Sequence record: DRR378314_1406
Direction: 5' to 3' (one strand)
DNA length: 64,000 bases
Shown: positions 1 through 64,000 of the stretch, piece by piece
Numbering within the stretch: position 1 is the stretch's first letter
Layout: each line of letters starts with the position of its first letter
Made by a program: the position numbers and the translations under genes
Notes under the pieces: generated by a model
Told to the model about the DNA's origin: nothing
What the model saw: the letters and a program-made list of their open reading frames with translations, nothing else
The model's database searches: none

Positions 1-28
1 GGTGATGCGGGGACTTGCCCCTAACTTT

Positions 29-52
29 GGCTCCCTTTCGGAGCCTTTTTTC
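29..52 (+). terminator. Rho-independent terminator
   Basis: GGCTCC-CTTTC-GGAGCC hairpin followed by a T run. Confidence 0.6.
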
Positions 53-413
53 TTGGTTTTGGTCTAGAGTTATTACAAGCCTGCATCACCGGCGATAGGT
101 CGATATATCGGGTTACTGCAATTGCGATTGTTTCGAGGGTCTGCTGATATTGCCCCATCTGACAGCCGGTTCAAGGACCGAACAGAAAAAGCAATGCCGC
201 CAGAAAACGGACATCACAGACAGCAGGTCCAGCCAAGGTCGATAATCCTTCGCGTTTCGAGCTGACGGTGGTACCGTCTGAGGGTTGGTCCCCTCAATTT
301 CCTGGATGCGTGTCCCCCAGGGGGATGTCTCCCCCGACTTCTTGCAAGATTGAAGCAAATGGGGCTGCATCATCCGCTTTTCAAGAGTTAAATGAGAAAA
401 AGGTTATAAAGTA

Positions 414-1529
414 TTATTTATTATCGGGTTGAGCGGCATTTCGGGGGTTTTTTAGCGGATCCAGCCGTTTCATCCCGCCAATGGGCAGGGTGACAAAAGC
501 ATCTTCGGACAAACCGGCGTCCTTGACCGCTTTTTTAAGCAGGATCGGCGGATCGGTGACAACTTCGCTGGTGAGCACAAAGGTTCCCCAGTGAATACCT
601 ATGGAGGAGTGAGAGCGGATATCCTGATGGATCTGCACCGCTTCAGTGGGATTGACATGGGATTTTTTCATGAACCAGCGCGGCTCATAGGCGCCCACAG
701 GTATGAAGGAGAGGTTGAACGGGCCGAGGCGGTCCCCGATTTCCTTGAACTGAACGTCGTTATAACCTGTATCCCCACCGAACCAGAGATTAACATCGGC
801 CTTGGGAAACTGAATGGCCCAGGAGCCCCACAAAGTTTCAAACCGGTCAAACAGCCCGCGACCGGACCAATGCTGGGTCGGGGTGAGGGTCAGAGTTACA
901 TCGCGGATTTCAGATTTCTGCCACCAGTCCAATTCGGTGACATTGCTGACCCCGTGGGAGCTTAGCAAGGCCTTGTTGCCCAGCGGCACCAGCCAATGAG
1001 CACTGTTGCCGATGGCGGTGATGGTGTCTTCATCCATATGGTCATAATGATTGTGACTGATCACAATGGCATCGATCTTGGGCAGGTCGGCCAGCGTGAT
1101 GGCAGGGTCTGTGTAGCGCCGAGGCCCGGCAAATGACAGGGGTGAGGCGCGATCGGAAAACATCGGATCGGTTAAGATGGTCAGACCGTCATATTGAATA
1201 AGCAGGGTGGAGTGTCCAATCCAGGTGACCTGCAGCAAATCAGGGGGCGGCGATTGCAACTGTGCCAGGTCGACTGGTTGCCTGGGAATGGGGGACGCGC
1301 GGCGCAGTTCATCTTCATCGGGCCAGTTTTCAGCAAAGCGGACTTTGAAAAGGAAATCAAAGAAACCGGATTTGCGGGTATCATCAAGATAGAGGTTGCG
1401 AAAGCCGGTTGGTGTATGATGTGCCTTGGGCGCAGTGGGATCAAAATCGATCGTTTGGGGGGTGCCTGAACAGGCACTCAGCAGAATAATCAGCCAAACG
1501 GCACTCCGCGATAGAATCTTCATCACCAT
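414..1529 (-). CDS. MBL-fold metallo-hydrolase, NAPE-PLD/RomA-like lipoprotein
   Basis: Lipobox LSAC; TWIGHST, TDPMFS, SHNHYDH (HxHxDH), QHWSGR, GGDTGY and IHWGTF motifs. Confidence 0.85.
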   Translation of the reverse strand: MVMKILSRSAVWLIILLSACSGTPQTIDFDPTAPKAHHTPTGFRNLYLDDTRKSGFFDFLFKVRFAENWPDEDELRRASPIPRQPVDLAQLQSPPPDLLQVTWIGHSTLLIQYDGLTILTDPMFSDRASPLSFAGPRRYTDPAITLADLPKIDAIVISHNHYDHMDEDTITAIGNSAHWLVPLGNKALLSSHGVSNVTELDWWQKSEIRDVTLTLTPTQHWSGRGLFDRFETLWGSWAIQFPKADVNLWFGGDTGYNDVQFKEIGDRLGPFNLSFIPVGAYEPRWFMKKSHVNPTEAVQIHQDIRSHSSIGIHWGTFVLTSEVVTDPPILLKKAVKDAGLSEDAFVTLPIGGMKRLDPLKNPRNAAQPDNK

Positions 1530-1728
1530 ACTCCCATTCCAGGGGGCTGATTGAAGCCCGAAAATAGCGTTTCTGACAAGAACAAAGCATCACATATGGA
1601 TTTTTTTTTACTTTTTTTAGATCCCAAAGGCAGCAGTAATCAAGGCTTTGGGCAGACGGAAAACATTTGAATAAAATTGTATTTTTATTTTTACCAGTTT
1701 TTGGGAAAACGCCCCGTATAACTCCTCC

Positions 1729-1890
1729 CAGTTGAGTAAACAGTAGCGTAAAAGAGTTGCTTAATCAGTTCGCGTTTTCTGCATACCGGTATGCCATTCA
1801 GTTGCATAAACAGTAGCGCGTTTGTTGTGTAAATAGTCGTGTTTTGAAGTTGTGTAACCAGTATCCCACCAGTTGTGTATGGCGTTGATT
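1729..1890. repeat. Degenerate tandem array of ~23-bp units, consensus GTTGnnTAAACAGTAGCG
   Basis: Units start near 1731, 1756, 1778 (weak), 1801, 1824, 1849 and 1872; the 20-mers at 1729 and 1799 differ at only 2 positions. Confidence 0.6.
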
Positions 1891-2068
1891 TCGTTGCGTG
1901 ATATGTAAGATTTTCTGAATTTTTTTCGTTTCTTAACGTTTAGCTTACGACTTTGGACATAGTTTTGACGGTGATGGGTGTCTGTAAGGATCACAGCTAA
2001 GCGCACTTACCATGTTGAGTGCCGGAGTAAAGTGCAGGCAAAAACAGTTTGATTGAGTTGAGTGCAGT

Positions 2069-4156
2069 ATGATTGAAGTTCTTTCCTGCTTGGCGTATGA
2101 GCATAATTATTACTTCGTTGCCTTAGCGGTCCTTGTTTGTGGCGTTGGCGCCACTGTGACCATGCGGCTTTACAGCCGTACCCGCTTCAGCGAAGGCAGT
2201 AAGAAATTTCATTGGATCTTTATTTCCGGCGTTACAGGTGGCAGCACCATCTGGACAACGCATTTTATTGCCATGATCGGCTTTAATCCGCCGCTTTATC
2301 ACGGGTATGAACCCATGATGACAGCGGCTTCGCTATTTCTTTCCGTTGCCGTCTGCATGTTCGGGTTTGCAATCTCATCCTGGACCCGCAAAAGCATCAT
2401 GATCGAAATTGGCGGTGCCATTGTCGGTCTTGGAATTGCGGCCATGCATTATTTGGGAATGCAGGCCTTTTTGGTGGCGGGAAAGATTAATTGGGATCCA
2501 GATCTGGTTGCCTGGTCAATCATTTTGGGAATAGCATTCGGCAGCCTTGCTTTTAATCGGGTTGCCCGGCCGCTCACACGATATTGTAAATTTTTCGGTC
2601 CTATCAGTTTGATTGTTGCCATCGCCACCATGCATTTTACCGGTATGGGCGCGATTCAAATAGTGCCAGATCCAACCATTTTTGTTCCGCAGAGTACATT
2701 TTCTGATAGTACGCTGGCATTTGGTGTCCTGGGATTGATGGCATTGGTTCTGGGATCCGGTTTTTCCATCAATATTCTGGACAATAAAGCCAAAGCGGAA
2801 AATGAAGAATATTTTCACCATTTATCCCATCACGACGCGCTGACAGGACTGCCAAACTACGAATTTCTCCTGCAGACCCACAAATCCAAGCTGATGCTGT
2901 CCGAGGAAAACGGATTGAAGCTGGCCTTGTTGATGATCGAACTGGACGGGCTTTGGGAGATCCGCAATGTGCATGGGCAGGCCGTCAGTGATTCTGTCCT
3001 GAAAATCATGGCCAGCCGGCTGACCGATATTATCGATGACAATTATTATCTGGCCAAAGGTCGCGGCGACAGCCTGCTGGTGGCGATGACCAATGTCAGC
3101 ACCAAAAAACAGGTGATGAGTTTCGTTAATCGCATGGAAGAGGAGTTTAATCGCCCTTATCAAGCGAACGATCGGGAATTTACGGTCGATTTCCGGTGCG
3201 GCGTTGCCTTGCACCCCATGTCGAACCACACCCACCAGGAATTACAGTTCCAGGCGGAGCTGGCGCTTGGTCGGGCCGAGCAGGCCAAAACCCGGAAAAT
3301 CGTTTTCTACGAGCCGGCAATCGATGAAAATAATCGCAGTCGCAGCATTCTCTCTATGGATCTGCGTCATGCTATCGAGCGCAATGAGCTGGAACTTTTC
3401 TATCAGCCGCAAATTGATGTGGCGAGCGGCAATCTGATTGGGTTTGAGGTTCTGCTGCGCTGGCACCACCCTGAACGCGGCATGGTCCCACCGGATCAGT
3501 TTATTCCCATTGCCGAGGAAACCGGCCTGATTGTGCCGATCGGCGAATGGGTGTTGCGCAACGCCTGTGAAGCTGCCAGCAAATGGGCCAATCCTTATAA
3601 GGTTGCGGTCAATGTGGCGACGGCGCAATTGGCTTCCAATGATCTGCCGATCATGATTTTGGATATATTGAGCAAAACCGGACTTGAATCCCGCCGTCTT
3701 GAGCTGGAAATCACAGAAACCAGTATTATTGATGATCATCATCATACGCTGAATATCGTGCGGCAACTGAAACAGATTGGCATTTCCATTGCCATGGATG
3801 ATTTTGGAACCGGCTATTCATCACTGTCCATGCTGCAGACTTTCCCGTTTGACAAGATTAAGATCGACCGGTCTTTCATTAGTGGGGTTTCCGCCAGTGA
3901 GCAATCCTCTGCCATTGCCCGCGCGACAATTGTTCTGGCCCATGGTTTGAACATGAAAGCCCTGGCCGAAGGGGTGGAAGATGAGGATGATCTGGCCTTC
4001 TTACGTCAATATGGCTGTCAAGAAGCGCAAGGATACTATTTTGGAAAACCGGTACCCCTTAGCGAAATTGATCATATCGTCAATGCGGATCTAAAACAGC
4101 CAGTGACTTCTGAGGTCGGGAATGTTTTCCAACTGAGCACCGCAAGCCGCGCCTAA
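2069..4156 (+). CDS. MHYT-GGDEF-EAL c-di-GMP phosphodiesterase (degenerate GGDEF)
   Basis: Membrane N-terminus with THFIAM/MHYLGM/MHFTGM; HDALTGLPN; GGDEF replaced by RGDSL; EVLLRW, DDFGTGYSSL and KIDRSF intact. Confidence 0.9.
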   Translation: MIEVLSCLAYEHNYYFVALAVLVCGVGATVTMRLYSRTRFSEGSKKFHWIFISGVTGGSTIWTTHFIAMIGFNPPLYHGYEPMMTAASLFLSVAVCMFGFAISSWTRKSIMIEIGGAIVGLGIAAMHYLGMQAFLVAGKINWDPDLVAWSIILGIAFGSLAFNRVARPLTRYCKFFGPISLIVAIATMHFTGMGAIQIVPDPTIFVPQSTFSDSTLAFGVLGLMALVLGSGFSINILDNKAKAENEEYFHHLSHHDALTGLPNYEFLLQTHKSKLMLSEENGLKLALLMIELDGLWEIRNVHGQAVSDSVLKIMASRLTDIIDDNYYLAKGRGDSLLVAMTNVSTKKQVMSFVNRMEEEFNRPYQANDREFTVDFRCGVALHPMSNHTHQELQFQAELALGRAEQAKTRKIVFYEPAIDENNRSRSILSMDLRHAIERNELELFYQPQIDVASGNLIGFEVLLRWHHPERGMVPPDQFIPIAEETGLIVPIGEWVLRNACEAASKWANPYKVAVNVATAQLASNDLPIMILDILSKTGLESRRLELEITETSIIDDHHHTLNIVRQLKQIGISIAMDDFGTGYSSLSMLQTFPFDKIKIDRSFISGVSASEQSSAIARATIVLAHGLNMKALAEGVEDEDDLAFLRQYGCQEAQGYYFGKPVPLSEIDHIVNADLKQPVTSEVGNVFQLSTASRA

Positions 4157-4282
4157 GGTTCATTCAGGCGGGAAAACCGCCTAAATAACGAGAAACTTCG
4201 TAAGCTGGCCGCCTTTATTGACGCCAAAAGCTGTGATAAGGTTTGACTTATTCGACTGCGGCGCGAGGCGAAGGAAGCGGAC

Positions 4283-5068
4283 ATGAGGGTTTTGTATCTC
4301 TCTCACGGTGGTGGCCCGTTGCCACTTTTGCAAGATCCATCTCATCAGGAGATGGTGGACTGCCTTCGCCAAATAGCCGGACAATTGGAAAAACCCAAAG
4401 CCATTCTGCTGGTCAGCGCCCATTGGGAAGAAGCCGTGCCAACGCTTTTGACCGCAACTGCGCCAGAGCTGTTATATGATTATTACGGATTTCCGCCAGA
4501 AAGTTACGAATTAAGTTATCCAGCGGCGGGTAATCCAGCCCTGGCAGCGGACCTGGAGCATGCGCTTGAGGAGAACGGATTTTCTGTCAAAGCAGATCCC
4601 GAGCGGGGCTTTGATCATGGCGTTTTTGTCCCCTTGAAGCTGATGTATCCGGATGCGGATATCCCGGTTCTGCAACTGTCTTTGCTGTCCAATTTGGATC
4701 CCGAGGATCATATTAAAATGGGAGAGGCGATCAGACAGGTCGATCAGGACGGGTTGCTGGTGATCGGATCAGGCTTTTCTTTTCACAATATGCAGGCGTT
4801 CCAATCTGCACCCAGGAGTGACGGGGCAACCATGAACCAGACATTTGAAGCCTGGCTGATGGAAACCTGCCGCAGCGATCAGATCAGCGAGACGGAACGG
4901 ACAAGCCGGTTTGTCAACTGGCAGGATGCGCCCTACGCCCGGTTCTGCCATCCCAGAGAAGAGCATTTATTACCGCTTCATGTCTGTTATGGCGCCGCGG
5001 GCGGAGCGGCACGCCAAGGATACACCCTGCAGATCCTTGGCGTTCAGTCGAGCATGTATCTGTGGTAA
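4283..5068 (+). CDS. DODA/YgiD-type (LigB family) extradiol ring-cleavage dioxygenase
   Basis: SHGGGP, VSAHWE, YDYYGFP, RGFDHG, GSGFSFHN and HPREEHLLPL motifs. Confidence 0.9.
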   Translation: MRVLYLSHGGGPLPLLQDPSHQEMVDCLRQIAGQLEKPKAILLVSAHWEEAVPTLLTATAPELLYDYYGFPPESYELSYPAAGNPALAADLEHALEENGFSVKADPERGFDHGVFVPLKLMYPDADIPVLQLSLLSNLDPEDHIKMGEAIRQVDQDGLLVIGSGFSFHNMQAFQSAPRSDGATMNQTFEAWLMETCRSDQISETERTSRFVNWQDAPYARFCHPREEHLLPLHVCYGAAGGAARQGYTLQILGVQSSMYLW

Positions 5069-5072
5069 GGCG

Positions 5073-5420
5073 TCAGCTCTCCAGAACGCGCTTTTTATAG
5101 GCCGTCCGGTTCATATCCCGCACATCAATGCTGACGCTGCTAACCGTGGGGAGCTTTTCCGTTAATCGCTCTCTTAGAAGGATAGCGAGTTTTTCTTTAA
5201 TCTCGTCCGTGCGGCCATCTAGCAGGAAGATGGTCACATGCAAAAAGCTTTGTCCCGCCTCAGACAGTTTAAAAAAATCATAGGGACGGGCGCGGACCTT
5301 GATGTCCTTGGCATTCATGATGCCGCTATCCAGGCCAGCCTGAAAGGTGACGTCCATGATTTCACTCATGTCCGCCTGTTGTTCAACGTCGCGCGAATAT
5401 TCAAGCACAAAATGGGGCAT
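5073..5420 (-). CDS. 5-carboxymethyl-2-hydroxymuconate isomerase family (tautomerase superfamily)
   Basis: N-terminal MPHFVLEYS (catalytic Pro1), DIKVRA and LLDGRT. Confidence 0.85.
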   Translation of the reverse strand: MPHFVLEYSRDVEQQADMSEIMDVTFQAGLDSGIMNAKDIKVRARPYDFFKLSEAGQSFLHVTIFLLDGRTDEIKEKLAILLRERLTEKLPTVSSVSIDVRDMNRTAYKKRVLES

Positions 5421-5429
5421 TGGGCCTCC

Positions 5430-6893
5430 TTAAAAGAGTGAGAAATACTCCCGTTCCTCCCATTCGGAAACGGTCGTCAGGTATCGGGTCCATTCTGCCT
5501 GTTTTAACGTGGAAAGGTAACTGACAAAATCTTCACCCAGCTGCTGTGCGTAAAAACTGCCATCCCGGAAGGCATTCAAAGCATCGATCAGGCTGGCGGG
5601 TAGAATTTCCGCGTCCGTATCATAGGGGTTTGTCACAGGCGCCGGCGCTTGCAGATTGCGGTTGATCCCGTCCATGCCACTCAGGATCTGAGATGCAAGA
5701 TAAAGATAAGGGTTGGCCGCAGGTTCGCCAATGCGGTTTTCGATCCGGCTGGCCTGATCGCCGGGACGGGCCAGGCAGCGGATCATGGCGCCCCGGTTAT
5801 CGCGGCCCCACTGGATCCGGTCAGGCGCCAGCGTGAACGGCCGATAGCGTTTATAGCCATTGATGGTGGGCGTCGATAAAAGGCAGCTTTCGCGTGCATG
5901 GGCCAGAATACCAGCGATCCAGTTCAGCCCAAGGTCAGAAATATGCGCGCCGTCCGCAGGCATGAATTTATTTTCCCCGGTTTCAAAATCGACCAGCGAT
6001 TGGTGCAGATGCCAGCCACTGGCCATACTGTCGGCAAAGCGCGGCCGGCACATGAAGGTCGCATGCAGGCCATTGCGCTGACAGACCTGTTTCACCATGG
6101 ACCGAAAAGACACCATATTATCGGCTTGTTGCAGGGCCGGGGCCGGGTCGAACGTCACTTCGCACTGGCTGGGGCCAAACTCCACTTCAAGGGATCGAAC
6201 GGGCAGACCCACACCTTCAGCATTGCGCCGGATGAGGTCAAAAATACCTTCCATCTGATCATAGCGATCTTCTGTAAGATATTGATAGCCTTGGGAAATA
6301 AGGCTTGTTTTGGGCGGTGTTCCGGGCTGTCCGGCGTCACTGAGCCCCATGGGGGCATCTTCCATGTTGAAGACATGAAATTCCACTTCCAGACCGGCAA
6401 TGAATTCCAGCCCCATGGCATTCAGACGCGCTTGCGCTTTTTTAAGGATCGCCCGGGTCGAGAGGCGAACCGGTTCGCCTTCAGCCGTGTAAAGATCGGC
6501 CATCAGCCAGCCGGTATGAGGCGACCAGGGCAGGATGCGAAAGGTTGACGGATCGGGCAGCATCAGAACATCACTGGCGCCGGTCATCTGCCCCGCGCCA
6601 AACCCCGCATCATCGGACCAAACCGGAAAAACCGTCCGGTGAGACGTGTCTTTGAGCAACATGGTGGAGGTCATATTGATGCCGCTTTTAAGGGCCGCCT
6701 CCAAGGCGCTGACAACCACGGTTTTGCCGCGCAGGATGCCATGCTGATCAGGGAAAGAGACCCGGATGACCTCCAGCTTCTGATCAATGGCGGTTTTCAG
6801 GATTGTTTCAACGGCGGCGAACTGGCTGTCATCCCACAGGTCATGCTGACCGGCAAAGCCCCAGTTACTTCCAATCGTGGAAGAATTTGTCAT
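5430..6893 (-). CDS. Glutamine synthetase-like gamma-glutamyl ligase
   Basis: DQHGILRGK, GLEVEF, EFGPSQCE, SGWHLHQSL, DNRGAMIR and RIENR motifs; lies inside a catabolic operon. Confidence 0.85.
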   Translation of the reverse strand: MTNSSTIGSNWGFAGQHDLWDDSQFAAVETILKTAIDQKLEVIRVSFPDQHGILRGKTVVVSALEAALKSGINMTSTMLLKDTSHRTVFPVWSDDAGFGAGQMTGASDVLMLPDPSTFRILPWSPHTGWLMADLYTAEGEPVRLSTRAILKKAQARLNAMGLEFIAGLEVEFHVFNMEDAPMGLSDAGQPGTPPKTSLISQGYQYLTEDRYDQMEGIFDLIRRNAEGVGLPVRSLEVEFGPSQCEVTFDPAPALQQADNMVSFRSMVKQVCQRNGLHATFMCRPRFADSMASGWHLHQSLVDFETGENKFMPADGAHISDLGLNWIAGILAHARESCLLSTPTINGYKRYRPFTLAPDRIQWGRDNRGAMIRCLARPGDQASRIENRIGEPAANPYLYLASQILSGMDGINRNLQAPAPVTNPYDTDAEILPASLIDALNAFRDGSFYAQQLGEDFVSYLSTLKQAEWTRYLTTVSEWEEREYFSLF

Positions 6894-6956
6894 TTCTAGC
6901 TGCTCCCTTTCACGGGAAATGGCGGATTAAGTGACCGCCATTTCAACATATATACC

Positions 6957-8279
6957 TTAAATTTCTGCGTCCCAGCTGCAGGCTTTGCGGCGGGCGTCAT
7001 CGCGATCCTTCCAGCATTTCTGCCAATCGTCACTGGGGCCAATGGCATCAACAGCGACCGGACCCTGAATGGTTTTGGCTTTGTCTTCAGACACCTGCAG
7101 GGGAAGGGTACTGCGATCACCGCCTTCGGCCACCACTTTCATGGCTTTGCGCAGTTTGCGGCGATGCTGCATGATGGCTTTATCGGTGGTCCCCAGATGT
7201 TCGTTCGTGCGGTCCTGAATAGTGCCCATGGACTCGCAGGCCCACTGATCATGCACGTTGATATCCAGCCCCATACCCGTCCAGGTCAGGGTTTCCTGCT
7301 CCTCCCGGTTATAGCCGTAATTGTTGCGTTTATTGCGGATCGGCGCGTAATCGGGAAGGGTATGCTCCTGCAGGCGCTGCTCGCTCATTTTTTCCTTATC
7401 CACCGGCTCCCCATAAGAGGTGAACATGGAGAACCAATAGCAATTTTCATCATCCACCGGGACATGCCACTGGGTGATGTTCATCTCATTGGACATGGGG
7501 ATCGTGATGGCACAGGGGAAAACCTGATTGGTCAGCCGGACATGGCTGCTGCCATTTTGCAGATCACGAAGGGCAATGAGGCGCATGCCGTAATCGGTAT
7601 CTTCGACAATGATTTCCGGCTTATCGAATTCCCGCAGCACCTTGGTCATGGGCATATCCGTATCGGCCGCGGTATCACGAAACTGCTTGCCGTAGCTGTC
7701 TTTTGGATCTTCATCCTGCAAAAAGCGATGCAGGAAGGAGGCATGGGCCGGATCAATACCGACTTCCAGGGCCTGCAGCCAGTTGCATTCCCATAGCCCC
7801 TTGAAGGAGAAAACATGGGTATCAGGCGCCCTGAAGCAGTCAAAATCTGGAAATGCGGGTGGCTCCCCGGTGCCCAGATAGGCAAAGATAATGCCGTTGA
7901 CTTCCTTGAGCGGGTAGCTGTTGATCTTGATTTTTTCAAACATGCGGGAGCCTTCAGGCTCACCCGGTTGATCAACGCACTGACCGGTTTCATCAAATTT
8001 CCAGCCATGGAACGGGCAGCGGATACCGCCTTCTTCCTTGCGTCCAAAACACATATCCGCACCCCGATGAGGGCAATGGCGATCCATCAGGACAAGCGTG
8101 TCCAACTCGTTTCGAAAGAGCGCTAGTTTTTCCCCCAGCAGATTAACCGGAACAACCGGGCGATCGCCTTTCAGCTCGTCACTCAAGGCTGCAGGCATCC
8201 AATATTGACGAAGCAATTCACCACCGGCGGTACCCTTGCCAACCTGTGTGAGTTCGTCATTTTTTTCTTGGCTCATCAT
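6957..8279 (-). CDS. Rieske non-heme iron oxygenase, alpha-only type (phthalate 4,5-dioxygenase/LigX-like)
   Basis: CPHRG...CPFHGW Rieske motif; DPAHASFLH mononuclear Fe motif; no beta subunit adjacent. Confidence 0.9.
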   Translation of the reverse strand: MMSQEKNDELTQVGKGTAGGELLRQYWMPAALSDELKGDRPVVPVNLLGEKLALFRNELDTLVLMDRHCPHRGADMCFGRKEEGGIRCPFHGWKFDETGQCVDQPGEPEGSRMFEKIKINSYPLKEVNGIIFAYLGTGEPPAFPDFDCFRAPDTHVFSFKGLWECNWLQALEVGIDPAHASFLHRFLQDEDPKDSYGKQFRDTAADTDMPMTKVLREFDKPEIIVEDTDYGMRLIALRDLQNGSSHVRLTNQVFPCAITIPMSNEMNITQWHVPVDDENCYWFSMFTSYGEPVDKEKMSEQRLQEHTLPDYAPIRNKRNNYGYNREEQETLTWTGMGLDINVHDQWACESMGTIQDRTNEHLGTTDKAIMQHRRKLRKAMKVVAEGGDRSTLPLQVSEDKAKTIQGPVAVDAIGPSDDWQKCWKDRDDARRKACSWDAEI

Positions 8280-8327
8280 GGTTCTGTTCCTCCAGACTCT
8301 CTATGCTTCAGACTTTTTCGTATGAGT

Positions 8328-9575
8328 TCAAACAAAATTTTTCAGTTTTACGGTCAGATCAGCGGCCGCGTCTTTGGGGACGGCGGCGCGCGCGGTCACC
8401 AGTTTTCGGGCGGCGATATGGTCAATGGCGCGGTTGACGCTATCGACCCGTACGAGGCTTTCACCCTGATAATAAAGGAGGGAGAATTTCCCTTCCTGCA
8501 TGTCGCCGCGAATGACAATGTCGTCAAATTCAAGGGCATCCCCAACCATCTGCAACTTGATGTCCATCTGGTCGGACCAGAACCAGGGAGCCACTTGCGC
8601 GGGGATATCCGCACCGGCCAATCGGGCCGCGATAATCTTGGCCTGATCAACCGCGTTCTGAACGCTTTCGTTGCGCGAATAGCGGCTTGCACCCAACAGT
8701 TTCCAGGCGGCACAGTCACCGGCAGCGGAAATATCCGGGTTTGACGTGAGACAGGTTTCATCGACTAATATGCCGTTGTCGCAATCCAGACCGGCAAGCA
8801 GGCCAAGTCCTTCGGCAACCCGGGCGCCAATGCCAACAACCACCAGATCTGCGGTCACGGTATCGCCAGAGGACAAAGTCGCAATTTTCTGGCCGTTATC
8901 CGCTTCGGAAATTCGGTTGATCCGGGTGTTGAACAGGAAATCTGTGCCATTCTGGGCATGCCGGGTGGTCAGAAATTCGGACATGGTACCGGGAAACAGC
9001 CGGGCAAGGACACGATCTTCAGCCTCGACCACGGTTACGGATTTTCCAAGCTTGGCAGCGGTTGCTGCAACTTCCAGCCCAATAAAGCCGGCCCCGGCGA
9101 TGACCACAGATTTGGCCTGATCAAGGGCGGCTTTCAGGTTGTCCGCATCGGCCAGATCGCGAAGTTTCAGGACCCCTTGCAGATCACCGCCAGGGGCAGG
9201 CAAATCAAGAGCGTTGGCGCCTGTTGCCAGGACCAGATGATCATAGGAAATTGCAGCCGGGATCTTTGGATCTGCGGGGGCACCTTCCAGTGGTGTCAGC
9301 GTGATGCTTTTTTCCGCCGTGGCAATATTCGTCGCCCGAACCCCGCTGAGCAGCGTGATATTTTTTTCCGCATAATAGGCCGGGCTTCGAAGGACCAGAC
9401 CGTTTGCATCGGTTTGCCCCGCCAGATAGGCCTTGGACAGGGGCGGCCGCTGATAGGGGGTTGGCAGTTCCCCATGGATCAGGGTGATCGGCTGATCATA
9501 CCCCAGATCGCGAAGGGAGGCCGCAACCTGAACCCCGGCGTGGGAGGCACCCACAATAACGACACCATGGCTCAT
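8328..9575 (-). CDS. FAD-dependent ferredoxin reductase (putidaredoxin reductase-like)
   Basis: VIVGASHAG, YQRPPLSK, GAGFIGLE, AAGDCA and PWFWSDQ motifs. Confidence 0.9.
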   Translation of the reverse strand: MSHGVVIVGASHAGVQVAASLRDLGYDQPITLIHGELPTPYQRPPLSKAYLAGQTDANGLVLRSPAYYAEKNITLLSGVRATNIATAEKSITLTPLEGAPADPKIPAAISYDHLVLATGANALDLPAPGGDLQGVLKLRDLADADNLKAALDQAKSVVIAGAGFIGLEVAATAAKLGKSVTVVEAEDRVLARLFPGTMSEFLTTRHAQNGTDFLFNTRINRISEADNGQKIATLSSGDTVTADLVVVGIGARVAEGLGLLAGLDCDNGILVDETCLTSNPDISAAGDCAAWKLLGASRYSRNESVQNAVDQAKIIAARLAGADIPAQVAPWFWSDQMDIKLQMVGDALEFDDIVIRGDMQEGKFSLLYYQGESLVRVDSVNRAIDHIAARKLVTARAAVPKDAAADLTVKLKNFV

Positions 9576-9907
9576 GATTGGCAGTCCGGAACGTCAAAAA
9601 CCTTGCCGTTCATGGCTTCACTGACAGTGATCTGGCAGCTCAGGCGGCTTGTTGGCCGTCTTTCTGCGGCTGTTTCTTCCAGCATCTCTTCCTCTTCATC
9701 GCCCGCATCACCGGCAAGGGAGAGCAGATCATCAGTCAGGTAAATGTGGCAGGTTGCGCACATGCAACTGCCGCCGCATTCAGCCTCTATGCCATCCACA
9801 TTGTTGAAGATTGCCGCCTGCATGACAGACTGGCCAACAGGTGCGTCAATTTCCTGGATCTCTCCATCGGGCTGACGAAAACCGATTTTAATCGTTGTGT
9901 TGCTCAT
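9572..9907 (-). CDS. [2Fe-2S] ferredoxin, putidaredoxin/adrenodoxin type
   Basis: ECGGSCMCATCH...SRLSCQ; 4-nt overlap with the reductase gene. Confidence 0.92.
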   Translation of the reverse strand: MSNTTIKIGFRQPDGEIQEIDAPVGQSVMQAAIFNNVDGIEAECGGSCMCATCHIYLTDDLLSLAGDAGDEEEEMLEETAAERRPTSRLSCQITVSEAMNGKVFDVPDCQS

Positions 9908-9950
9908 AATATCCTCAGGATCTTGGGGTTAATCACAAGGGTCCAATTTG

Positions 9951-11249
9951 TTAGTGGCCAAACAAGTTCGGCAGGAACAGGGAAATGGCCGGGAACGTGA
10001 CCAGAATTGCCAGGCGAACCACATCCGCCAGAACAAACGGGATCACACCGATCATAGCATCTTTAAGCTCCAATTCCTTTGCGGCACTCTTGACCATATA
10101 TAGGTTCATGCCAACCGGCGGTGAAATAAGGCCGGTTTCCACAGTGACCACGGCGATGATCCCGAACCAGATCGGATCAAAACCGCTGGCCGTAATCAGC
10201 GGAAAGAAGATAGGAACGGTCAGCAGGATCATTGCCAGGCTTTCCAGAAAACAGCCCATCACCACATAAAAGACGATGATGGCGGTCATCACCTGCCAGG
10301 GAGAGAATTGATGCGCGTTGATGAAGTCAACCATCTCAAAGGAGATTTGACTGACGGATAGCAAAAATCCAAAAACCTCAGCGCCGATCAGTATGATGAA
10401 AATGGTTGCTGTAACCGCAACGGTTTCGGTGATGGCTTCTTTGAATTGCTGCAGGGACAGGCCGCGAATGACGGCAAATAAAAGGGCAAGACCGGCCCCG
10501 ACACCACCGGCTTCGGTGGGTGAGAAGATCCCGCCATAAAGCCCGCCCATGACCAACCCAAACAACAGGGCCACAGGGGCAAATTGTTTAAGCGCTTTTT
10601 TAAGCGTGGCACCGGCATCCGGTGCTTGCTCCCCGGTTGGGCGCCATTTCTGGGCCATGATGGCAACAGTGATCAGATAGAGCAGATAGGCCAGCAGACC
10701 GGGCAGGAAACCGGCAAGGAACATATCGCCAACGGATTGTTCAGTGATCAGTGCATATAACAGCAGGGCCACCGACGGCGGGATCATGATCCCCAATGTG
10801 CCGCCCGCCGCGAGGGAGCCTGCGGCAAGACGCGGGTGATATCCCTGACGCATCATTTCCGGATAGGCGACCCGTGTCATGGTCGAAGCGGTTGCCAGTG
10901 AGGAGCCGGAGATGGCAGAGAAGGCGGCGCTTCCGCTCACGGCGGCCAGTGCCAGACTGCCGTTCCAGCCTTTGGTGAAATAGCGGGCAGAATCAAACAG
11001 GTCTTTGGAAAAACCAGCTCGCGCCGCCAGACTTCCCATCAGCAAAAACAGCGGGATCAAGGTGAAGGAATAATTGGATGAGGTTTCGAACGCGGCCGTC
11101 TCCAGCACGTTCAGAGCAGGCTGAATTCCGACAATGCTGGCAAACCCGCCTGCGCCAACAATGATCATGGCCAGACCCACCGGACATCCGAGGGCGAGCA
11201 GAACCAGAATGACCACCAATCCTGCAAGGCCAATTGTTAAGGGATCCAT
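9951..11249 (-). CDS. dctM: TRAP transporter large permease
   Basis: Highly hydrophobic; IPLFLLMG, GGTLGIMIPPS, PTEAG and GLISPPVGMNL motifs. Confidence 0.9.
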   Translation of the reverse strand: MDPLTIGLAGLVVILVLLALGCPVGLAMIIVGAGGFASIVGIQPALNVLETAAFETSSNYSFTLIPLFLLMGSLAARAGFSKDLFDSARYFTKGWNGSLALAAVSGSAAFSAISGSSLATASTMTRVAYPEMMRQGYHPRLAAGSLAAGGTLGIMIPPSVALLLYALITEQSVGDMFLAGFLPGLLAYLLYLITVAIMAQKWRPTGEQAPDAGATLKKALKQFAPVALLFGLVMGGLYGGIFSPTEAGGVGAGLALLFAVIRGLSLQQFKEAITETVAVTATIFIILIGAEVFGFLLSVSQISFEMVDFINAHQFSPWQVMTAIIVFYVVMGCFLESLAMILLTVPIFFPLITASGFDPIWFGIIAVVTVETGLISPPVGMNLYMVKSAAKELELKDAMIGVIPFVLADVVRLAILVTFPAISLFLPNLFGH

Positions 11250-11259
11250 CAGAAACTCC

Positions 11260-11757
11260 TTAGGAGGACAATTCGTCTGACTCTTCAGGTCGGGTCGGGC
11301 GAAGCGCCAACCACAGACCGGTCAGGACGATGGCGAGACTGCAAACCGTCAGTGCGCCATAAAACAGATAAAGCGGGATGCCTAGATCCTGGGTTCTGTC
11401 GCCCCGCTCAAACATGAGCAGGGTTTTTTCCGCGAATAGCCAGCCAACAATGGCGGCAAACACAGCCAGAAGAATATCCCAGGTCCGCTCCAGCAGACGC
11501 CGCAGGAGGTGTGGAAAGGATCCGATGAGAAGGTCCACGCTGACCAGGCTGCTGATCGCTGCACGGGGCAGGGAGGCAAAAACCATGATCAGCAAGGCAT
11601 AGCTGGCAATCTCAATCGCGCCGGGGATGACCAGATTAACGGCCCCCCCGGTCAGATCAAAGAGAACACGTCCAAGGACGCTTTCCACAACCACAAACAG
11701 CATGGTGATCAGAGCGGCATAGGCGATCTTGTCAAAAACAGAGATAAATCGCTCCAT
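11260..11757 (-). CDS. dctQ: TRAP transporter small permease
   Basis: Four hydrophobic segments, 165 aa, located between dctP and dctM. Confidence 0.85.
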   Translation of the reverse strand: MERFISVFDKIAYAALITMLFVVVESVLGRVLFDLTGGAVNLVIPGAIEIASYALLIMVFASLPRAAISSLVSVDLLIGSFPHLLRRLLERTWDILLAVFAAIVGWLFAEKTLLMFERGDRTQDLGIPLYLFYGALTVCSLAIVLTGLWLALRPTRPEESDELSS

Positions 11758-11777
11758 GTCAAGATACTCCAGGTCTA

Positions 11778-12821
11778 TTAAGAGTTCAGTTCACTCTGAC
11801 ATTCAGAGATGTAACCTTTGACTTTACCATAGGTTTCTGTACCCGGCAGACCCATACCGTCAAGCTTGGCCAGATATCCTTTGGTCACCCGATCAGCAGC
11901 TGCTTCCCAGGCTTTACGCTCTTCTTGGGACAGTTTATTGATGGTGCCGCCCTCAGCCTTGATTTTTTCAAGACCAACCTTGTCGGCATCGTCATATCCT
12001 TGACCCGCAACAACAGACCAGTTCATCCCGGAATTGTCATCAATCACTTTTTTCAGATCGTCAGACAGACCGTCATAAGTGTTTTTGTTCATGGTGGTCA
12101 CGAACGCCAGTGAATAAAACCCAAATTCAGTATGCTGTTTGGATACTTCATAAGCGCGGAAGCTGTTGACAGCAGACCAAGGCAGCATATAGCCATCGAT
12201 CACACCGCGTTGAACGGCTGCATAAATGGTCGGTGCAGGAAGACCAATAGGCTCAGCGCCCAGTTCGGTCAGCAAGCCGCCAATAACTTCTGTTGGACGG
12301 CGAATTTTCAGGCCCTTCAGGTCCGCAAGACTGGTAACGGCTTTGTCTTTGGTGTGCAGGTGACCTGGGCTGTGGGTGTGAACATACAAAACCTTCGTTT
12401 CTGCATATTCTTCATCCAATGCGCCGCTGTCATGCAGTTTTGTGAAGGCGCAGGAGCCGACAGCCCCGGTTTTAAACAGCCCCGGAAGTTCCATGATCTG
12501 GCTTAATGGAAAGCGTCCTGCGGTATAACCCTGTACTGTCCAGGCGATATCGGTAATCCCGTGTTTGGCGTTGTCATAGCCAGCCGGAGCTTTACCCAAA
12601 GTCTGTGCAGGATAGACGGTGACGTTGATTTTGCCGGCGGACTGTTCTTCGACAGCCTTCTTCCAGGCGTTAAACATCTTTTCATTTTGCCAACTGCCTT
12701 GTGGCATGAAGTGGGCAAATCTTAAATTGACATCAGCTGCTTGTGCGGAAGCAGCACCTGCAAACAGGCCACCGATGATGGCGAGGGACGACAGATGCTT
12801 GATGGCTTTTTTCATACTCAT
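11778..12821 (-). CDS. dctP: TRAP transporter substrate-binding protein
   Basis: Signal peptide; LRFAHF, YPAQTLG, GRFP and DLKGLKIR motifs. Confidence 0.9.
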   Translation of the reverse strand: MSMKKAIKHLSSLAIIGGLFAGAASAQAADVNLRFAHFMPQGSWQNEKMFNAWKKAVEEQSAGKINVTVYPAQTLGKAPAGYDNAKHGITDIAWTVQGYTAGRFPLSQIMELPGLFKTGAVGSCAFTKLHDSGALDEEYAETKVLYVHTHSPGHLHTKDKAVTSLADLKGLKIRRPTEVIGGLLTELGAEPIGLPAPTIYAAVQRGVIDGYMLPWSAVNSFRAYEVSKQHTEFGFYSLAFVTTMNKNTYDGLSDDLKKVIDDNSGMNWSVVAGQGYDDADKVGLEKIKAEGGTINKLSQEERKAWEAAADRVTKGYLAKLDGMGLPGTETYGKVKGYISECQSELNS

Positions 12822-12853
12822 TACCTCTCTGCTCGAAATCTACTCTTTTTGTC

Positions 12854-12891
12854 TTGATCGATAATCGAACATATGTTTTATAATCGATCAA
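12854..12891. promoter_or_regulatory. PcaR/PcaU/PobR-type IclR operator (two adjacent boxes)
   Basis: TTGATCGATAATCGAACATA followed by TATGTTTTATAATCGATCAA; resembles the PcaU/PcaR consensus TTTGTTCGATAATCGnACAAA; lies between the divergent dctP and IclR genes. Confidence 0.7.
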
Positions 12892-13020
12892 TAACAAATT
12901 TATCGCTCTGGATTTGATCGAAGTCAAGGAACGAATAAAAATTTTGTGGATAATATCCGGCCTTTTTTTCCGATCGGAAAGCGGGTTCGGGCATAAAAAG
13001 AAACAGCATTGGGTGGGGAA

Positions 13021-13788
13021 ATGCCTGAAAAACTTAATGAAAAAGACATATCGCTGACATTTGCCAAAGGGTTGGATGTTTTGCTGGCCTTTGATGCCAA
13101 TGATCGGGAAATGACCATCCCGGCCATTGCCCGCAAAACGAATCTGAACCGGACGGTCACCCGGCGGCTGGTTCTGACCCTGGAGCATCTCAACTATCTG
13201 GAATGCCAGAACCGGGTCTATCGATTGACGCCGCGGATCCTGCGACTGGCGGGCGGATTCCTGCAAGGCAGGGATATCGGCAAGCATGTCACCCCGATCC
13301 TCACCAACTATTCAGCGGAACTGAAAGAAAGTGTCTCCTTTGCCATGATCGATGGGTTGGAGGCGGTATATGTCGCCCATTCCCCCGGTGATCCGACCAT
13401 GATCACGCTGGGGTTCACTGTCGGATCGCGTTTGCCACTGCATGCCACAGCGATCGGACGGACGCTGGTTGCGTTCTCGGCGGCGGGGAAGCGGGAATAT
13501 TTGCTGACGACTGCCCCAAAAGATGCCTATACCGACGTGACCAAAACCGATCTGGAGGCCCTGCGCGAGGATTTGCAGATGACAGTGGCCCGTGGATACG
13601 GGCTTGTGACTGATGAATTTGAGCAGGGTGTGTCCTCGCTTGCGGTGCCCGTGCTGCAGAGCGACGGAGAATTGGTCGGGGCGCTTGGCATCGTCGGTCC
13701 CAATCCGCGTTTTGCCAATGAGGATCAGCAAAAGAAAAGAGTGAGCCTGCTGCGCGAATGCGCTCAATCTATTGCGATGATTGTCTGA
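13021..13788 (+). CDS. IclR-family regulator (PcaR/PobR-like)
   Basis: AKGLDVL HTH, TVTRRLVLTL, VGSRLPLHATAIGR and SLAVPV; divergent from the catabolic operon. Confidence 0.9.
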   Translation: MPEKLNEKDISLTFAKGLDVLLAFDANDREMTIPAIARKTNLNRTVTRRLVLTLEHLNYLECQNRVYRLTPRILRLAGGFLQGRDIGKHVTPILTNYSAELKESVSFAMIDGLEAVYVAHSPGDPTMITLGFTVGSRLPLHATAIGRTLVAFSAAGKREYLLTTAPKDAYTDVTKTDLEALREDLQMTVARGYGLVTDEFEQGVSSLAVPVLQSDGELVGALGIVGPNPRFANEDQQKKRVSLLRECAQSIAMIV

Positions 13789-13840
13789 GGACGGGAAAAG
13801 CGGCGGAACTTTGCGATAAGTTCCGCCTGCATAAAGTCAA

Positions 13841-14683
13841 TCAGGCAACAAATGCCTTTTCAACAACAAATTCCTTGGGCGCCGCATTGGAGCCTTCTGT
13901 CAGGCCTGCCTGTACCAGAATCTCCTTGGTGTCGGCGATCATCGGCGTGGAGCCGCAAATCATGGCGCGGTCGGTTTCCGGATTAAGGGCCGGAATGTCC
14001 AGATCCTCAAAAAATTTGCCGGAACTGATCAGATTGGTGATGCGACCTTTATGAGAGAAATTCTCCCGCGTGGTGGTCGCATAATATTTCACCCGTTCCG
14101 GTGCCACATCGCCAACCAGCGGATCGTCTTTCAAGGCCCGCACCACATCGGCGCTATAGTCCAGGTCTGCCACATTGCGGCAGGTATGGGTGACGATGAT
14201 TTCATCAAATTTATCGTAGGTTTCCGGTTCACGCAGAATACTGGCGAATGGAGCCATGCCCGTGCCCGTGGAGAAAAGAAACAGTCGTTTTCCGGGGATC
14301 AGGGCATCCAGAACCAAAGTTCCCGTCGGTTTACGACCGAGCAGGATTTTATCGCCCTTTTGGATGTGCTGAAGCCGCGAGGTGAGGGGACCATCATGGA
14401 CTTTGATGGAATAAAAAACCAGTTCCTCATCCCAGGACGGGCTGGCGATCGAATAAGCCCGCAACAAGGGTTTTGGGCCGTCCATCAGGCCAAGCATGAC
14501 AAATTCACCGGAGCGGAAGCGGAATTCCGGTGGCCGGGTGATATGAAATGAAAATAGCTCTTCCGTCCAATGATGGATTTTGGTAACCGTTTGTTCGGAT
14601 ACGGATTTCGGGAGTTTTATGTCTTCCGTGGCGGTACTTTCCTGATCGGGGGTTGCCCGGGCTACGGATACGTTGTAAGTCAC
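13841..14683 (-). CDS. fpr: Ferredoxin--NADP+ reductase, bacterial class
   Basis: FRSGEF, LRAYSIAS, GPLTSRL, TGTGMAPF, MICGS and EKAF motifs. Confidence 0.92.
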   Translation of the reverse strand: MTYNVSVARATPDQESTATEDIKLPKSVSEQTVTKIHHWTEELFSFHITRPPEFRFRSGEFVMLGLMDGPKPLLRAYSIASPSWDEELVFYSIKVHDGPLTSRLQHIQKGDKILLGRKPTGTLVLDALIPGKRLFLFSTGTGMAPFASILREPETYDKFDEIIVTHTCRNVADLDYSADVVRALKDDPLVGDVAPERVKYYATTTRENFSHKGRITNLISSGKFFEDLDIPALNPETDRAMICGSTPMIADTKEILVQAGLTEGSNAAPKEFVVEKAFVA

Positions 14684-14791
14684 TCTGGTCGCCTTTCAAA
14701 TTACTAGCGCAATATCAACTTTGCCCGGCAGCATGTAAGTACTGACGACGGACATTTCACCCTTAAAATTGGTCATATACCCCTGCGCTAA

Positions 14792-14820
14792 TAATTGCAA
14801 TTAATAATTATTTGCAATTA
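14792..14820. promoter_or_regulatory. Fur-box-like palindrome
   Basis: TAATTGCAA-TTAATAATTAT-TTGCAATTA with perfect 9-bp arms, between fpr and the ORF at 14868. Confidence 0.55.
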
Positions 14821-14867
14821 CTTTCGATTTTTCTTAAGCTCGGCCCCACTGCCCGTAGCGTTCTGTT

Positions 14868-15419
14868 GTGAGTAAGTTGATGAAAGACCCCCAGAAGATA
14901 GATCCAGCCGAGGATTTCACCAAACCGGATGCCTATCAGCGGACCATGATTTCGGCCGTTGATGTTGATCAGTGGATGGCGGTGATGACGGCTGGAAATG
15001 ACGCGTTTCTCTGTCATGATATCCAGGTGGCCCGCAAAAAATTTGAACAGGCTGCGGAATTGGCCGAAGGCATGATTGTCTATGCACTGACCTATGATCT
15101 GGACCCGGGGCAGGCGGTTATTTGCCTGAAACAGTCCTATGCCAATTCAAGTGAGCTGTGTTTTCGCACGGGACAGGTGGCCGAGGGGGTTGCTGTTCTG
15201 CATGCGCGTCTGGATCGATTGGGATATTATGCCCTGTCCCCGAATTTGCAACCCTGCCACCGGGCGGATCTGCTCAGCCAGTTGAACCTGGCCCTGGAAG
15301 ATTTGACCGAGACGATGGCCCATCTGGGATCGCGCCCCGATGATATCAACGCCATTCGCCAGGTCGTTGCAACCCTCCATAAACAGGGAATGCAATTGAT
15401 GGCGACAGACGCTCCCTAA
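14868..15419 (+). CDS. Hypothetical helical protein, FagA/DUF2753-like
   Basis: W...AGNDAF...ARKKFEQAAELA...AVICLKQSYANSSEL pattern recalls Pseudomonas FagA/DUF2753 (recognised from memory, not searched). Confidence 0.55.
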   Translation: MSKLMKDPQKIDPAEDFTKPDAYQRTMISAVDVDQWMAVMTAGNDAFLCHDIQVARKKFEQAAELAEGMIVYALTYDLDPGQAVICLKQSYANSSELCFRTGQVAEGVAVLHARLDRLGYYALSPNLQPCHRADLLSQLNLALEDLTETMAHLGSRPDDINAIRQVVATLHKQGMQLMATDAP

Positions 15420-15450
15420 AAAGCTCAACATCAATTGAGGGCCGGTTGGA

Positions 15451-16188
15451 TTATGGATGCCGTTTTTCGATGGCTTCGCCGGTGTCCTTCCAATTCTTCC
15501 AGCCGGGAAAATGAAGCGGGGTTTGGCTATCCAGCGTGTCAAGATAGGCGCCCCAATTTTTGAGATTTTGGGCCAACCGCGATGTCAGGCTCTGTTCTTC
15601 TTCGTAGCGATATCCGTGTCCCTGAATGCCATAGGAGATGAAAGGCGGTAATATGGTGAAGCCCATATAGTGCAGGGAATAGTGCAGCGGCCAGAGAAGG
15701 GTTTCAAAATCACCGCCGCGGCAATTGGGACCAAACGCCGCTTCTGGCGCGCCTGTCGTGACAGATAACAGGGCCTTTTTGCCTTTGAAATAGCCTGTGT
15801 CGTATCGCATTCGGCTGGTGTAGAGACCGCCACTGAGAAAAACCCGGTCCATCCAGCCTTTCAGGATCGCCGGCGGGCCATGCCACCAGAGGGGAAATTG
15901 GAAAATCACCAGATCTGCCTGTTGCAGGTTGCTGATCTGGGTTTGGATATCTGCAGGCACAGTCGCCGATGTCCAGGCGTGGCGCTGTTCTGCCAACGGG
16001 CTGAACTGGTCGGTATTTAAGGGGGGTTGGTAATGTTCAGCCCGTTCCACCGGATCAAACTGTGATTGATACAGGTCGGTGATCGTAACGCTGTGTCCGT
16101 TTGTTTGAAAGGATTGGCGGGCCTGATCTGTCAAAGCAGCGTTGTAGGATGTCTTTTCTGGATGGGTATGAACGATCGTTGTGTGCAT
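15451..16188 (-). CDS. NAD(P)H:quinone oxidoreductase (flavodoxin-2/NQO family)
   Basis: HPEKTSYN, DLYQSQFDP, FQFPLWWHGPPAILKGWMDRVF and SVTTG motifs. Confidence 0.9.
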   Translation of the reverse strand: MHTTIVHTHPEKTSYNAALTDQARQSFQTNGHSVTITDLYQSQFDPVERAEHYQPPLNTDQFSPLAEQRHAWTSATVPADIQTQISNLQQADLVIFQFPLWWHGPPAILKGWMDRVFLSGGLYTSRMRYDTGYFKGKKALLSVTTGAPEAAFGPNCRGGDFETLLWPLHYSLHYMGFTILPPFISYGIQGHGYRYEEEQSLTSRLAQNLKNWGAYLDTLDSQTPLHFPGWKNWKDTGEAIEKRHP

Positions 16189-16280
16189 GGTCTAAGTGGC
16201 CTTTCCTTGGGATGGCTTTAGACTTATGGTATTCACAATTGAAATAAAATTAGACAAAATTGCAATATTGGTTTTCAAAT

Positions 16281-17171
16281 ATGAACAACATGCTGAGCTG
16301 GAGTGACTATCATATTATCCTGAGTGTGGCGGAGGCGGGCTCGCTGTCCAAAGCCGCCGTTCACATTGGCTCCAGCCATCCGACCCTGTTTCGGAAAATC
16401 AATGCGATTGAAAAGACGCTCGGCGTTCGCCTGTTTGAGCGGTTCAGGACAGGGTACCGGCTGACTGCAAGCGGAGAAGAGCTTGTTGCGGTCGCCCGTC
16501 AGATGGGGCAGCTGACAGCGGAGGCCGAACGGCGCCTGGCCGGACGTGATCTGCACCCAACCGGGCGGGTCAAGGTGGCAACAACCGATAGCCTGCTGCA
16601 CGGTCTGCTGCTTTCAGAGGTGGTCCGGTTTCGCCAGCAGCAACCGGGAATTACGCTGGATTTTATGGTGTCCAATGAAATGTCCAACCTGTCCTATCGG
16701 GACGCGGATATTGCCATTCGGCCCGTCTCACAGCCGGAGGAGCATCTAATTGGGCGAAAACTGGGCGTTATTCAGCAAGGCATCTACGGCGCCAAATCCC
16801 TGCTTCAAACACGCCCGGAAAAAAGCATGCTCAAAGACTATCCCTGGGTCGGGCCCGGATCGTCCATGCCTTACACGCAGTTGCATGGATGGATGAAACG
16901 CCAGGAGCTGGAGGATTGTTGCGGCTTTACGGCAGATACAGTGCTGGGTCTTTATGCTGCGGTTCAGGCGGGTTTGGGACTTGCGGTGCTGCCATCTTAT
17001 CTGGCGGAGACGGACCCCAACCTGGCGCGGATCGGTGATTATGTCGCGGATACGTCTGTTGATCTGTGGTTACTCACCCATTCGGATTTGCGATCAACGA
17101 CCCGTATTCGGGCGGTTATGGACTATTTTGGATCCGCATCAGAAATCCTGAAACAGCTTCAAATTCAATGA
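16281..17171 (+). CDS. LysR-family regulator
   Basis: GSLSKAA HTH, LGVRLFER and ADIAIR; divergent from the NQO gene. Confidence 0.9.
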   Translation: MNNMLSWSDYHIILSVAEAGSLSKAAVHIGSSHPTLFRKINAIEKTLGVRLFERFRTGYRLTASGEELVAVARQMGQLTAEAERRLAGRDLHPTGRVKVATTDSLLHGLLLSEVVRFRQQQPGITLDFMVSNEMSNLSYRDADIAIRPVSQPEEHLIGRKLGVIQQGIYGAKSLLQTRPEKSMLKDYPWVGPGSSMPYTQLHGWMKRQELEDCCGFTADTVLGLYAAVQAGLGLAVLPSYLAETDPNLARIGDYVADTSVDLWLLTHSDLRSTTRIRAVMDYFGSASEILKQLQIQ

Positions 17172-17227
17172 AATAGATAATTTTCCTAAAACATTAAGTA
17201 TATTCTTTAACTATGGCGATTTTGCTG

Positions 17228-17242
17228 GAACATTACGGGAAC
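17228..17242. promoter_or_regulatory. LexA (SOS) box-like site GAAC-N7-GAAC with no intact gene downstream
   Basis: GAACATTACGGGAAC matches the alphaproteobacterial consensus. Confidence 0.45.
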
Positions 17243-17414
17243 GAGCCGCTGGACAGTTGATTTTCAGGTTTCGCGGGGGAGGCGGTGCTTGAAAAGTTTA
17301 ATCCATTTAAATCAGTGGCCGTGACCTCAACCCTTCACTGCTTGCGGTTTCTGAAGGCGTAGCCGGGGTTCACGAGAGGCCCTTCACTAGAATAAATAAT
17401 CAAGCGCGAAAATC

Positions 17415-17594
17415 ATGACAAACTTAACCGGGGGGGATCGGGTGCGGGCATAAAATCTGCCCATCGGGCTGGAGGCCAGCCCCGGCAAGCCACCCAGCTA
17501 CACGCCGACGGGGGTTGCTGTTGATGGCAAGGGGGTGATTTATGTATCGGCCGATCGCAATACCGCGATCTACAAGATCAGCCCTCAAAAATAG
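17415..17594 (+). pseudogene. C-terminal remnant of an NHL/SMP-30-like beta-propeller gene
   Basis: Translates as MTNLTGGDRVRA*NLPIGLEASPGKPPSYTPTGVAVDGKGVIYVSADRNTAIYKISPQK* with an in-frame TAA at 17451; PTGVAVD..G.IYVS is an NHL-type blade. Confidence 0.65.
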
Positions 17595-17661
17595 AACGAG
17601 AGGTCTTAAATGATCAAAGCTCGGCTGACCCCCGGGGCTTTGGTTTTAAGGGCGTGGCGGT

Positions 17662-18084
17662 TTAGCTTCGCTTTGTCTCTTTGCCGCTGACAGTGCTGAA
17701 AGTCCCATGTGCGCGGGCGATAAGCTGATCATCTGCCGTGATGGTGCAGTTAGCAAAACAGAGCGTGCGGCCGGTTTTGACCACAAAAGCATCAAACAAA
17801 ATCCATTGACCGATGCGGCCGGTGGACAGAAAATCTGTGTTCAGATTAACGGTGACAAGGCCGGACTGATCCTTGAGCGCCACATGGCACGACAATCCCA
17901 TCACGTTATCAGCCAATGCTGAAACCAGGCCGCCATGAACAAAACCGCGGCTGTTTGTATGGGCTTCATGGACAACAAGGCCCATTTGCACCCGATCTTC
18001 CAGAACTTTTGAATAAAGCGGCTCCCAGGGTTCTGTCAGGGGACTTTTCCGAAAATGGGGTTTAAATCCGGCCGGGATGTTCAT
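17662..18084 (-). CDS. PaaI-family thioesterase (hotdog fold)
   Basis: HTNSRGFVHGG...ALAD and VTVNLNTDFL motifs. Confidence 0.85.
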   Translation of the reverse strand: MNIPAGFKPHFRKSPLTEPWEPLYSKVLEDRVQMGLVVHEAHTNSRGFVHGGLVSALADNVMGLSCHVALKDQSGLVTVNLNTDFLSTGRIGQWILFDAFVVKTGRTLCFANCTITADDQLIARAHGTFSTVSGKETKRS

Positions 18085-18355
18085 GGAGTTGTTCCTTTAG
18101 TCCTGGTTTTGATCTCGGTGAATGCGTTCTCATATATCATGTTCTTTCCTCATGGGGATAGGCGATGCACCGCTTCATGGATTGTGAATTAGGATAATTG
18201 TGTTGATAAAGACGGGATGAAGGGCGCTTGGATCCCTTAAATATTTTTGCCAATACGCTTGTGTTGATGGATTTAAAAAACCGCCTTGCTCGATAAGGGG
18301 AGAGACCTATTTACCAGTGAATTCAAATATATATCAAGATTGTTCTGAGAATATC

Positions 18356-18370
18356 GAACAGAACTAGAAC
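18356..18370. promoter_or_regulatory. LexA box, distal, recA promoter
   Basis: GAACAGAACTAGAAC = GAAC-N7-GAAC. Confidence 0.6.
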
Positions 18371-18411
18371 AAATAAAAATAATACTTTTTACTCAATGAG
18401 TTAAAATCCTC

Positions 18412-18439
18412 TTGCTAAAGAGAACAAAGCATGTACATT
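18412..18439 (+). promoter_or_regulatory. recA promoter with overlapping LexA box
   Basis: TTGCTA(-35)...TACATT(-10); GAACAAAGCATGTAC (18422-18436) = GAAC-N7-GTAC, the form known from rhizobial recA. Confidence 0.8.
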
Positions 18440-18486
18440 AATGTCATTGCATCTGTCGCGCACCTATGAAATAACAGGGGAATACT

Positions 18487-19575
18487 ATGGGACAAACGGC
18501 ATTTAAACTTGTTGAAGCAGGCGGTATGGATAAGAAAAAAGCACTAGAGGCGGCCATGGGCCAGATTGAGCGGGCTTTCGGTAAAGGCTCTGTCATGAAG
18601 CTCGGTCAGCAGGAAGCTCTGGATATTGAGGCCATTTCCACAGGATCTCTCGGGCTGGATATTGCTCTGGGGATTGGTGGCTTGCCCAAAGGGCGGATCA
18701 TTGAAATTTATGGCCCGGAAAGTTCCGGTAAAACCACCCTGGCATTGCAGGTGGTTGCTGAAGCGCAAAAGGCCGGCGGAACCTGTGCCTTTGTGGATGC
18801 AGAACATGCCCTTGATCCCGTTTACGCCCGCAAATTGGGTGTCGATATTAACGAGCTGCTGATTTCGCAGCCGGACACGGGTGAACAGTCCCTGGAAATT
18901 GCCGATACACTGGTTCGCTCCGGCGCGGTGGATGTGTTGGTTGTCGACAGTGTGGCCGCTCTTGTTCCGCAGGCTGAGCTGGAAGGCGAGATGGGGGATA
19001 CCCATGTGGGGCTGCAGGCCCGGCTGATGAGCCAGGCTCTTCGTAAATTGACCGGCTCCATTTCCAGGTCCAATTGCATGGTGATTTTCATCAACCAGAT
19101 TCGGATGAAAATCGGTGTAATGTTTGGCAGTCCGGAAACCACAACCGGCGGCAATGCCCTTAAATTTTATGCCTCAGTGCGCTTGGATATTCGCCGAATT
19201 GGCCAGGTTAAGAACAAGGATGATATTGTTGGTAACCAGACCCGGGTGAAAGTCGTCAAAAACAAGGTTGCCCCGCCCTTCAAGGTGGTAGAGTTTGACA
19301 TCATGTATGGCGAGGGGATCTCCAAGATGGGTGAAATCCTCGATCTGGGGGTGAAAGCCGACATTGTTGAAAAATCCGGTTCCTGGTATTCCTATGACAG
19401 TCAGCGGATTGGACAGGGACGGGAACAGGCCAAGGTATTCCTCAAGGAAAACCCAGAATTAACCGATGAGATTGAACGGAAAATTCGGGCCAATGCCGGA
19501 ATTCTGGAAGAAGTCCTGCAGGGCAATCCGGGAGATCAGGATGGCCTTGTTGAGGATGACACCCTAAAAAGCTGA
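18487..19575 (+). CDS. recA: Recombinase A
   Basis: [23 protein letters not shown] and [17 protein letters not shown] motifs. Confidence 0.99.
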
Positions 19576-19598
19576 TCAATCCCATTGATGAATTGCGG

Positions 19599-19633
19599 AA
19601 AAAGCCGGTGAATGAATTTTCACCGGCTTTTTT
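19599..19633 (+). terminator. Rho-independent terminator after recA
   Basis: AAAAGCCGGTGAA-tgaatt-TTCACCGGCTTTT hairpin with a T tail. Confidence 0.85.
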
Positions 19634-19725
19634 ATTTGCGAAAAGTAAAATGCTTGGGCACCCTATAGCTTATCAAAAAAATCCTCTGCATCAGGGGCGA
19701 TCATAACAAGAGCAGGAGAACTGAC

Positions 19726-20166
19726 ATGACAACGGAAAAGACCATGAGTAAGACAACAGAGCGGGATCTACTGGGTACCTGGGAGCTCACAGATTGGCAG
19801 GTGTTTCGTGACGGGGCGTTTCATAAATACCCCATGGGAGAAAATGCCAAGGGCCAACTGATTTATACCGCTGCGGGCATCATGTCCGGCTTGCTGATGC
19901 GCGCAGATTTTGGCGAAGAGCCTGCCCGCTCCGATACCAAGGCTTCAAAATGTTTGTCCTATGCGGGCAGTTTTCATATTGAGGGAGATGAAGTTCATCA
20001 TGATGTCAGCCTTGCGACAATTCCAGAATGGATCGGAAATCCCCTTATTCGAACCATTCAGTGGCGGGGCGATAAATTGCTGCTCAAAACCACACCGGAG
20101 CAGGGAAAAGACGGTTCTGCCTATTCCAATGAATTGCTGTGGCAGCGACGGCCGGAAACGCTGTAG
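19726..20166 (+). CDS. Lipocalin-like domain protein
   Basis: LLGTWEL, PMGENAKGQLIYT, YAGSF and HDV...PEWIG pattern. Confidence 0.8.
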   Translation: MTTEKTMSKTTERDLLGTWELTDWQVFRDGAFHKYPMGENAKGQLIYTAAGIMSGLLMRADFGEEPARSDTKASKCLSYAGSFHIEGDEVHHDVSLATIPEWIGNPLIRTIQWRGDKLLLKTTPEQGKDGSAYSNELLWQRRPETL

Positions 20167-20248
20167 CGGGCCCGCCACATTTTGATTTGCTTCGTTAGCT
20201 CATTTTTTGGCCCGGACTGGTGCGCTTTATTTGCGAAAGAGGCTTTCA

Positions 20249-20623
20249 ATGATTGACCATGTCTCTATCGCGGTTCGAAATTTAACCGATGCTGCTGATT
20301 TTTACGAGAAGGTCCTGGGCACATTGGGTTATCAGAAGCTTGTATCGCGGCCATTGACAGTTGGTTTTGGGAAGAAATATCCGGAATTCTGGCTCAATCT
20401 TCGCGCCGATATGAAACCCGTTCTGCCTGATACCGGCTTTCATATCTGCCTTCGGGCCCGTAACGCCGCCGCCGTCAAAGAAATTTATGAAAGGGCGCTG
20501 TCCCTAGGCGGCAGGGACGAGGGTGCGCCTGGACCTCGTCAAGCGGCCATGACATCCTATTTTGGTGCCTTCATCAAAGATAAAGACGGCAACAAAATTG
20601 AAGCCGTCTCTTTTCCGTCCTGA
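20249..20623 (+). CDS. VOC/glyoxalase family protein
   Basis: MIDHVSIAV, DEGAPGPR and YFGAFIKDKDGNKIEAV. Confidence 0.88.
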   Translation: MIDHVSIAVRNLTDAADFYEKVLGTLGYQKLVSRPLTVGFGKKYPEFWLNLRADMKPVLPDTGFHICLRARNAAAVKEIYERALSLGGRDEGAPGPRQAAMTSYFGAFIKDKDGNKIEAVSFPS

Positions 20624-20645
20624 AATTTTATATGCCCAAAGTCGC

Positions 20646-21245
20646 TTAACTTTTACGGCGTCTCCAGCCTCTAAAGCCAAGCATGGCCAGCGCCGCCCCA
20701 AACATTGGCAAAGCTGCTGGAAGCGGGGCCGATGCAATTGATTCATTTTCGTAATCAAAATTAAAGTCGCTGTAGACCAAGCCACCGCCAGATCCCACAT
20801 TTAAGAACATCAATTCGTTAATCAGTCCATAGGATGTCAAATCAAGAGAAGCTTGAGACGTTACGATCTCCGTACCCTTAAGAGTTGCCCCATCATAGAT
20901 ATTTATCCAAACCTGATCATTGTCATCATATTCGTTGAATCTCATTGAAAAGTTCTGAATATCCTGATGAAAGGTGATTTTCATACTGGACAGGCATTCG
21001 GATCCATCATAGCCGCAAACACTGCCTTTACCATTCAATCCAGGGACGTCAGGGTCTGTGCCATCAAAGATAAGAAAGTCACCTGACCCAGCATTGGATA
21101 GAGTTGCGTTAGACAGGCTTAAAGTTGGTCCGCTAAGTGGGCCAGCAGCGCCGATCTCATTAAAATTCAAGGTTGCTGCAGATGCTACGCCTGCAGAGAC
21201 AATTAAGAATGTGAGGCCAACAAAGGCCTGTTTAACTAAAATCAT
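20646..21245 (-). CDS. Secreted VPLPA-CTERM (PEP-CTERM variant) surface protein
   Basis: Signal peptide ending ASA-A; C-terminal APLPAALPMFGAALAMLG-FRGWRRRKS. Confidence 0.85.
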   Translation of the reverse strand: MILVKQAFVGLTFLIVSAGVASAATLNFNEIGAAGPLSGPTLSLSNATLSNAGSGDFLIFDGTDPDVPGLNGKGSVCGYDGSECLSSMKITFHQDIQNFSMRFNEYDDNDQVWINIYDGATLKGTEIVTSQASLDLTSYGLINELMFLNVGSGGGLVYSDFNFDYENESIASAPLPAALPMFGAALAMLGFRGWRRRKS

Positions 21246-21376
21246 TTTTACCCCCCAAAGCAATGACGCTTTGTAATTTGGTTAATAATACAATTTTTTG
21301 GCAATCATGAGAAGGTTAAAATTTCGTAAATTTCTTAAATAACATTTAAGTGATGCAGAACGTGACAAATCTGCAT

Positions 21377-21407
21377 AAAAAAAAGCCGGCCCAGGGGACC
21401 GGCTTTT
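21377..21407 (-). terminator. Terminator after icd (bidirectional shape)
   Basis: A-run/AAAAGCCGG...CCGGCTTTT hairpin. Confidence 0.75.
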
Positions 21408-21430
21408 CGATGATTTTCAGTTCAGCGCGT

Positions 21431-22645
21431 TTAGCTGAGTGCTTTTTGCAGATTGTTATCAATTGCTTCGAGGAACTGATTTGTGGTGAGCCAAGACTGA
21501 TCTGGTCCAACCAGCAGTGCCAGGTCTTTGGTCATCTGTCCGCCTTCAACGGTGGCGACGCAAACTTTTTCCAGTGTTTCTGCAAAGTTTTTCAGCTCGG
21601 TATTGTTGTCGAGCTTGGCCCGATGCAGCAGACCCCGTGTCCATGCAAAGATGGAGGCAATCGGGTTGGTTGAGGTCTCATTGCCTTTTTGATGCTCCCG
21701 GTAATGGCGGGTCACGGTGCCATGGGCGGCTTCGGCTTCAACAGTTTGACCATCCGGTGTCATCAGAACAGATGTCATCAGGCCCAATGAGCCAAAGCCC
21801 TGCGCCACTGTGTCTGACTGCACGTCACCATCATAGTTTTTACAGGCCCAGACAAATTTACCGGACCATTTCATGGCGCAAGCGACCATGTCATCAATCA
21901 GGCGATGTTCATACGTAATGCCGGCTTTGTCAAAATCCGCCTTGAATTCATTTTCGAACACTTCTTCGAACAGATCCTTAAAACGACCATCATATTTCTT
22001 CATAATGGTGTTTTTTGTGGACAGATAGACAGGCCAGCCACGGGCCAGACCGTAGTTCATGCAGGCACGGGCAAAACCCCGAATGGAATCGTCCAGGTTA
22101 TACATTCCCATGGCAACACCGGATGTTGGGAAATCAAAGATTTCAAATTCCTGAGCTTCGCCGCCATCAGCCGGTGTGTATTTCATGGTCAGTTTACCAG
22201 GACCCGGGATCAGCATATCGGTGGCCCGATACTGGTCACCAAAAGCATGACGACCAATGACAATTGGATCCGTCCAGCCTGGAACCAGCCGTGGGACGTT
22301 TTCGCAAATGATCGGTTCGCGGAAAACAGTTCCGCCGAGGATGTTCCGAATGGTTCCGTTTGGAGAGCGATACATCTCTTTCAGGTTAAATTCTTCAACC
22401 CGCTCTTCATCCGGCGTGATGGTCGCGCATTTGACACCAACACCGTATTTCTTGATGGCATTGGCGGCATCCACGGTGATCTGGTCACTGGTGGCATCGC
22501 GGGATTCCATACCAAGATCGTAGTATTTCAGGTCAATGTCCAAATATGGAAGGATGAGTTTCTGTTTAATGAAATCCCAGATGATCCGGGTCATTTCATC
22601 CCCGTCCAGTTCAACGACTGGATTTGCGACTTGTATCTTTGGCAT
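21431..22645 (-). CDS. icd: NADP-dependent isocitrate dehydrogenase
   Basis: [27 protein letters not shown] and [12 protein letters not shown] motifs. Confidence 0.98.
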
Positions 22646-22750
22646 TCTTAGATCCTTCTTAGCCTAGATTGTATCGGTAAAACTAATGGCGGCAATGTAG
22701 CAGCAAGTGCGAACGGTGCAAGTTTCTCCTGAATAAAAATGTGGAATTTC

Positions 22751-23335
22751 CTACATCTTACTTAAGTCAGGGGTAATTTCGGCTGCTTTTGACTGTTCAA
22801 GAGTTGGTAAGATGTCTTCCATCCGATCCACAATTGTAAAGAGGTCTTTAGCGGAGGGCTCTGCAAAACCGGCTGAAACCAGATGATCAATCATATCTAC
22901 AAACGGTTTCCAGTAGTCTTTGTAATTGACCAGAATAATCGGTTTGTCATGCAGCTTGAGTTGCCGCCAGGTGATCATTTCAAAGGTTTCATCCAATGTC
23001 CCAAGCCCGCCGGGCAGCACAACAAACGCATCCGAGCGATCAAACATCATCATTTTGCGGGTATGCATGCTGTCCACCACATGCAGTTCAGTCAATTCCT
23101 CGTGACTGACTTCAATATCATGTAGATGGCCGGGAATAATCCCGATAACCTGTCCACCAGCTTCCAGCGTGGCGTCTGCGGTGATCCCCATAAGACCCAC
23201 ATGGCCGCCACCATAAACAAGCTGGATACCTTTTTGGCCCAGTTCAAGACCCAAGTTGCGGGCGGCGATTTTAAAATCTTCGTCAGCAGGCATTCTGGAG
23301 CCACAGTAAACACAGAGTGAAGAAATGGTTGTCAT
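22751..23335 (-). CDS. LOG family (TIGR00730) nucleotide phosphoribohydrolase
   Basis: VYCGS, VYGGGHVGLMG, MHTRK and PGGLGTLDE motifs. Confidence 0.92.
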   Translation of the reverse strand: MTTISSLCVYCGSRMPADEDFKIAARNLGLELGQKGIQLVYGGGHVGLMGITADATLEAGGQVIGIIPGHLHDIEVSHEELTELHVVDSMHTRKMMMFDRSDAFVVLPGGLGTLDETFEMITWRQLKLHDKPIILVNYKDYWKPFVDMIDHLVSAGFAEPSAKDLFTIVDRMEDILPTLEQSKAAEITPDLSKM

Positions 23336-23735
23336 GAGAAAAATTACCAATCTGAATAAGGGTACCGTCTTTTTTATCTTCCTGCTTATTTGCGCAACCT
23401 TTATGGTAAGGTCAAGTCCCGTTTGGTCGGGAGAGGCAGATGTCTTGGAAGTGAAAACTGAAAAAACGGATGCTGACATGTACCGATTTTCTGTTACCGT
23501 GCGACATGAGGATGCGGGATGGGATCATTATGCCGACAAGTGGGAGGTACTGGATAAAGCGGGAAATATTCTGGGAACCCGGGTTTTGATGCACCCGCAT
23601 GACACCGAACAGCCATTCACCCGGTCAATGAAAATATCCATTCCCATGCAGGTGAAAGAGGTCATCGTGCGGGCCCATGACAAGGTGCATGGATATGGTG
23701 GCGCTGAAATTGCCGTAAAATTACCCAATTCGTAA
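23334..23735 (+). CDS. Secreted hypothetical protein, His-rich
   Basis: Signal-like N-terminus; HEDAGWDHYADKW, LMHPHDTEQPFTRS and AHDKVHGYGG. Confidence 0.75.
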   Translation: MRKITNLNKGTVFFIFLLICATFMVRSSPVWSGEADVLEVKTEKTDADMYRFSVTVRHEDAGWDHYADKWEVLDKAGNILGTRVLMHPHDTEQPFTRSMKISIPMQVKEVIVRAHDKVHGYGGAEIAVKLPNS

Positions 23736-23798
23736 TCAACGATACGTATTTGATTGCTAGAACACCTGAATAATATCTGTCTGAGCAAGGAGAGTTTC

Positions 23799-24266
23799 AT
23801 GAAAATAAAGACAATCAAATTTGTGATGGCATCTGCAATTGCCGTTGCAATCGGCGTTTCCGCCGTGAGCGCCCATTCCACGAGCACGGGCAATGCCGAT
23901 GCTGACAAACGCATTGCGGCGATGAAAGAGCTGGGCATGCATATGAAAAAAATTGCCGGAGTTGCCAAAGGTGAAGCGGAATACTCTCCTGCGCTGAACC
24001 AGAATGCGGCGGCCATTTCGGCAATTGCAGATGCCATGCCGGATATGTTTCCACAAGGATCGGGCGGCGAGAAGACCCGCGCCAAACCGGAAATCTGGAC
24101 AGATGAAGATGGATTTTCCAAGGCTGTCATGGATTTTCAGATGGCTGCCAAAGGCCTTGTGACAGCTGTTGAAAGCGGAAATCAGGGACAGATCGGCGCG
24201 GCACTTGGGGCCACCGGTAAGACCTGCGGCGGCTGTCATAAACCTTACCGGAAACCCAAAGATTAA
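23799..24266 (+). CDS. Cytochrome c'/c556 (class II cytochrome c)
   Basis: Signal peptide; AKPEIW; C-terminal CGGCH. Confidence 0.9.
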   Translation: MKIKTIKFVMASAIAVAIGVSAVSAHSTSTGNADADKRIAAMKELGMHMKKIAGVAKGEAEYSPALNQNAAAISAIADAMPDMFPQGSGGEKTRAKPEIWTDEDGFSKAVMDFQMAAKGLVTAVESGNQGQIGAALGATGKTCGGCHKPYRKPKD

Positions 24267-24276
24267 GTTTTAATTC

Positions 24277-25173
24277 GTGATTTATCTAACCAAGATCCGG
24301 CAAAAGGGGCTGGCGGTTGCGGTCGCGACTGCTAGTCTGTTTGTCACACTCACCACCGTCGAGGCAAATGACCTTGAACAGGGAAAATATCTGACCGGGC
24401 TTGCCGGATGTGAAAGTTGCCATACTGCATCCGGAGAGGATCAGGTCCCTTTTGCGGGTGGGCATTCCCTGAAAACATCGTTTGGGACATTTTATACACC
24501 CAATATTACCCCCGATCCGATCACCGGGATTGGCGCCTGGACGGAGCATCAGTTCATCAAAGCCTTGAAGCAGGGGGTTCGCCCCGACGGTAAACATTAT
24601 TTTCCAGCATTTCCCTATACCAGCTATACGGCCATGAGTGATAAGGATGCCGCCCTTATTTTCAAATATCTGAAATCACTGAAACCCGTTCGAAGCGTTG
24701 TTCCGGCCCATGATGTTTCTCCTCCTTTTTCCTGGCGCTGGCTGCAAATTGGCTGGAAGCTTCTCTTTTTCCATGAAGGTGAGGGAACAAAAACCTATGA
24801 CGGGGAGGATGCTGAGCTGCAGCGGGGGGATTATCTAGTCAACGCACTTGGCCATTGCGCAGAATGTCATACCCCCAGAAACCAGCTGGGGGGACTGGAT
24901 CGGGATCGGCCCCTTGCCGGCAATGCAAAGGATAGCCCCGTTGGCCGGGTTCCCAACCTGACACCCGACGCTGCGACGGGCCTTGGGGAGTGGAGCGAGG
25001 GGGATTTAAAAAGCTTTTTTCAGTCCGGCATGAAGCCCAATTTCGATGATGTGCAAGGCGACATGGCAGATGTCATTGCGCATGGAACCTCAAAGATGAC
25101 AGAGGCGGATTTAGCGGCCCTGGTTGCCTATCTGAAGCAGCTGAAACCTGTATCCCACAAGCTGAACCCTTGA
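24277..25173 (+). CDS. Diheme c-type cytochrome (AldH/GDH cytochrome-subunit-like)
   Basis: CESCH and CAECH; PNITPD..TGIG.W; GDYLVNALGHC. Confidence 0.9.
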   Translation: MIYLTKIRQKGLAVAVATASLFVTLTTVEANDLEQGKYLTGLAGCESCHTASGEDQVPFAGGHSLKTSFGTFYTPNITPDPITGIGAWTEHQFIKALKQGVRPDGKHYFPAFPYTSYTAMSDKDAALIFKYLKSLKPVRSVVPAHDVSPPFSWRWLQIGWKLLFFHEGEGTKTYDGEDAELQRGDYLVNALGHCAECHTPRNQLGGLDRDRPLAGNAKDSPVGRVPNLTPDAATGLGEWSEGDLKSFFQSGMKPNFDDVQGDMADVIAHGTSKMTEADLAALVAYLKQLKPVSHKLNP

Positions 25174-25246
25174 TCTAACTCACAAATTTCGGCAAATTTT
25201 CGGGATTTGTTGCGTCCGGCCTGTCAAAGGGTCATACTGCAGCCAG

Positions 25247-26440
25247 ATGAGCAAGGGGAGTATAGACGTGCGCGTAACGGTGATCTTGGTAGTTTTGATA
25301 CTTGCTGCTATCGGTCTGATGTTTTTCTATTGGTCAGATGAGCAGTCAGAACAGATCGCGGAGCAGGCACCGCCGACAGCAGAGGCAAATTCCGACAAGC
25401 AAACAGCACCGTCAGATAGTGATGCGAGCTCTAAAACGGCGTCCCTTGAACCAAAAACTACCAATAGCAGTAATACGCCGACAACAGAAGCGAGCACAGA
25501 TCCTTCCAAACCCAGTATTGTTGAAAAAGACGATCCGAACGAGCAATTGAAGCAGTCTGGCATTCTGCCCATGTTACCCCCCCGTTTTGATGTCGTCCGA
25601 GTCGATCAAAATTGCGGAATTCTGGTGGCTGGCCGAGCCGAGCCCACATCGGTTGTGACGATTTATGCCAATAACAAGGAATTGGGATCTGCCTTGTCTT
25701 CCCGCCGGGGAGAATGGGTGTATGTCGGAACGGATCCTTTACCGGCCGGGGCGCAGGAAATTAATGCAAGAGCTCTGAACCCGGATAAGAACGTCATGGA
25801 AACACCGAGAATGGTGGTCATGAATGTGCCCGATTGCTCTCAGCCCGAGGATATCAGAGAGCCGGCTATTGCCGTGCTCACCCCCAAAGAGGGCGCGGCA
25901 AAAGATGAGATTGAACAACGGGTGAGCAAGTTACTGCAAAGCCCCGAACCAGAAGGCAATCTGGAAGCCGCAGAAGATCTGAATGTGGCCAGCATTGATT
26001 ATGATGATGAGGGAAATGTGGCCCTTGCCGGGCGCGGCAAAAGGGGTGGTCAGGTTCGTGTTTATCTGAAAAACAAGCCGATCGGCACCGCGCCAATTGA
26101 CGAGGATGGAAACTGGGCCTTGTCCCCGGAAGTTGAAATTGCCCCCGGTACCTATGATTTGCGGGTCGATCAATTGGATGGGGCAGGGGATGTGATCTCC
26201 CGGGTGGAGATCCCGTTCAAGCGCGAATCTGCGGAGGATATCATCCTTGCCAAAGGCGGGCTTGAAATTCGGGCGGTGGTTCAACCGGGTAACAGCCTGT
26301 GGCGGATCGCCCGCCGGATTTACGGGGAAGGTTTGAAATATACCCTGATTTATCAGGCCAATGAAACCCAGATCAGAGATCCGGACCTGATTTATCCCGG
26401 TCAGATTTTCACTCTGCCCTCAGAAGAGGATAACGGGTAA
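25247..26440 (+). CDS. Membrane-anchored LysM peptidoglycan-binding protein with Ig-like domains
   Basis: N-terminal TM, low-complexity linker, FDVVRV; C-terminal VQPGNSLWRIA...YQAN..QIRDPDLIYPGQ. Confidence 0.9.
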   Translation: MSKGSIDVRVTVILVVLILAAIGLMFFYWSDEQSEQIAEQAPPTAEANSDKQTAPSDSDASSKTASLEPKTTNSSNTPTTEASTDPSKPSIVEKDDPNEQLKQSGILPMLPPRFDVVRVDQNCGILVAGRAEPTSVVTIYANNKELGSALSSRRGEWVYVGTDPLPAGAQEINARALNPDKNVMETPRMVVMNVPDCSQPEDIREPAIAVLTPKEGAAKDEIEQRVSKLLQSPEPEGNLEAAEDLNVASIDYDDEGNVALAGRGKRGGQVRVYLKNKPIGTAPIDEDGNWALSPEVEIAPGTYDLRVDQLDGAGDVISRVEIPFKRESAEDIILAKGGLEIRAVVQPGNSLWRIARRIYGEGLKYTLIYQANETQIRDPDLIYPGQIFTLPSEEDNG

Positions 26441-26467
26441 ATCCGACTTGAGCTGCGGTGCCGAGCC

Positions 26468-26965
26468 TTAGTCAATCTCAGTCTTTCGAATAACATTGGG
26501 TGTCGGCCTCGGGGCTTCTGCCGGATGCTGCCAGCCGACTTCTTTTGCCAATTGAATATAGGGGCGGGCATGAAAAAGAGAGCCGACGGCTGAGGCGAGC
26601 AAACATGTACCGGTAAGCTCTCCTTTCAGAAGATCATCAATCATGATGTAAATGCGCTGACGCTGCGGCTCCAGCACGAATTTGATCCGATCTTCGGGTT
26701 TCCAGGAAACAAGCTGTAACAAGCGGTCGCGAAACCCTGGATCTTCAGCAGAGAAAGGGAGGGGGCCCATATCTCCAAGCAATAAAAGACGGTGCTGATC
26801 GCCAGTTTGGCTCAGTTTTGCCGTGAACTTTACCTTTTCCCAGGTGAATTGGAATGCCAGGGGAGCCTTGGGGGTAATCCAAACGAGTTTTTCGCTGCCT
26901 TCGTTCAGGAGTTCCTGGAATTTATCAGAGTTTTCCATACTATTATGAGCGGACATCGCAATCAA
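26468..26965 (-). CDS. Hypothetical protein
   Basis: 165-aa ORF filling the gap between genes; contains GDMGPLPFSAE; function not recognised. Confidence 0.6.
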   Translation of the reverse strand: MIAMSAHNSMENSDKFQELLNEGSEKLVWITPKAPLAFQFTWEKVKFTAKLSQTGDQHRLLLLGDMGPLPFSAEDPGFRDRLLQLVSWKPEDRIKFVLEPQRQRIYIMIDDLLKGELTGTCLLASAVGSLFHARPYIQLAKEVGWQHPAEAPRPTPNVIRKTEID

Positions 26966-27016
26966 TGTGACATATACTATTGTGGTCTCGACCTGGACCC
27001 CAGTATGGTCGTGAGT

Positions 27017-27035
27017 GGTTAAGAAAATGGTAACC
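27017..27035. promoter_or_regulatory. CtrA-box-like site
   Basis: GGTTAA-GAAAATG-GTAACC, one mismatch to TTAA-N7-TTAAC. Confidence 0.45.
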
Positions 27036-27076
27036 GACTACACAACCAGAAAAATAATTTAAGGCTAGGCTTCCCC

Positions 27077-28918
27077 ATGAGCTCTTCTGACTTTGACAGC
27101 CAACAGGTGACAGAAAATAGTAGTCATTTGACGACGATATTGACACTTGGAAAATATTTGTGGGCAGAGGGACGGCGGGATCTAAAAATCCGTATTGTCA
27201 TTGCCGTACTCTGTTTGCTGGCGGCTGAAATCTCCTTGATTTATTCGCCCTATATCCTGAAATTCCTGGTCGATGACCTGACCCAGAGGGAGGGGAGCCT
27301 GCAAACCTGGGCGTATGTTCCGTTGGCCCTTGCCATTGCGTATGGTGCCGCCAGATTGTTGCAGCAGGTGTTTGGCGAGGTTCGCGATGCGATCTTTGCC
27401 AAGGTGGGCCAGAATGCCATCCGTCAGGTTGCTCTGTCCACATTTCAGCATTTGCACCGATTATCCCTGCGCTTTCATCTGGATCGCCAAACGGGTGGTT
27501 TGAGCCGGGTTATTGAGCGCGGTACCAAGGGCATTGATTTTCTGCTTCGCTTCATGCTGTTCAATATCATCCCGACCTTGCTGAAGATCACCATAATTTC
27601 CGCTATTATGTGGATCGAATATGGGGCGTTGATGTCGGTGATCACCATGATCACGCTGGTCGGGTATGTAATTTTCACCCTGGTGGTGACGGAATGGCGA
27701 CTGAAATATCGCCGCCGAATGAACCAGAAGGATAATGAAGCCAACACCAAAGCCATCGATAGCCTGCTGAATTTCGAGACGGTTAAATATTTCGTCAATG
27801 AAGAACATGAAAGCCGACGCTTTGACAAGGCGATTGCCGGCTATGAGACGGCAGCGATTAAAAGCCAGACAACCCTGGCGTATCTGAATATCGGTCAGGG
27901 GTTGATTGTGGCAACCGGATTAGTCCTTGTCATGATCCTGTCAATTAATGGGGTTGCCGAAGGTAACATGACCGTTGGTGATTTCGTCGCGGCCCACGCG
28001 TTTTTAATGCTGCTGGTTCAGCCGCTGAATTTCCTAGGATTTGTGTATCGGGAGATCAAGCAAAGCCTGGTTGATATGGAAAAAATGTTCGAACTTTTGA
28101 ACGTAAACCGGGAAATTGATGATAAGGCAGACGCCATCGAGCTGCCCAAGGGGGAGGGCGAAATTTCATTTTCAAATGTGGATTTTGGTTATGAAAGCAA
28201 TCGCCAGATCCTGCATGATGTCAGCTTCAAGGTGAAGGCCGGTCAGAAGGTTGCCATTGTGGGACCGTCAGGTGCGGGAAAATCAACAATTTCGCGCATT
28301 CTGTTTCGGTTTTACGATGTGAATTCGGGATCAGTGACCATCGATGGTGTGGATATTCGTGATGTCAGTCAGGCGTCTTTACGTGGGGCCATCGGCATTG
28401 TGCCGCAAGATACTGTACTTTTTAATGACACAATTGAATATAATATCGGATACGGAAGGCCGGCGGCGAGCCGGGCAGAAATTGAACAGGCCGCCAGGCT
28501 TGCCAGCATTGACGGGTTTGTTGAAAAACTGCCGGAGGGCTATAATACCATGGTTGGTGAACGTGGCCTAAAGCTTTCTGGCGGGGAAAAGCAGCGGGTC
28601 GCGATCGCCCGGACGATTTTAAAACAGCCCCGAATTTTGCTGTTTGATGAGGCAACATCGGCGCTTGATACCCGCACAGAACGGGAAATTCAGGCCAGCC
28701 TTCGGGAAGTGTCTAAGGACCGCACAACATTGGTGATTGCCCACCGGCTGTCCACAGTAATCGATGCGGATGAAATACTGGTTCTGGATAATGGACGCAT
28801 TGTTGAAAGAGGAACTCATCAGACGTTGCTGGCCCAGCAGGGGCAATATACGGAAATGTGGCAACGTCAGCAGGAAGTTCAGGACTATGAGGAGAAATTG
28901 ATGCAGGCGCGCGAGTAG
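27077..28918 (+). CDS. atm1: ABCB/ATM1-type exporter (fused permease-ATPase)
   Basis: LRFHLDRQTGG, DSLLNFETVK, GPSGAGKST, LSGGEKQR and DEATSALD motifs. Confidence 0.9.
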   Translation: MSSSDFDSQQVTENSSHLTTILTLGKYLWAEGRRDLKIRIVIAVLCLLAAEISLIYSPYILKFLVDDLTQREGSLQTWAYVPLALAIAYGAARLLQQVFGEVRDAIFAKVGQNAIRQVALSTFQHLHRLSLRFHLDRQTGGLSRVIERGTKGIDFLLRFMLFNIIPTLLKITIISAIMWIEYGALMSVITMITLVGYVIFTLVVTEWRLKYRRRMNQKDNEANTKAIDSLLNFETVKYFVNEEHESRRFDKAIAGYETAAIKSQTTLAYLNIGQGLIVATGLVLVMILSINGVAEGNMTVGDFVAAHAFLMLLVQPLNFLGFVYREIKQSLVDMEKMFELLNVNREIDDKADAIELPKGEGEISFSNVDFGYESNRQILHDVSFKVKAGQKVAIVGPSGAGKSTISRILFRFYDVNSGSVTIDGVDIRDVSQASLRGAIGIVPQDTVLFNDTIEYNIGYGRPAASRAEIEQAARLASIDGFVEKLPEGYNTMVGERGLKLSGGEKQRVAIARTILKQPRILLFDEATSALDTRTEREIQASLREVSKDRTTLVIAHRLSTVIDADEILVLDNGRIVERGTHQTLLAQQGQYTEMWQRQQEVQDYEEKLMQARE

Positions 28919-29025
28919 GGTAGATTCCCTATTATTTTTTCTTTACGGTTCTTTTTAGAGGAACAATCGGGTATAGGGCTACTTTATAAGCCACTTGCTC
29001 CTACAAGCGATTGAGAGACGAAAAT

Positions 29026-29724
29026 ATGGATACTTTGAAATCAGTCCTGGTTCCCATTAACAAGGAAGGCTATCGCTTCATTGCGATTTTTGCCGTGATT
29101 ACCCTTCTGCTGTTTCTGTTTACCGGATCATTTCTCGGGTGGATCGGGGTGGTTCTGACTCTTTGGTGTGTTTATTTCTTCCGCGATCCAGATCGCCATG
29201 TCCCAACCCGCGAAGGTCTGATGGTCAGCCCGGCAGATGGTGTGGTTCAAATGATCGAACGGGCCGTCCCACCAGAAGAGCTGGGCCTAGGTAACGATCC
29301 GATGCTGCGCATCAGTGTGTTCCTGAACGTCTTTAATGTTCATGTGAACCGGGTTCCCTTGGGCGGGAAAATTGTTAAACAGGTTTATCGTCCGGGCAAG
29401 TTTCTGAACGCGGCCCTGGATAAAGCTTCCGAGGAAAACGAGCGGCATGCGGTTCATTTGAAAACCGATGATGGCAAAGACATTGTCTTTGTTCAGATTG
29501 CCGGACTGGTTGCCCGCCGGATCGTTTGTGATCTGGTTGATGGTCAGGAAGTTCGAACCGGAGAGCGGTTTGGTCTGATCCGTTTTGGCAGCCGGACAGA
29601 TATTTATCTGCCCGATGGGATTGAGCCGTTGATCGGCGTCGGTCAAACCATGATCGGTGGCGAAAGCGTGATTGCGGATCTGAACGGGGAAAATAAACTC
29701 GGCGTTGCCGTGGAGGTTCGCTAA
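29026..29724 (+). CDS. psd: Phosphatidylserine decarboxylase
   Basis: [27 protein letters not shown] and IRFGSR cleavage motif. Confidence 0.95.
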
Positions 29725-30569
29725 TGCCAATGGGGCGCAGGAAGCTTCGGGAATTACCGATTAATTCCCTAATTCCCAATATGCTGACCACGCTGGCCCT
29801 TTGCGCCGGATTGACATCTGTTCGATTTGCCTTGGAAAGCCGCTGGGAAATGGCGGTTGCCGCGATTTTAATCGCCGGAATTCTGGATGGGCTGGATGGC
29901 CGCATGGCTCGGCTTTTGAAAGGCAGTTCAAAATTTGGCGCAGAATTGGATAGCCTTTCCGATTTTGTCAGTTTTGGCGTCGCGCCAGCGCTTGTTCTGT
30001 ATTTATGGACCCTGAACACGGGTCTTGGCGGGTTCGGCTGGATCATTTCACTGATTTTCACAGTGTCCTGCGGGCTCAGGCTGGCCCGGTTTAACGCCAT
30101 GATGGATGATGATGTCCCGGAATGGGAAGGGCGGTATTTCACCGGAATTGCAGCCCCGGCCGGCGCGGCTATTTCGCTTCTTTTCATGGTGATCAGTTTT
30201 TATGCCGACAGTGATTTTTTCCGGTCTGACATTCTGAACGCCTGCTGGTTGCTGCTCATGGCATTTCTGATGGCGAGCCGGATCCCGACTTTTTCTGTCA
30301 AACGGGTCCGTGTGCCGCGTAAGTTTATCATTGGTATGTTGATGGTGGTGGGCGGCCTTGCGGCGGTTATGGCCAGTTATCCGTGGGAGTTGCTAACCGG
30401 ATTTGCGCTTGTATATCTGGGCACCATTCCGTTTGCGATTGCAACACATAAAAGACTTGCGCGAGAAGAGGAATCCAAGACGCCTGATGATCCAGAAGCA
30501 CCGGTAAATACAGAAGATAAGGATAATCCGGATGAAGAGGACCTGAAGGATAAGGATCCGCAGAAATAA
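29724..30569 (+). CDS. pssA: CDP-diacylglycerol--serine O-phosphatidyltransferase
   Basis: DGLDGRMAR...GAELDSLSD CDP-alcohol phosphotransferase motif; coupled to psd. Confidence 0.93.
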   Translation: MPMGRRKLRELPINSLIPNMLTTLALCAGLTSVRFALESRWEMAVAAILIAGILDGLDGRMARLLKGSSKFGAELDSLSDFVSFGVAPALVLYLWTLNTGLGGFGWIISLIFTVSCGLRLARFNAMMDDDVPEWEGRYFTGIAAPAGAAISLLFMVISFYADSDFFRSDILNACWLLLMAFLMASRIPTFSVKRVRVPRKFIIGMLMVVGGLAAVMASYPWELLTGFALVYLGTIPFAIATHKRLAREEESKTPDDPEAPVNTEDKDNPDEEDLKDKDPQK

Positions 30570-30630
30570 GACTTTGGCGTGATCCTGTCCTGATCCGGGA
30601 TTTTACCGGCGATAACCAAATTAGTGAATT

Positions 30631-30661
30631 AAAAAAGGCGACCGGGTGGTCGCCTTTTTTT
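30631..30661. terminator. Bidirectional terminator between pssA and the RND gene
   Basis: AAAAAAGGCGACC-gggt-GGTCGCCTTTTTT. Confidence 0.85.
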
Positions 30662-30667
30662 ATGGGA

Positions 30668-33600
30668 TTATTCAGCTGGGGAAACATTGCCCTTCACGCT
30701 GACTTTCATCTTTTTCTGTTTCTTACGCTCCCGCCGACGATCGCGAAATGCCGCGACATTGGCACCAACCATCAACAGACAGGGCGTTACTATCAGCGTC
30801 AATGCGGTTGCAAAGGTCAATCCAAAGGCAACCGCGGTTGACAACTGAACCCACCACTGCGAAGAGGGCGCGCCCGTTTGAACTTCCCGGGTAAAGAAGT
30901 CGATATTGACCTGCATGGCCATGGGCAACAGTCCAAAGATTGTCGTGATCGTTGTTAGCATCACAGGGCGAAGTCTTTGGGCGCCAGTTCTTAGAATGGC
31001 TTCCAGAGCGTCCATCCCCTGTTTTCGAAGATGGGCAAAGGTATCGATCAGAACGATATTGTTATTCACCACAATCCCGGCGAGGGAGATAACCCCCACA
31101 CCCGTCATGACAATGCCGAAGGGTTGACCGGTGACGATCAGGCCAACGAACACGCCAATGGTGGACATGATCACAGCGGTGAGGATCAGGAAGGCATGAT
31201 AGAAGCTGTTAAACTGGGTTACCAGAATGATAGCCATCATGAACAGGGCAACACCAAATGCCTTGCCGAGGAATTCCTGCGCCTTCTTTTGCTCTTCATC
31301 TTCGCCTTTGAAGCGGAAATTCACGGCAGGATCAATATTTGCGCTATTTACCAGCCAGCTTTCGATTTCCTTGACCTTGTCATCCACCAGAATTCCGGCT
31401 TTGACATTGGCTTTCAGGGTCAGAACCCGGCGGCTATCCACTCGCTTGATCGTTCCAACCTTTGGCTGTGGCGTCCGGGTTGCAAAGTTGGAGAGGGGAA
31501 CCATGCCCTTTTCCGTGCTGACGCGCAGATTATCGATCTGATCCAGACTGCGGTAGCTTTCCGGATATCGAACCCGGATTTCCACTTCATCATCCACTTC
31601 GGTCGGGCGATATTCGTGGGCCTTGATCCCATTGGTGACAAGCTGGATGGTTTTCCCAACCGTTGTCACATCCGCACCGTATTTACCGGCCTGGGTCCGG
31701 TCCACTTCCACTTCCCATTCAATACCGGGAATAGGGCGGCTATCTTCCAGATCAATCAGATCATCGACGTTATCTTCAAGATGTTTTCGGATCTTGGCAA
31801 CTTCCGGAACCAGTTTTTCCGGAAAGCGCGATGACAATTCGATCTGGATATGTTTGCCCGTTGGCGGCCCGGCATCCGGCTCCCGCGTTTCAACGGTTAT
31901 GCCGGCGATATGCTGGGTGCGGGCGCGGATGTCTTCGAAGACTTCATCGGCGGGACGCCGTTCAAACCAGTCTTTGAATTCAGTTTGAATGACGCCAATG
32001 ACATCTTCTGAAATATCCTGACCATCAGTGCCGCCGCCGGTTTTGGCATAGACAGAGGAAAAATCCTCCAGTTTAAGGACCTCCCGCTCGACCGAGCGGA
32101 CCAATTGATCTTTTTCCAATGTCGACATGTTGCCCCGGGCATGCACATAGACAAGCGCCATTTCCGGTTCCACATCGGGGAAGAATTCCACGCCATTGCC
32201 ATGGGTTGCATAATAGGCCTGAACACCGATAAGCGCGGCGATCGCCACCATGACAATTTTGAAGGGATGACGCAAACAGAAGGCCAACGCGCGAACGTAA
32301 GACCCTGTGCTGCCACCAATGCTTCGGATATCACCGGATTCTGCAGCGGCAAGTGCGCCAAGGGTTTTTGAATTTACACTGCCGGCCTTGCCAAAGACCG
32401 AGCCTAGTGTGGGCACAAAAATCAATGCCATCAACAACGAGCCGATCAGGGTGGTGATCAAGGTAATCGGCAGGAATTTCATAAATTCGCCGACCACACC
32501 CGGCCAGAACAATAGCGGCATAAACACCGCCAATGTTGTTGCGGTTGACGCAATGATGGGCCAGGCCATGCGTTTGGCGGCCAAGGCATAGGCTTCAACC
32601 CGGTCATACCCTTCGGCCATTTTCCGGTCGGCAAATTCGGTGACCACAATCGCCCCGTCAACCAGCATCCCAACGGCAAGGATCAAGCCGAACAGCACCA
32701 CGATATTGATCGTAAACCCGAACAGATACAGATACAGGATCCCGATCAGAAAGGAGCCGGGAATAGCCAGCCCGACAAGGCCCGCAGTTCGCATGCCAAG
32801 GGCGCTGATCACCACAATCATCACCAGAATGATGGCGCTGATAATATTGTTCTGCAGATCCTTCAGCATGATCCGGATGTCCTTGGACTTATCCTGACTG
32901 AAGGTCACTTCCAGGCCTTCCGGCCAGATCTCCTGCTCTTGAGCTACCGTGGCTTTCACTTCTTCGATCGTATCGATAATGTTTTCGCCAAGGCGCTTTT
33001 TAATTTCCAGTACCACCGCTGGCTTGCCATTCAGGCGGGCGTAGCTTTCTGCATCTTTAAAGGTGCGGCGAATATCGGTGACATCGCCCAAGGTGACAAC
33101 CGCATCGCCGTTGACTTTCAACGGAATGGAAAAGACATCTTTGGCGGTTTCGAACAAACCCGGCACCTTGATGGAAAACCGGCCTTTACCTGTATCCATG
33201 GAGCCTGCCGCAACCAGCTTGTTATTAAGCTGAACGGCGTTGATCAGTTCCGTGTTGGAAATCTTATAGCTTTCCAGTTTGACCGGATCGATGATGACTT
33301 CAAGAACCTCTTCCCGGTCACCGCCAATATCAGCGGCCAGAACGCCGGCCAATCCTTCCAGTTCATCCTGCAGATCCTTGGCAATCCGGATGAGGGAGCG
33401 CATGGGAATATCACCGGACAGGGTGACAACCAAAACCGGAAACAGGCCCACATTCACTTCATGGACGCTGGGATCATCGGTTTCATCGGGCAGTTCCAGC
33501 TTGGCAATATCGACCTTTTCACGCACATCATCCAAGGCCCGGTCAGAATCAAAGCCGGCTTCAAACTCCATCAGAACAGAGGCATGGCCTTCCCCCGCAG

Positions 33601-33850
33601 TGGAGCGCATCTCCTTGATCCCCTCGATGCCGCGAAGTTCAATTTCCATGGGCCGGACGAGGAGGCGTTCAGCGTCTTCCGGGGAAATCCCCTCATGGGT
33701 CATGGACACATAGATGATGGGGATATTAATGTCAGGATCCGCTTCTTTTGCGATATCCACATAGGCAGTGAAACCCGCAACCAGGATCAGGACAAGGGCA
33801 CTGATTACCGTTCGGGAGCGATGAATGGCGGCATCAATGATCGCATTCAT
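30668..33850 (-). CDS. RND efflux permease (AcrB/AcrD/AcrF family)
   Basis: 1060 aa; GMLVDGAIVV, GIVVNNNIVL and RLRPVMLT motifs. Confidence 0.95.
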   Translation of the reverse strand: MNAIIDAAIHRSRTVISALVLILVAGFTAYVDIAKEADPDINIPIIYVSMTHEGISPEDAERLLVRPMEIELRGIEGIKEMRSTAGEGHASVLMEFEAGFDSDRALDDVREKVDIAKLELPDETDDPSVHEVNVGLFPVLVVTLSGDIPMRSLIRIAKDLQDELEGLAGVLAADIGGDREEVLEVIIDPVKLESYKISNTELINAVQLNNKLVAAGSMDTGKGRFSIKVPGLFETAKDVFSIPLKVNGDAVVTLGDVTDIRRTFKDAESYARLNGKPAVVLEIKKRLGENIIDTIEEVKATVAQEQEIWPEGLEVTFSQDKSKDIRIMLKDLQNNIISAIILVMIVVISALGMRTAGLVGLAIPGSFLIGILYLYLFGFTINIVVLFGLILAVGMLVDGAIVVTEFADRKMAEGYDRVEAYALAAKRMAWPIIASTATTLAVFMPLLFWPGVVGEFMKFLPITLITTLIGSLLMALIFVPTLGSVFGKAGSVNSKTLGALAAAESGDIRSIGGSTGSYVRALAFCLRHPFKIVMVAIAALIGVQAYYATHGNGVEFFPDVEPEMALVYVHARGNMSTLEKDQLVRSVEREVLKLEDFSSVYAKTGGGTDGQDISEDVIGVIQTEFKDWFERRPADEVFEDIRARTQHIAGITVETREPDAGPPTGKHIQIELSSRFPEKLVPEVAKIRKHLEDNVDDLIDLEDSRPIPGIEWEVEVDRTQAGKYGADVTTVGKTIQLVTNGIKAHEYRPTEVDDEVEIRVRYPESYRSLDQIDNLRVSTEKGMVPLSNFATRTPQPKVGTIKRVDSRRVLTLKANVKAGILVDDKVKEIESWLVNSANIDPAVNFRFKGEDEEQKKAQEFLGKAFGVALFMMAIILVTQFNSFYHAFLILTAVIMSTIGVFVGLIVTGQPFGIVMTGVGVISLAGIVVNNNIVLIDTFAHLRKQGMDALEAILRTGAQRLRPVMLTTITTIFGLLPMAMQVNIDFFTREVQTGAPSSQWWVQLSTAVAFGLTFATALTLIVTPCLLMVGANVAAFRDRRRERKKQKKMKVSVKGNVSPAE

Positions 33851-34965
33851 TTTTTAACTCCGGCAGTAGAGGTTTGCGGCAGGACTTTTTCACCATCCAT
33901 AACGAATTCCTGTCCGACTTTGATCAGCCGGATTTGCTCTGGCAGGCCGGTAATCCAGGCGCCAGAGCTGGTATCGGCAAGCACATCGATGGGATGAAAA
34001 TGCACAATGTCTTTATCATCGACCGATCGGACGCCCAGTACACCTTCTTCGTTGAGGGTAAGGATCGCCGGTGTAATGAAATGAGCCATAACCTTGTCAG
34101 TTTCAAAAACAGTTTCAGCGGTCACGCCAGAGCGGATATCCAGATTGGGGTTATCAACCAGCAGTTCAACGCGAAAAGTCCGTGTGGCCGTATCGGCGGT
34201 TTTGCCAATGAAGCGAACCTTCCCATGGACAGTTTCCCCGGTAATCAGTTTGGCAGTGCCTTTATCGCCGATATGGATCTTATTGACGTCCAGTTCCGAG
34301 ATTTGACCGACGATCAGGACCGGATCTTCATCAACAATTGTCGCGACCAGATTGCCATCTTTGATGTAATCGCCGATTTCCGCGTGCCGATCTTCGATGA
34401 TGCCATCAAAGGGTGCGCGGATTTTCAAATCTTCCAAGGAGATGCGGACGCTTTCCGCTTTGGCAAGAGCGCTGTCGAGCAGGGCTTTGGTCCCGGCAAG
34501 GGTAGTTTTGGCGCTGAAGCCTTTTTTATTGAGGGAGCTGGCCGCGTCATATTCGATTTGCCGCTGGCGGACCAGGGCTTCAGCCTCGGACAGTTGGGCC
34601 ATTCTGTCTTTGAGGGCAAATCGGACCAGCAGATCGCCTTTTTTGACCCGTTGACCGCGTTCGACGAAAATCTCTGTCACCCGCCCGGGGGTTTCGGCTT
34701 TCAGCTCAACAATGCGGATTGCTTCGGTAACGCCGCGAACCACCACCGGCTCGGAGCGTTGCTGAGCTGCGGACATCTGGACTTCGACCTGGATGGGGGC
34801 GTGTTTTTTGCTTTGCAGGGCTTTGGCGATTTCCTCTCCATTGGCGGGAGCGGTATCGACCGCGGCTTCATTGGGATCTGAGGACGGCTCTTGAAACTGA
34901 CCTGACAGAATCCAGCCAACTGCCGCGACGGCAATGAGTATTGCTATTATGACTGAACGGTTCAC
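33847..34965 (-). CDS. RND periplasmic adaptor (membrane fusion protein)
   Basis: N-terminal TM, GQRVKKGDLL, IRAPFDG and TRTFRVE motifs. Confidence 0.92.
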   Translation of the reverse strand: MNRSVIIAILIAVAAVGWILSGQFQEPSSDPNEAAVDTAPANGEEIAKALQSKKHAPIQVEVQMSAAQQRSEPVVVRGVTEAIRIVELKAETPGRVTEIFVERGQRVKKGDLLVRFALKDRMAQLSEAEALVRQRQIEYDAASSLNKKGFSAKTTLAGTKALLDSALAKAESVRISLEDLKIRAPFDGIIEDRHAEIGDYIKDGNLVATIVDEDPVLIVGQISELDVNKIHIGDKGTAKLITGETVHGKVRFIGKTADTATRTFRVELLVDNPNLDIRSGVTAETVFETDKVMAHFITPAILTLNEEGVLGVRSVDDKDIVHFHPIDVLADTSSGAWITGLPEQIRLIKVGQEFVMDGEKVLPQTSTAGVKK

Positions 34966-35001
34966 TTTTACGTACCTCTTCCCTAAATAATCCCCGATAG
35001 T

Positions 35002-35538
35002 TTACTCAGCGGCTGTATCGACCTGATTTGCTTCAGCCTCTATGAGATGTCTGTTTTCGCGCAGATACTGAATGGCGGCGGTTCGCACCGCCACGCCAAA
35101 TCCGCACAAGAACTGCTCCGACGGGGATGCTTTGACCTCGCAGCCCAAAGAGAGTTCTTTCAAGTTGTCTTCGTAATAACTGATATAGTCATCCAGTATG
35201 CGCGTGATCTGTTCCCGCGATAGAAAATGCGTGAAGATCATGGTTGCCAGCGAGTCAGATCGGAATCGGTCCTGTGACGGATCCTTTTGCAATTCTCTGA
35301 TAAACGCGGCTTCGCCCGCTTCGGTGATGGAATATATTTTCTTGTCAGGGCGCTTGCTTTGCTGTTCTGCACGGCAGGAGACGAGCTTTTCCTGAGTGAG
35401 TTTGTTCAAAGCCGGGTAAATGGAGCCGAAACTTGCATCATAAAGAAGGTTCAGACGGTCCTGAAACGCCTTCTTGATTTCATAACCCGTTGCATCCCCC
35501 AATGTGAGAATGCCAAGGCAAAGAGTTCGTACATCCAT
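35002..35538 (-). CDS. PadR-family transcriptional regulator
   Basis: TGYEIKK, SFGSIYPAL and KKIYSITEAG motifs. Confidence 0.92.
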   Translation of the reverse strand: MDVRTLCLGILTLGDATGYEIKKAFQDRLNLLYDASFGSIYPALNKLTQEKLVSCRAEQQSKRPDKKIYSITEAGEAAFIRELQKDPSQDRFRSDSLATMIFTHFLSREQITRILDDYISYYEDNLKELSLGCEVKASPSEQFLCGFGVAVRTAAIQYLRENRHLIEAEANQVDTAAE

Positions 35539-35729
35539 TTTTGACTACCAATTATGCCGTTGGAAAACTGCGCCCAACTGAATGACATATATTGTTTCGA
35601 TATATATCAGCGTGGCATAATAGGGAGGAAAACTGAAAAGTATGTGATGAAAATCACGCAACAAGGCGCTCGCTGCCCGAAACGTGGTGCAGCGCACAAA
35701 TTCAAGGGAGGATTTATGTCAAATCTGGA

Positions 35730-35912
35730 TTAGATATGCCGTTTGAGAGCGACGTTGATCAGTTCAAGATCGGGGCATTGCGCGTGCATGAGAATCGGCT
35801 TCACGACCATCTGCTGATTCCAGGCGATGGTTTGCGGCGCAGTTTTTGCCATGACCAGAAAAGTCAGGCTCAGGAATGAAATAGTTAGTGCAGTCAAAAG
35901 TTTAAGATACAT
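35730..35912 (-). CDS. Small hypothetical protein, possibly secreted
   Basis: 60 aa; RBS GGGAGA; hydrophobic N-terminus. Confidence 0.4.
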   Translation of the reverse strand: MYLKLLTALTISFLSLTFLVMAKTAPQTIAWNQQMVVKPILMHAQCPDLELINVALKRHI

Positions 35913-36003
35913 AATCTATCTCCCCAATAGAACGATTGTCACAGAATGACCCTCAATTGGGTAACTTTAATGGCGCAATTGCGGCATGTTTAGGGCAGCC
36001 GGA

Positions 36004-36216
36004 TTATTTGCCAGTAGCCTCTTTGCGACGTGCCCGTAACTGTTTGATAACCGCAAGCTTTTCATCATTGTCCAGATGCATCCAGCCGCCAATTTCAAGT
36101 CGGCTTCGATAACAGCCGATACAATATTCGTTGCTCAGATCCATTGTGCAAACCCCGGTACAGGGGGAGGGAATGGTCAGATTTTTGGGTGCGGCCCTGA
36201 TAACTTTTCGGTGCAT
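36004..36216 (-). CDS. DUF1289 family small Cys-rich protein
   Basis: SPCTGVC...CIGCYRS..EI..W pattern. Confidence 0.85.
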   Translation of the reverse strand: MHRKVIRAAPKNLTIPSPCTGVCTMDLSNEYCIGCYRSRLEIGGWMHLDNDEKLAVIKQLRARRKEATGK

Positions 36217-36221
36217 TTTTT

Positions 36222-36647
36222 TTATTTTTCCTTGTCCGATAAGAGCTTCTTGAGTGCCCGAAAGGGCAACAAGACACAGATATGGCGGCTTTTATGATCC
36301 TTGACCGGGCTGAAAAATTCAAGCTTTTCCCAAGGCGGTGCCTCAGTTTCCTTGGTTCCGTCGAGAATTTGATGAAGGGTTGCAATGACCTTTTCCAGAT
36401 CCTGCAGATCCATTCCAACCGCATGTTCTGCCAACAGGGAGGCCGATGCCTGACACAGAAGGCAAGCCCGGTTTTCTTGTGCTATTTCAACTATTTTACC
36501 ATCTTCCAGACGGACCTGAATGGTGATCCGATCGCCGCAGGTTGGATTGTCCAGGGTTTCTTCACGGTCCGGATGATCCAGTTTTCCGGATCCTGTGGCA
36601 TTCGCGGCAAGGCGCATCAGGTTTTTCTGGTACAATTCTTCGATCAC
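36222..36647 (-). CDS. SufU/NifU_N-like Fe-S scaffold protein
   Basis: NPTCGD, ACLLCQASAS and RHICVLLP (three conserved Cys). Confidence 0.85.
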   Translation of the reverse strand: MIEELYQKNLMRLAANATGSGKLDHPDREETLDNPTCGDRITIQVRLEDGKIVEIAQENRACLLCQASASLLAEHAVGMDLQDLEKVIATLHQILDGTKETEAPPWEKLEFFSPVKDHKSRHICVLLPFRALKKLLSDKEK

Positions 36648-36654
36648 AACAACG

Positions 36655-38295
36655 CTACCTTTTTGGCGGGTCCTGACGGGTGAAGGTCGCCAGGATTTCG
36701 GGAGTATCTATATCGGTGAATATGGTATGGCTGTCAATTTCCACAAGATCCACCGAATGTTCATGGGCGGAAATGATCGCCTTGGCCCCCAAGTCGCCGG
36801 TGATGGATTTGATTTCATCCCAATACTGACTGGACAGCAGCACCGGATTTCCTCTTTTGCCATTATAGCTGGGAATGACAATGGATTTTCCCGTCTCCGG
36901 ATTAAAGGCGTCTCGGAGCTGATTGAGGATTTGCGGGGTGACGAAGGGCATATCGCCCAGACAGACCAGAATACCATCAACCTGTGGGGATAAGGCTTCA
37001 AAGCCAACTTTCAAAGTTGTGGATAAGCCATTGGCATAATTGGGATTATGAACGGTTTTTACGCCCAGATCCCAGACGGTTTTTTGAACGTCTTCGGCTT
37101 CATGTCCGGTGACCATAACAATGTCTGTGATCTTGGCGGCTTTTAAGGTTTCTGCCACATGTCGGATCATGGGTTTTCCGTCAATGACGGCCAGCAATTT
37201 ATTATCCGTGCCCATACGCCGGGATTGTCCAGCGGCCAGCAAGAGGGCGCCGATTTTATAATTTTTATGAGCTGCGTCTCTGGGTTTGCGGGATCTGGGT
37301 TGGGGGCGGCTTGCGATTTCTTTGAGCAATCCTCCCTCCCCAAGGTCAGTGATATCCTCTTGGGTCACCGGTATGTCGGCGAGTAATCGCTCCAAAACCC
37401 AGTCAAATCCATTGAATTTGGGGGAGCGGGTGCAGCCGGGCAGTCCGATAACCGTTGTTTTTCCCAGTTTTCCAAGCAATAGCAAATTCCCAGGATCAAC
37501 AGGCATGCCGAAATGCTCGATTTCGCCGCCTGCATCGATCAGGGCGGTGGGAATGACATCGCGGCTATCCGTAATCGCGGAGGCACCAAAGATCAGTGCA
37601 AGCTCTGTCTCGTCCGTTGCCAGGGATTTCAACAGCGGGGCGAGGGAGCCTTCATGATGATCCGTTTCATGACGGCTGGAGAGTTGGTTCTGGCAGGCGT
37701 TCAGGCGATCTTCCAACACCTGTTCGGATTTGTGAACGACCTTGTCAGGCGTTTGCGGCAATCGCGTTGAGATCACCGCAATTTTTTTGGCCTTAAAAGG
37801 TGCAACACTAAACAGGGGTTGATCCGATTTTCCGGCTTTTAACAGGGCGGTTTGCAAATGATCCGACGGGGTGGAGAAGGGTATGATCTTGACGGTTCCA
37901 ACCATTTGCCCGACAGAGACCTTCTCAAAATTTTTCAAGGTGGCCAGTGTGATTGACGGATCGATCCGATTGATTTCTTTTAGTAAGGACCGGTTGAGGA
38001 TCAGAACGCCATCGGCACTGGCCAATAAATTGGCCCGCCCGGTGAACGGCGCTTCGGCTGTAACATAGGGCCCTTTAAAGGCTTTAGAGAGAGTTTCAGC
38101 GGCTTCGTCTTCGCCAATATCGGTTTTTTCGAGGTAGGCGGCCAACACTTCGGTGACATTTTCGTCAGCCAGTGCCGAGAGTATGTCTGCCGTCAGCACG
38201 GATCCTTTCTTGACCAGGCCAAGAGGGCCGGCATGCACAGCATGGGCGAGGATCGCCCCTTCGGCGTTTTCCAAGGGCAGGCGGCCAAAGATCAT
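36655..38295 (-). CDS. Molybdopterin-binding domain fused to MocA-like cytidylyltransferase
   Basis: MPVDPGNLL...GLPGC in the N-terminal part; LAAGQSRRMG, GDMP and GKRGNPV in the C-terminal part. Confidence 0.88.
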   Translation of the reverse strand: MIFGRLPLENAEGAILAHAVHAGPLGLVKKGSVLTADILSALADENVTEVLAAYLEKTDIGEDEAAETLSKAFKGPYVTAEAPFTGRANLLASADGVLILNRSLLKEINRIDPSITLATLKNFEKVSVGQMVGTVKIIPFSTPSDHLQTALLKAGKSDQPLFSVAPFKAKKIAVISTRLPQTPDKVVHKSEQVLEDRLNACQNQLSSRHETDHHEGSLAPLLKSLATDETELALIFGASAITDSRDVIPTALIDAGGEIEHFGMPVDPGNLLLLGKLGKTTVIGLPGCTRSPKFNGFDWVLERLLADIPVTQEDITDLGEGGLLKEIASRPQPRSRKPRDAAHKNYKIGALLLAAGQSRRMGTDNKLLAVIDGKPMIRHVAETLKAAKITDIVMVTGHEAEDVQKTVWDLGVKTVHNPNYANGLSTTLKVGFEALSPQVDGILVCLGDMPFVTPQILNQLRDAFNPETGKSIVIPSYNGKRGNPVLLSSQYWDEIKSITGDLGAKAIISAHEHSVDLVEIDSHTIFTDIDTPEILATFTRQDPPKR

Positions 38296-38981
38296 TGTAC
38301 TTTGCCTTTTCGCAGGACCTGAGTGATTTCGGCTATGATGGAAATGGCAATTTCCGCCGGTGATTGAGCCCCTATATCCAGACCAACAGGGCCATGAATG
38401 CGGCCGATCGTGGTTTCGTCAAATCCGTTTCGGATCAGCCGATCCTGCCGTTTGGCGCGGGTTCGAGTACTGCCCAGTGCGCCAATGTAGAAAACATCTG
38501 ATTTCAGGGCATATTCCAGCGCCGGATCATCCAGTTTGGCATCATGGGTGAGGGTAACAATAGCACTTCGCCGGTCAGGGGCCAAATCAGATAAGGCTTC
38601 GTCCGGCCAACGGTTATCCAGCTGGATACCGGGAAAGCGAAATTCAGAACCAAAACTGCCCCGGGGATCAATCACCGTCACGTCATAGCCGGCGGCATCC
38701 GCCATACTAACCAGTTTCTGGGCGATATGGACAGCGCCGATGATAAAAAGACGTAAGGGGGGATTAAAAATATTGAGAAACATAATCCCATCGGTGGTTT
38801 CGATTTCCATCGGCCTGTCCCGTTTGAGGGCATCGCGAGCGGCATCGAGGAGGATGGTTTCTTTATTCGTTTCAAAGGGATAGAGGATTTCGCTCTCCCC
38901 AGTGTCGAGGTTGGTCGCCAAAACAACCTGCCGTTTTTCGGATCTTGCCTGCTGCAGTGCTACCAATATGTTCTGTTTCAT
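38292..38981 (-). CDS. XdhC/CoxF family protein, C-terminal half
   Basis: IGAVHIA, LTHD, YIGALGS and GPVGLDIGAQSPAEIA motifs. Confidence 0.9.
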   Translation of the reverse strand: MKQNILVALQQARSEKRQVVLATNLDTGESEILYPFETNKETILLDAARDALKRDRPMEIETTDGIMFLNIFNPPLRLFIIGAVHIAQKLVSMADAAGYDVTVIDPRGSFGSEFRFPGIQLDNRWPDEALSDLAPDRRSAIVTLTHDAKLDDPALEYALKSDVFYIGALGSTRTRAKRQDRLIRNGFDETTIGRIHGPVGLDIGAQSPAEIAISIIAEITQVLRKGKVQ

Positions 38982-38990
38982 GAGAGCCCC

Positions 38991-39329
38991 TTAAGCCAGA
39001 CTTTCAACAAAAATCCGAATGCGCCCGCCGCAGGCAAGGCCGACTTCCCATGCGGCATCATCTGTCACGCCAAATTCCAGGGTTTTAAAACCGCCCTTTG
39101 ACATCAGATCAATAGCTTCCTGCACCACGGCGCCTTCAACACAGCCCCCACTGACAGAGCCGACCATATGACCGTCTTCATCAATTGCCAGTTGACTGCC
39201 CATGGGGCGGGGGGCGGAGCCCCAGGTTTGGATAACCGTGGCAAGGGCAACTTTACGGCCCTTTTGCTGCCAATCCAGGGCATGGGCGATAACGTCATCT
39301 TTGCTGGCCATGTCAAGATCGGTCGTCAT
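38991..39329 (-). CDS. XdhC/CoxI family protein, N-terminal half
   Basis: TWGSAPRP, GSVSGGCVE and GLACGG motifs. Confidence 0.9.
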   Translation of the reverse strand: MTTDLDMASKDDVIAHALDWQQKGRKVALATVIQTWGSAPRPMGSQLAIDEDGHMVGSVSGGCVEGAVVQEAIDLMSKGGFKTLEFGVTDDAAWEVGLACGGRIRIFVESLA

Positions 39330-40561
39330 GCGGCAATGCTCCTTGCTGCTGTGGCCGGTGTTTCCGGCCGTGAGAGAATATCCGCCAAATCCCTGAGACT
39401 GTTGAGGTTATGGACGGTTCGGAATATGTCAGTATGAGGCAGGATTGCTTTTATGCCGCGGGCTTTGGGTTCAAACCCGTCATAGCGCAACAACGGGTTC
39501 AGCCAGATCAACTGTCGGCAGGATTTGTGCAGCCGTTCCATTTCAATGCTGAGGGTGTCAGCTTCATCCCGATCGAGCCCATCGGAGATAAACAGAACCA
39601 CAGCCCCTTGTCCCAGCACCCGCCGTGACCAGAATTTGTTAAACTCTGAAATTGTCGTGCCGATCCGAGTGCCGCCGGACCAGTCTTCTACCGACTGGCC
39701 AACTGCGCCCAACGCCTCGTCCACATCCCGATATCGCATGTAGCGGGTGATATTGGTCAGGCGGGTTCCAAAGACGAAGGTATGCACCCGGTCGCGATCA
39801 TTGGTCAGGCTGTGTACAAAATGTAGAAGCATGCGGCTATATTGTGCCATGGAGCCGGAAATATCACAGAGGATAACCAGCGGCGGATGTTTTTGCATCG
39901 GCGCCTTGAAGCGAAGGGGGATGCTGGCCCCGCCGGATCGCTGGCTGGCGCGCAAGGTGCGGCGCATATCAATGCGGCCGGGACGATTGCTGGCGCGGGT
40001 TCGGCGAATTGGCATTTTTCGGATGGGCAGAGAAAGTGTTTTGATAATTTTTTTGGCGTCTTCAACCTCTTCAACGCTCATATCTTCGAAATCCTGGGTT
40101 TGAAGCAACTCGTTGGCTGAGGTGGTCAGTTCCGCATTGATTTCGATCTCCTCCTGTCCGTTATTTTCCGGATCATTGGGAGATTGGCTAGGCGCAAGGG
40201 CCTGGGACAATCGTTTGGAAATATGGTTGTCTTCTTCGCTGACCTGATCCAGAAAGGTTGTGGGCAGCATCATATCCATCATCTTTTTCAGAATATCCGG
40301 ATTTTTCCAGAAGATATGGAAGCTTTGATCAAACAACGGCCATTGATCATGGCGGTTGACAAAAACGCTATGCAGCGTCCAGTAAAAATCATCGCGGCGA
40401 TAGAGCCCGACACATTCGACCGCGCGGATGGCCTGCAGCACCTTGCCCGGACCAATGGGCAGACCGGCATGCCGAAGGGTGCGACCGAAATGGACGATAT
40501 TTTCGGCAAAAGTTCCGGCATGGCTTTTCGCCAATCTGTCCAGATCCTGATCGTCAGCCAC
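39326..40561 (-). CDS. coxE: CoxE-like vWA domain protein
   Basis: DISGSM (MIDAS), WSGGTRIG, SDGLD and WLNPL; GTG start overlaps the end of coxD. Confidence 0.88.
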   Translation of the reverse strand: MADDQDLDRLAKSHAGTFAENIVHFGRTLRHAGLPIGPGKVLQAIRAVECVGLYRRDDFYWTLHSVFVNRHDQWPLFDQSFHIFWKNPDILKKMMDMMLPTTFLDQVSEEDNHISKRLSQALAPSQSPNDPENNGQEEIEINAELTTSANELLQTQDFEDMSVEEVEDAKKIIKTLSLPIRKMPIRRTRASNRPGRIDMRRTLRASQRSGGASIPLRFKAPMQKHPPLVILCDISGSMAQYSRMLLHFVHSLTNDRDRVHTFVFGTRLTNITRYMRYRDVDEALGAVGQSVEDWSGGTRIGTTISEFNKFWSRRVLGQGAVVLFISDGLDRDEADTLSIEMERLHKSCRQLIWLNPLLRYDGFEPKARGIKAILPHTDIFRTVHNLNSLRDLADILSRPETPATAARSIAA

Positions 40562-41477
40562 GCCCTGGTTCCATTTCCTGATTGATCTGCTCAATAAGAG
40601 TAGCAGCTTCGCTGCCCTGTATCTTTTGAATGTCATCCTGATATTTCAGGAGTACACCCAAAGTGTCGTTGATCACTTCAGGATCCAAAGACACCACATT
40701 CAGTTCGGTCAGAGCATTGGTCCAGTCCAGGCTTTCGGCGATCCCGGGTAATTTAAACAGGGCCGGGTCGGCTCGTAACTTTTGGACAAAGGCGACGATC
40801 TGGTCAGAGAGCCGCTCATCGGCGCCCGGCAGTTTGCGGGCAATAATTTCTTTTTCCCGCGCTGCATCGGGATAATCCACCCAGTGATAAAGGCAGCGGC
40901 GTTTCAATGCGTCATGAATTTCCCGTGTCCGGTTAGAGGTGATGATGACGATCGGTGGCTCTTGTGCCTTGATCGTGCCCAGTTCGGGGATTGTCACCTG
41001 AAAATCAGAGAGCACTTCCAGAAGATAGGCTTCAAAAGGTTCATCCGTGCGATCCAGTTCATCAATCAATAGAACGGGTGCGCCTTGACCGGAATTTTCA
41101 AGGGCCTGCAGCAATGGCCGTTTGATCAAGAATTCTTCGGAGAAGATATTGGCGCCGAGCTGCTGCCGGTCCGTGTCATGGGCGGCTTCGGCCAGCCGGA
41201 TTTCGATCATCTGGCGGGCATAGTTCCATTCATAAACGGCCGAGGCCACATCCAGCCCCTCATAACATTGCAGGCGGATAAGCGGCCGGTTCAACTGATC
41301 GGCGAGAACCTTGGCAATCTCGGTTTTGCCAACACCGGCTTCGCCTTCCAGAAAGAGGGGGCGGCCCATTTTTAAAGAGAGGTAAAGGACAGTTGCCAGA
41401 CTGCGATCCGCGACATAATCAGCCGCTTTCAACAGGTCGTGGATTTCATCGATGGAGCCGGGAAGGGAGGCAGTCAT
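40554..41477 (-). CDS. coxD: CoxD-like MoxR AAA+ ATPase
   Basis: GEAGVGKT, LQCYEGLD, LLIDELD and ALKRRC motifs. Confidence 0.9.
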   Translation of the reverse strand: MTASLPGSIDEIHDLLKAADYVADRSLATVLYLSLKMGRPLFLEGEAGVGKTEIAKVLADQLNRPLIRLQCYEGLDVASAVYEWNYARQMIEIRLAEAAHDTDRQQLGANIFSEEFLIKRPLLQALENSGQGAPVLLIDELDRTDEPFEAYLLEVLSDFQVTIPELGTIKAQEPPIVIITSNRTREIHDALKRRCLYHWVDYPDAAREKEIIARKLPGADERLSDQIVAFVQKLRADPALFKLPGIAESLDWTNALTELNVVSLDPEVINDTLGVLLKYQDDIQKIQGSEAATLIEQINQEMEPGRG

Positions 41478-41567
41478 TTTCTCTCACTCTCAACAGGTCT
41501 GAAGATGAGCATACAAGATCCGCAATTTCACGACAATATGAGCGGCGGTTTCTTGTAACGGGGGTCA

Positions 41568-41600
41568 TAAAAAAGGAAGGGGAAGAAAACTCCCCCTTCC
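41568..41600 (-). terminator. Probable terminator after coxM
   Basis: GGAAGGGG...CCCCTTCC hairpin next to an A run (T run on the minus strand). Confidence 0.6.
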
Positions 41601-41616
41601 AAGCCAGGGTGTGGCC

Positions 41617-42405
41617 TTAAGAGGCAGCCGCTACAGCCCGTGCCGCCATAACAGAGATCAAATGAGCCCGATACTCAGCCGAGGCATGAATATCAAAATT
41701 CAGACCGTCTGCATCGGATTTTATGCCTTTGACCGCATCAGCAGAGAAATTACCAGCCAGTGCCGCTTCCATATCCCCCTGACGGAAGACACAAGGGCCG
41801 GCGCCGGTAACCGCTACGCGAACACCGTCAGAGGTTTTGGCAACGAATACGCCAACCAGTGCAAAGCGCGATGCCGGATTGGGAAATTTAGAATATCCCG
41901 CTTTTTCCGGCACTGGAAAAGTGACCTTGGTGATCAGTTCCCCATCGTCGAGCGCAGTTTCAAACAAATCGACAAAGAAATCATCTGCAGTGATGCTTCT
42001 TTTATTTGTATGCACTGTAGCCCCCAGCGCAACCAGCGCGGCGGGATAATCAGCTGCCGGATCGTTATTGGCGATAGAGCCGCCAATTGTGCCGCGATTG
42101 CGAACCTGTGCATCCCCGATATGGGCCGCGAGGTTCGCCAAAGCGGGGATGGCAGATTTGACGTCACCAGAGGCGGCAACTGCGGCATGGGATGTCATGG
42201 CGCCGATGCTGACCTCATTGCCACTAACGGAAATGCCTTTCAAATCCGCGATCCCGGAAAGATCAACCAGCTTGTCCACCTGGGCAAGACGGAGTTTCAG
42301 GGTTGGCAGGAAGGACTGACCACCGGCGAGGAATTTGTCATCCTCACCCACCGCAGTGGCGGCATCATTAACGCCGGAGGGGCGTTCATACTCAAAGTTA
42401 TACAT
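41617..42405 (-). CDS. coxM: Molybdenum hydroxylase FAD subunit (CoxM-like)
   Basis: LAGGQS and VRNRGTIGGS motifs. Confidence 0.9.
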   Translation of the reverse strand: MYNFEYERPSGVNDAATAVGEDDKFLAGGQSFLPTLKLRLAQVDKLVDLSGIADLKGISVSGNEVSIGAMTSHAAVAASGDVKSAIPALANLAAHIGDAQVRNRGTIGGSIANNDPAADYPAALVALGATVHTNKRSITADDFFVDLFETALDDGELITKVTFPVPEKAGYSKFPNPASRFALVGVFVAKTSDGVRVAVTGAGPCVFRQGDMEAALAGNFSADAVKGIKSDADGLNFDIHASAEYRAHLISVMAARAVAAAS

Positions 42406-42419
42406 TTTTTATCTCCCTA

Positions 42420-44771
42420 TCAGGCGCTTTGCGCCGCCTGCCACACTTTTTCAGGTGTTGCCGGCATATCGATTTCTTTTCCAAGCGCGTTGGTGATGGC
42501 ATTCATCAAGGCGGCAGGCGCGGCAATTGCACCGGCTTCCCCGCACCCTTTGACGCCCAGCGGATTGCTCGGGCAAGGGGTGTTGGTGGCTTCCACCTTG
42601 AAATTGGGCAAATCATCCGCCCGGGGCATGCAGTAATCCATGTAGGAGCCGGTCAGAAGCTGACCGCTATCTTCATCATAAACCACACCTTCCAAGAGCG
42701 CCTGACCAATGCCTTGGGCGACTCCGCCATGAACCTGACCTTCAACAATCATCGGGTTGATCACATTGCCAAAATCATCGGCCGCAGCCCAATCAACAAT
42801 GTCAACAATGCCCGTATCAGGATCGATTTCCACCTCGGCAATATGAGTTCCTGCCGGGAAGGTGAAATTCAGCGGATCATAAAACGCATTTTCCGCAAGA
42901 CCCGGTTCCAGATCTTCTGGATAGTTGTGCGGGACATAAGCCGCAAAGGCAAGTTCACCAATGGTCATCTGCTTGTCGGTTCCGGCGATGGAGTAGACCC
43001 CTTGGGAATGCTCAATATCATCAACGGAGGCTTCCATCAGGTGGGCCGCAATCTTCTTGGCCTTATCGACAATCTTGTCGGCAGCTTTAACAATTGCGGA
43101 GCCGCCAACGGCGAGCGAGCGGGACCCGTAGGTTCCCATGCCAAATGGCACCTTGGCTGTATCTCCGTGAACAACTTCGACCTGATCATAAGGAACACCC
43201 AGCTTATCAGCGACCAATTGCGAAAATGTGGTTTCATGCCCCTGGCCATGGCTGTGACTGCCGGTGAAGACCGTGACCGAACCCGTTGGATTAAAACGCA
43301 ATTCCGCGCTTTCCCAAAGGCCGACACCCGCACCCAAAGAGCCAACGGCAGCAGAAGGCGCAATCCCGCAGGCTTCGATATAAGCGGCGGAGCCAATACC
43401 CCGAAGTTTGCCGTTCGCCTCTGACTGCGCTTTACGAGCGGCGAAACCGTCATAGTCAATCATCGATTTGGCGGTGCTCATGGTCAGCGGATAATCCCCG
43501 GAATCATAGGTCATGATGACCGGCGTCTCGTAGGGATAGGAATCCGGTGAGATGAAGTTCTTTAACCGCAGTTCCGTTGGATCCATATTCAGATCCCGCG
43601 CCGCCCGTTCCATCATCCGTTCGACCACATAGGTGGCTTCAGGACGACCGGCACCGCGATAGGCATCAACCGGTGTGGTATTGGTAAAGCCGGCCATGAC
43701 TTCTGCATAAATACAGGGGATCTTATACTGCCCACTGAGAAGGGTTGCATACAGATATGTTGGAACCGCAGAGGCAAAGGTGGAGAGATAAGCCCCCATA
43801 TTCGCCTTGGTTGAAACCCGGAACCCCAGAATTTGCCCCTGATCATCAAAGGCCAGTTCTGCATGGGTTGCATGATCGCGACCATGCGCATCGGTCAGGA
43901 AGGCTTCGGAGCGATCAGATGTCCATTTAATTGGGCGTCCTATCTTTTTTGAAGCCCATATGGTGGTGGTTTCTTCTGCATAGACAAAGATCTTACTGCC
44001 AAAGCCACCGCCCACATCCGGTGCAACGACCCGTAGTTTATGTTCCGGTGCGATGGCAACGAAGGCTGACAGGATCAGCCGCGCCACATGGGGGTTTTGA
44101 CTGGTGGTGTAAAGGGTATATTCCCCGGTGCCCGGATCAAACTCCCCAAGTGCAGCCCGGGGCTCCATCGGGTTGGGGGCCAGCCGGTTATTGATCAGAT
44201 CCATCTTGGTGACATGACTGGCTTTGGCAAAGGCTTCATCAACCGCAGCTTTGTCGCCCAGTTCCCAGTCATAACAGAGATTTCCTTCGGCCTCCGGATG
44301 GATTTGCGGGGCACCGCCAGTCAAGGCTTTGCGGATATCCGTGACCGGGGTCAGTTCTTCATAATCCACGTCGATCAGTTCGGCGGCATCTTTGGCCTGC
44401 TGCAGGCTGTCTGCGACCACGAAAGCCACCTGATCGCCGACATGTTTGACCGTATCAACCGCCAAACAAGGGTGTGGCGGGGCGGCATGCGGGGAGCCGT
44501 CTTTGCTGGTAATTCCCCACCCACAAATAAGGCCGCCAACGCCGTCGGCAGCCATGTCCTGTCCTGTAAAAATATTGATCACACCTGGGGCTGCTTTGGC
44601 ATCATCCAGGTTAATACCGTTAATTTTGGCAAACGCGTGCGGTGAGCGAAGGAAATATCCATACGCCTGACCCGCCTTGTTCATATCATCCAGGTACTTA
44701 CCATTCCCTGTAATAAACCGTTGATCTTCTCTACGCTTTACCGATACTCCAATTCCATTTTCGACTGACAT
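42420..44771 (-). CDS. coxL: Molybdenum hydroxylase large subunit, form II CoxL-like
   Basis: GGGFGSK, AYRGAGR (form II signature), HGQGHET and KGCGE motifs. Confidence 0.9.
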
Positions 44772-44774
44772 AAC

Positions 44775-45242
44775 TCACCCTTCCATAGTCTCCGCGGCTT
44801 GTTTGACTGATTTGACAATGTTGTGATAGCCGGTGCAGCGACAGATGTTGCCTTCCAGTTCTTTACGGATTGTCTCTTCGGTGGGATTTGGATTGCGTTT
44901 GACCAGGTCAACAGCGCTCATGATCATGCCTGGTGTGCAAAAGCCGCACTGCAGACCATGATTTTCCTTGAAGGCTGATTGCATGGGGTGCAAATCGTCT
45001 CCGCTTGCCAGACCTTCAATCGTTGTTATGTCAGCTCCATCGGCCTGAACGGCCAGCATGGTGCAGGATTTAACGCTATCGCCATTCACATGGATGGTGC
45101 AGGCCCCACACTGGCTGGTATCACAGCCCACATGAGTGCCCGTCAGTCGTAGATTTTCACGGATAAACTGAACAAGCAGCGTGTTGGGTTCAACATCTGC
45201 TGTCACCTTATTCCCGTTGACCGTCATTGAAACGGATGTCAT
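44775..45242 (-). CDS. coxS: 2x[2Fe-2S] subunit (CoxS-like)
   Basis: [18 protein letters not shown] and NICRCTGY motifs. Confidence 0.92.
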
Positions 45243-45350
45243 TGATCTTCCTCCCTAGTCAGACATACCAGCCTTGGTTGACTGGACATGGTACGCATAC
45301 TCTTAACGATATCTAAGATGCGATTTTCGTTAAGTATAGTTTTGACCTGT

Positions 45351-45366
45351 TTGACCAATCGGTCAA
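45351..45366. promoter_or_regulatory. RutR-type (TetR family) operator upstream of coxS
   Basis: TTGACCAATCGGTCAA, one mismatch to the E. coli RutR box TTGACCAnnTGGTCAA. Confidence 0.6.
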
Positions 45367-45392
45367 GTCAAAGAAATATGAAATTTTACCCT

Positions 45393-46088
45393 CTATGCAC
45401 CTGTCTGTGTCAGGACATACAGAATTATCAGGGCAACCGCCCCAATCAGCACCCAATTCACCGGTTTCTGAAAGAAAGAATTTTTCTGAATAGCATCTTC
45501 CGTCATTTCAGTGTTGGGTACTGCGGTTTGCGCATCCGGGTTTTCAATGACTTCGGCGGCCTGAATGATTTCTTCTTCTTCGGCAGGGCCATCTGGTGCG
45601 GAAGCCGCGTCAGCTGTGGGGGCTGAGGTCCCGTTTCCGGCCGCTTCTGCGGTGCTGACCAACTCGTTAAATTTGGCGAAAAATTCACCGGCCAGTTTTT
45701 TGGCGGTGCTGTCGATCAGACGAGAGCCAATCTGCGCCATTTTGCCGCCAACCGACGCTTTAACGTCATAGGATAGAAGGGTTCCATCGGGTGCATCGGT
45801 AAGGGTGATATCCGCGCCGCCCTTTCCAAATCCAGCCGCGCCGCCTTTACCTTCGCCGGTGATGGTATAGCCATTGGGGGCATCAATATTGCTGAGGGTA
45901 ACCTGACCTTTGAAGGTGGCTTTTACCGGTCCAACCTTGACTTTGACCCTGGCGGAGAAGGAGGTATCGCTGTCTTTTTCCACTTCTTCGCATCCGGGGA
46001 TGGCCTGGCGCAGGATTTCTGTATCATTCAGCGCCTGCCAGACGACCTCTCTTGGCGCATTAATCAGCTCTTCACCGCTCATTTCCAT
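45393..46088 (-). CDS. coxG: CoxG-like SRPBCC protein with C-terminal membrane anchor
   Basis: VWQALND...IPGC, KVGPV, GGKMAQIGSRLI and a C-terminal TM. Confidence 0.9.
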   Translation of the reverse strand: MEMSGEELINAPREVVWQALNDTEILRQAIPGCEEVEKDSDTSFSARVKVKVGPVKATFKGQVTLSNIDAPNGYTITGEGKGGAAGFGKGGADITLTDAPDGTLLSYDVKASVGGKMAQIGSRLIDSTAKKLAGEFFAKFNELVSTAEAAGNGTSAPTADAASAPDGPAEEEEIIQAAEVIENPDAQTAVPNTEMTEDAIQKNSFFQKPVNWVLIGAVALIILYVLTQTGA

Positions 46089-46258
46089 GGGGAGACCTCT
46101 ATCCTTTATGTTATTTGTGACGTAAATCTACCGGAAGAGAGGCCCCGGCTGCAAGTGTTATGGATATCCAATTGTGAGGAGTTGATATTCAGAAACGGAA
46201 TTTCGGCTTATAAAGATTACAATTTTTTCAATATCAAAGAATCGCCGCCAATTGGGTT

Positions 46259-46277
46259 GGTTAAGAGGTGATTAACC
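46259..46277. promoter_or_regulatory. CtrA box (perfect on both strands)
   Basis: GGTTAA-GAGGTGA-TTAACC = TTAA-N7-TTAAC in both orientations, ~45 bp before the ORF at 46323. Confidence 0.75.
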
Positions 46278-46322
46278 ATTACTCTTTATTTTGAGCGGTG
46301 GATTTTTGATTAGGGGGACTGA

Positions 46323-46931
46323 ATGCGTCCGGCAATTCGATCAACATTTGATGTCGTCGCCTGGCTTCAGGGGCAGGCAGAACAAGCAGAAACGGAACTC
46401 GCACCTTCCGTCCTGATGAAACTTCTGTACCTGTCGCAAGCGGTTTACGCGGCTGAAAACCAGAAGGGCAAACTGATGCCAGCGACGTTTCTGGCAACAG
46501 AAGTCGGACCGATCGAGCCTGATCTTTTCATTGCTCTGGAGCAGGGTATCGCTGTTGACGGTGCGGTTGATCCATCCCCAACGGTCGAAGAAGTGTTGAG
46601 CGGTATCTGGGAAAGTTATTCGGATATGAGCGATGAGATGCTGACCGAGATCCTGGAAAATGATGTGGCAATCCGCAATGCCCGCCGGAAAGGCCGGAAT
46701 TCTGAAATCCTGATCGAAGATATGGTCTCTGCTTATCCCGGCGGATTGAAAGCCTTGCTTGGCATGACCCAGGTCAGCACATTTCCCGATGGTTCGCCTT
46801 ATAATGTGGATCATTCCAATCTGGAAGCCGCGCCGCCATCTTCTCAAGAAGTGCGCTTTACTGCAGATGGGCGTTCGGTCACCCGTTGGATGCCGAAAAA
46901 GCGAATGCGGTCCAAAGATCTCAAAAAATAG
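46323..46931 (+). CDS. Panacea (DUF4065/SocA/GepA-like) domain protein with no adjacent toxin
   Basis: FDVVAW...LMKLLYLSQA...KLMPATFLATEVGPIEP resembles the Panacea KLLY...F.A...GPV pattern. Confidence 0.7.
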   Translation: MRPAIRSTFDVVAWLQGQAEQAETELAPSVLMKLLYLSQAVYAAENQKGKLMPATFLATEVGPIEPDLFIALEQGIAVDGAVDPSPTVEEVLSGIWESYSDMSDEMLTEILENDVAIRNARRKGRNSEILIEDMVSAYPGGLKALLGMTQVSTFPDGSPYNVDHSNLEAAPPSSQEVRFTADGRSVTRWMPKKRMRSKDLKK

Positions 46932-46945
46932 GCGCTGGCGCCAAC

Positions 46946-47827
46946 TCAGCTTTTCTTATGAGATGAAAACCGAGCTTTCAGCCCTTCGCAATATTCCGCG
47001 TGGGTTTTGCCAACGCTTGTCGTCACCCAGATGGCATCATAGGTGGTAAAGAGTTCCCATTCCGCCGGTTCCGCTTCCTCTTCAATAAGCCCGAGAACAT
47101 AAAGATTATCGGCACCCGTTTGCAGTAGATGCTGGGGAACCCCCCGGTCTTTGCGCGTGTGGCCATTGCCGGCAATCAAAAATGCCTGAGCGCCTTCCTG
47201 TTTTTGCAGAAGCTGACGGCTCATCAGGTCATCTTTCAAGACTTGCAACTCGCTCATGGGTCGGACCATTTCCTCGGGCAGTAGATTGCAATGGGAATAG
47301 CGGATTTCAGCGTCCAGGTCGGTCATCAACTGATCAGATAAAACTTGCGGGCGGGCAATTTTCAGCATGGCCTGCTTCATCAGTTTTTCGCGCGGGTAAC
47401 TGCCATAAAGAATCCGGGCACCTGCCTGTTTGGCGGCTTTCAACAGCGGCGCATAATAGGACCAGGACGGCCAACCGCTGGACTTCCAGTCAAGGGCCTG
47501 GGCCAGGTCCTCAAAGGCGATATCACCGGCAAGATACTGATCGATAACAGGTTGCTGCTGATCGGTGATCATTTCAAACACCACCAGATCGCCCGGTTTG
47601 ACAAAATTTTCCAGCAATTGCGCCTGAATTCGGTGGTGCGCCGGATTGTCATGCTTTTCACCGATCATGACAAAATCTGCAGTTGTAATGTTATCGGCAA
47701 GATGGGTGCTGTTCACCGTGTCATAAACACTGGCACTGGGATAAGGATCGGGTGCGGTGCAGGCAGCAAGCGCCAAAGCGAGAAGGCTGATAGCAACGAT
47801 TGCAGGATTTTTCATGTGATCAGCCAT
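46946..47827 (-). CDS. ChaN-family lipoprotein
   Basis: Lipobox LAAC; GEKHDNPAHH, FEM, W..SGWP.W..Y.P and AGNGH.RKD.GVP motifs. Confidence 0.85.
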   Translation of the reverse strand: MADHMKNPAIVAISLLALALAACTAPDPYPSASVYDTVNSTHLADNITTADFVMIGEKHDNPAHHRIQAQLLENFVKPGDLVVFEMITDQQQPVIDQYLAGDIAFEDLAQALDWKSSGWPSWSYYAPLLKAAKQAGARILYGSYPREKLMKQAMLKIARPQVLSDQLMTDLDAEIRYSHCNLLPEEMVRPMSELQVLKDDLMSRQLLQKQEGAQAFLIAGNGHTRKDRGVPQHLLQTGADNLYVLGLIEEEAEPAEWELFTTYDAIWVTTSVGKTHAEYCEGLKARFSSHKKS

Positions 47828-49511
47828 AAAAGATAATGACGAAAATACTTAACGTCAGCAGGATAAGAAAGACAGCCGTGCCAGATGCCATTGTCCGCGA
47901 CATGACCCCGCCAAGGCCGTGGGTTTGCCGGGCTTTGTCGATAATCTGGCGAATGAGATGTTGGAGCCAGTCCAGCAGGATCCCCCAGAACTGGTCAATC
48001 CAGCCGCCAATTTTCAGGCAAAGTTGCTTCAGTGGCCGTCGATAGATCCAGTCGAAATCCAGAATACGGCCATCGGTAATCACCGGATAAACGCCGAAGC
48101 GTAATGCCGCGGCAAAGCCAAGGGCAGTGAAAGCAATCAATTGCAATTGGGTGACTACATGGCTGGCTGTATAGACATGGTAATCCATTTCATAGGGCAA
48201 CAATGCAAAGAAGCTGGACGGGGAAATCCCAATGGCAAGCGCGCCACCTGCGAGAATTGCCATGGCAAACAACATATGTTTGGGCGCTTCCTGCAGGGAG
48301 GTGCCGTTGTCTTTGCCAAAAAAGCCAAGGGCCGGGATTTTAAGCCCCACATTGTCAATAACGGCCACGGCGCCAAACAGCATGGCTAGCCAGAGGATCA
48401 CCAGTTTTTCATCAAGCGCCGCAGACAGGATCAGGCTTTTGGTGGCAAATGCACCGGTGAGCGGAAAGGCAATGATGGTCAAAGAACCAATAATGACAAA
48501 AACCGTGGTCAAGGGCATGGATTTGTAAACGGCGCCCAGTTCGGTGATTTTGGCAGTTCCAGCCCGGTACAGAACGGCCCCGGTTGCCATGAAAATCAGG
48601 CAGGTATAGAGGATACTGATCACCGCATGGGCCGCGACACCGTTGAGCGCCAGTTCGCTGCCAATACCGATCGCAACGACCATGAAACCCTGCTGACTGT
48701 TCAGCGAATAAGCCATGGTCCGCCGCAGATCATTTTCCAGAGTTGCATGAATGACCGGGAAGATCACCATGATCGCCCCGATCCAGAGCAACAAGTCTTC
48801 TCCTGCAAAAGCACGGGCGAGCGCATATATGGCCAATTTGGTGGTGAAGGCGGACAGAATAACCGTCCCGCTGATGGTGGCTTGGGGGTAGGCATCCTGA
48901 ACCCAGTTATGCAGGAGCGGGAAGGCGGCTTTTATGCCAAAGGCGATGAGGAACAGCCAACCAGCCAGGTTATCCAGCTGCATAGCCGTAAAGGTAATGG
49001 AGCCGGACTGGCTCACATATAGGATAATACCACCCAACAGGATGACGCCACTGGTCACCTGAATGATCAGATAGCGGATCCCCGCGCGATAGGATCGTTC
49101 CGTGCGGCTGGCAAAAACAAGGAAAACCGAAGAGACAGCCGTCAATTCCCAATAGGAAAACAGACTGATCAGGTCGCCGGAGAATACGGCAGCGATGGAG
49201 GCGCCAGCATAAATCAGGGTGGCAACCTGCTGCACAGTATCGCGCACATGCAGGGCATATAGAAGCCCGGCAAACGCCGCTAGCAGAAAGATCAGACCGA
49301 AGACCCGGGAAAACGCGTCGATTTTGGTCAGGATCAGGGTCATTCCCATCAGGTCGATTTCGCCCCAGCTTCCAAGGCCAAGGGACATCAACTGGGCAAA
49401 AGCAAGGATCGGCAAACCCAGCAGCAGACCGCTTCGGATGAAGCTGCTGGTAAAGGGCACCAAAAGCGCGCCGAGGATCAGGATCAGGCCGGGGTTCAAG
49501 CCATCAATCAT
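47820..49511 (-). CDS. Mrp antiporter MrpD-like subunit (third copy)
   Basis: Proton_antipo_M features: WELTAVSS, FGIKAAFP.LH.W..DAYP and FTTK. Confidence 0.85.
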   Translation of the reverse strand: MIDGLNPGLILILGALLVPFTSSFIRSGLLLGLPILAFAQLMSLGLGSWGEIDLMGMTLILTKIDAFSRVFGLIFLLAAFAGLLYALHVRDTVQQVATLIYAGASIAAVFSGDLISLFSYWELTAVSSVFLVFASRTERSYRAGIRYLIIQVTSGVILLGGIILYVSQSGSITFTAMQLDNLAGWLFLIAFGIKAAFPLLHNWVQDAYPQATISGTVILSAFTTKLAIYALARAFAGEDLLLWIGAIMVIFPVIHATLENDLRRTMAYSLNSQQGFMVVAIGIGSELALNGVAAHAVISILYTCLIFMATGAVLYRAGTAKITELGAVYKSMPLTTVFVIIGSLTIIAFPLTGAFATKSLILSAALDEKLVILWLAMLFGAVAVIDNVGLKIPALGFFGKDNGTSLQEAPKHMLFAMAILAGGALAIGISPSSFFALLPYEMDYHVYTASHVVTQLQLIAFTALGFAAALRFGVYPVITDGRILDFDWIYRRPLKQLCLKIGGWIDQFWGILLDWLQHLIRQIIDKARQTHGLGGVMSRTMASGTAVFLILLTLSIFVIIFYG

Positions 49512-49773
49512 AGTAATCCTCCCGCACAGAAAGCCAGCTTTGAACAGCTTTTGCACAGACAATCAGCGTGAGAAACCCGATCATGCCATAAAGCCCGTAA
49601 AAGACGGGGATTTTTTCAATTTCCGTGTAGGGATGCATTTCATAAACGATATGAAACAGGGATAGCAGATCCGGGATTGAGACCAGAATGGCAAAGATAA
49701 CCAGACCCCAATAAAGGCGGGTCTTCATTTCGGGTTTTTCGAGCCAGCTTTGGTTTGAATTTTCTGATGACAT
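49504..49773 (-). CDS. Small two-TM membrane protein in the mrp operon
   Basis: IPVFYGLYG...REDYYD; overlaps the next gene. Confidence 0.75.
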   Translation of the reverse strand: MSSENSNQSWLEKPEMKTRLYWGLVIFAILVSIPDLLSLFHIVYEMHPYTEIEKIPVFYGLYGMIGFLTLIVCAKAVQSWLSVREDYYD

Positions 49774-49784
49774 GATGATATCCC

Positions 49785-51290
49785 CTATTTCCCAAGTGCT
49801 GGTAGCAAGAGCTGATAAATGGGATCAACAGCAAAGAAAAGAACGATACAGCCGATGGCCGTGAGAACAGGCGGCAATACACACAGAAGCGGTGCTTCTT
49901 TTAACGCTCCCCAATTGAGCAGGCTTTTCTCGGAACCGACAGGCTGGACTTCGTCAGACTTTCCAAGCGGGGCAAAGAAGAAGCCGCGAATAACGATGGG
50001 CATCAGATAGCCGATATTCAGAAGCGAACTGACGAGCAGGACCCCAAGGACAAATAGCTGATCGGCCTCAATTGCGCCAAACATGATATAGAATTTTGCC
50101 CAGCTTCCCCCAAGCGGCGGCAGGCCGATAATGCTAAGGGCGCCGATCAGAAATGCGCCAAAGGTGAAGGGCATCAGACGGCCCAATCCGCGCATGTCCG
50201 AAATTTCTGTCTTTTTGGTGGCCGTATAGATGGCCCCTGCACAGAAAAAGAGGGTGATTTTCCCAAAAGCATGCATGACGATCTGCAGCGCGCCGCCGGC
50301 GACCGCCATCGGGGTTACCAAAGAGGCGGCCAGAACAATATAAGCCAGTTGACTGATCGTGGAATAGGCCAGCCGGGCCTTCAGGTTGTCCTTGGTCATG
50401 GCCACAACAGAGGCGGCGATCAAAGTGAAAGAGGCAACCCATGTCAACCAGTCTGCTGCACCGGTTTCTGCGAGGAAATCAACGCCAAAGATATAGACGA
50501 CAACTTTCAAGACAGAAAAGACACCGGCCTTCACCACCGCAACCGCGTGCAAAAGGGCACTGACCGGGGTGGGGGCAACCATGGCAGAGGGAAGCCACCG
50601 ATGGATTGGCATCAGCGCGGCTTTGCCAATGCCATACATGAACAGGAATAGCATAACGCCGGTCATGGTGGCGCTGACGCTTCCCGCCAGAATGCCGCCC
50701 GCAGTGAAATCCGTGGTGCCAGTGAGGGTCCAGACCCAGATAATGGCCGGCAGGAACAGTCCAATCGAAGTACCCAGCAAGATGCCAAGATAAATCCGGC
50801 CGCCTTTAAGGGCGGCATCGTTGCCTTTATGGGTGACCAGTGGATAGGTCGACAGGCTGAGCACTTCGTAGAAAATGAACAGGGTCAGCAGGTTTTCAGC
50901 AAAGGCAATCCCCATGGCCGCCGAAATGGCAATGGTGAAGCAGACATAAAAACGGGTCTGCTTATTTTCGTTATTGCCCCGCATGTAGCCGATGGAATAG
51001 AGCGAGTTGATAATCCAGAGGGAGGATGCCACACAGGCAAAAATCATCCCAAGAGGTTCGACTTTAAGCGCAATATCCAGGCCGGGCAGTGTGGAGATCA
51101 GGGACGCCTGTGGATAGGTTCCGTCCAGAACCGCCAGCAGGATCACCATGACATTGACGAACAGAAGCCCCGCTGTTGTCAGTGTTGCTGTTTCGCGCAA
51201 ATTGGGCATGCTGCCAAGCAAAGCAACAAGTGCGCCACCGATCAGCGGAATAAATAGAGAGAGAACCAGGTGGGTTTCAAGAGAAAACAT
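49785..51290 (-). CDS. Mrp antiporter MrpD/MrpA'-like subunit
   Basis: FYEVLSL, GKAALMPIHRWLPSAMVAPTPVSALLHA and HAFGKITLF motifs. Confidence 0.88.
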   Translation of the reverse strand: MFSLETHLVLSLFIPLIGGALVALLGSMPNLRETATLTTAGLLFVNVMVILLAVLDGTYPQASLISTLPGLDIALKVEPLGMIFACVASSLWIINSLYSIGYMRGNNENKQTRFYVCFTIAISAAMGIAFAENLLTLFIFYEVLSLSTYPLVTHKGNDAALKGGRIYLGILLGTSIGLFLPAIIWVWTLTGTTDFTAGGILAGSVSATMTGVMLFLFMYGIGKAALMPIHRWLPSAMVAPTPVSALLHAVAVVKAGVFSVLKVVVYIFGVDFLAETGAADWLTWVASFTLIAASVVAMTKDNLKARLAYSTISQLAYIVLAASLVTPMAVAGGALQIVMHAFGKITLFFCAGAIYTATKKTEISDMRGLGRLMPFTFGAFLIGALSIIGLPPLGGSWAKFYIMFGAIEADQLFVLGVLLVSSLLNIGYLMPIVIRGFFFAPLGKSDEVQPVGSEKSLLNWGALKEAPLLCVLPPVLTAIGCIVLFFAVDPIYQLLLPALGK

Positions 51291-52789
51291 CAGTTGGCTC
51301 CTCCCATCAGGAAGGCAGCGGCTGCCTTGGCAAATCCAACATTCAAGGACGTCTCAATACCGAAATAGAACATGGCTGCGATAAAAAGCCAGCTTGGGAT
51401 CAGGAGGCTTAAAGGCGCCTCCCCGGAAGGGGCGTTATCCGGCGCCGGTTTGAAATATGCGACTTCTACGACCTTCCAGACATAAATCACGGCAAATAAA
51501 GAGGAGATCAACATGGTAATGGCAAGGCCGTATCCCAGCATATCGCCCCGTTCCAGAACCGCCTGAACCAGGTACCATTTGCTGATGAAGCCAGGGGTTA
51601 GCGGCACCCCGATCAGCGCCAGCCCCCCCAGAACAAATCCAAAGGTGGTCAGCGGCATGCGCTGGCCGATCCCGCCAAGGTCTTTTAAGTACGTGCTGCC
51701 GGTAACATAGAACATCGCCCCAACTGAAAGGAACAGACCTGTTTTGACAATCGCGTGATTAAAGATATGCAGAAGGCCCGCTGTGAGCCCAATTTCGGAG
51801 GCCAAAGCAATGCCAAGGGTCATATAGCCCAACTGCGCCACGCTGGAAAAAGCCAGCAGTTTTTTCAGGTTGTCCTGGAAAATGGCGACGACGGACATGC
51901 TCAGATAGGCCACTACGGCAAATGGGATCAGCAGCTGGGTTAGCGGAAGTTCTCCAAACGCAAAATCCCAACCAAAAATGGTGAAGATAAAGCGGATCAG
52001 AAGATATACTGAAACCTTGGTAGCCGTGCCGGCAAAGAAGGCCGTTATGATGGTCGGCGCATAGGAATAGGCGTTTGGCAACCAGCTATGAAAAGGGAAC
52101 ATGGCCAGTTTGATGGCAATTCCGATGACCAAAAATCCGACTGCCGCACGGACGGGCCGGGTGTCTTCGATACTGTCAAACTGGCTGGCGATATCCGCAA
52201 TATTGAGGGTTCCCGTCATCAGGTAGAGAAGCCCCACGCCGATCAAAATAAAGGTCGCCCCGATGGTGCCAAGGATTAGATACTGAAAGGCCGCAGTGAG
52301 CGCCCGTTTGTCATTTTTCTCCCCCATGGAAATCAGCACGTAGGAGGAAAGGGAGGTGATTTCCAGGAAGACAAAGATATTGAACGCATCACCGGTTGCA
52401 GTAATCCCCATCATTCCAGCGAGCGCCAGCAGATAGGCGGAGAAGAATAGCCCCAGGCGGCTTGGCGCCACTTCTCGGTTGATGCTTTCCCGGGCATATA
52501 ACAGAACCCCGGTGCTGATGCCACTGATCACCAGCAGCACAAATGCACTTAATGGATCGATGACATATTCAATGCCCCAGGGCGCCGCCCAGCCGCCAAT
52601 TTCATAGGAAATCGGGCCGCTTTCATTGACCAGAAACAGCAGATCAAGACTTATCCAGAAGGAAAGACCACTTAAAATCGTTGTAAAGGCCCAGGGAACG
52701 TTCCCCCCGCGCAGCAAAGCACAAATCGGCGCGCCCAAAAGCGGGAGAATAATAGCGAGGATCGGGGCCTGGGAAATAAATGAACTCAT
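51290..52789 (-). CDS. mrpD: Mrp antiporter subunit D
   Basis: GGWAAPWGIE, DAFNIFVFLEI and KLAMFPFHSWLPNAY motifs. Confidence 0.9.
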   Translation of the reverse strand: MSSFISQAPILAIILPLLGAPICALLRGGNVPWAFTTILSGLSFWISLDLLFLVNESGPISYEIGGWAAPWGIEYVIDPLSAFVLLVISGISTGVLLYARESINREVAPSRLGLFFSAYLLALAGMMGITATGDAFNIFVFLEITSLSSYVLISMGEKNDKRALTAAFQYLILGTIGATFILIGVGLLYLMTGTLNIADIASQFDSIEDTRPVRAAVGFLVIGIAIKLAMFPFHSWLPNAYSYAPTIITAFFAGTATKVSVYLLIRFIFTIFGWDFAFGELPLTQLLIPFAVVAYLSMSVVAIFQDNLKKLLAFSSVAQLGYMTLGIALASEIGLTAGLLHIFNHAIVKTGLFLSVGAMFYVTGSTYLKDLGGIGQRMPLTTFGFVLGGLALIGVPLTPGFISKWYLVQAVLERGDMLGYGLAITMLISSLFAVIYVWKVVEVAYFKPAPDNAPSGEAPLSLLIPSWLFIAAMFYFGIETSLNVGFAKAAAAFLMGGAN

Positions 52790-53145
52790 TTAGATGTTTC
52801 CTCCTGCTGGAGGATTTCTTCTTCATCAATGGTGCCGAAGGCTTCCTTGATCCGAACAACCAGGGACAACCCCAGGGCCGTTGTTGCAACACCCACGACA
52901 ATCGCGGTCAGGATCAGAACATGGGGCAGGGGGTTGGAATAAAGGGTGTTGGGATCTTCGATAAAAATCGGTGCCGTGCCGCCCTCTATCTTGCCCATGG
53001 TGATGTAAAACAAAAAGACGGAAATCTGAAACAGGCTGAGCCCGATCATTTTTTTGATCAGGTTGGTCCGGCTCATCACCGTGTAAAGACCGATGACAAA
53101 CAGTATGACAAAGATCCAGTAATTATAATGATCGAAGAAGGTCAT
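52786..53145 (-). CDS. mrpC: Mrp antiporter subunit C
   Basis: NLIKKMIGL and NPLPHVLILTAIVVG motifs. Confidence 0.92.
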   Translation of the reverse strand: MTFFDHYNYWIFVILFVIGLYTVMSRTNLIKKMIGLSLFQISVFLFYITMGKIEGGTAPIFIEDPNTLYSNPLPHVLILTAIVVGVATTALGLSLVVRIKEAFGTIDEEEILQQEETSK

Positions 53146-53148
53146 GTG

Positions 53149-54192
53149 TTAATTCTCTTCGGTCTGTTTGATGAATTCGGACCGGTTGGCAAATCCGTAA
53201 AAAATGGAGAGCATGGCCGCAGTCACTGTGATACCAACACCTAGTTCAACTAGCAGAATTCCCAGATGTTGCCCAGCAATCGGATCGCTGGCCAGTATGT
53301 TATAGTCGAGGAAATTGGCACCCAGCAGCATACTGACAACGCCAACGCCGCCATAGAGCAGAACACCTGCAGCGAGCAGCACCTGCACGACCCAAAGGGG
53401 CAGGAGCTTTTGGGTATATTCCATTCCGAAAACCAGTGAATAAAGAATAATGCCGGCGGCAAAGATCACGCCGGCCTGAAACCCTCCGCCGGGTCCAAAA
53501 TCGCCATGGAACTGTACATATAGGCCAAATAACAAAATGAACGGGATCAACAATTTGGCAACCACATGAGGGACCAGGTCATGAATGTTGGGCGCAACCC
53601 TCTGCTCAGCGGCATCATTGAGAATTTCGGTCTGATCTTCACCCTCGGGATTTGATTCAGGTCGCCGCCGAAGCTGCCGCAGGATGAGTAATACGGCAAT
53701 ACCGGCTGTGAAAATCACGGTGACTTCGCCAAATGTGTCATAGCCCCGATAGCTGGCAAGAACCGCTGTCACCGCATTGGGGACATCAATTTCATTGGGG
53801 CTTTGCTGCAAGAACCGTTCGGTCAGGCGGCTGGATTGAACCGGGGTGTCAGGATGACCAACCGGCGGCATATCAAAGGTTGCATATAAAAGTGCACCGC
53901 CAACGATCAAGGAGATCAGAAGGGGAAGTACTGGTTTCTTCTTGGATTCTTTTTCTTCCGCACCGACTAACGATAGGGTCCCCAGAAATAGAACTGTACT
54001 GATCCCGGCGCCAACCGCAGCTTCGGTAAAGGCGACATCCACAGCATCCAAAATGACAAAGATCAAGGCCATCAGAAAGCTGACGGCTGCCAGCAGCATG
54101 GTTGCGATAAACAGATTGCGAACGTAAAGAACCCCAAGTGCCCCGGCGACCAGCAGGATCATGAGAAAAATATTGGTAAATTCTTCCATCAT
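53149..54192 (-). CDS. mrpB: Mrp subunit B fused to DUF4040 (MrpA C-terminal part)
   Basis: DVAFTEAAVGAG, YRGYDTFGE and GPGGGFQAG motifs. Confidence 0.88.
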   Translation of the reverse strand: MMEEFTNIFLMILLVAGALGVLYVRNLFIATMLLAAVSFLMALIFVILDAVDVAFTEAAVGAGISTVLFLGTLSLVGAEEKESKKKPVLPLLISLIVGGALLYATFDMPPVGHPDTPVQSSRLTERFLQQSPNEIDVPNAVTAVLASYRGYDTFGEVTVIFTAGIAVLLILRQLRRRPESNPEGEDQTEILNDAAEQRVAPNIHDLVPHVVAKLLIPFILLFGLYVQFHGDFGPGGGFQAGVIFAAGIILYSLVFGMEYTQKLLPLWVVQVLLAAGVLLYGGVGVVSMLLGANFLDYNILASDPIAGQHLGILLVELGVGITVTAAMLSIFYGFANRSEFIKQTEEN

Positions 54193-54611
54193 TTTTTGGA
54201 TCCCTCCGTCACGTCGGAAGCAGGGGTTTGCAACAGATTTTCAACCTCTTCTTCTTCCTCGCTCTCCTCCTTATCACCTTCTTCCTCTCTCTCCTCCTTA
54301 TCACCAAACCCTTTGGTCTGAGGTTTCAGGCCGGCAACAAAGGTGGCCTGGGCAAGGGCGTAGGTTGAGGTGGGCCCGGTAATAAACAGAAAGGCCACAA
54401 TAAACAGCAGCTTGACTGTCACCAAGGAGATGCCGCTTTGTAAAGCCAGACCACCACAAATCAGGAAGGAGGCCAATGTGTCAGCCATACCGCCAGCATG
54501 AATACGGGTATACAGATCTGGAAATTTTAACAGGCCATAGCCGGTAATTAGAACAAAGAAACAGCCAACGAGCATCAAGGCCCAGGTGCCAATATCGAGA
54601 ATTAACTCCAT
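54189..54611 (-). CDS. mrpG: Mrp antiporter subunit G
   Basis: FPDLYTRIHA, TGPTST; acidic C-terminal tail. Confidence 0.88.
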   Translation of the reverse strand: MELILDIGTWALMLVGCFFVLITGYGLLKFPDLYTRIHAGGMADTLASFLICGGLALQSGISLVTVKLLFIVAFLFITGPTSTYALAQATFVAGLKPQTKGFGDKEEREEEGDKEESEEEEEVENLLQTPASDVTEGSKK

Positions 54612-54904
54612 CAGTCGTCTCCTCCTTTGGCGCGGGAGAAGCCACGGCGCAGGGTGCCGAACTTGAAATATTTGAGCACCGCCAAGGTGGCGATGAAGTT
54701 CATCAGCGCATAGACAATGGCCAGATCGAGAAAATCAGGACGTCCGTTCATAAAGCCGACGACAGCGATCAGCAACACGGTTTTCGTGCCGATCGCATTC
54801 ACCGCCAAAATCCGGTCATAGGAGGTTGGACCCAGTAGCGCCCGGGCCAGGGCCATGGCAACACTGACCAGAATGGCAATGGCGGTGACAGCAAAAATAG
54901 TCAT
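54611..54904 (-). CDS. mrpF: Mrp antiporter subunit F
   Basis: GPTSYDRILA and LDLAIVYALMNF motifs. Confidence 0.9.
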   Translation of the reverse strand: MTIFAVTAIAILVSVAMALARALLGPTSYDRILAVNAIGTKTVLLIAVVGFMNGRPDFLDLAIVYALMNFIATLAVLKYFKFGTLRRGFSRAKGGDD

Positions 54905-55374
54905 GTTTCCCCCATAACGCGGGTTACACGTTGATCCATGTCACCGCTTTTGACGCCCTCAGCAGATGCTTTGGTGAGGGCATGAACAAGAATATTGTCT
55001 TCATAAAGATCAACAGTCACTGTGCCCGGTGTCAGAGTCACGGAGTTCGCATATATCACTTTGCCAAGATCACTTTTTTGGGAAATGGAGGAGACAAAGA
55101 GGCTCGGCCGGAGATATTTTTTCGGGAAAAGAACACATTTAGCAACATCGATATTGGCTTTCACAATCTCTATGATCAGCCAGATCCAGTAGAAAACCAC
55201 CTGAACGCCAAGTTGTACCGGCAGGCCTTCATGATCGATCACGTCCATGCGGCGGGCTATCAAGGCGACCAAAATGCAAGAGGCAATTCCGAAGCCGATG
55301 ATCAACGGGGTGTAAATACCGGATAATAACAGCCATACGGCCATAAGAACCAAAATCAGGCTGACAGTTCTCAA
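54901..55374 (-). CDS. mrpE: Mrp antiporter subunit E
   Basis: KANIDVA, ANSVTLTPGT and LVHAL motifs. Confidence 0.9.
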   Translation of the reverse strand: MRTVSLILVLMAVWLLLSGIYTPLIIGFGIASCILVALIARRMDVIDHEGLPVQLGVQVVFYWIWLIIEIVKANIDVAKCVLFPKKYLRPSLFVSSISQKSDLGKVIYANSVTLTPGTVTVDLYEDNILVHALTKASAEGVKSGDMDQRVTRVMGET

Positions 55375-55725
55375 GCTTCTTTCCCCTTATGTCTTGAATG
55401 GCAGTCATGTTTTTTATCAGTGTATGCCACGAGCGGACGGGACCTGCAAGACGCATCATTTATTTTGTGACTAGATAAGAACTGGTGAGAAGATTCTCAA
55501 GAAAAAAAGCGTGATTCTCCTGATTCTCAAGTTGGATTTATTATTTAATCGGATTTAATTCAATTTTTAGCTTTATTTATCGAAAATTTCGTTTTTATTC
55601 TGAAGAAATGCCTTATACTAGATGACATATACAAAAAATAAGATTAACCTAATATTGCTATGAGGTCGATCTAAGGGTAGGTTCATAGTTGGGGGATGTC
55701 GTTCACTTTCAGTGGGAGTAACCCA

Positions 55726-56289
55726 ATGTCAGGCAAGGTTGAGCAGTTGCATAAGAGTGCTGAAGTGGGTACAGAGTTTACAAGCGAAGAAGAAACCTTT
55801 GAGAAGAAAGGCCGGGTTAAATGGTTTAACACGGTGAAAGGTTTTGGGTTTCTTGTCCCGGAAGATGATCAGGGCGATATTTTCCTGCATCTTTCCTGTT
55901 TGCGGGAGAGCGGCCATGAATATGTGGCCGAAGGGGTCACCGTCAGTTGCCAGGTGGCGCGGCGGGGCAAAGGTCTCCAGGCAATTAAAATCCTTGATAT
56001 TGATACTTCGACGGCAGTTCCCTTTCTGCCAAGTCCGGTCAAAGCCTCCAATGTGGAACGGCATCCGTCCTTGAAGGCGGAAGGGGATTTTGTTGAAACC
56101 GTGGTCAAATGGTTTGATCCTGTGAAGGGGTATGGCTTTTTAACCCGCGGTGAAGGTACCCAGGATATCTTCATTCATATGGAAACTATCCGGAGTGAAG
56201 GGGTTATGCCTATTCAAGCCGGACAAACCTTGCGGGTTCGTGTGGGCGAAAGCGATAAAGGCCCGCAGGTTGCGGAAATCGAAAGATAG
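55726..56289 (+). CDS. Tandem cold-shock domain protein
   Basis: Two CSDs (VKWFNTVKGFGF..DIFLH; VKWFDPVKGYGF..DIFIH); alternative start at 55696. Confidence 0.92.
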   Translation: MSGKVEQLHKSAEVGTEFTSEEETFEKKGRVKWFNTVKGFGFLVPEDDQGDIFLHLSCLRESGHEYVAEGVTVSCQVARRGKGLQAIKILDIDTSTAVPFLPSPVKASNVERHPSLKAEGDFVETVVKWFDPVKGYGFLTRGEGTQDIFIHMETIRSEGVMPIQAGQTLRVRVGESDKGPQVAEIER

Positions 56290-56323
56290 CAACTCTTTCT
56301 ACTATGCATTTTATCTGAAGACT

Positions 56324-56351
56324 AAAAAGCGGGCTTTGTGGCCCGCCTTTT
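56324..56351. terminator. Bidirectional terminator
   Basis: AAAAAGCGGGC-tttgtg-GCCCGCCTTTT. Confidence 0.7.
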
Positions 56352-56437
56352 ATTTTGATCTGCAAACCGGGAATATCGATCATCAGTCGGAAAGGGATAG
56401 AAGCCCTTTTTGGCTCATACCCAAATTCCCCGGCTAT

Positions 56438-56473
56438 TCCTTTATTTCACTTCAGTCCCTTATTTCACTTCAA
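56438..56473. repeat. 18-bp tandem duplication spanning the stop codon of the thiY-like gene
   Basis: TCCTTTATTTCACTTCAG followed by TCCCTTATTTCACTTCAA. Confidence 0.75.
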
Positions 56474-57404
56474 TCGCATAATCGGATACCGGTTTAACCG
56501 CATCAATGAGGCCGGCCGTTTTCAGGAAACTGGCAAATCGGCTGTAGCGATTGGTATCCAGTGCAGCCGGACGCAGGGCAAAGCGGGGCAGTGTGTCAGC
56601 CCAGGCACGTTTGTTCAGTTCATCATCCAGATCCGGATATGTGTTGATAAAGGCTTGATAGGCATCATCCGGATGGTTCACCAGATACTGCACGGCCTCT
56701 TCCAGCGCGCTCAGGAACGGGGCAAAGCGCGGATCGTCCAGATTTCCTGAATTGGCAACCAGGATCAATTCATCATAGGCAGGGATCCCTTCTTCTTCTG
56801 GATAAAAAGCCCGGCCCGGATTTCCTTCGATATCCATCTGGTTAAGCTCAAAATTACGAAAGGCCCCAATAACGGCATCTACCTTGCCCGCTAAAATAGA
56901 CGGGGACAGGCTGAAATTTACATTGATCAGCTCAATATCGGAGATGTCCAGGCCATGATTTTGCAGCATGGCCTGCAGCAATGCACTTTCAAAGCCGCCG
57001 ACTGAAAACCCGACTTTCTTACCCTTGAGGTCTTTGATGGTTTTAATCGGGCCGCTTTTCAGGACCACAAGGCTGTTGAGCGGTGTGGCAACAAGGGTGC
57101 CAATGCGTTTCAAGGGTAACCCTTCGCCGACCTGAACATGCAGTTGCGGCTGATAGGAGACGGCGATCGTTGCTTTACCGGCAGCGACGAGCTTGGGCGG
57201 ATCGTTCGGATCAGCAGGGGCCTTTAGCTCAACATCCAGGCCGTGTTTGGCAAAGAAACCTTTCTCCTTGGCAATCACCAGCGTTGCATGGTCGGGATTA
57301 ACGAACCAGTCCAGCAGCACTGTCATTTTTTCTGCGGATGCAGCCGACGGATTTGCTGTTGCAATAAAGGCGGCACTGGCCGCCATGATAAGTTTCTTGA
57401 TCAT
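56460..57404 (-). CDS. thiY: ABC substrate-binding protein, NMT1/ThiY family (thiamine pyrimidine precursor)
   Basis: LDWFVNPDH, SYQP and GAFRNFE motifs; downstream of a TPP riboswitch. Confidence 0.85.
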   Translation of the reverse strand: MIKKLIMAASAAFIATANPSAASAEKMTVLLDWFVNPDHATLVIAKEKGFFAKHGLDVELKAPADPNDPPKLVAAGKATIAVSYQPQLHVQVGEGLPLKRIGTLVATPLNSLVVLKSGPIKTIKDLKGKKVGFSVGGFESALLQAMLQNHGLDISDIELINVNFSLSPSILAGKVDAVIGAFRNFELNQMDIEGNPGRAFYPEEEGIPAYDELILVANSGNLDDPRFAPFLSALEEAVQYLVNHPDDAYQAFINTYPDLDDELNKRAWADTLPRFALRPAALDTNRYSRFASFLKTAGLIDAVKPVSDYAIEVK

Positions 57405-57443
57405 TGACACACTCCGTTTCATCAATTGATTTTTTTTGAATAA

Positions 57444-58202
57444 TCATGTCCAGGTGACGGCTCGCTTCAGAAGAAAATCCACGAGGTAATATAAAGAGAT
57501 TGCAAGAAGCGCTAAGGTGAAGAGGCTGGCAAACATCAGGTCGGTCTGCATGCGACCGTTCGCATGAAGCATGAGATATCCAAGACCGGCGGAGGAGCCA
57601 ACCCATTCACCTACGACCGCGCCGATGGGAGCGACAGCGGTCGCCACCCGAATACCCGACGCGAGCGAGGGCAGGGCAAAAGGAATTTTTAACGTGCGGT
57701 AAAGTCGGAAGGTTGCCAGCAGCCGGCCAGATTTACCCTTCGCCTGATAGAGTTTGGCCAGGTCCAGCCATTCTGGCGGTGTGCGGTTGAGCCCATCGAC
57801 AAATGCCACCGTTACCGGGAAATAGATGATCAGGGTCGCCATGACGACCTTGGACGTGATGCCATAATCGAACCAGAGCACAAGGAGCGGGGCAATGGCG
57901 AAAACCGGGACGGCCTGGCTGGCAATCAATACCGGCAGCACCCATTGCCGCACAGCCGGATGCAGGGAAACCGCCAATCCGGTTATCAACCCCAACAAGG
58001 TGCCGATTATCAGGCCAAGCAGGATTTCCAGCGCCGTGACAGAACCATGATGCAACAGAGTCGGGTATTTTTTGGTAAATTGCAGCAGGACTTCTGCGGG
58101 GTTGGGCAATATGAATCTGGGAACATCAGTGATCCAAACCGCCAGCATCCAAAGGGCTAGCAGACCCAATAACGTAATTAAAATTTGAAAAAGGGTACGC
58201 AT
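57444..58202 (-). CDS. thiX: ABC permease, ThiX-like
   Basis: ILPNP, QAVPVFAIAPL and GAVVGEWVG motifs. Confidence 0.82.
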   Translation of the reverse strand: MRTLFQILITLLGLLALWMLAVWITDVPRFILPNPAEVLLQFTKKYPTLLHHGSVTALEILLGLIIGTLLGLITGLAVSLHPAVRQWVLPVLIASQAVPVFAIAPLLVLWFDYGITSKVVMATLIIYFPVTVAFVDGLNRTPPEWLDLAKLYQAKGKSGRLLATFRLYRTLKIPFALPSLASGIRVATAVAPIGAVVGEWVGSSAGLGYLMLHANGRMQTDLMFASLFTLALLAISLYYLVDFLLKRAVTWT

Positions 58203-59005
58203 CAGCTCTTCTCCGCTTCGGTCATGCCGAGAAGGTCCAGAATACGCGACTGCGGAACCAACAAGTCCGGGTCTGTGACTGACCGGGGCAACGGTGCGGG
58301 CAGGCCAGTGATTTCACTAAGACGGGCGGGGGCACCGCCAAGCACATAAACCGTATCACCAAGGCGCAACGCCTCCATCGGGTCATGGGTCACCATGAGA
58401 ACGGTTTTGCGGCGGGTCAACTCACTGAATAACGCCTGAAGTCGGTGCCGGGTAATTGCATCAAGGGCAGAGAAAGGCTCATCCGCCAACAGCACAGGTG
58501 CATCCTCCAGCAGGGTTCTGGCCAGCGATAGGCGTTGGCGCATTCCGCCCGAAAGCGTGTCGGGTTGTTGATCCTGTTTGGCGGAAAGTCCGACCTGATC
58601 AAGGATCTCCAACGCTCTTTTCCTATCAAATTCTATGCCTTGTAGTTGACTGGAAACCCGTAGATTTTCCAAAGCTGTTGCCCAGGGCAGCAAAAGATCA
58701 TTCTGCGGCATATAGGCGATACGGCCAGTTAAAGGATTAGAATCGCCGGACGTTACAAAAGCGCCGGGGGTGAGCGGTAGAAGGCCCGCAATGGATTTCA
58801 GGATTGTGGATTTGCCAACGCCACTTGGCCCCAGCAGGCATGTTGTTTTACCGGGCGCCAACGTCAGGCGGAAATCCGCCAGAATAACCGCTGTTCCATA
58901 TCTGAGTTCGGGAAAATAGAGATCAATTGCAGGTGCGTCTGCGCCTGAAGGCCTCATATCACGGATTGCAGCCGAACCGGCTGTTGATGTATCGTCTACG
59001 ACCAT
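58202..59005 (-). CDS. thiZ: ABC ATP-binding protein, ThiZ-like
   Basis: GPSGVGKST, LSGGMRQR, DEPFSALD and VTHD motifs. Confidence 0.85.
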   Translation of the reverse strand: MVVDDTSTAGSAAIRDMRPSGADAPAIDLYFPELRYGTAVILADFRLTLAPGKTTCLLGPSGVGKSTILKSIAGLLPLTPGAFVTSGDSNPLTGRIAYMPQNDLLLPWATALENLRVSSQLQGIEFDRKRALEILDQVGLSAKQDQQPDTLSGGMRQRLSLARTLLEDAPVLLADEPFSALDAITRHRLQALFSELTRRKTVLMVTHDPMEALRLGDTVYVLGGAPARLSEITGLPAPLPRSVTDPDLLVPQSRILDLLGMTEAEKS

Positions 59006-59009
59006 TAAG

Positions 59010-59098
59010 TCCTCGTTCCTACGCAGGTTTTAACCTGATCAGGTCCAGGGGTCGTTTCTGAATGAAACCTCTCAGCAGCTAGGCTCCCCCCGAGTAAG
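59010..59098 (-). ncRNA. TPP riboswitch (THI element)
   Basis: Minus strand reads CTCGGGGGGAGCC..GCTGAGAGG..GACCCCTGGACCTGATCAGGTTAAAACCTGCGTAGGAACGAG, upstream of thiZXY. Confidence 0.95.
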
Positions 59099-59125
59099 AG
59101 GGCAACTATAGGGAATTTATAGTCC

Positions 59126-59578
59126 ATGGCAAAGCAAAAAGAATTAAAGGCTCTCTGGGGTGGTCTTCTGGGTTGTGTTCTTGTGTTCTGGCTGATGGCA
59201 GGAGCAAGCGCCGAAGAGGTGATCCTGCAAACACAGGAAGGTCCTATTGCCATTGAGGCCGAGCTTGCCGATACACCGCAGAAGAGATCCCGGGGCTTGA
59301 TGCATCGGGACACGATGGGGGCGAATAAGGGCATGCTGTTTGATTTCAAATTGGAACGCCAGGTTGCCATGTGGATGAAAAACACCCTGATAGAGCTGGA
59401 CATGTTGTTTGCCAAAGGGGATGGAACCATCATTTTCATCAAGGAAAAAGCGCAGCCCGGTGATTTAACCACCGTTATGGCCGACGAACCGGTCAGATGG
59501 GTGCTGGAGCTGAACGGCGGGTATGCAAAGCAGCATAAAGTTCAGACTGGCGACCGGCTGATTTTTCCGCCACAATAA
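59126..59578 (+). CDS. DUF192 family protein
   Basis: ELADTP..R.RGLMHR, GMLF, MWMKNT and VLELNGG motifs. Confidence 0.92.
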   Translation: MAKQKELKALWGGLLGCVLVFWLMAGASAEEVILQTQEGPIAIEAELADTPQKRSRGLMHRDTMGANKGMLFDFKLERQVAMWMKNTLIELDMLFAKGDGTIIFIKEKAQPGDLTTVMADEPVRWVLELNGGYAKQHKVQTGDRLIFPPQ

Positions 59579-59612
59579 TCAAAAATCAGAAAAACGAGTG
59601 TTAATTACGCCT

Positions 59613-60071
59613 ATGTCAGATCACCAGATGTCAGAATTCACAATCCCCGAAGGATTTGAAGAGGTTCACGGGCATGCCGCCTTTGCGACCCGAAACGGTC
59701 CCTACTTTGAAAAAATAGTGGATGAGCACCGCCTTGTTCGAGCCTTTGTCGCCGATCAGCGCCATTTGAACGGGCTGCAATATGTTCATGGGGGGATGCT
59801 GATGACCTTTGCCGACAGTTCTTTGGCACGAGCAATGAATCATGCGACGGGAAAACGCGGCGTGACCCTTAAAATGAATTCAGAATTCCTGCGCCCGGTG
59901 AAGAAAGGTGATTTTGTCGAAGCTCATTGCGAATTGGTCCGAGATACCCGGAGTATTGCCTTCGTTCGGGGCGTGTTGAAGGTTGGGCAACATGTGGTGT
60001 TCAAGACGGATGCGATTTTTCAATATGTCCGGTTGGACAAAATCGCCCAAAAAAGTCGGCAGCCGTCATAA
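59613..60071 (+). CDS. PaaI-family thioesterase
   Basis: [18 protein letters not shown]; start uncertain (59598, 59613 or 59628). Confidence 0.85.
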
Positions 60072-60150
60072 ATTTTCAATTTTTGAAAAAAAATGCAATA
60101 ATTCGCTTGCAGCCATGCGATCAAACGTGTAATTCAACGCCACAGCCGAT

Positions 60151-60227
60151 CGGGGCATAGCACAGCCTGGTAGTGCGCTCGCTTTGGGAGCGAGAGGTCG
60201 CAAGTTCGAATCTTGCTGCCCCGACCA
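60151..60227 (+). tRNA. tRNA-Pro(TGG)
   Basis: CGGGGCA acceptor stem, anticodon loop TTTGGGA, GTTCGAA T-loop and encoded CCA. Confidence 0.97.
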
Positions 60228-60229
60228 AC

Positions 60230-60268
60230 AAAAAGCCTTTCAAGTGAACCGCTTGAGAGGCTTTTTTG
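60230..60268 (+). terminator. Terminator after tRNA-Pro
   Basis: AAAAAGCCTTTCAAG...CTTGAGAGGCTTTTTT. Confidence 0.75.
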
Positions 60269-60363
60269 CTATCTAAACTTTACAAATCCATGAAATCAAC
60301 ACCAAAAAGTCCGGGAGCACTTCCTTTTGCCTAAATCAGGCCGTAAACTAACCTCTATCACTG

Positions 60364-61005
60364 ATGGGAGGTGAAATCGGAATGAAATTGGGAATTACGA
60401 TGGGTAAGAGCAGGTTTATGGGGGTCAAAAGAGCTGTGACAGCCTTTGGCGTGATCGTCTCATTGGGCGTTGGTTCTGCCGCCGCCATGGACGGTGCGCA
60501 GCCTATGTCGCCGCAACCGGCAGCAGACAGCCTGAAGCCAGGTCTTGCTGTGACCTATTACGGGGTCAAGCTGAACAGTATCGAGCAGTTCATCGAATGG
60601 ATGGACTATGAAAAAGGAAAACCGGGGGAGCCAATTCCCATGCTGAATTATCAGGTCGGGCAGGGGGCTGTTCTGACCCAGACAGCAACGGATCTTGTTG
60701 GCGCGGATATCAAAGGGCTCATCCATTTTAAGACCACCGGGACCTATACCTTTATGGTCCATTCCAATGACGGTGTGCGGGTGACCATTGGCGGCAAGAT
60801 GATCCATGAAGATCCGGACGTTCATGGAGATCGGTTTTCCGATGAAATAAAACTTGAGATTTCCGAGCCGGGCTGGTATCCGGTGCATATTCTTTACTTT
60901 GAGAAGAAAAATACGGCTACCTTGGAGCTTTACTGGGATCCGCCGGGGCCTGAGGAAATTGATTATGTGCCGGCCGCGGCATTTGCACATACCGGGAATG
61001 AATGA
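60364..61005 (+). CDS. Secreted PA14-domain protein
   Basis: Signal peptide; PGLAVTYY, GTYTF..HSNDGVRVTI and GWYPVHILYFE; start uncertain. Confidence 0.8.
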   Translation: MGGEIGMKLGITMGKSRFMGVKRAVTAFGVIVSLGVGSAAAMDGAQPMSPQPAADSLKPGLAVTYYGVKLNSIEQFIEWMDYEKGKPGEPIPMLNYQVGQGAVLTQTATDLVGADIKGLIHFKTTGTYTFMVHSNDGVRVTIGGKMIHEDPDVHGDRFSDEIKLEISEPGWYPVHILYFEKKNTATLELYWDPPGPEEIDYVPAAAFAHTGNE

Positions 61006-61310
61006 GCATGAATGAGATTGCCAGAATTTACCGACCTGCCAAGAATGCGATGCAGTCTGGACGGGGAAAGTTGAAAAAATGGGTGTTGGAATACACACCC
61101 TCCGACGCCCGTTTTGCTGATCCGCTAATGGGATGGACCGGGTCTTGTGATATGAACTCTCAGATTACCCTGAAGTTCGAAGATAAGGAAAGCGCCGTCG
61201 CTTTTTGCGAGACGAAAAACATTCCTTACCAGATCGCAGAACCCAAAGAGCGGAAACTCAACATCAAAGCCTACGCGGATAACTTTTCATCCGGCCGCGT
61301 ACTGGGCTGA
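61002..61310 (+). CDS. ETC complex I accessory subunit (NDUFS4-like)
   Basis: ARIYRPAKNAMQSG, DPLMGWT and YADNF motifs. Confidence 0.92.
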   Translation: MSMNEIARIYRPAKNAMQSGRGKLKKWVLEYTPSDARFADPLMGWTGSCDMNSQITLKFEDKESAVAFCETKNIPYQIAEPKERKLNIKAYADNFSSGRVLG

Positions 61311-61335
61311 TCAGCCGGCCCAAAAAGCCGACTAA

Positions 61336-61412
61336 GGCCCCTTAGCTCAGTTGGATAGAGCAACAGACTTCTAATCTGTAGGTCGCACGTTCGAATCGTG
61401 CAGGGGTCGCCA
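61336..61412 (+). tRNA. tRNA-Arg(TCT)
   Basis: GGCCCCT acceptor stem, ACAGA-CTTCTAA-TCTGT anticodon arm, GTTCGAA T-loop and CCA. Confidence 0.97.
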
Positions 61413-61418
61413 ATATTC

Positions 61419-61457
61419 AAAAGGCAGCGAGACAGGATTGTCCCGCTGCCTTTTTTG
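61419..61457. terminator. Bidirectional terminator after tRNA-Arg
   Basis: AAAAGGCAGCG...CGCTGCCTTTTTT. Confidence 0.8.
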
Positions 61458-61468
61458 ATAAACTGAGA

Positions 61469-61972
61469 TCATTCGTCGGCTGCGCACCAGCTTTTGCGCG
61501 TACCGCCGGTGTAGGGGCGGCCGTGACCAGCGCGTAAAATTGTGAGAGCAACATCTTTTTCTGCGTGATAAACATCTGCCAGAACCCGTCCGGCAAATTT
61601 ACCGAGGGCGACATTTTTAAGGGTTACCGCTGCCATCGGTTTGCCAAGGACTGCCCCGCGATAGGGGCTTTCAAAAAGATCCATTAAGAATTGAGTGGCG
61701 GCTTTCCCCGCATTTTCTTCCTGCTCACATTTAGGGCGCCAGCTTTCCGGCGTATCAATCCCTCTAATGCGGATGCTGATATCGGTATGCAGTCCCGGCC
61801 ATAAATGAACCCGGGCAAAGAAGGTATCCCCATCTTTGATGTAATAAACTTCGGCCCTGTAGGGACCTGAATAAACCTCTTTTGCCTGTACTTGTAAGGG
61901 CAACTGTCCCATCAAAAGGAACATAAAGACCGGTATGATCAGGTTTTTCAGGGTAGTCATTTTTATCATCAT
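61469..61972 (-). CDS. Secreted thermonuclease (SNase) family protein
   Basis: Signal peptide; DGDT, IRIRGIDTPE, GKFAGRVLA and C-terminal WC. Confidence 0.85.
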   Translation of the reverse strand: MMIKMTTLKNLIIPVFMFLLMGQLPLQVQAKEVYSGPYRAEVYYIKDGDTFFARVHLWPGLHTDISIRIRGIDTPESWRPKCEQEENAGKAATQFLMDLFESPYRGAVLGKPMAAVTLKNVALGKFAGRVLADVYHAEKDVALTILRAGHGRPYTGGTRKSWCAADE

Positions 61973-62115
61973 GGTCTCTTAACTACTAAAGGGTTGCGGG
62001 ATCATATCAAAAGGATCGGTAAGTCCTACCCCTTTTGACCAGCTTGCGATCCTTATGAGTTTCCCCTAATCTTTGGACAGGGAAAAAACAGTCATCGCAA
62101 TAAGGATAACGAATA

Positions 62116-63081
62116 ATGACGGCTATAACGGAAAGATTAGTTCGCCCAAAATCACTCTTGGCGCCACCTGTGAAACTGGACACAGCGTTTGATGATCCCG
62201 ATGGAATTAAAAAACTGATCGCGAAAGGCAGTCCATATAAGACTTTGTCGGCGGTTCATCGCAATAAAGGGGAGACGAGTGGGGGCTGGTTTCGAAATTT
62301 CTGGGCCCTTGGAGAAAAAGTAGTGTTTGAAGGGGCTGAGCCGTTCTTTTATAACCCGCGGTTTATTGAAGCTGCCAAATTTTCCTTCTCGGCTGAGGTC
62401 ATTCGACCTGTGGCCATGATGACCAATCTAAATCTGCCCGCACCTGGCGCGCCGTTTCATTTGGATTTGCCGTTTTTCCGGGGGGCCCAAAACCGGGAGG
62501 TGCCCAGCTGGATGCTCGCGCCGATGGGGTATTCAGGGCTGTTTCATGAATGGGCAATCCCGGTCGCTTCGGCGATAACCTGGTTTTATGACGGGGTTGG
62601 TGGTGAATTTGAATATTGGCCCGACGGAATAGATGCACCCTCGCGAACAGAAAGCCCGCCTTATTCCAATATGTGTGTACTGGCGGATAATGAATATATG
62701 TACCATCGGGTTGGCGCCATCGGCCCGGCCGATCAGCAAAAAACTTATGAGGATATCGGCTATGATGCGACGCTGGTATTGACCGACGATCAGACTTGGA
62801 ATGTAGTCGAAGATGACAAGGTTACCGCAAATTTTGGATACGGAGATGTGCGGATTTCTATCCTGTGGAAGGGCTATTGCTTTAAAAATGAGCGTGAAGC
62901 CGCATCCTTTGATGATCATAGCCATGACCTGACGCCGGAGCTGGTGGCGGATATTTTTACGGCGGATTTAAAACGCCGAGGTATTGCTCATAAATCACCG
63001 GGGGATTTTGCCATCGATGCAGATTGGAAGGCGATTATTACAAAAACCTACAGCGCACCGGATGGCGGCGCCAGTTATTGA
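62116..63081 (+). CDS. Hypothetical protein, possibly with an Fe(II)/2OG-type double-stranded beta-helix fold
   Basis: 321-aa ORF with RBS AGGA; HLD...GGEF...H-R-V pattern. Confidence 0.6.
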   Translation: MTAITERLVRPKSLLAPPVKLDTAFDDPDGIKKLIAKGSPYKTLSAVHRNKGETSGGWFRNFWALGEKVVFEGAEPFFYNPRFIEAAKFSFSAEVIRPVAMMTNLNLPAPGAPFHLDLPFFRGAQNREVPSWMLAPMGYSGLFHEWAIPVASAITWFYDGVGGEFEYWPDGIDAPSRTESPPYSNMCVLADNEYMYHRVGAIGPADQQKTYEDIGYDATLVLTDDQTWNVVEDDKVTANFGYGDVRISILWKGYCFKNEREAASFDDHSHDLTPELVADIFTADLKRRGIAHKSPGDFAIDADWKAIITKTYSAPDGGASY

Positions 63082-64000
63082 GAGCCGATGTTAAAGAGGT
63101 CTTGATCCCAGGACGGCATTGGCGCGAAGCTGCCAGTTATATGGTCAATGAACGCTCGAACCCGCGATGATAAATACCGGGTTCGGGGATAGAGGATATA
63201 GGCCCCAAGTTCAGTTGCTTGAAAATCACTGAGCAGGCGATGAAGTTTTCCAGCCTGCAGGTCCTCATGACAGATAAAACTTGGGCAGAAATAGATGCCG
63301 AGCCCGTCAATTGCCGCCTGCCTTAAAAAATCCCCGTTATTGGAAATCATGGCTGTTTTTCCTGCCAGATCAAACTGCTGCCCTTTGGCATCCTTTAAAT
63401 GATGGGTTAATCCGGATGGGCTTTTATAACGCAGAATCCGGTGTTGATCCAATTCACCGGGATGACGAGGGGCCGGATGAGTGGCCAGGTAATCGGGGCT
63501 GGCGCAGAGGATATGGCGGATCGTGGTGAAGCGCTTGGCTATCAGGCTGGAGCTTTCCAGCTCTGCTATTCGGATCGCGACATCAACCCCCTCTTCGACC
63601 AGATTAACCTGCCGATCCGCAAAATCCAGATCAATGGTCAATGCCGGATGAGCCGCCGCAAATTGACTGACCACCGGCGAAAGATGCTTAATGCCAAAGG
63701 AGAGGGGGGCGGCAATGCGTAGGTTACCGGAAAGGGTGGTGCCTTCCTGCCCGATTTCATTGAGCATTTCATCCGTGTCGGCCAGGATCTTCAAGGACTG
63801 GGTATAATAACGCTGCCCGGCTTCGGTCAGACTGGATTTTCGCGTTGTTCGGTTGAGAAGCCCTACGCCCAGAAGTTCTTCCAGATCAGAAAGACGCTTG
63901 CTGACCGCCGATTTTGCCAAACCAAGATGATTGGCCGCCGCAGTGATACTGCCGCTTTCAACGATTTTGGCGAACAGAGCCATATCTTCAAGCTGTCCCA
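63075..64000 (-). CDS. LysR-family regulator (CrgA/DmlR-like), 5' end at or beyond the window edge
   Basis: GSITAAA..LG..KSAVSK, LLNRTTR and EEGVDVAIR; frame stays open to the window end (GQLEDMALF). Confidence 0.92.
   Translation of the reverse strand, partial: GQLEDMALFAKIVESGSITAAANHLGLAKSAVSKRLSDLEELLGVGLLNRTTRKSSLTEAGQRYYTQSLKILADTDEMLNEIGQEGTTLSGNLRIAAPLSFGIKHLSPVVSQFAAAHPALTIDLDFADRQVNLVEEGVDVAIRIAELESSSLIAKRFTTIRHILCASPDYLATHPAPRHPGELDQHRILRYKSPSGLTHHLKDAKGQQFDLAGKTAMISNNGDFLRQAAIDGLGIYFCPSFICHEDLQAGKLHRLLSDFQATELGAYILYPRTRYLSSRVRAFIDHITGSFAPMPSWDQDLFNIGSQ

Follow-up and report, generated by a model that had tools for sequence, protein, structure and literature searches.

The window, i.e., the whole stretch of 64,000 nucleotides that was analysed (sequence record DRR378314_1406), carries nine genes at positions 5073–13788 (Table 1). 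They had been described preliminarily as a single, tightly packed minus-strand operon divergent from an IclR gene, and coordinates, gene families, and gaps were all confirmed: the open reading frames (supported by Pfam and NCBIfam matches) coincided exactly with those of the preliminary description, and the intergenic distances from dctP to the CHMI-like gene were 20, 10, 43, −4, 48, 63, and 9 bp (range −4 to 63 bp). The Rieske and GS-like genes were neighbours in 76 of the 80 related genome loci (a contig end accounts for three of the four exceptions), and the complete nine-gene order was repeated in loci L001–L007, so that the grouping of the genes is not due to chance. The locus is a genuine nine-gene operon.

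Table 1 Features of the operon and its control region (positions in the window)
Feature	Position	Strand	Domain or model match, or other basis
DctP, TRAP solute-binding protein, aromatic-acid subfamily	11778–12821	-	PF03480
DctQ, TRAP small membrane subunit	11260–11757	-	PF04290
DctM, TRAP large permease	9951–11249	-	PF06808; TIGR00786 above its cut-off
[2Fe-2S] ferredoxin, predicted electron carrier to oxygenase	9572–9907	-	PF00111
FAD/NAD(P)H ferredoxin reductase, glutathione-reductase type	8328–9575	-	Pyr_redox_2 + Reductase_C; HcaD/AndAa-like
Alpha-only phthalate-family Rieske oxygenase, SadA-like	6957–8279	-	Rieske + LigXa_C
GS-like glutamate-arylamine ligase, SadB/AtdA1/NpaA1 family	5430–6893	-	Gln-synt_C, 275 bits
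CHMI-like tautomerase-superfamily member, N-terminal Pro (MPH...)	5073–5420	-	PF02962
IclR-family regulator	13009–13788	+	HTH_IclR + IclR_C
Divergent control region, palindromic putative operator and conserved TTGAC-type element	12822–13008	.	Inverted repeat

The nearest NCBIfam model of the IclR protein was TIGR02431 (PcaR/PcaU/PobR subfamily; 209.7 bits, below the cut-off of 284.75), and in 43 of the 80 loci an IclR homologue pointed away from the Rieske-GS pair in divergent orientation. An imperfect palindrome with 26-nt arms (12847–12872 and 12873–12898; 77% complementary) occupies 12847–12898 in the gap between dctP and iclR. Its core, GTTCGATTATCGATCAA, was found at the same position in L001–L003 and in degenerate form in L004–L007, and the palindrome may resemble the PcaR box of P. 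putida.

The GS-like protein belongs to the arylamine ligase family, as judged from its sequence. Its best solved relative was NpaA1 (8wwu; E-value 8e-123; aligned over residues 11–486; PDB assignment confirmed in PMC11335346), while glutamine synthetases matched at E-values of 7.5e-55 or weaker. Identity was 46.5% to the ligase of the Delftia aniline plasmid pLME1 and 40.1% to NpaA1. In a tree, the aniline-type ligases nest within the Rieske-linked ligase family, to which the protein belongs, in a clade of 15 (SH-aLRT 100); PuuA was the most distant sequence (end branch 5.12), and the NCBIfam models for putrescine and methylamine ligases scored far under their cut-offs. Residues of the ligase and the oxygenase were mapped via HMMER alignments (about 40% identity, sequence level only). 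The NpaA1 tunnel residues F75, M81, and F86, whose roles are described in PMC11335346, correspond in this alignment to K, T, and W, and a conserved loop with Lys, His, and Arg (LLKDTSHRT) stands where NpaA1 has its hydrophobic amine-tunnel loop. All 81 aligned Rieske-linked ligases, among them the SA1, Polaromonas, and Burkholderia proteins, have the Lys of the KD core; in the three aniline-type ligases, this position is hydrophobic. The amine substrate of the ligase thus looks anionic.

No beta-subunit gene for the Rieske oxygenase was present at the locus. Best solved relatives were the isophthalate dioxygenase (IPDO; 9ina, E-value 9e-69) and phthalate dioxygenase (7fjl, E-value 5e-59) of Comamonas testosteroni KF1, both full-length homologues with the same Rieske Cys/His motif and an aligned pair of His iron ligands. 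This pair was invariant across the oxygenase family, as were R248, Q270, P177, and G174 (86/86 members). R248, the carboxylate-binding Arg, aligns with IPDO R234, which binds the C1 carboxylate of isophthalate (PMC12445078). In contrast to IPDO, the His for the meta-carboxylate is replaced by Gln (86/86), V178 by Ala, and F249 by Met, and the position of I294, which reportedly blocks para-substituents in IPDO (PMC12445078), is lost within a 2-residue deletion. The predicted pocket fits a benzoate that is attacked at C3/C4. Unlike the KF1 dioxygenases, the window oxygenase is accompanied by separate ferredoxin and reductase genes and a paired ligase. The nearest NCBIfam model of the ferredoxin was of the ISC type (adrenodoxin/putidaredoxin-like), with a score below its cut-off, and its identity to the Polaromonas JS666 counterpart was 46%.

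The preliminary description had taken the TRAP importer as a sign of an organic acid, which is supported by the AF2 model of DctP (pLDDT 94.7). Its 11 best structural neighbours (Z 42.5–47, rmsd 1.1–2.1 Å over 313–320 residues, 35–38% identity) comprised nine aromatic-acid complexes or aromatic-acid-specific binders as well as open-form TarP (7nte) and Rfer_2570 (5im2); the following tier had Z-scores of at most 41.8, down to about 35. Arg174 of DctP was at least 90% conserved in A1. By this model, the TRAP system matches the aromatic-acid type. Similarity at Z 42.5–47 was found to TarP-type and marine-metagenome binding proteins (7nrr, 7nsw, 7nr2, 5i5p, 5izz, 5im2), for which the ligands on record include hydroxycinnamates and cinnamate beside further aromatic acids; these nearest structures also take hydroxybenzoates and 4-hydroxyphenylacetate, and none of them is known to bind an aminobenzoate or other amino-aromatic.

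The combination of an alpha-only oxygenase with a GS-like protein, ferredoxin, and reductase had been called unusual and possibly undescribed; it is already known from the sad operon of Hydrogenophaga sp. PBC, in which a Group-I (alpha-only) oxygenase gene adjoins a GS-like gene and is accompanied by ferredoxin and reductase genes (PMC5632844, PMC3704786). Sad is a 4-aminobenzenesulfonate (4-ABS) 3,4-dioxygenase with SadA as oxygenase and SadB as GS-like protein (Gan et al. 2012, Microbiology 158:1933, cited in PMC5632844, PMC3704786); it converts 4-ABS to 4-sulfocatechol, and the original authors suspected that a similar compound is the natural substrate (PMC5632844, PMC3704786). The window operon would likewise remove the amine of a para-amino aromatic acid and leave the matching 3,4-diol. 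It differs in that its substrate is probably a carboxylate instead of a sulfonate, its context is the standard pca pathway instead of sulfocatechol genes, and the module sits in a marine chromosomal operon together with an IclR regulator and a TRAP importer of the aromatic-acid type. Five window genes have homologues on plasmid pSA3 of Novosphingobium resinovorum SA1, which degrades sulfanilate (Rieske 59%, GS-like 53%, reductase 44%, ferredoxin 42%, and CHMI-like 39% identity); there, too, the GS-like gene is immediately followed by the CHMI-like one. This cluster, whose role is deduced from the strain phenotype, served as stand-in for SadA/SadB of PBC. The aniline and 1-naphthylamine systems (AtdA1-A5, TdnQTA1A2B, NpaA1-A5) have a homologous gamma-glutamyl-arylamine ligase and follow the logic proposed for the window operon, i.e., glutamylation of the amine followed by dioxygenation and deamination to a catechol. 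They differ in the tunnel loop of the ligase, which is hydrophobic where the window protein has Lys, His, and Arg. Moreover, their oxygenase has two subunits (alpha/beta), their reductase is of the FNR type, and they include a type-1 amidotransferase; none of the three occurs here. The absence of an AtdA2-like amidotransferase, noted earlier, was borne out for the window and all 80 related loci; since NpaA2 is dispensable in the 1-naphthylamine system (PMC11335346), this is no functional obstacle. A "3-aminobenzoate gab system of Comamonas," which the preliminary description had drawn on, was not found in a full-text literature search.

Genome context in relatives points to protocatechuate as the likely ring product. 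One genome (G054) carries Rieske-GS-pcaH-pcaG-...-pcaDC on one strand and another (G402) the order pcaC-pcaH-pcaG-pcaB-Rieske, so that the pair is fused into pca operons in both; five of these seven pca calls pass the curated cut-off of the respective model, pcaB lies above NF004631 and below TIGR02426 (338.9 vs 355.75), and pcaG of G054 was read from 4707–5300, outside the listed open reading frames. PcaDC adjoined the Rieske-GS pair in 5/80 loci, and an arylamine N-acetyltransferase gene followed the pair in 7/80. Among 401 sampled Alphaproteobacteria, 30 genomes carried the pair. pcaH was detected in 20/30 carriers vs 51/371 non-carriers (Fisher p 6e-10), and pcaH or LigA, as markers of protocatechuate cleavage, in 24/30 vs 69/371 (p 8e-12), both without correction for phylogeny, genome size, or completeness; neither marker was found in six of the 30 carriers with the queries used. 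Aromatic-degrading bacteria tend to hold many such genes, which bears on the pcaH enrichment. The pca genes linked to the operon are those of relatives, and pcaHG was also present in Sneathiella chinensis and a Sneathiella MAG, both of which bear the same operon.

For the window operon, the following route is proposed. DctPQM would bring in the aromatic acid, and the ATP-dependent ligase would attach glutamate through its gamma-carboxyl to the arylamine nitrogen, yielding N-(gamma-glutamyl)-4-aminobenzoate. The oxygenase, with electrons from the reductase and ferredoxin, would then dihydroxylate C3/C4, and the resulting C4 hemiaminal would collapse, releasing the glutamyl-bound nitrogen, probably as glutamine, while the ring re-aromatises to protocatechuate, which pcaHG encoded elsewhere in the genome would cleave. 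A glutaminase gene beside the SA1 cluster is consistent with glutamine as co-product. The CHMI-like protein, a predicted Pro-1 tautomerase, may accelerate the keto-enol step of re-aromatisation; it matched PF02962 with 42.4 bits (cut-off 26.5) and the HpaF/HpcD equivalog with just 27.7 (cut-off 215), and its gene immediately followed the GS-like gene in 14/80 loci. The IclR protein would act through the palindromic operator on both divergent promoters.

It is possible, although rather unlikely, that the same mechanism serves another natural amino-aromatic acid, with 3-aminobenzoate, 4-aminophenylacetate, 4-aminocinnamate, aminosalicylate, 4-ABS, or an arylamine acid released from a conjugate (e.g., p-aminobenzoyl-glutamate) as candidates. 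The cinnamates, hydroxybenzoates, and 4-hydroxyphenylacetate taken by the nearest structures of DctP would suit such a substrate, and the sole family activity reported in the sources cited is on the sulfonate 4-ABS (PMC5632844, PMC3704786). An S15/CocE-type hydrolase gene lies upstream of the pair in the three Shimia and Pseudopelagicola loci, with Opp-type ABC transporter genes also upstream in the two Shimia loci, which hints at conjugate import. On chemical grounds, deaminating 3,4-dioxygenation of 3-aminobenzoate would likewise lead to protocatechuate, so that the para position of the amine derives mainly from the Sad precedent. However, the fusion with pcaHG, pcaB, and pcaDC demands a 3,4-diol product that carries a carboxylate at C1, which excludes the products of phenylacetates, cinnamates, sulfonates, and salicylates unless further steps follow, and the carboxylate-binding Arg is invariant. 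Moreover, 4-ABS is termed xenobiotic (PMC3704786), yet the pair occurs in 30/401 genomes.

SadB was hypothesised, from deletion and transposon data, to take the amine off hydroxylated 4-ABS (PMC3704786), and by analogy the free arylamine acid could be hydroxylated first and the GS-like protein then remove or transfer the amino group. This order is improbable: the homologous aniline and naphthylamine systems use the ligase first, their dioxygenase is reportedly inactive directly on free amines (PMC4539516, PMC11335346), and the window protein is a full-length Gln-synt_C match that aligns with NpaA1 over nearly its whole length. Gamma-glutamylation of an aliphatic amino acid or polyamine, followed by N-dealkylase-like hydroxylation of the carbon beside the nitrogen by the Rieske enzyme, appears very improbable. 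GS-like ligases for putrescine, methylamine, and isopropylamine are known (PMC11335346), and phthalate-family Rieske enzymes include N-demethylases, with NdmA/B and carnitine oxygenase as weak matches to the oxygenase. These demethylases matched the Rieske domain only, whereas the isophthalate and phthalate dioxygenases matched over the full length; the remoteness of PuuA in the tree, the low scores of the putrescine and methylamine ligase models, the aromatic-acid type of the binding protein, and the neighbouring pca, arylamine acetyltransferase, and aromatic hydroxylase genes also argue against it.

The affinity to NpaA1, the DctP model, and the protocatechuate context support the earlier proposal of an aromatic amine system of the gamma-glutamylation type with an organic acid as substrate. 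We consider it probable that the operon is of the Sad type and degrades a para-amino aromatic carboxylate by way of gamma-glutamylation; 4-aminobenzoate is the best candidate and, with roughly an even chance, the actual substrate. The operon belongs to an enzyme family that has already been described, and the earlier interpretation was right in kind, with less novelty than claimed.

Open reading frames and family matches reproduced the operon and its divergent regulator gene at 5073–13788, where the preliminary description had placed them. The eight genes follow one another at successive distances of 20, 10, 43, −4, 48, 63, and 9 bp, the 63 bp lying between the genes for the Rieske oxygenase and the GS-like ligase. 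The regulator had been called PcaR-like; it is a divergent IclR protein with the PcaR/PcaU/PobR subfamily model TIGR02431 as its nearest model, but at 209.7 bits it stays under the cut-off of 284.75 and, judged by this score, is assigned to the IclR family outside that subfamily. The 187-bp spacer between dctP and the IclR gene holds an imperfect palindrome with 26-nt arms, whose core is kept at the corresponding position in L001–L003, which are syntenic, and is degraded in L004–L007. A consensus scan for promoters and terminators gave little information: it returned one promoter-like site (6.2 expected), and all terminator-like sites were intragenic. The closest protein matches came from S. 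limimaris (GS-like 88%, Rieske 92% identity), the window being nearest to Sneathiella, and the nearby genes for recA and an MHYT-GGDEF-EAL protein indicate that the region is chromosomal. A LigB-like gene is convergent with the CHMI-like gene, the two ending 4 bp apart; it was considered as a pathway member and set aside as probably outside the pathway, since such a gene lies within 10 kb in only one of the 80 best loci (L003).

Coordinates of features in the window and in related loci
Feature	Sequence	Coordinates	Strand	Remark
MHYT-GGDEF-EAL signalling protein	window	2069–4156	+	just upstream of LigB-like gene
LigB-family gene, YgiD/4,5-DOPA extradiol dioxygenase type	window	4283–5068	+	NF007914 135.5 bits, below cut-off of 233
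Operon, in order: dctP, dctQ, dctM, 2Fe-2S ferredoxin, glutathione-reductase-type ferredoxin reductase, Rieske + LigXa_C oxygenase, GS-like, 115-residue CHMI-family protein	window	5073–12821	−	
Imperfect palindrome	window	12847–12898		
IclR gene	window	13009–13788	+	divergent from operon
recA	window	18487–19575	+	5 kb past IclR gene
Rieske, GS-like, pcaH, pcaG, unassigned stretch, pcaDC	L096 (genome G054)	1281–7829		all on one strand
pcaG	L096 (genome G054)	4707–5300		read from this stretch, not a listed ORF
Two ORFs	L096 (genome G054)	175–1284, 5305–6663		no match in family search
pcaC, pcaH, pcaG, pcaB, Rieske	L097 (genome G402)	3–4184		followed by contig end
Arylamine N-acetyltransferase gene	L028, L029, L030, L032, L035, L039, L051			downstream of GS-like gene; in L030 directly after Rieske gene, no GS-like gene between

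Conservation was assessed in a scan with one genome per species, in which 579 stretches encoded relatives of the oxygenase and the best 80 loci were retained; in high-GC loci, greedy ORF picking gave spurious overlapping ORFs (clusters 2–4, 6–9, and 12), which were disregarded. Among these best 80 of 579, 76 have the GS-like gene immediately after the Rieske gene; three of the four exceptions end at a contig edge, and L030 carries no GS-like gene. An IclR homologue adjoins the pair in 43 of the 80, and ferredoxin (18), reductase (17), and CHMI-like (14) genes also occur. A TRAP system with a DctP identity of at least 59% occurs in 14 of the 80, other loci of this set carry a Liv-type ABC transporter instead, and an MFS gene is found near the pair on Methylobacterium and Burkholderia plasmids. 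The operon is real and well conserved, and the oxygenase–ligase pair is the core of the system. The full nine-gene order is common to Sneathiella, Oceanobacter, Marinomonas, Saccharospirillum, and a Methylocystaceae MAG (L001–L007), whose ligases form one clade (SH-aLRT 99), which indicates that the operon has moved between Alpha- and Gammaproteobacteria. The G+C content is 0.54–0.56 over the enzyme and dctM genes (window 5001–11000) and 0.47–0.53 on both sides, and this contrast fits, together with the mixed alpha- and gammaproteobacterial ligase clade, horizontal acquisition of the operon.

The preliminary description had considered this architecture unusual, yet its features are the norm of a known family. 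In the sad operon of Hydrogenophaga sp. PBC, as described in the accessible text of PMC5632844 and PMC3704786, the Group-I oxygenase SadA is accompanied by the adjoining GS-like SadB, a ferredoxin, and a reductase, and the components convert 4-aminobenzenesulfonate to 4-sulfocatechol; according to both papers, the natural substrate is not known and probably resembles the xenobiotic. The window shares with Sad the alpha-only Group I oxygenase, the directly adjacent GS-like gene, and the separate ferredoxin and reductase. As a stand-in for SadA and SadB, plasmid pSA3 of the sulfanilate degrader Novosphingobium resinovorum SA1 was compared, with identities to the window of 59% (Rieske), 53% (GS-like), 39% (CHMI-like), 44% (reductase), and 42% (ferredoxin). 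Its cluster comprises Rieske, GS-like, and CHMI-like genes with reductase, ferredoxin, and glutaminase genes, has a gene for maleylacetate reductase as its neighbour and insertion sequences on its flanks, and would encode the sulfanilate dioxygenase of SA1. Genes for dihydropteroate synthase (folP) and glutaminase flank this cluster in the IS-rich region (L081 1–556 and 17590–18501); dihydropteroate synthase uses p-aminobenzoate. The ferredoxin and reductase of the window are homologous to those of SA1 and of Polaromonas JS666. In Polaromonas JS666 and Burkholderia RPE67 the cluster has an extra type-1 amidotransferase or "peptidase" gene and uses a GntR regulator.

The aniline systems (AtdA1–A5/TdnQTA1A2B) share the GS-like ligase with the window (40–46% identity), but they combine an alpha/beta oxygenase with an FNR-type reductase, whereas the window has no beta subunit and a glutathione-reductase-type reductase. 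The preliminary description had also noted the lack of an AtdA2-like glutamine amidotransferase, and three queries for an AtdA2/TdnT-like type-1 amidotransferase indeed matched nothing, either across the 64-kb window or among the 80 loci. This absence poses no problem, because NpaA2 is described as dispensable for conversion in the naphthylamine system (PMC11335346, accessible text) and the aniline counterpart as hydrolysing excess adduct (PMC4539516, accessible text). The operon belongs to the Sad/aniline-type, glutamylation-dependent arylamine dioxygenase systems, and its architecture is ordinary among them.

The best solved relative of the window ligase is 8wwu (E-value 8e-123), with true glutamine synthetases following from 7.5e-55; 8WWU, 8WWV, and 8X6Z are structures of NpaA1, a 1-naphthylamine:glutamate ligase (PMC11335346, accessible text). 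Among plasmid records, identity is 46.5% to the aniline-plasmid pLME1 ligase, 40.1% to NpaA1, and 52–58% to ligases adjoining alpha-only Rieske genes. In a quick tree of 87 sequences (IQ-TREE, LG+G4, SH-aLRT only), in which the outgroup E. coli PuuA sits on a very long branch, the Rieske-linked family encloses the aniline-type ligases; they share a clade of 15 (support 100) with the plasmid-borne ligases of SA1, Methylobacterium, Polaromonas, and Burkholderia and an Anderseniella group. The root is insecure, and the tree is read only as suggesting one family. With NpaA1 as nearest solved structure and the aniline-type ligases nested in this family, the earlier assignment of the GS-like protein to the arylamine type holds. 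The amine tunnel of NpaA1 is formed by F75, M81, F86, and W235 and its pocket by V201 (PMC11335346, accessible text); these positions align with K, T, W, F, and Y in the window protein. The window loop reads LLKDTSHRT; the Lys of the KD core occurs in 81 of 81 aligned Rieske-linked ligases, His and Arg in most, and the NpaA1, pLME1, and Sphingobium YBL2 ligases have hydrophobic FFFD- or FNVD-type loops. Judged from the aligned residues, such a basic tunnel would fit an amine that also bears an anionic group, and Lys/His/Arg as opposed to Phe in the tunnel offers a testable rule for separating acid-specific from neutral arylamine ligases.

The oxygenase carries Rieske and LigXa_C domains and, as the operon has no beta-subunit gene, is alpha-only, in keeping with the Group I phthalate family. 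Its full-length solved relatives, isophthalate dioxygenase (IPDO, 9ina; E-value 9e-69) and phthalate dioxygenase (PDO, 7fjl; 5e-59), are both homomeric, and demethylases and carbazole dioxygenase matched the Rieske domain only. According to the accessible text of PMC12445078, IPDO R234 and PDO R244 bind the C1 carboxylate, H257 binds the meta-carboxylate, and I294 blocks para-substituents. The C1-carboxylate Arg aligns with R248 of the window protein, H257, V178, T175, and F249 of IPDO are replaced by Gln, Ala, Pro, and Met, and I294 falls in a two-residue gap of the window oxygenase. R248, Q270, P177, G174, and the iron-binding His pair are invariant over 86 family members, among which A180 is replaced by Ser in SA1 alone. 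IPDO holds C3/C4 of the C1-anchored benzoate at the iron; by analogy, 4-(glutamylamino)benzoate placed in the same geometry would lose its nitrogen and yield protocatechuate.

For the TRAP binding protein DctP, an AlphaFold model from a 120-row alignment of representatives reached a pLDDT of 94.7. Its 11 best structural matches (Z 42.5–47, 35–38% identity) are TarP_Csal, bound to caffeate, coumarate, or ferulate and in the open state (7nte); TarP_Sse, bound to coumarate or cinnamate; four entries for one marine-metagenome protein whose titles read "specific for aromatic acid ligands"; and Rfer_2570 (5im2), whose truncated title shows no ligand. A literature search on the TRAP entries returned irrelevant papers only. 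TarP_Rhp with 4-hydroxyphenylacetate came next (Z 41.4), and binders of sugar acids, dicarboxylates, pyroglutamate, and sialic acid scored about 35 or less. The carboxylate Arg R174 is conserved at 90% or more in the alignment of DctP relatives. By modelled fold and sequence, DctP is of the TarP-like aromatic-acid class, and the imported compound is very probably an aromatic carboxylate.

Four lines of genome context point to protocatechuate as the product. Two alphaproteobacterial genomes have the pair, or its Rieske gene up to the contig end, merged into operons of the protocatechuate branch: in G054 the pair is continued by pca genes scoring above their cut-offs (pcaH 342.8 vs 296.4, pcaG 197.4 vs 126.25, pcaDC 479.3 vs 390), and in G402 pcaB reaches 488.6 bits (above the NF004631 cut-off of 371, below that of TIGR02426). 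Of the best 80 loci, 5 have a gene for bifunctional PcaDC abutting the pair, and 11 have FAD aromatic hydroxylases. Among 401 evenly sampled genomes of Alphaproteobacteria, 30 were carriers (oxygenase at an E-value of 1e-120 or better); by hand cross-tabulation, uncorrected for relatedness and completeness, pcaH was found in 20 of 30 carriers and 51 of 371 others (one of these 51, G245, flagged as unpublished), and pcaH or LigA in 24 of 30 and 69 of 371. The same operon occurs with pcaHG in S. chinensis and a Sneathiella MAG, and the nearest stand-in for the genome of the window (G048), whose oxygenase is 92% identical, has pcaH; three further genomes had no pcaHG, but strong LigB matches. The N-acetyltransferase gene (PF00797) that follows the pair in 7 of the best 80 loci, all Rhodobacterales, again points to an arylamine.

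The simplest chain that would fit all of this evidence begins with import of an aromatic acid and glutamylation of its amine, followed by 3,4-dioxygenation and loss of the glutamyl-bound nitrogen, with re-aromatisation to protocatechuate closing the chain. By analogy with Sad, the encoded system is predicted to deaminate a para-amino aromatic acid through 3,4-dioxygenation, in a reaction that requires the GS-like protein. Glutamine would be the co-product expected from hemiaminal amide chemistry, which fits the glutaminase gene of SA1. The last operon gene had been described as a CHMI-type tautomerase: the broad PF02962 match and Pro-1 stand, but membership of the HpaF/HpcD equivalog does not (NF011605, 27.7 bits against 215). 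Since the gene accompanies the ligase and not ring-cleavage genes, its product might, speculatively, aid the keto-enol step.

The operon is probably specific for p-aminobenzoate: Sad sets a precedent with a para substrate, the oxygenase has the carboxylate Arg, pca genes make up the context, and the compound is naturally abundant. 3-Aminobenzoate or conjugated forms are candidate substrates as well. In the region some 2.7–7.7 kb ahead of the Rieske gene, L032, L051, and L061 (Shimia, Pseudopelagicola) carry an S15/CocE-NonD-type hydrolase gene, and both Shimia loci also carry Opp/Dpp-type ABC transporter genes there and the N-acetyltransferase gene downstream of the pair; at these loci an arylamine-acid conjugate may be imported and hydrolysed. 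Neither gamma-glutamyl-4-carboxyanilide or a glutamylation-dependent aminobenzoate route nor the Comamonas "gab" 3-aminobenzoate system invoked in the preliminary description was found in the full-text literature, with subscription journals mostly outside it. Gamma-glutamylation-dependent degradation of 4-aminobenzoate has reportedly been described in a Paraburkholderia strain, and such a report, if it exists, would lower the novelty of the p-aminobenzoate reading. An aliphatic amine or polyamine was also considered and dropped.

It is quite possible, although we would not yet lean towards it, that the operon represents the natural, ancestral Sad-type function, namely a widespread use of the folate precursor p-aminobenzoate in about 7% of the sampled Alphaproteobacteria and in marine Gammaproteobacteria, in which two enzymatic steps turn the ring into protocatechuate and pass its nitrogen on to glutamine; degraders of aniline and sulfanilate would then be recent offshoots, and the CHMI-like protein would be a new kind of tautomerase that re-aromatises the dienone to a catechol. 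With p-aminobenzoate as the actual substrate, a natural role would be named for a family known only from the degradation of xenobiotic sulfanilate, the genes would provide a marker for vitamin-precursor turnover in marine and soil bacteria, and the glutamate tagging of arylamines would be old and common, and not something that arose lately in response to industrial anilines. The operon may reveal both what its family does in nature and a common way in which p-aminobenzoate is turned over.
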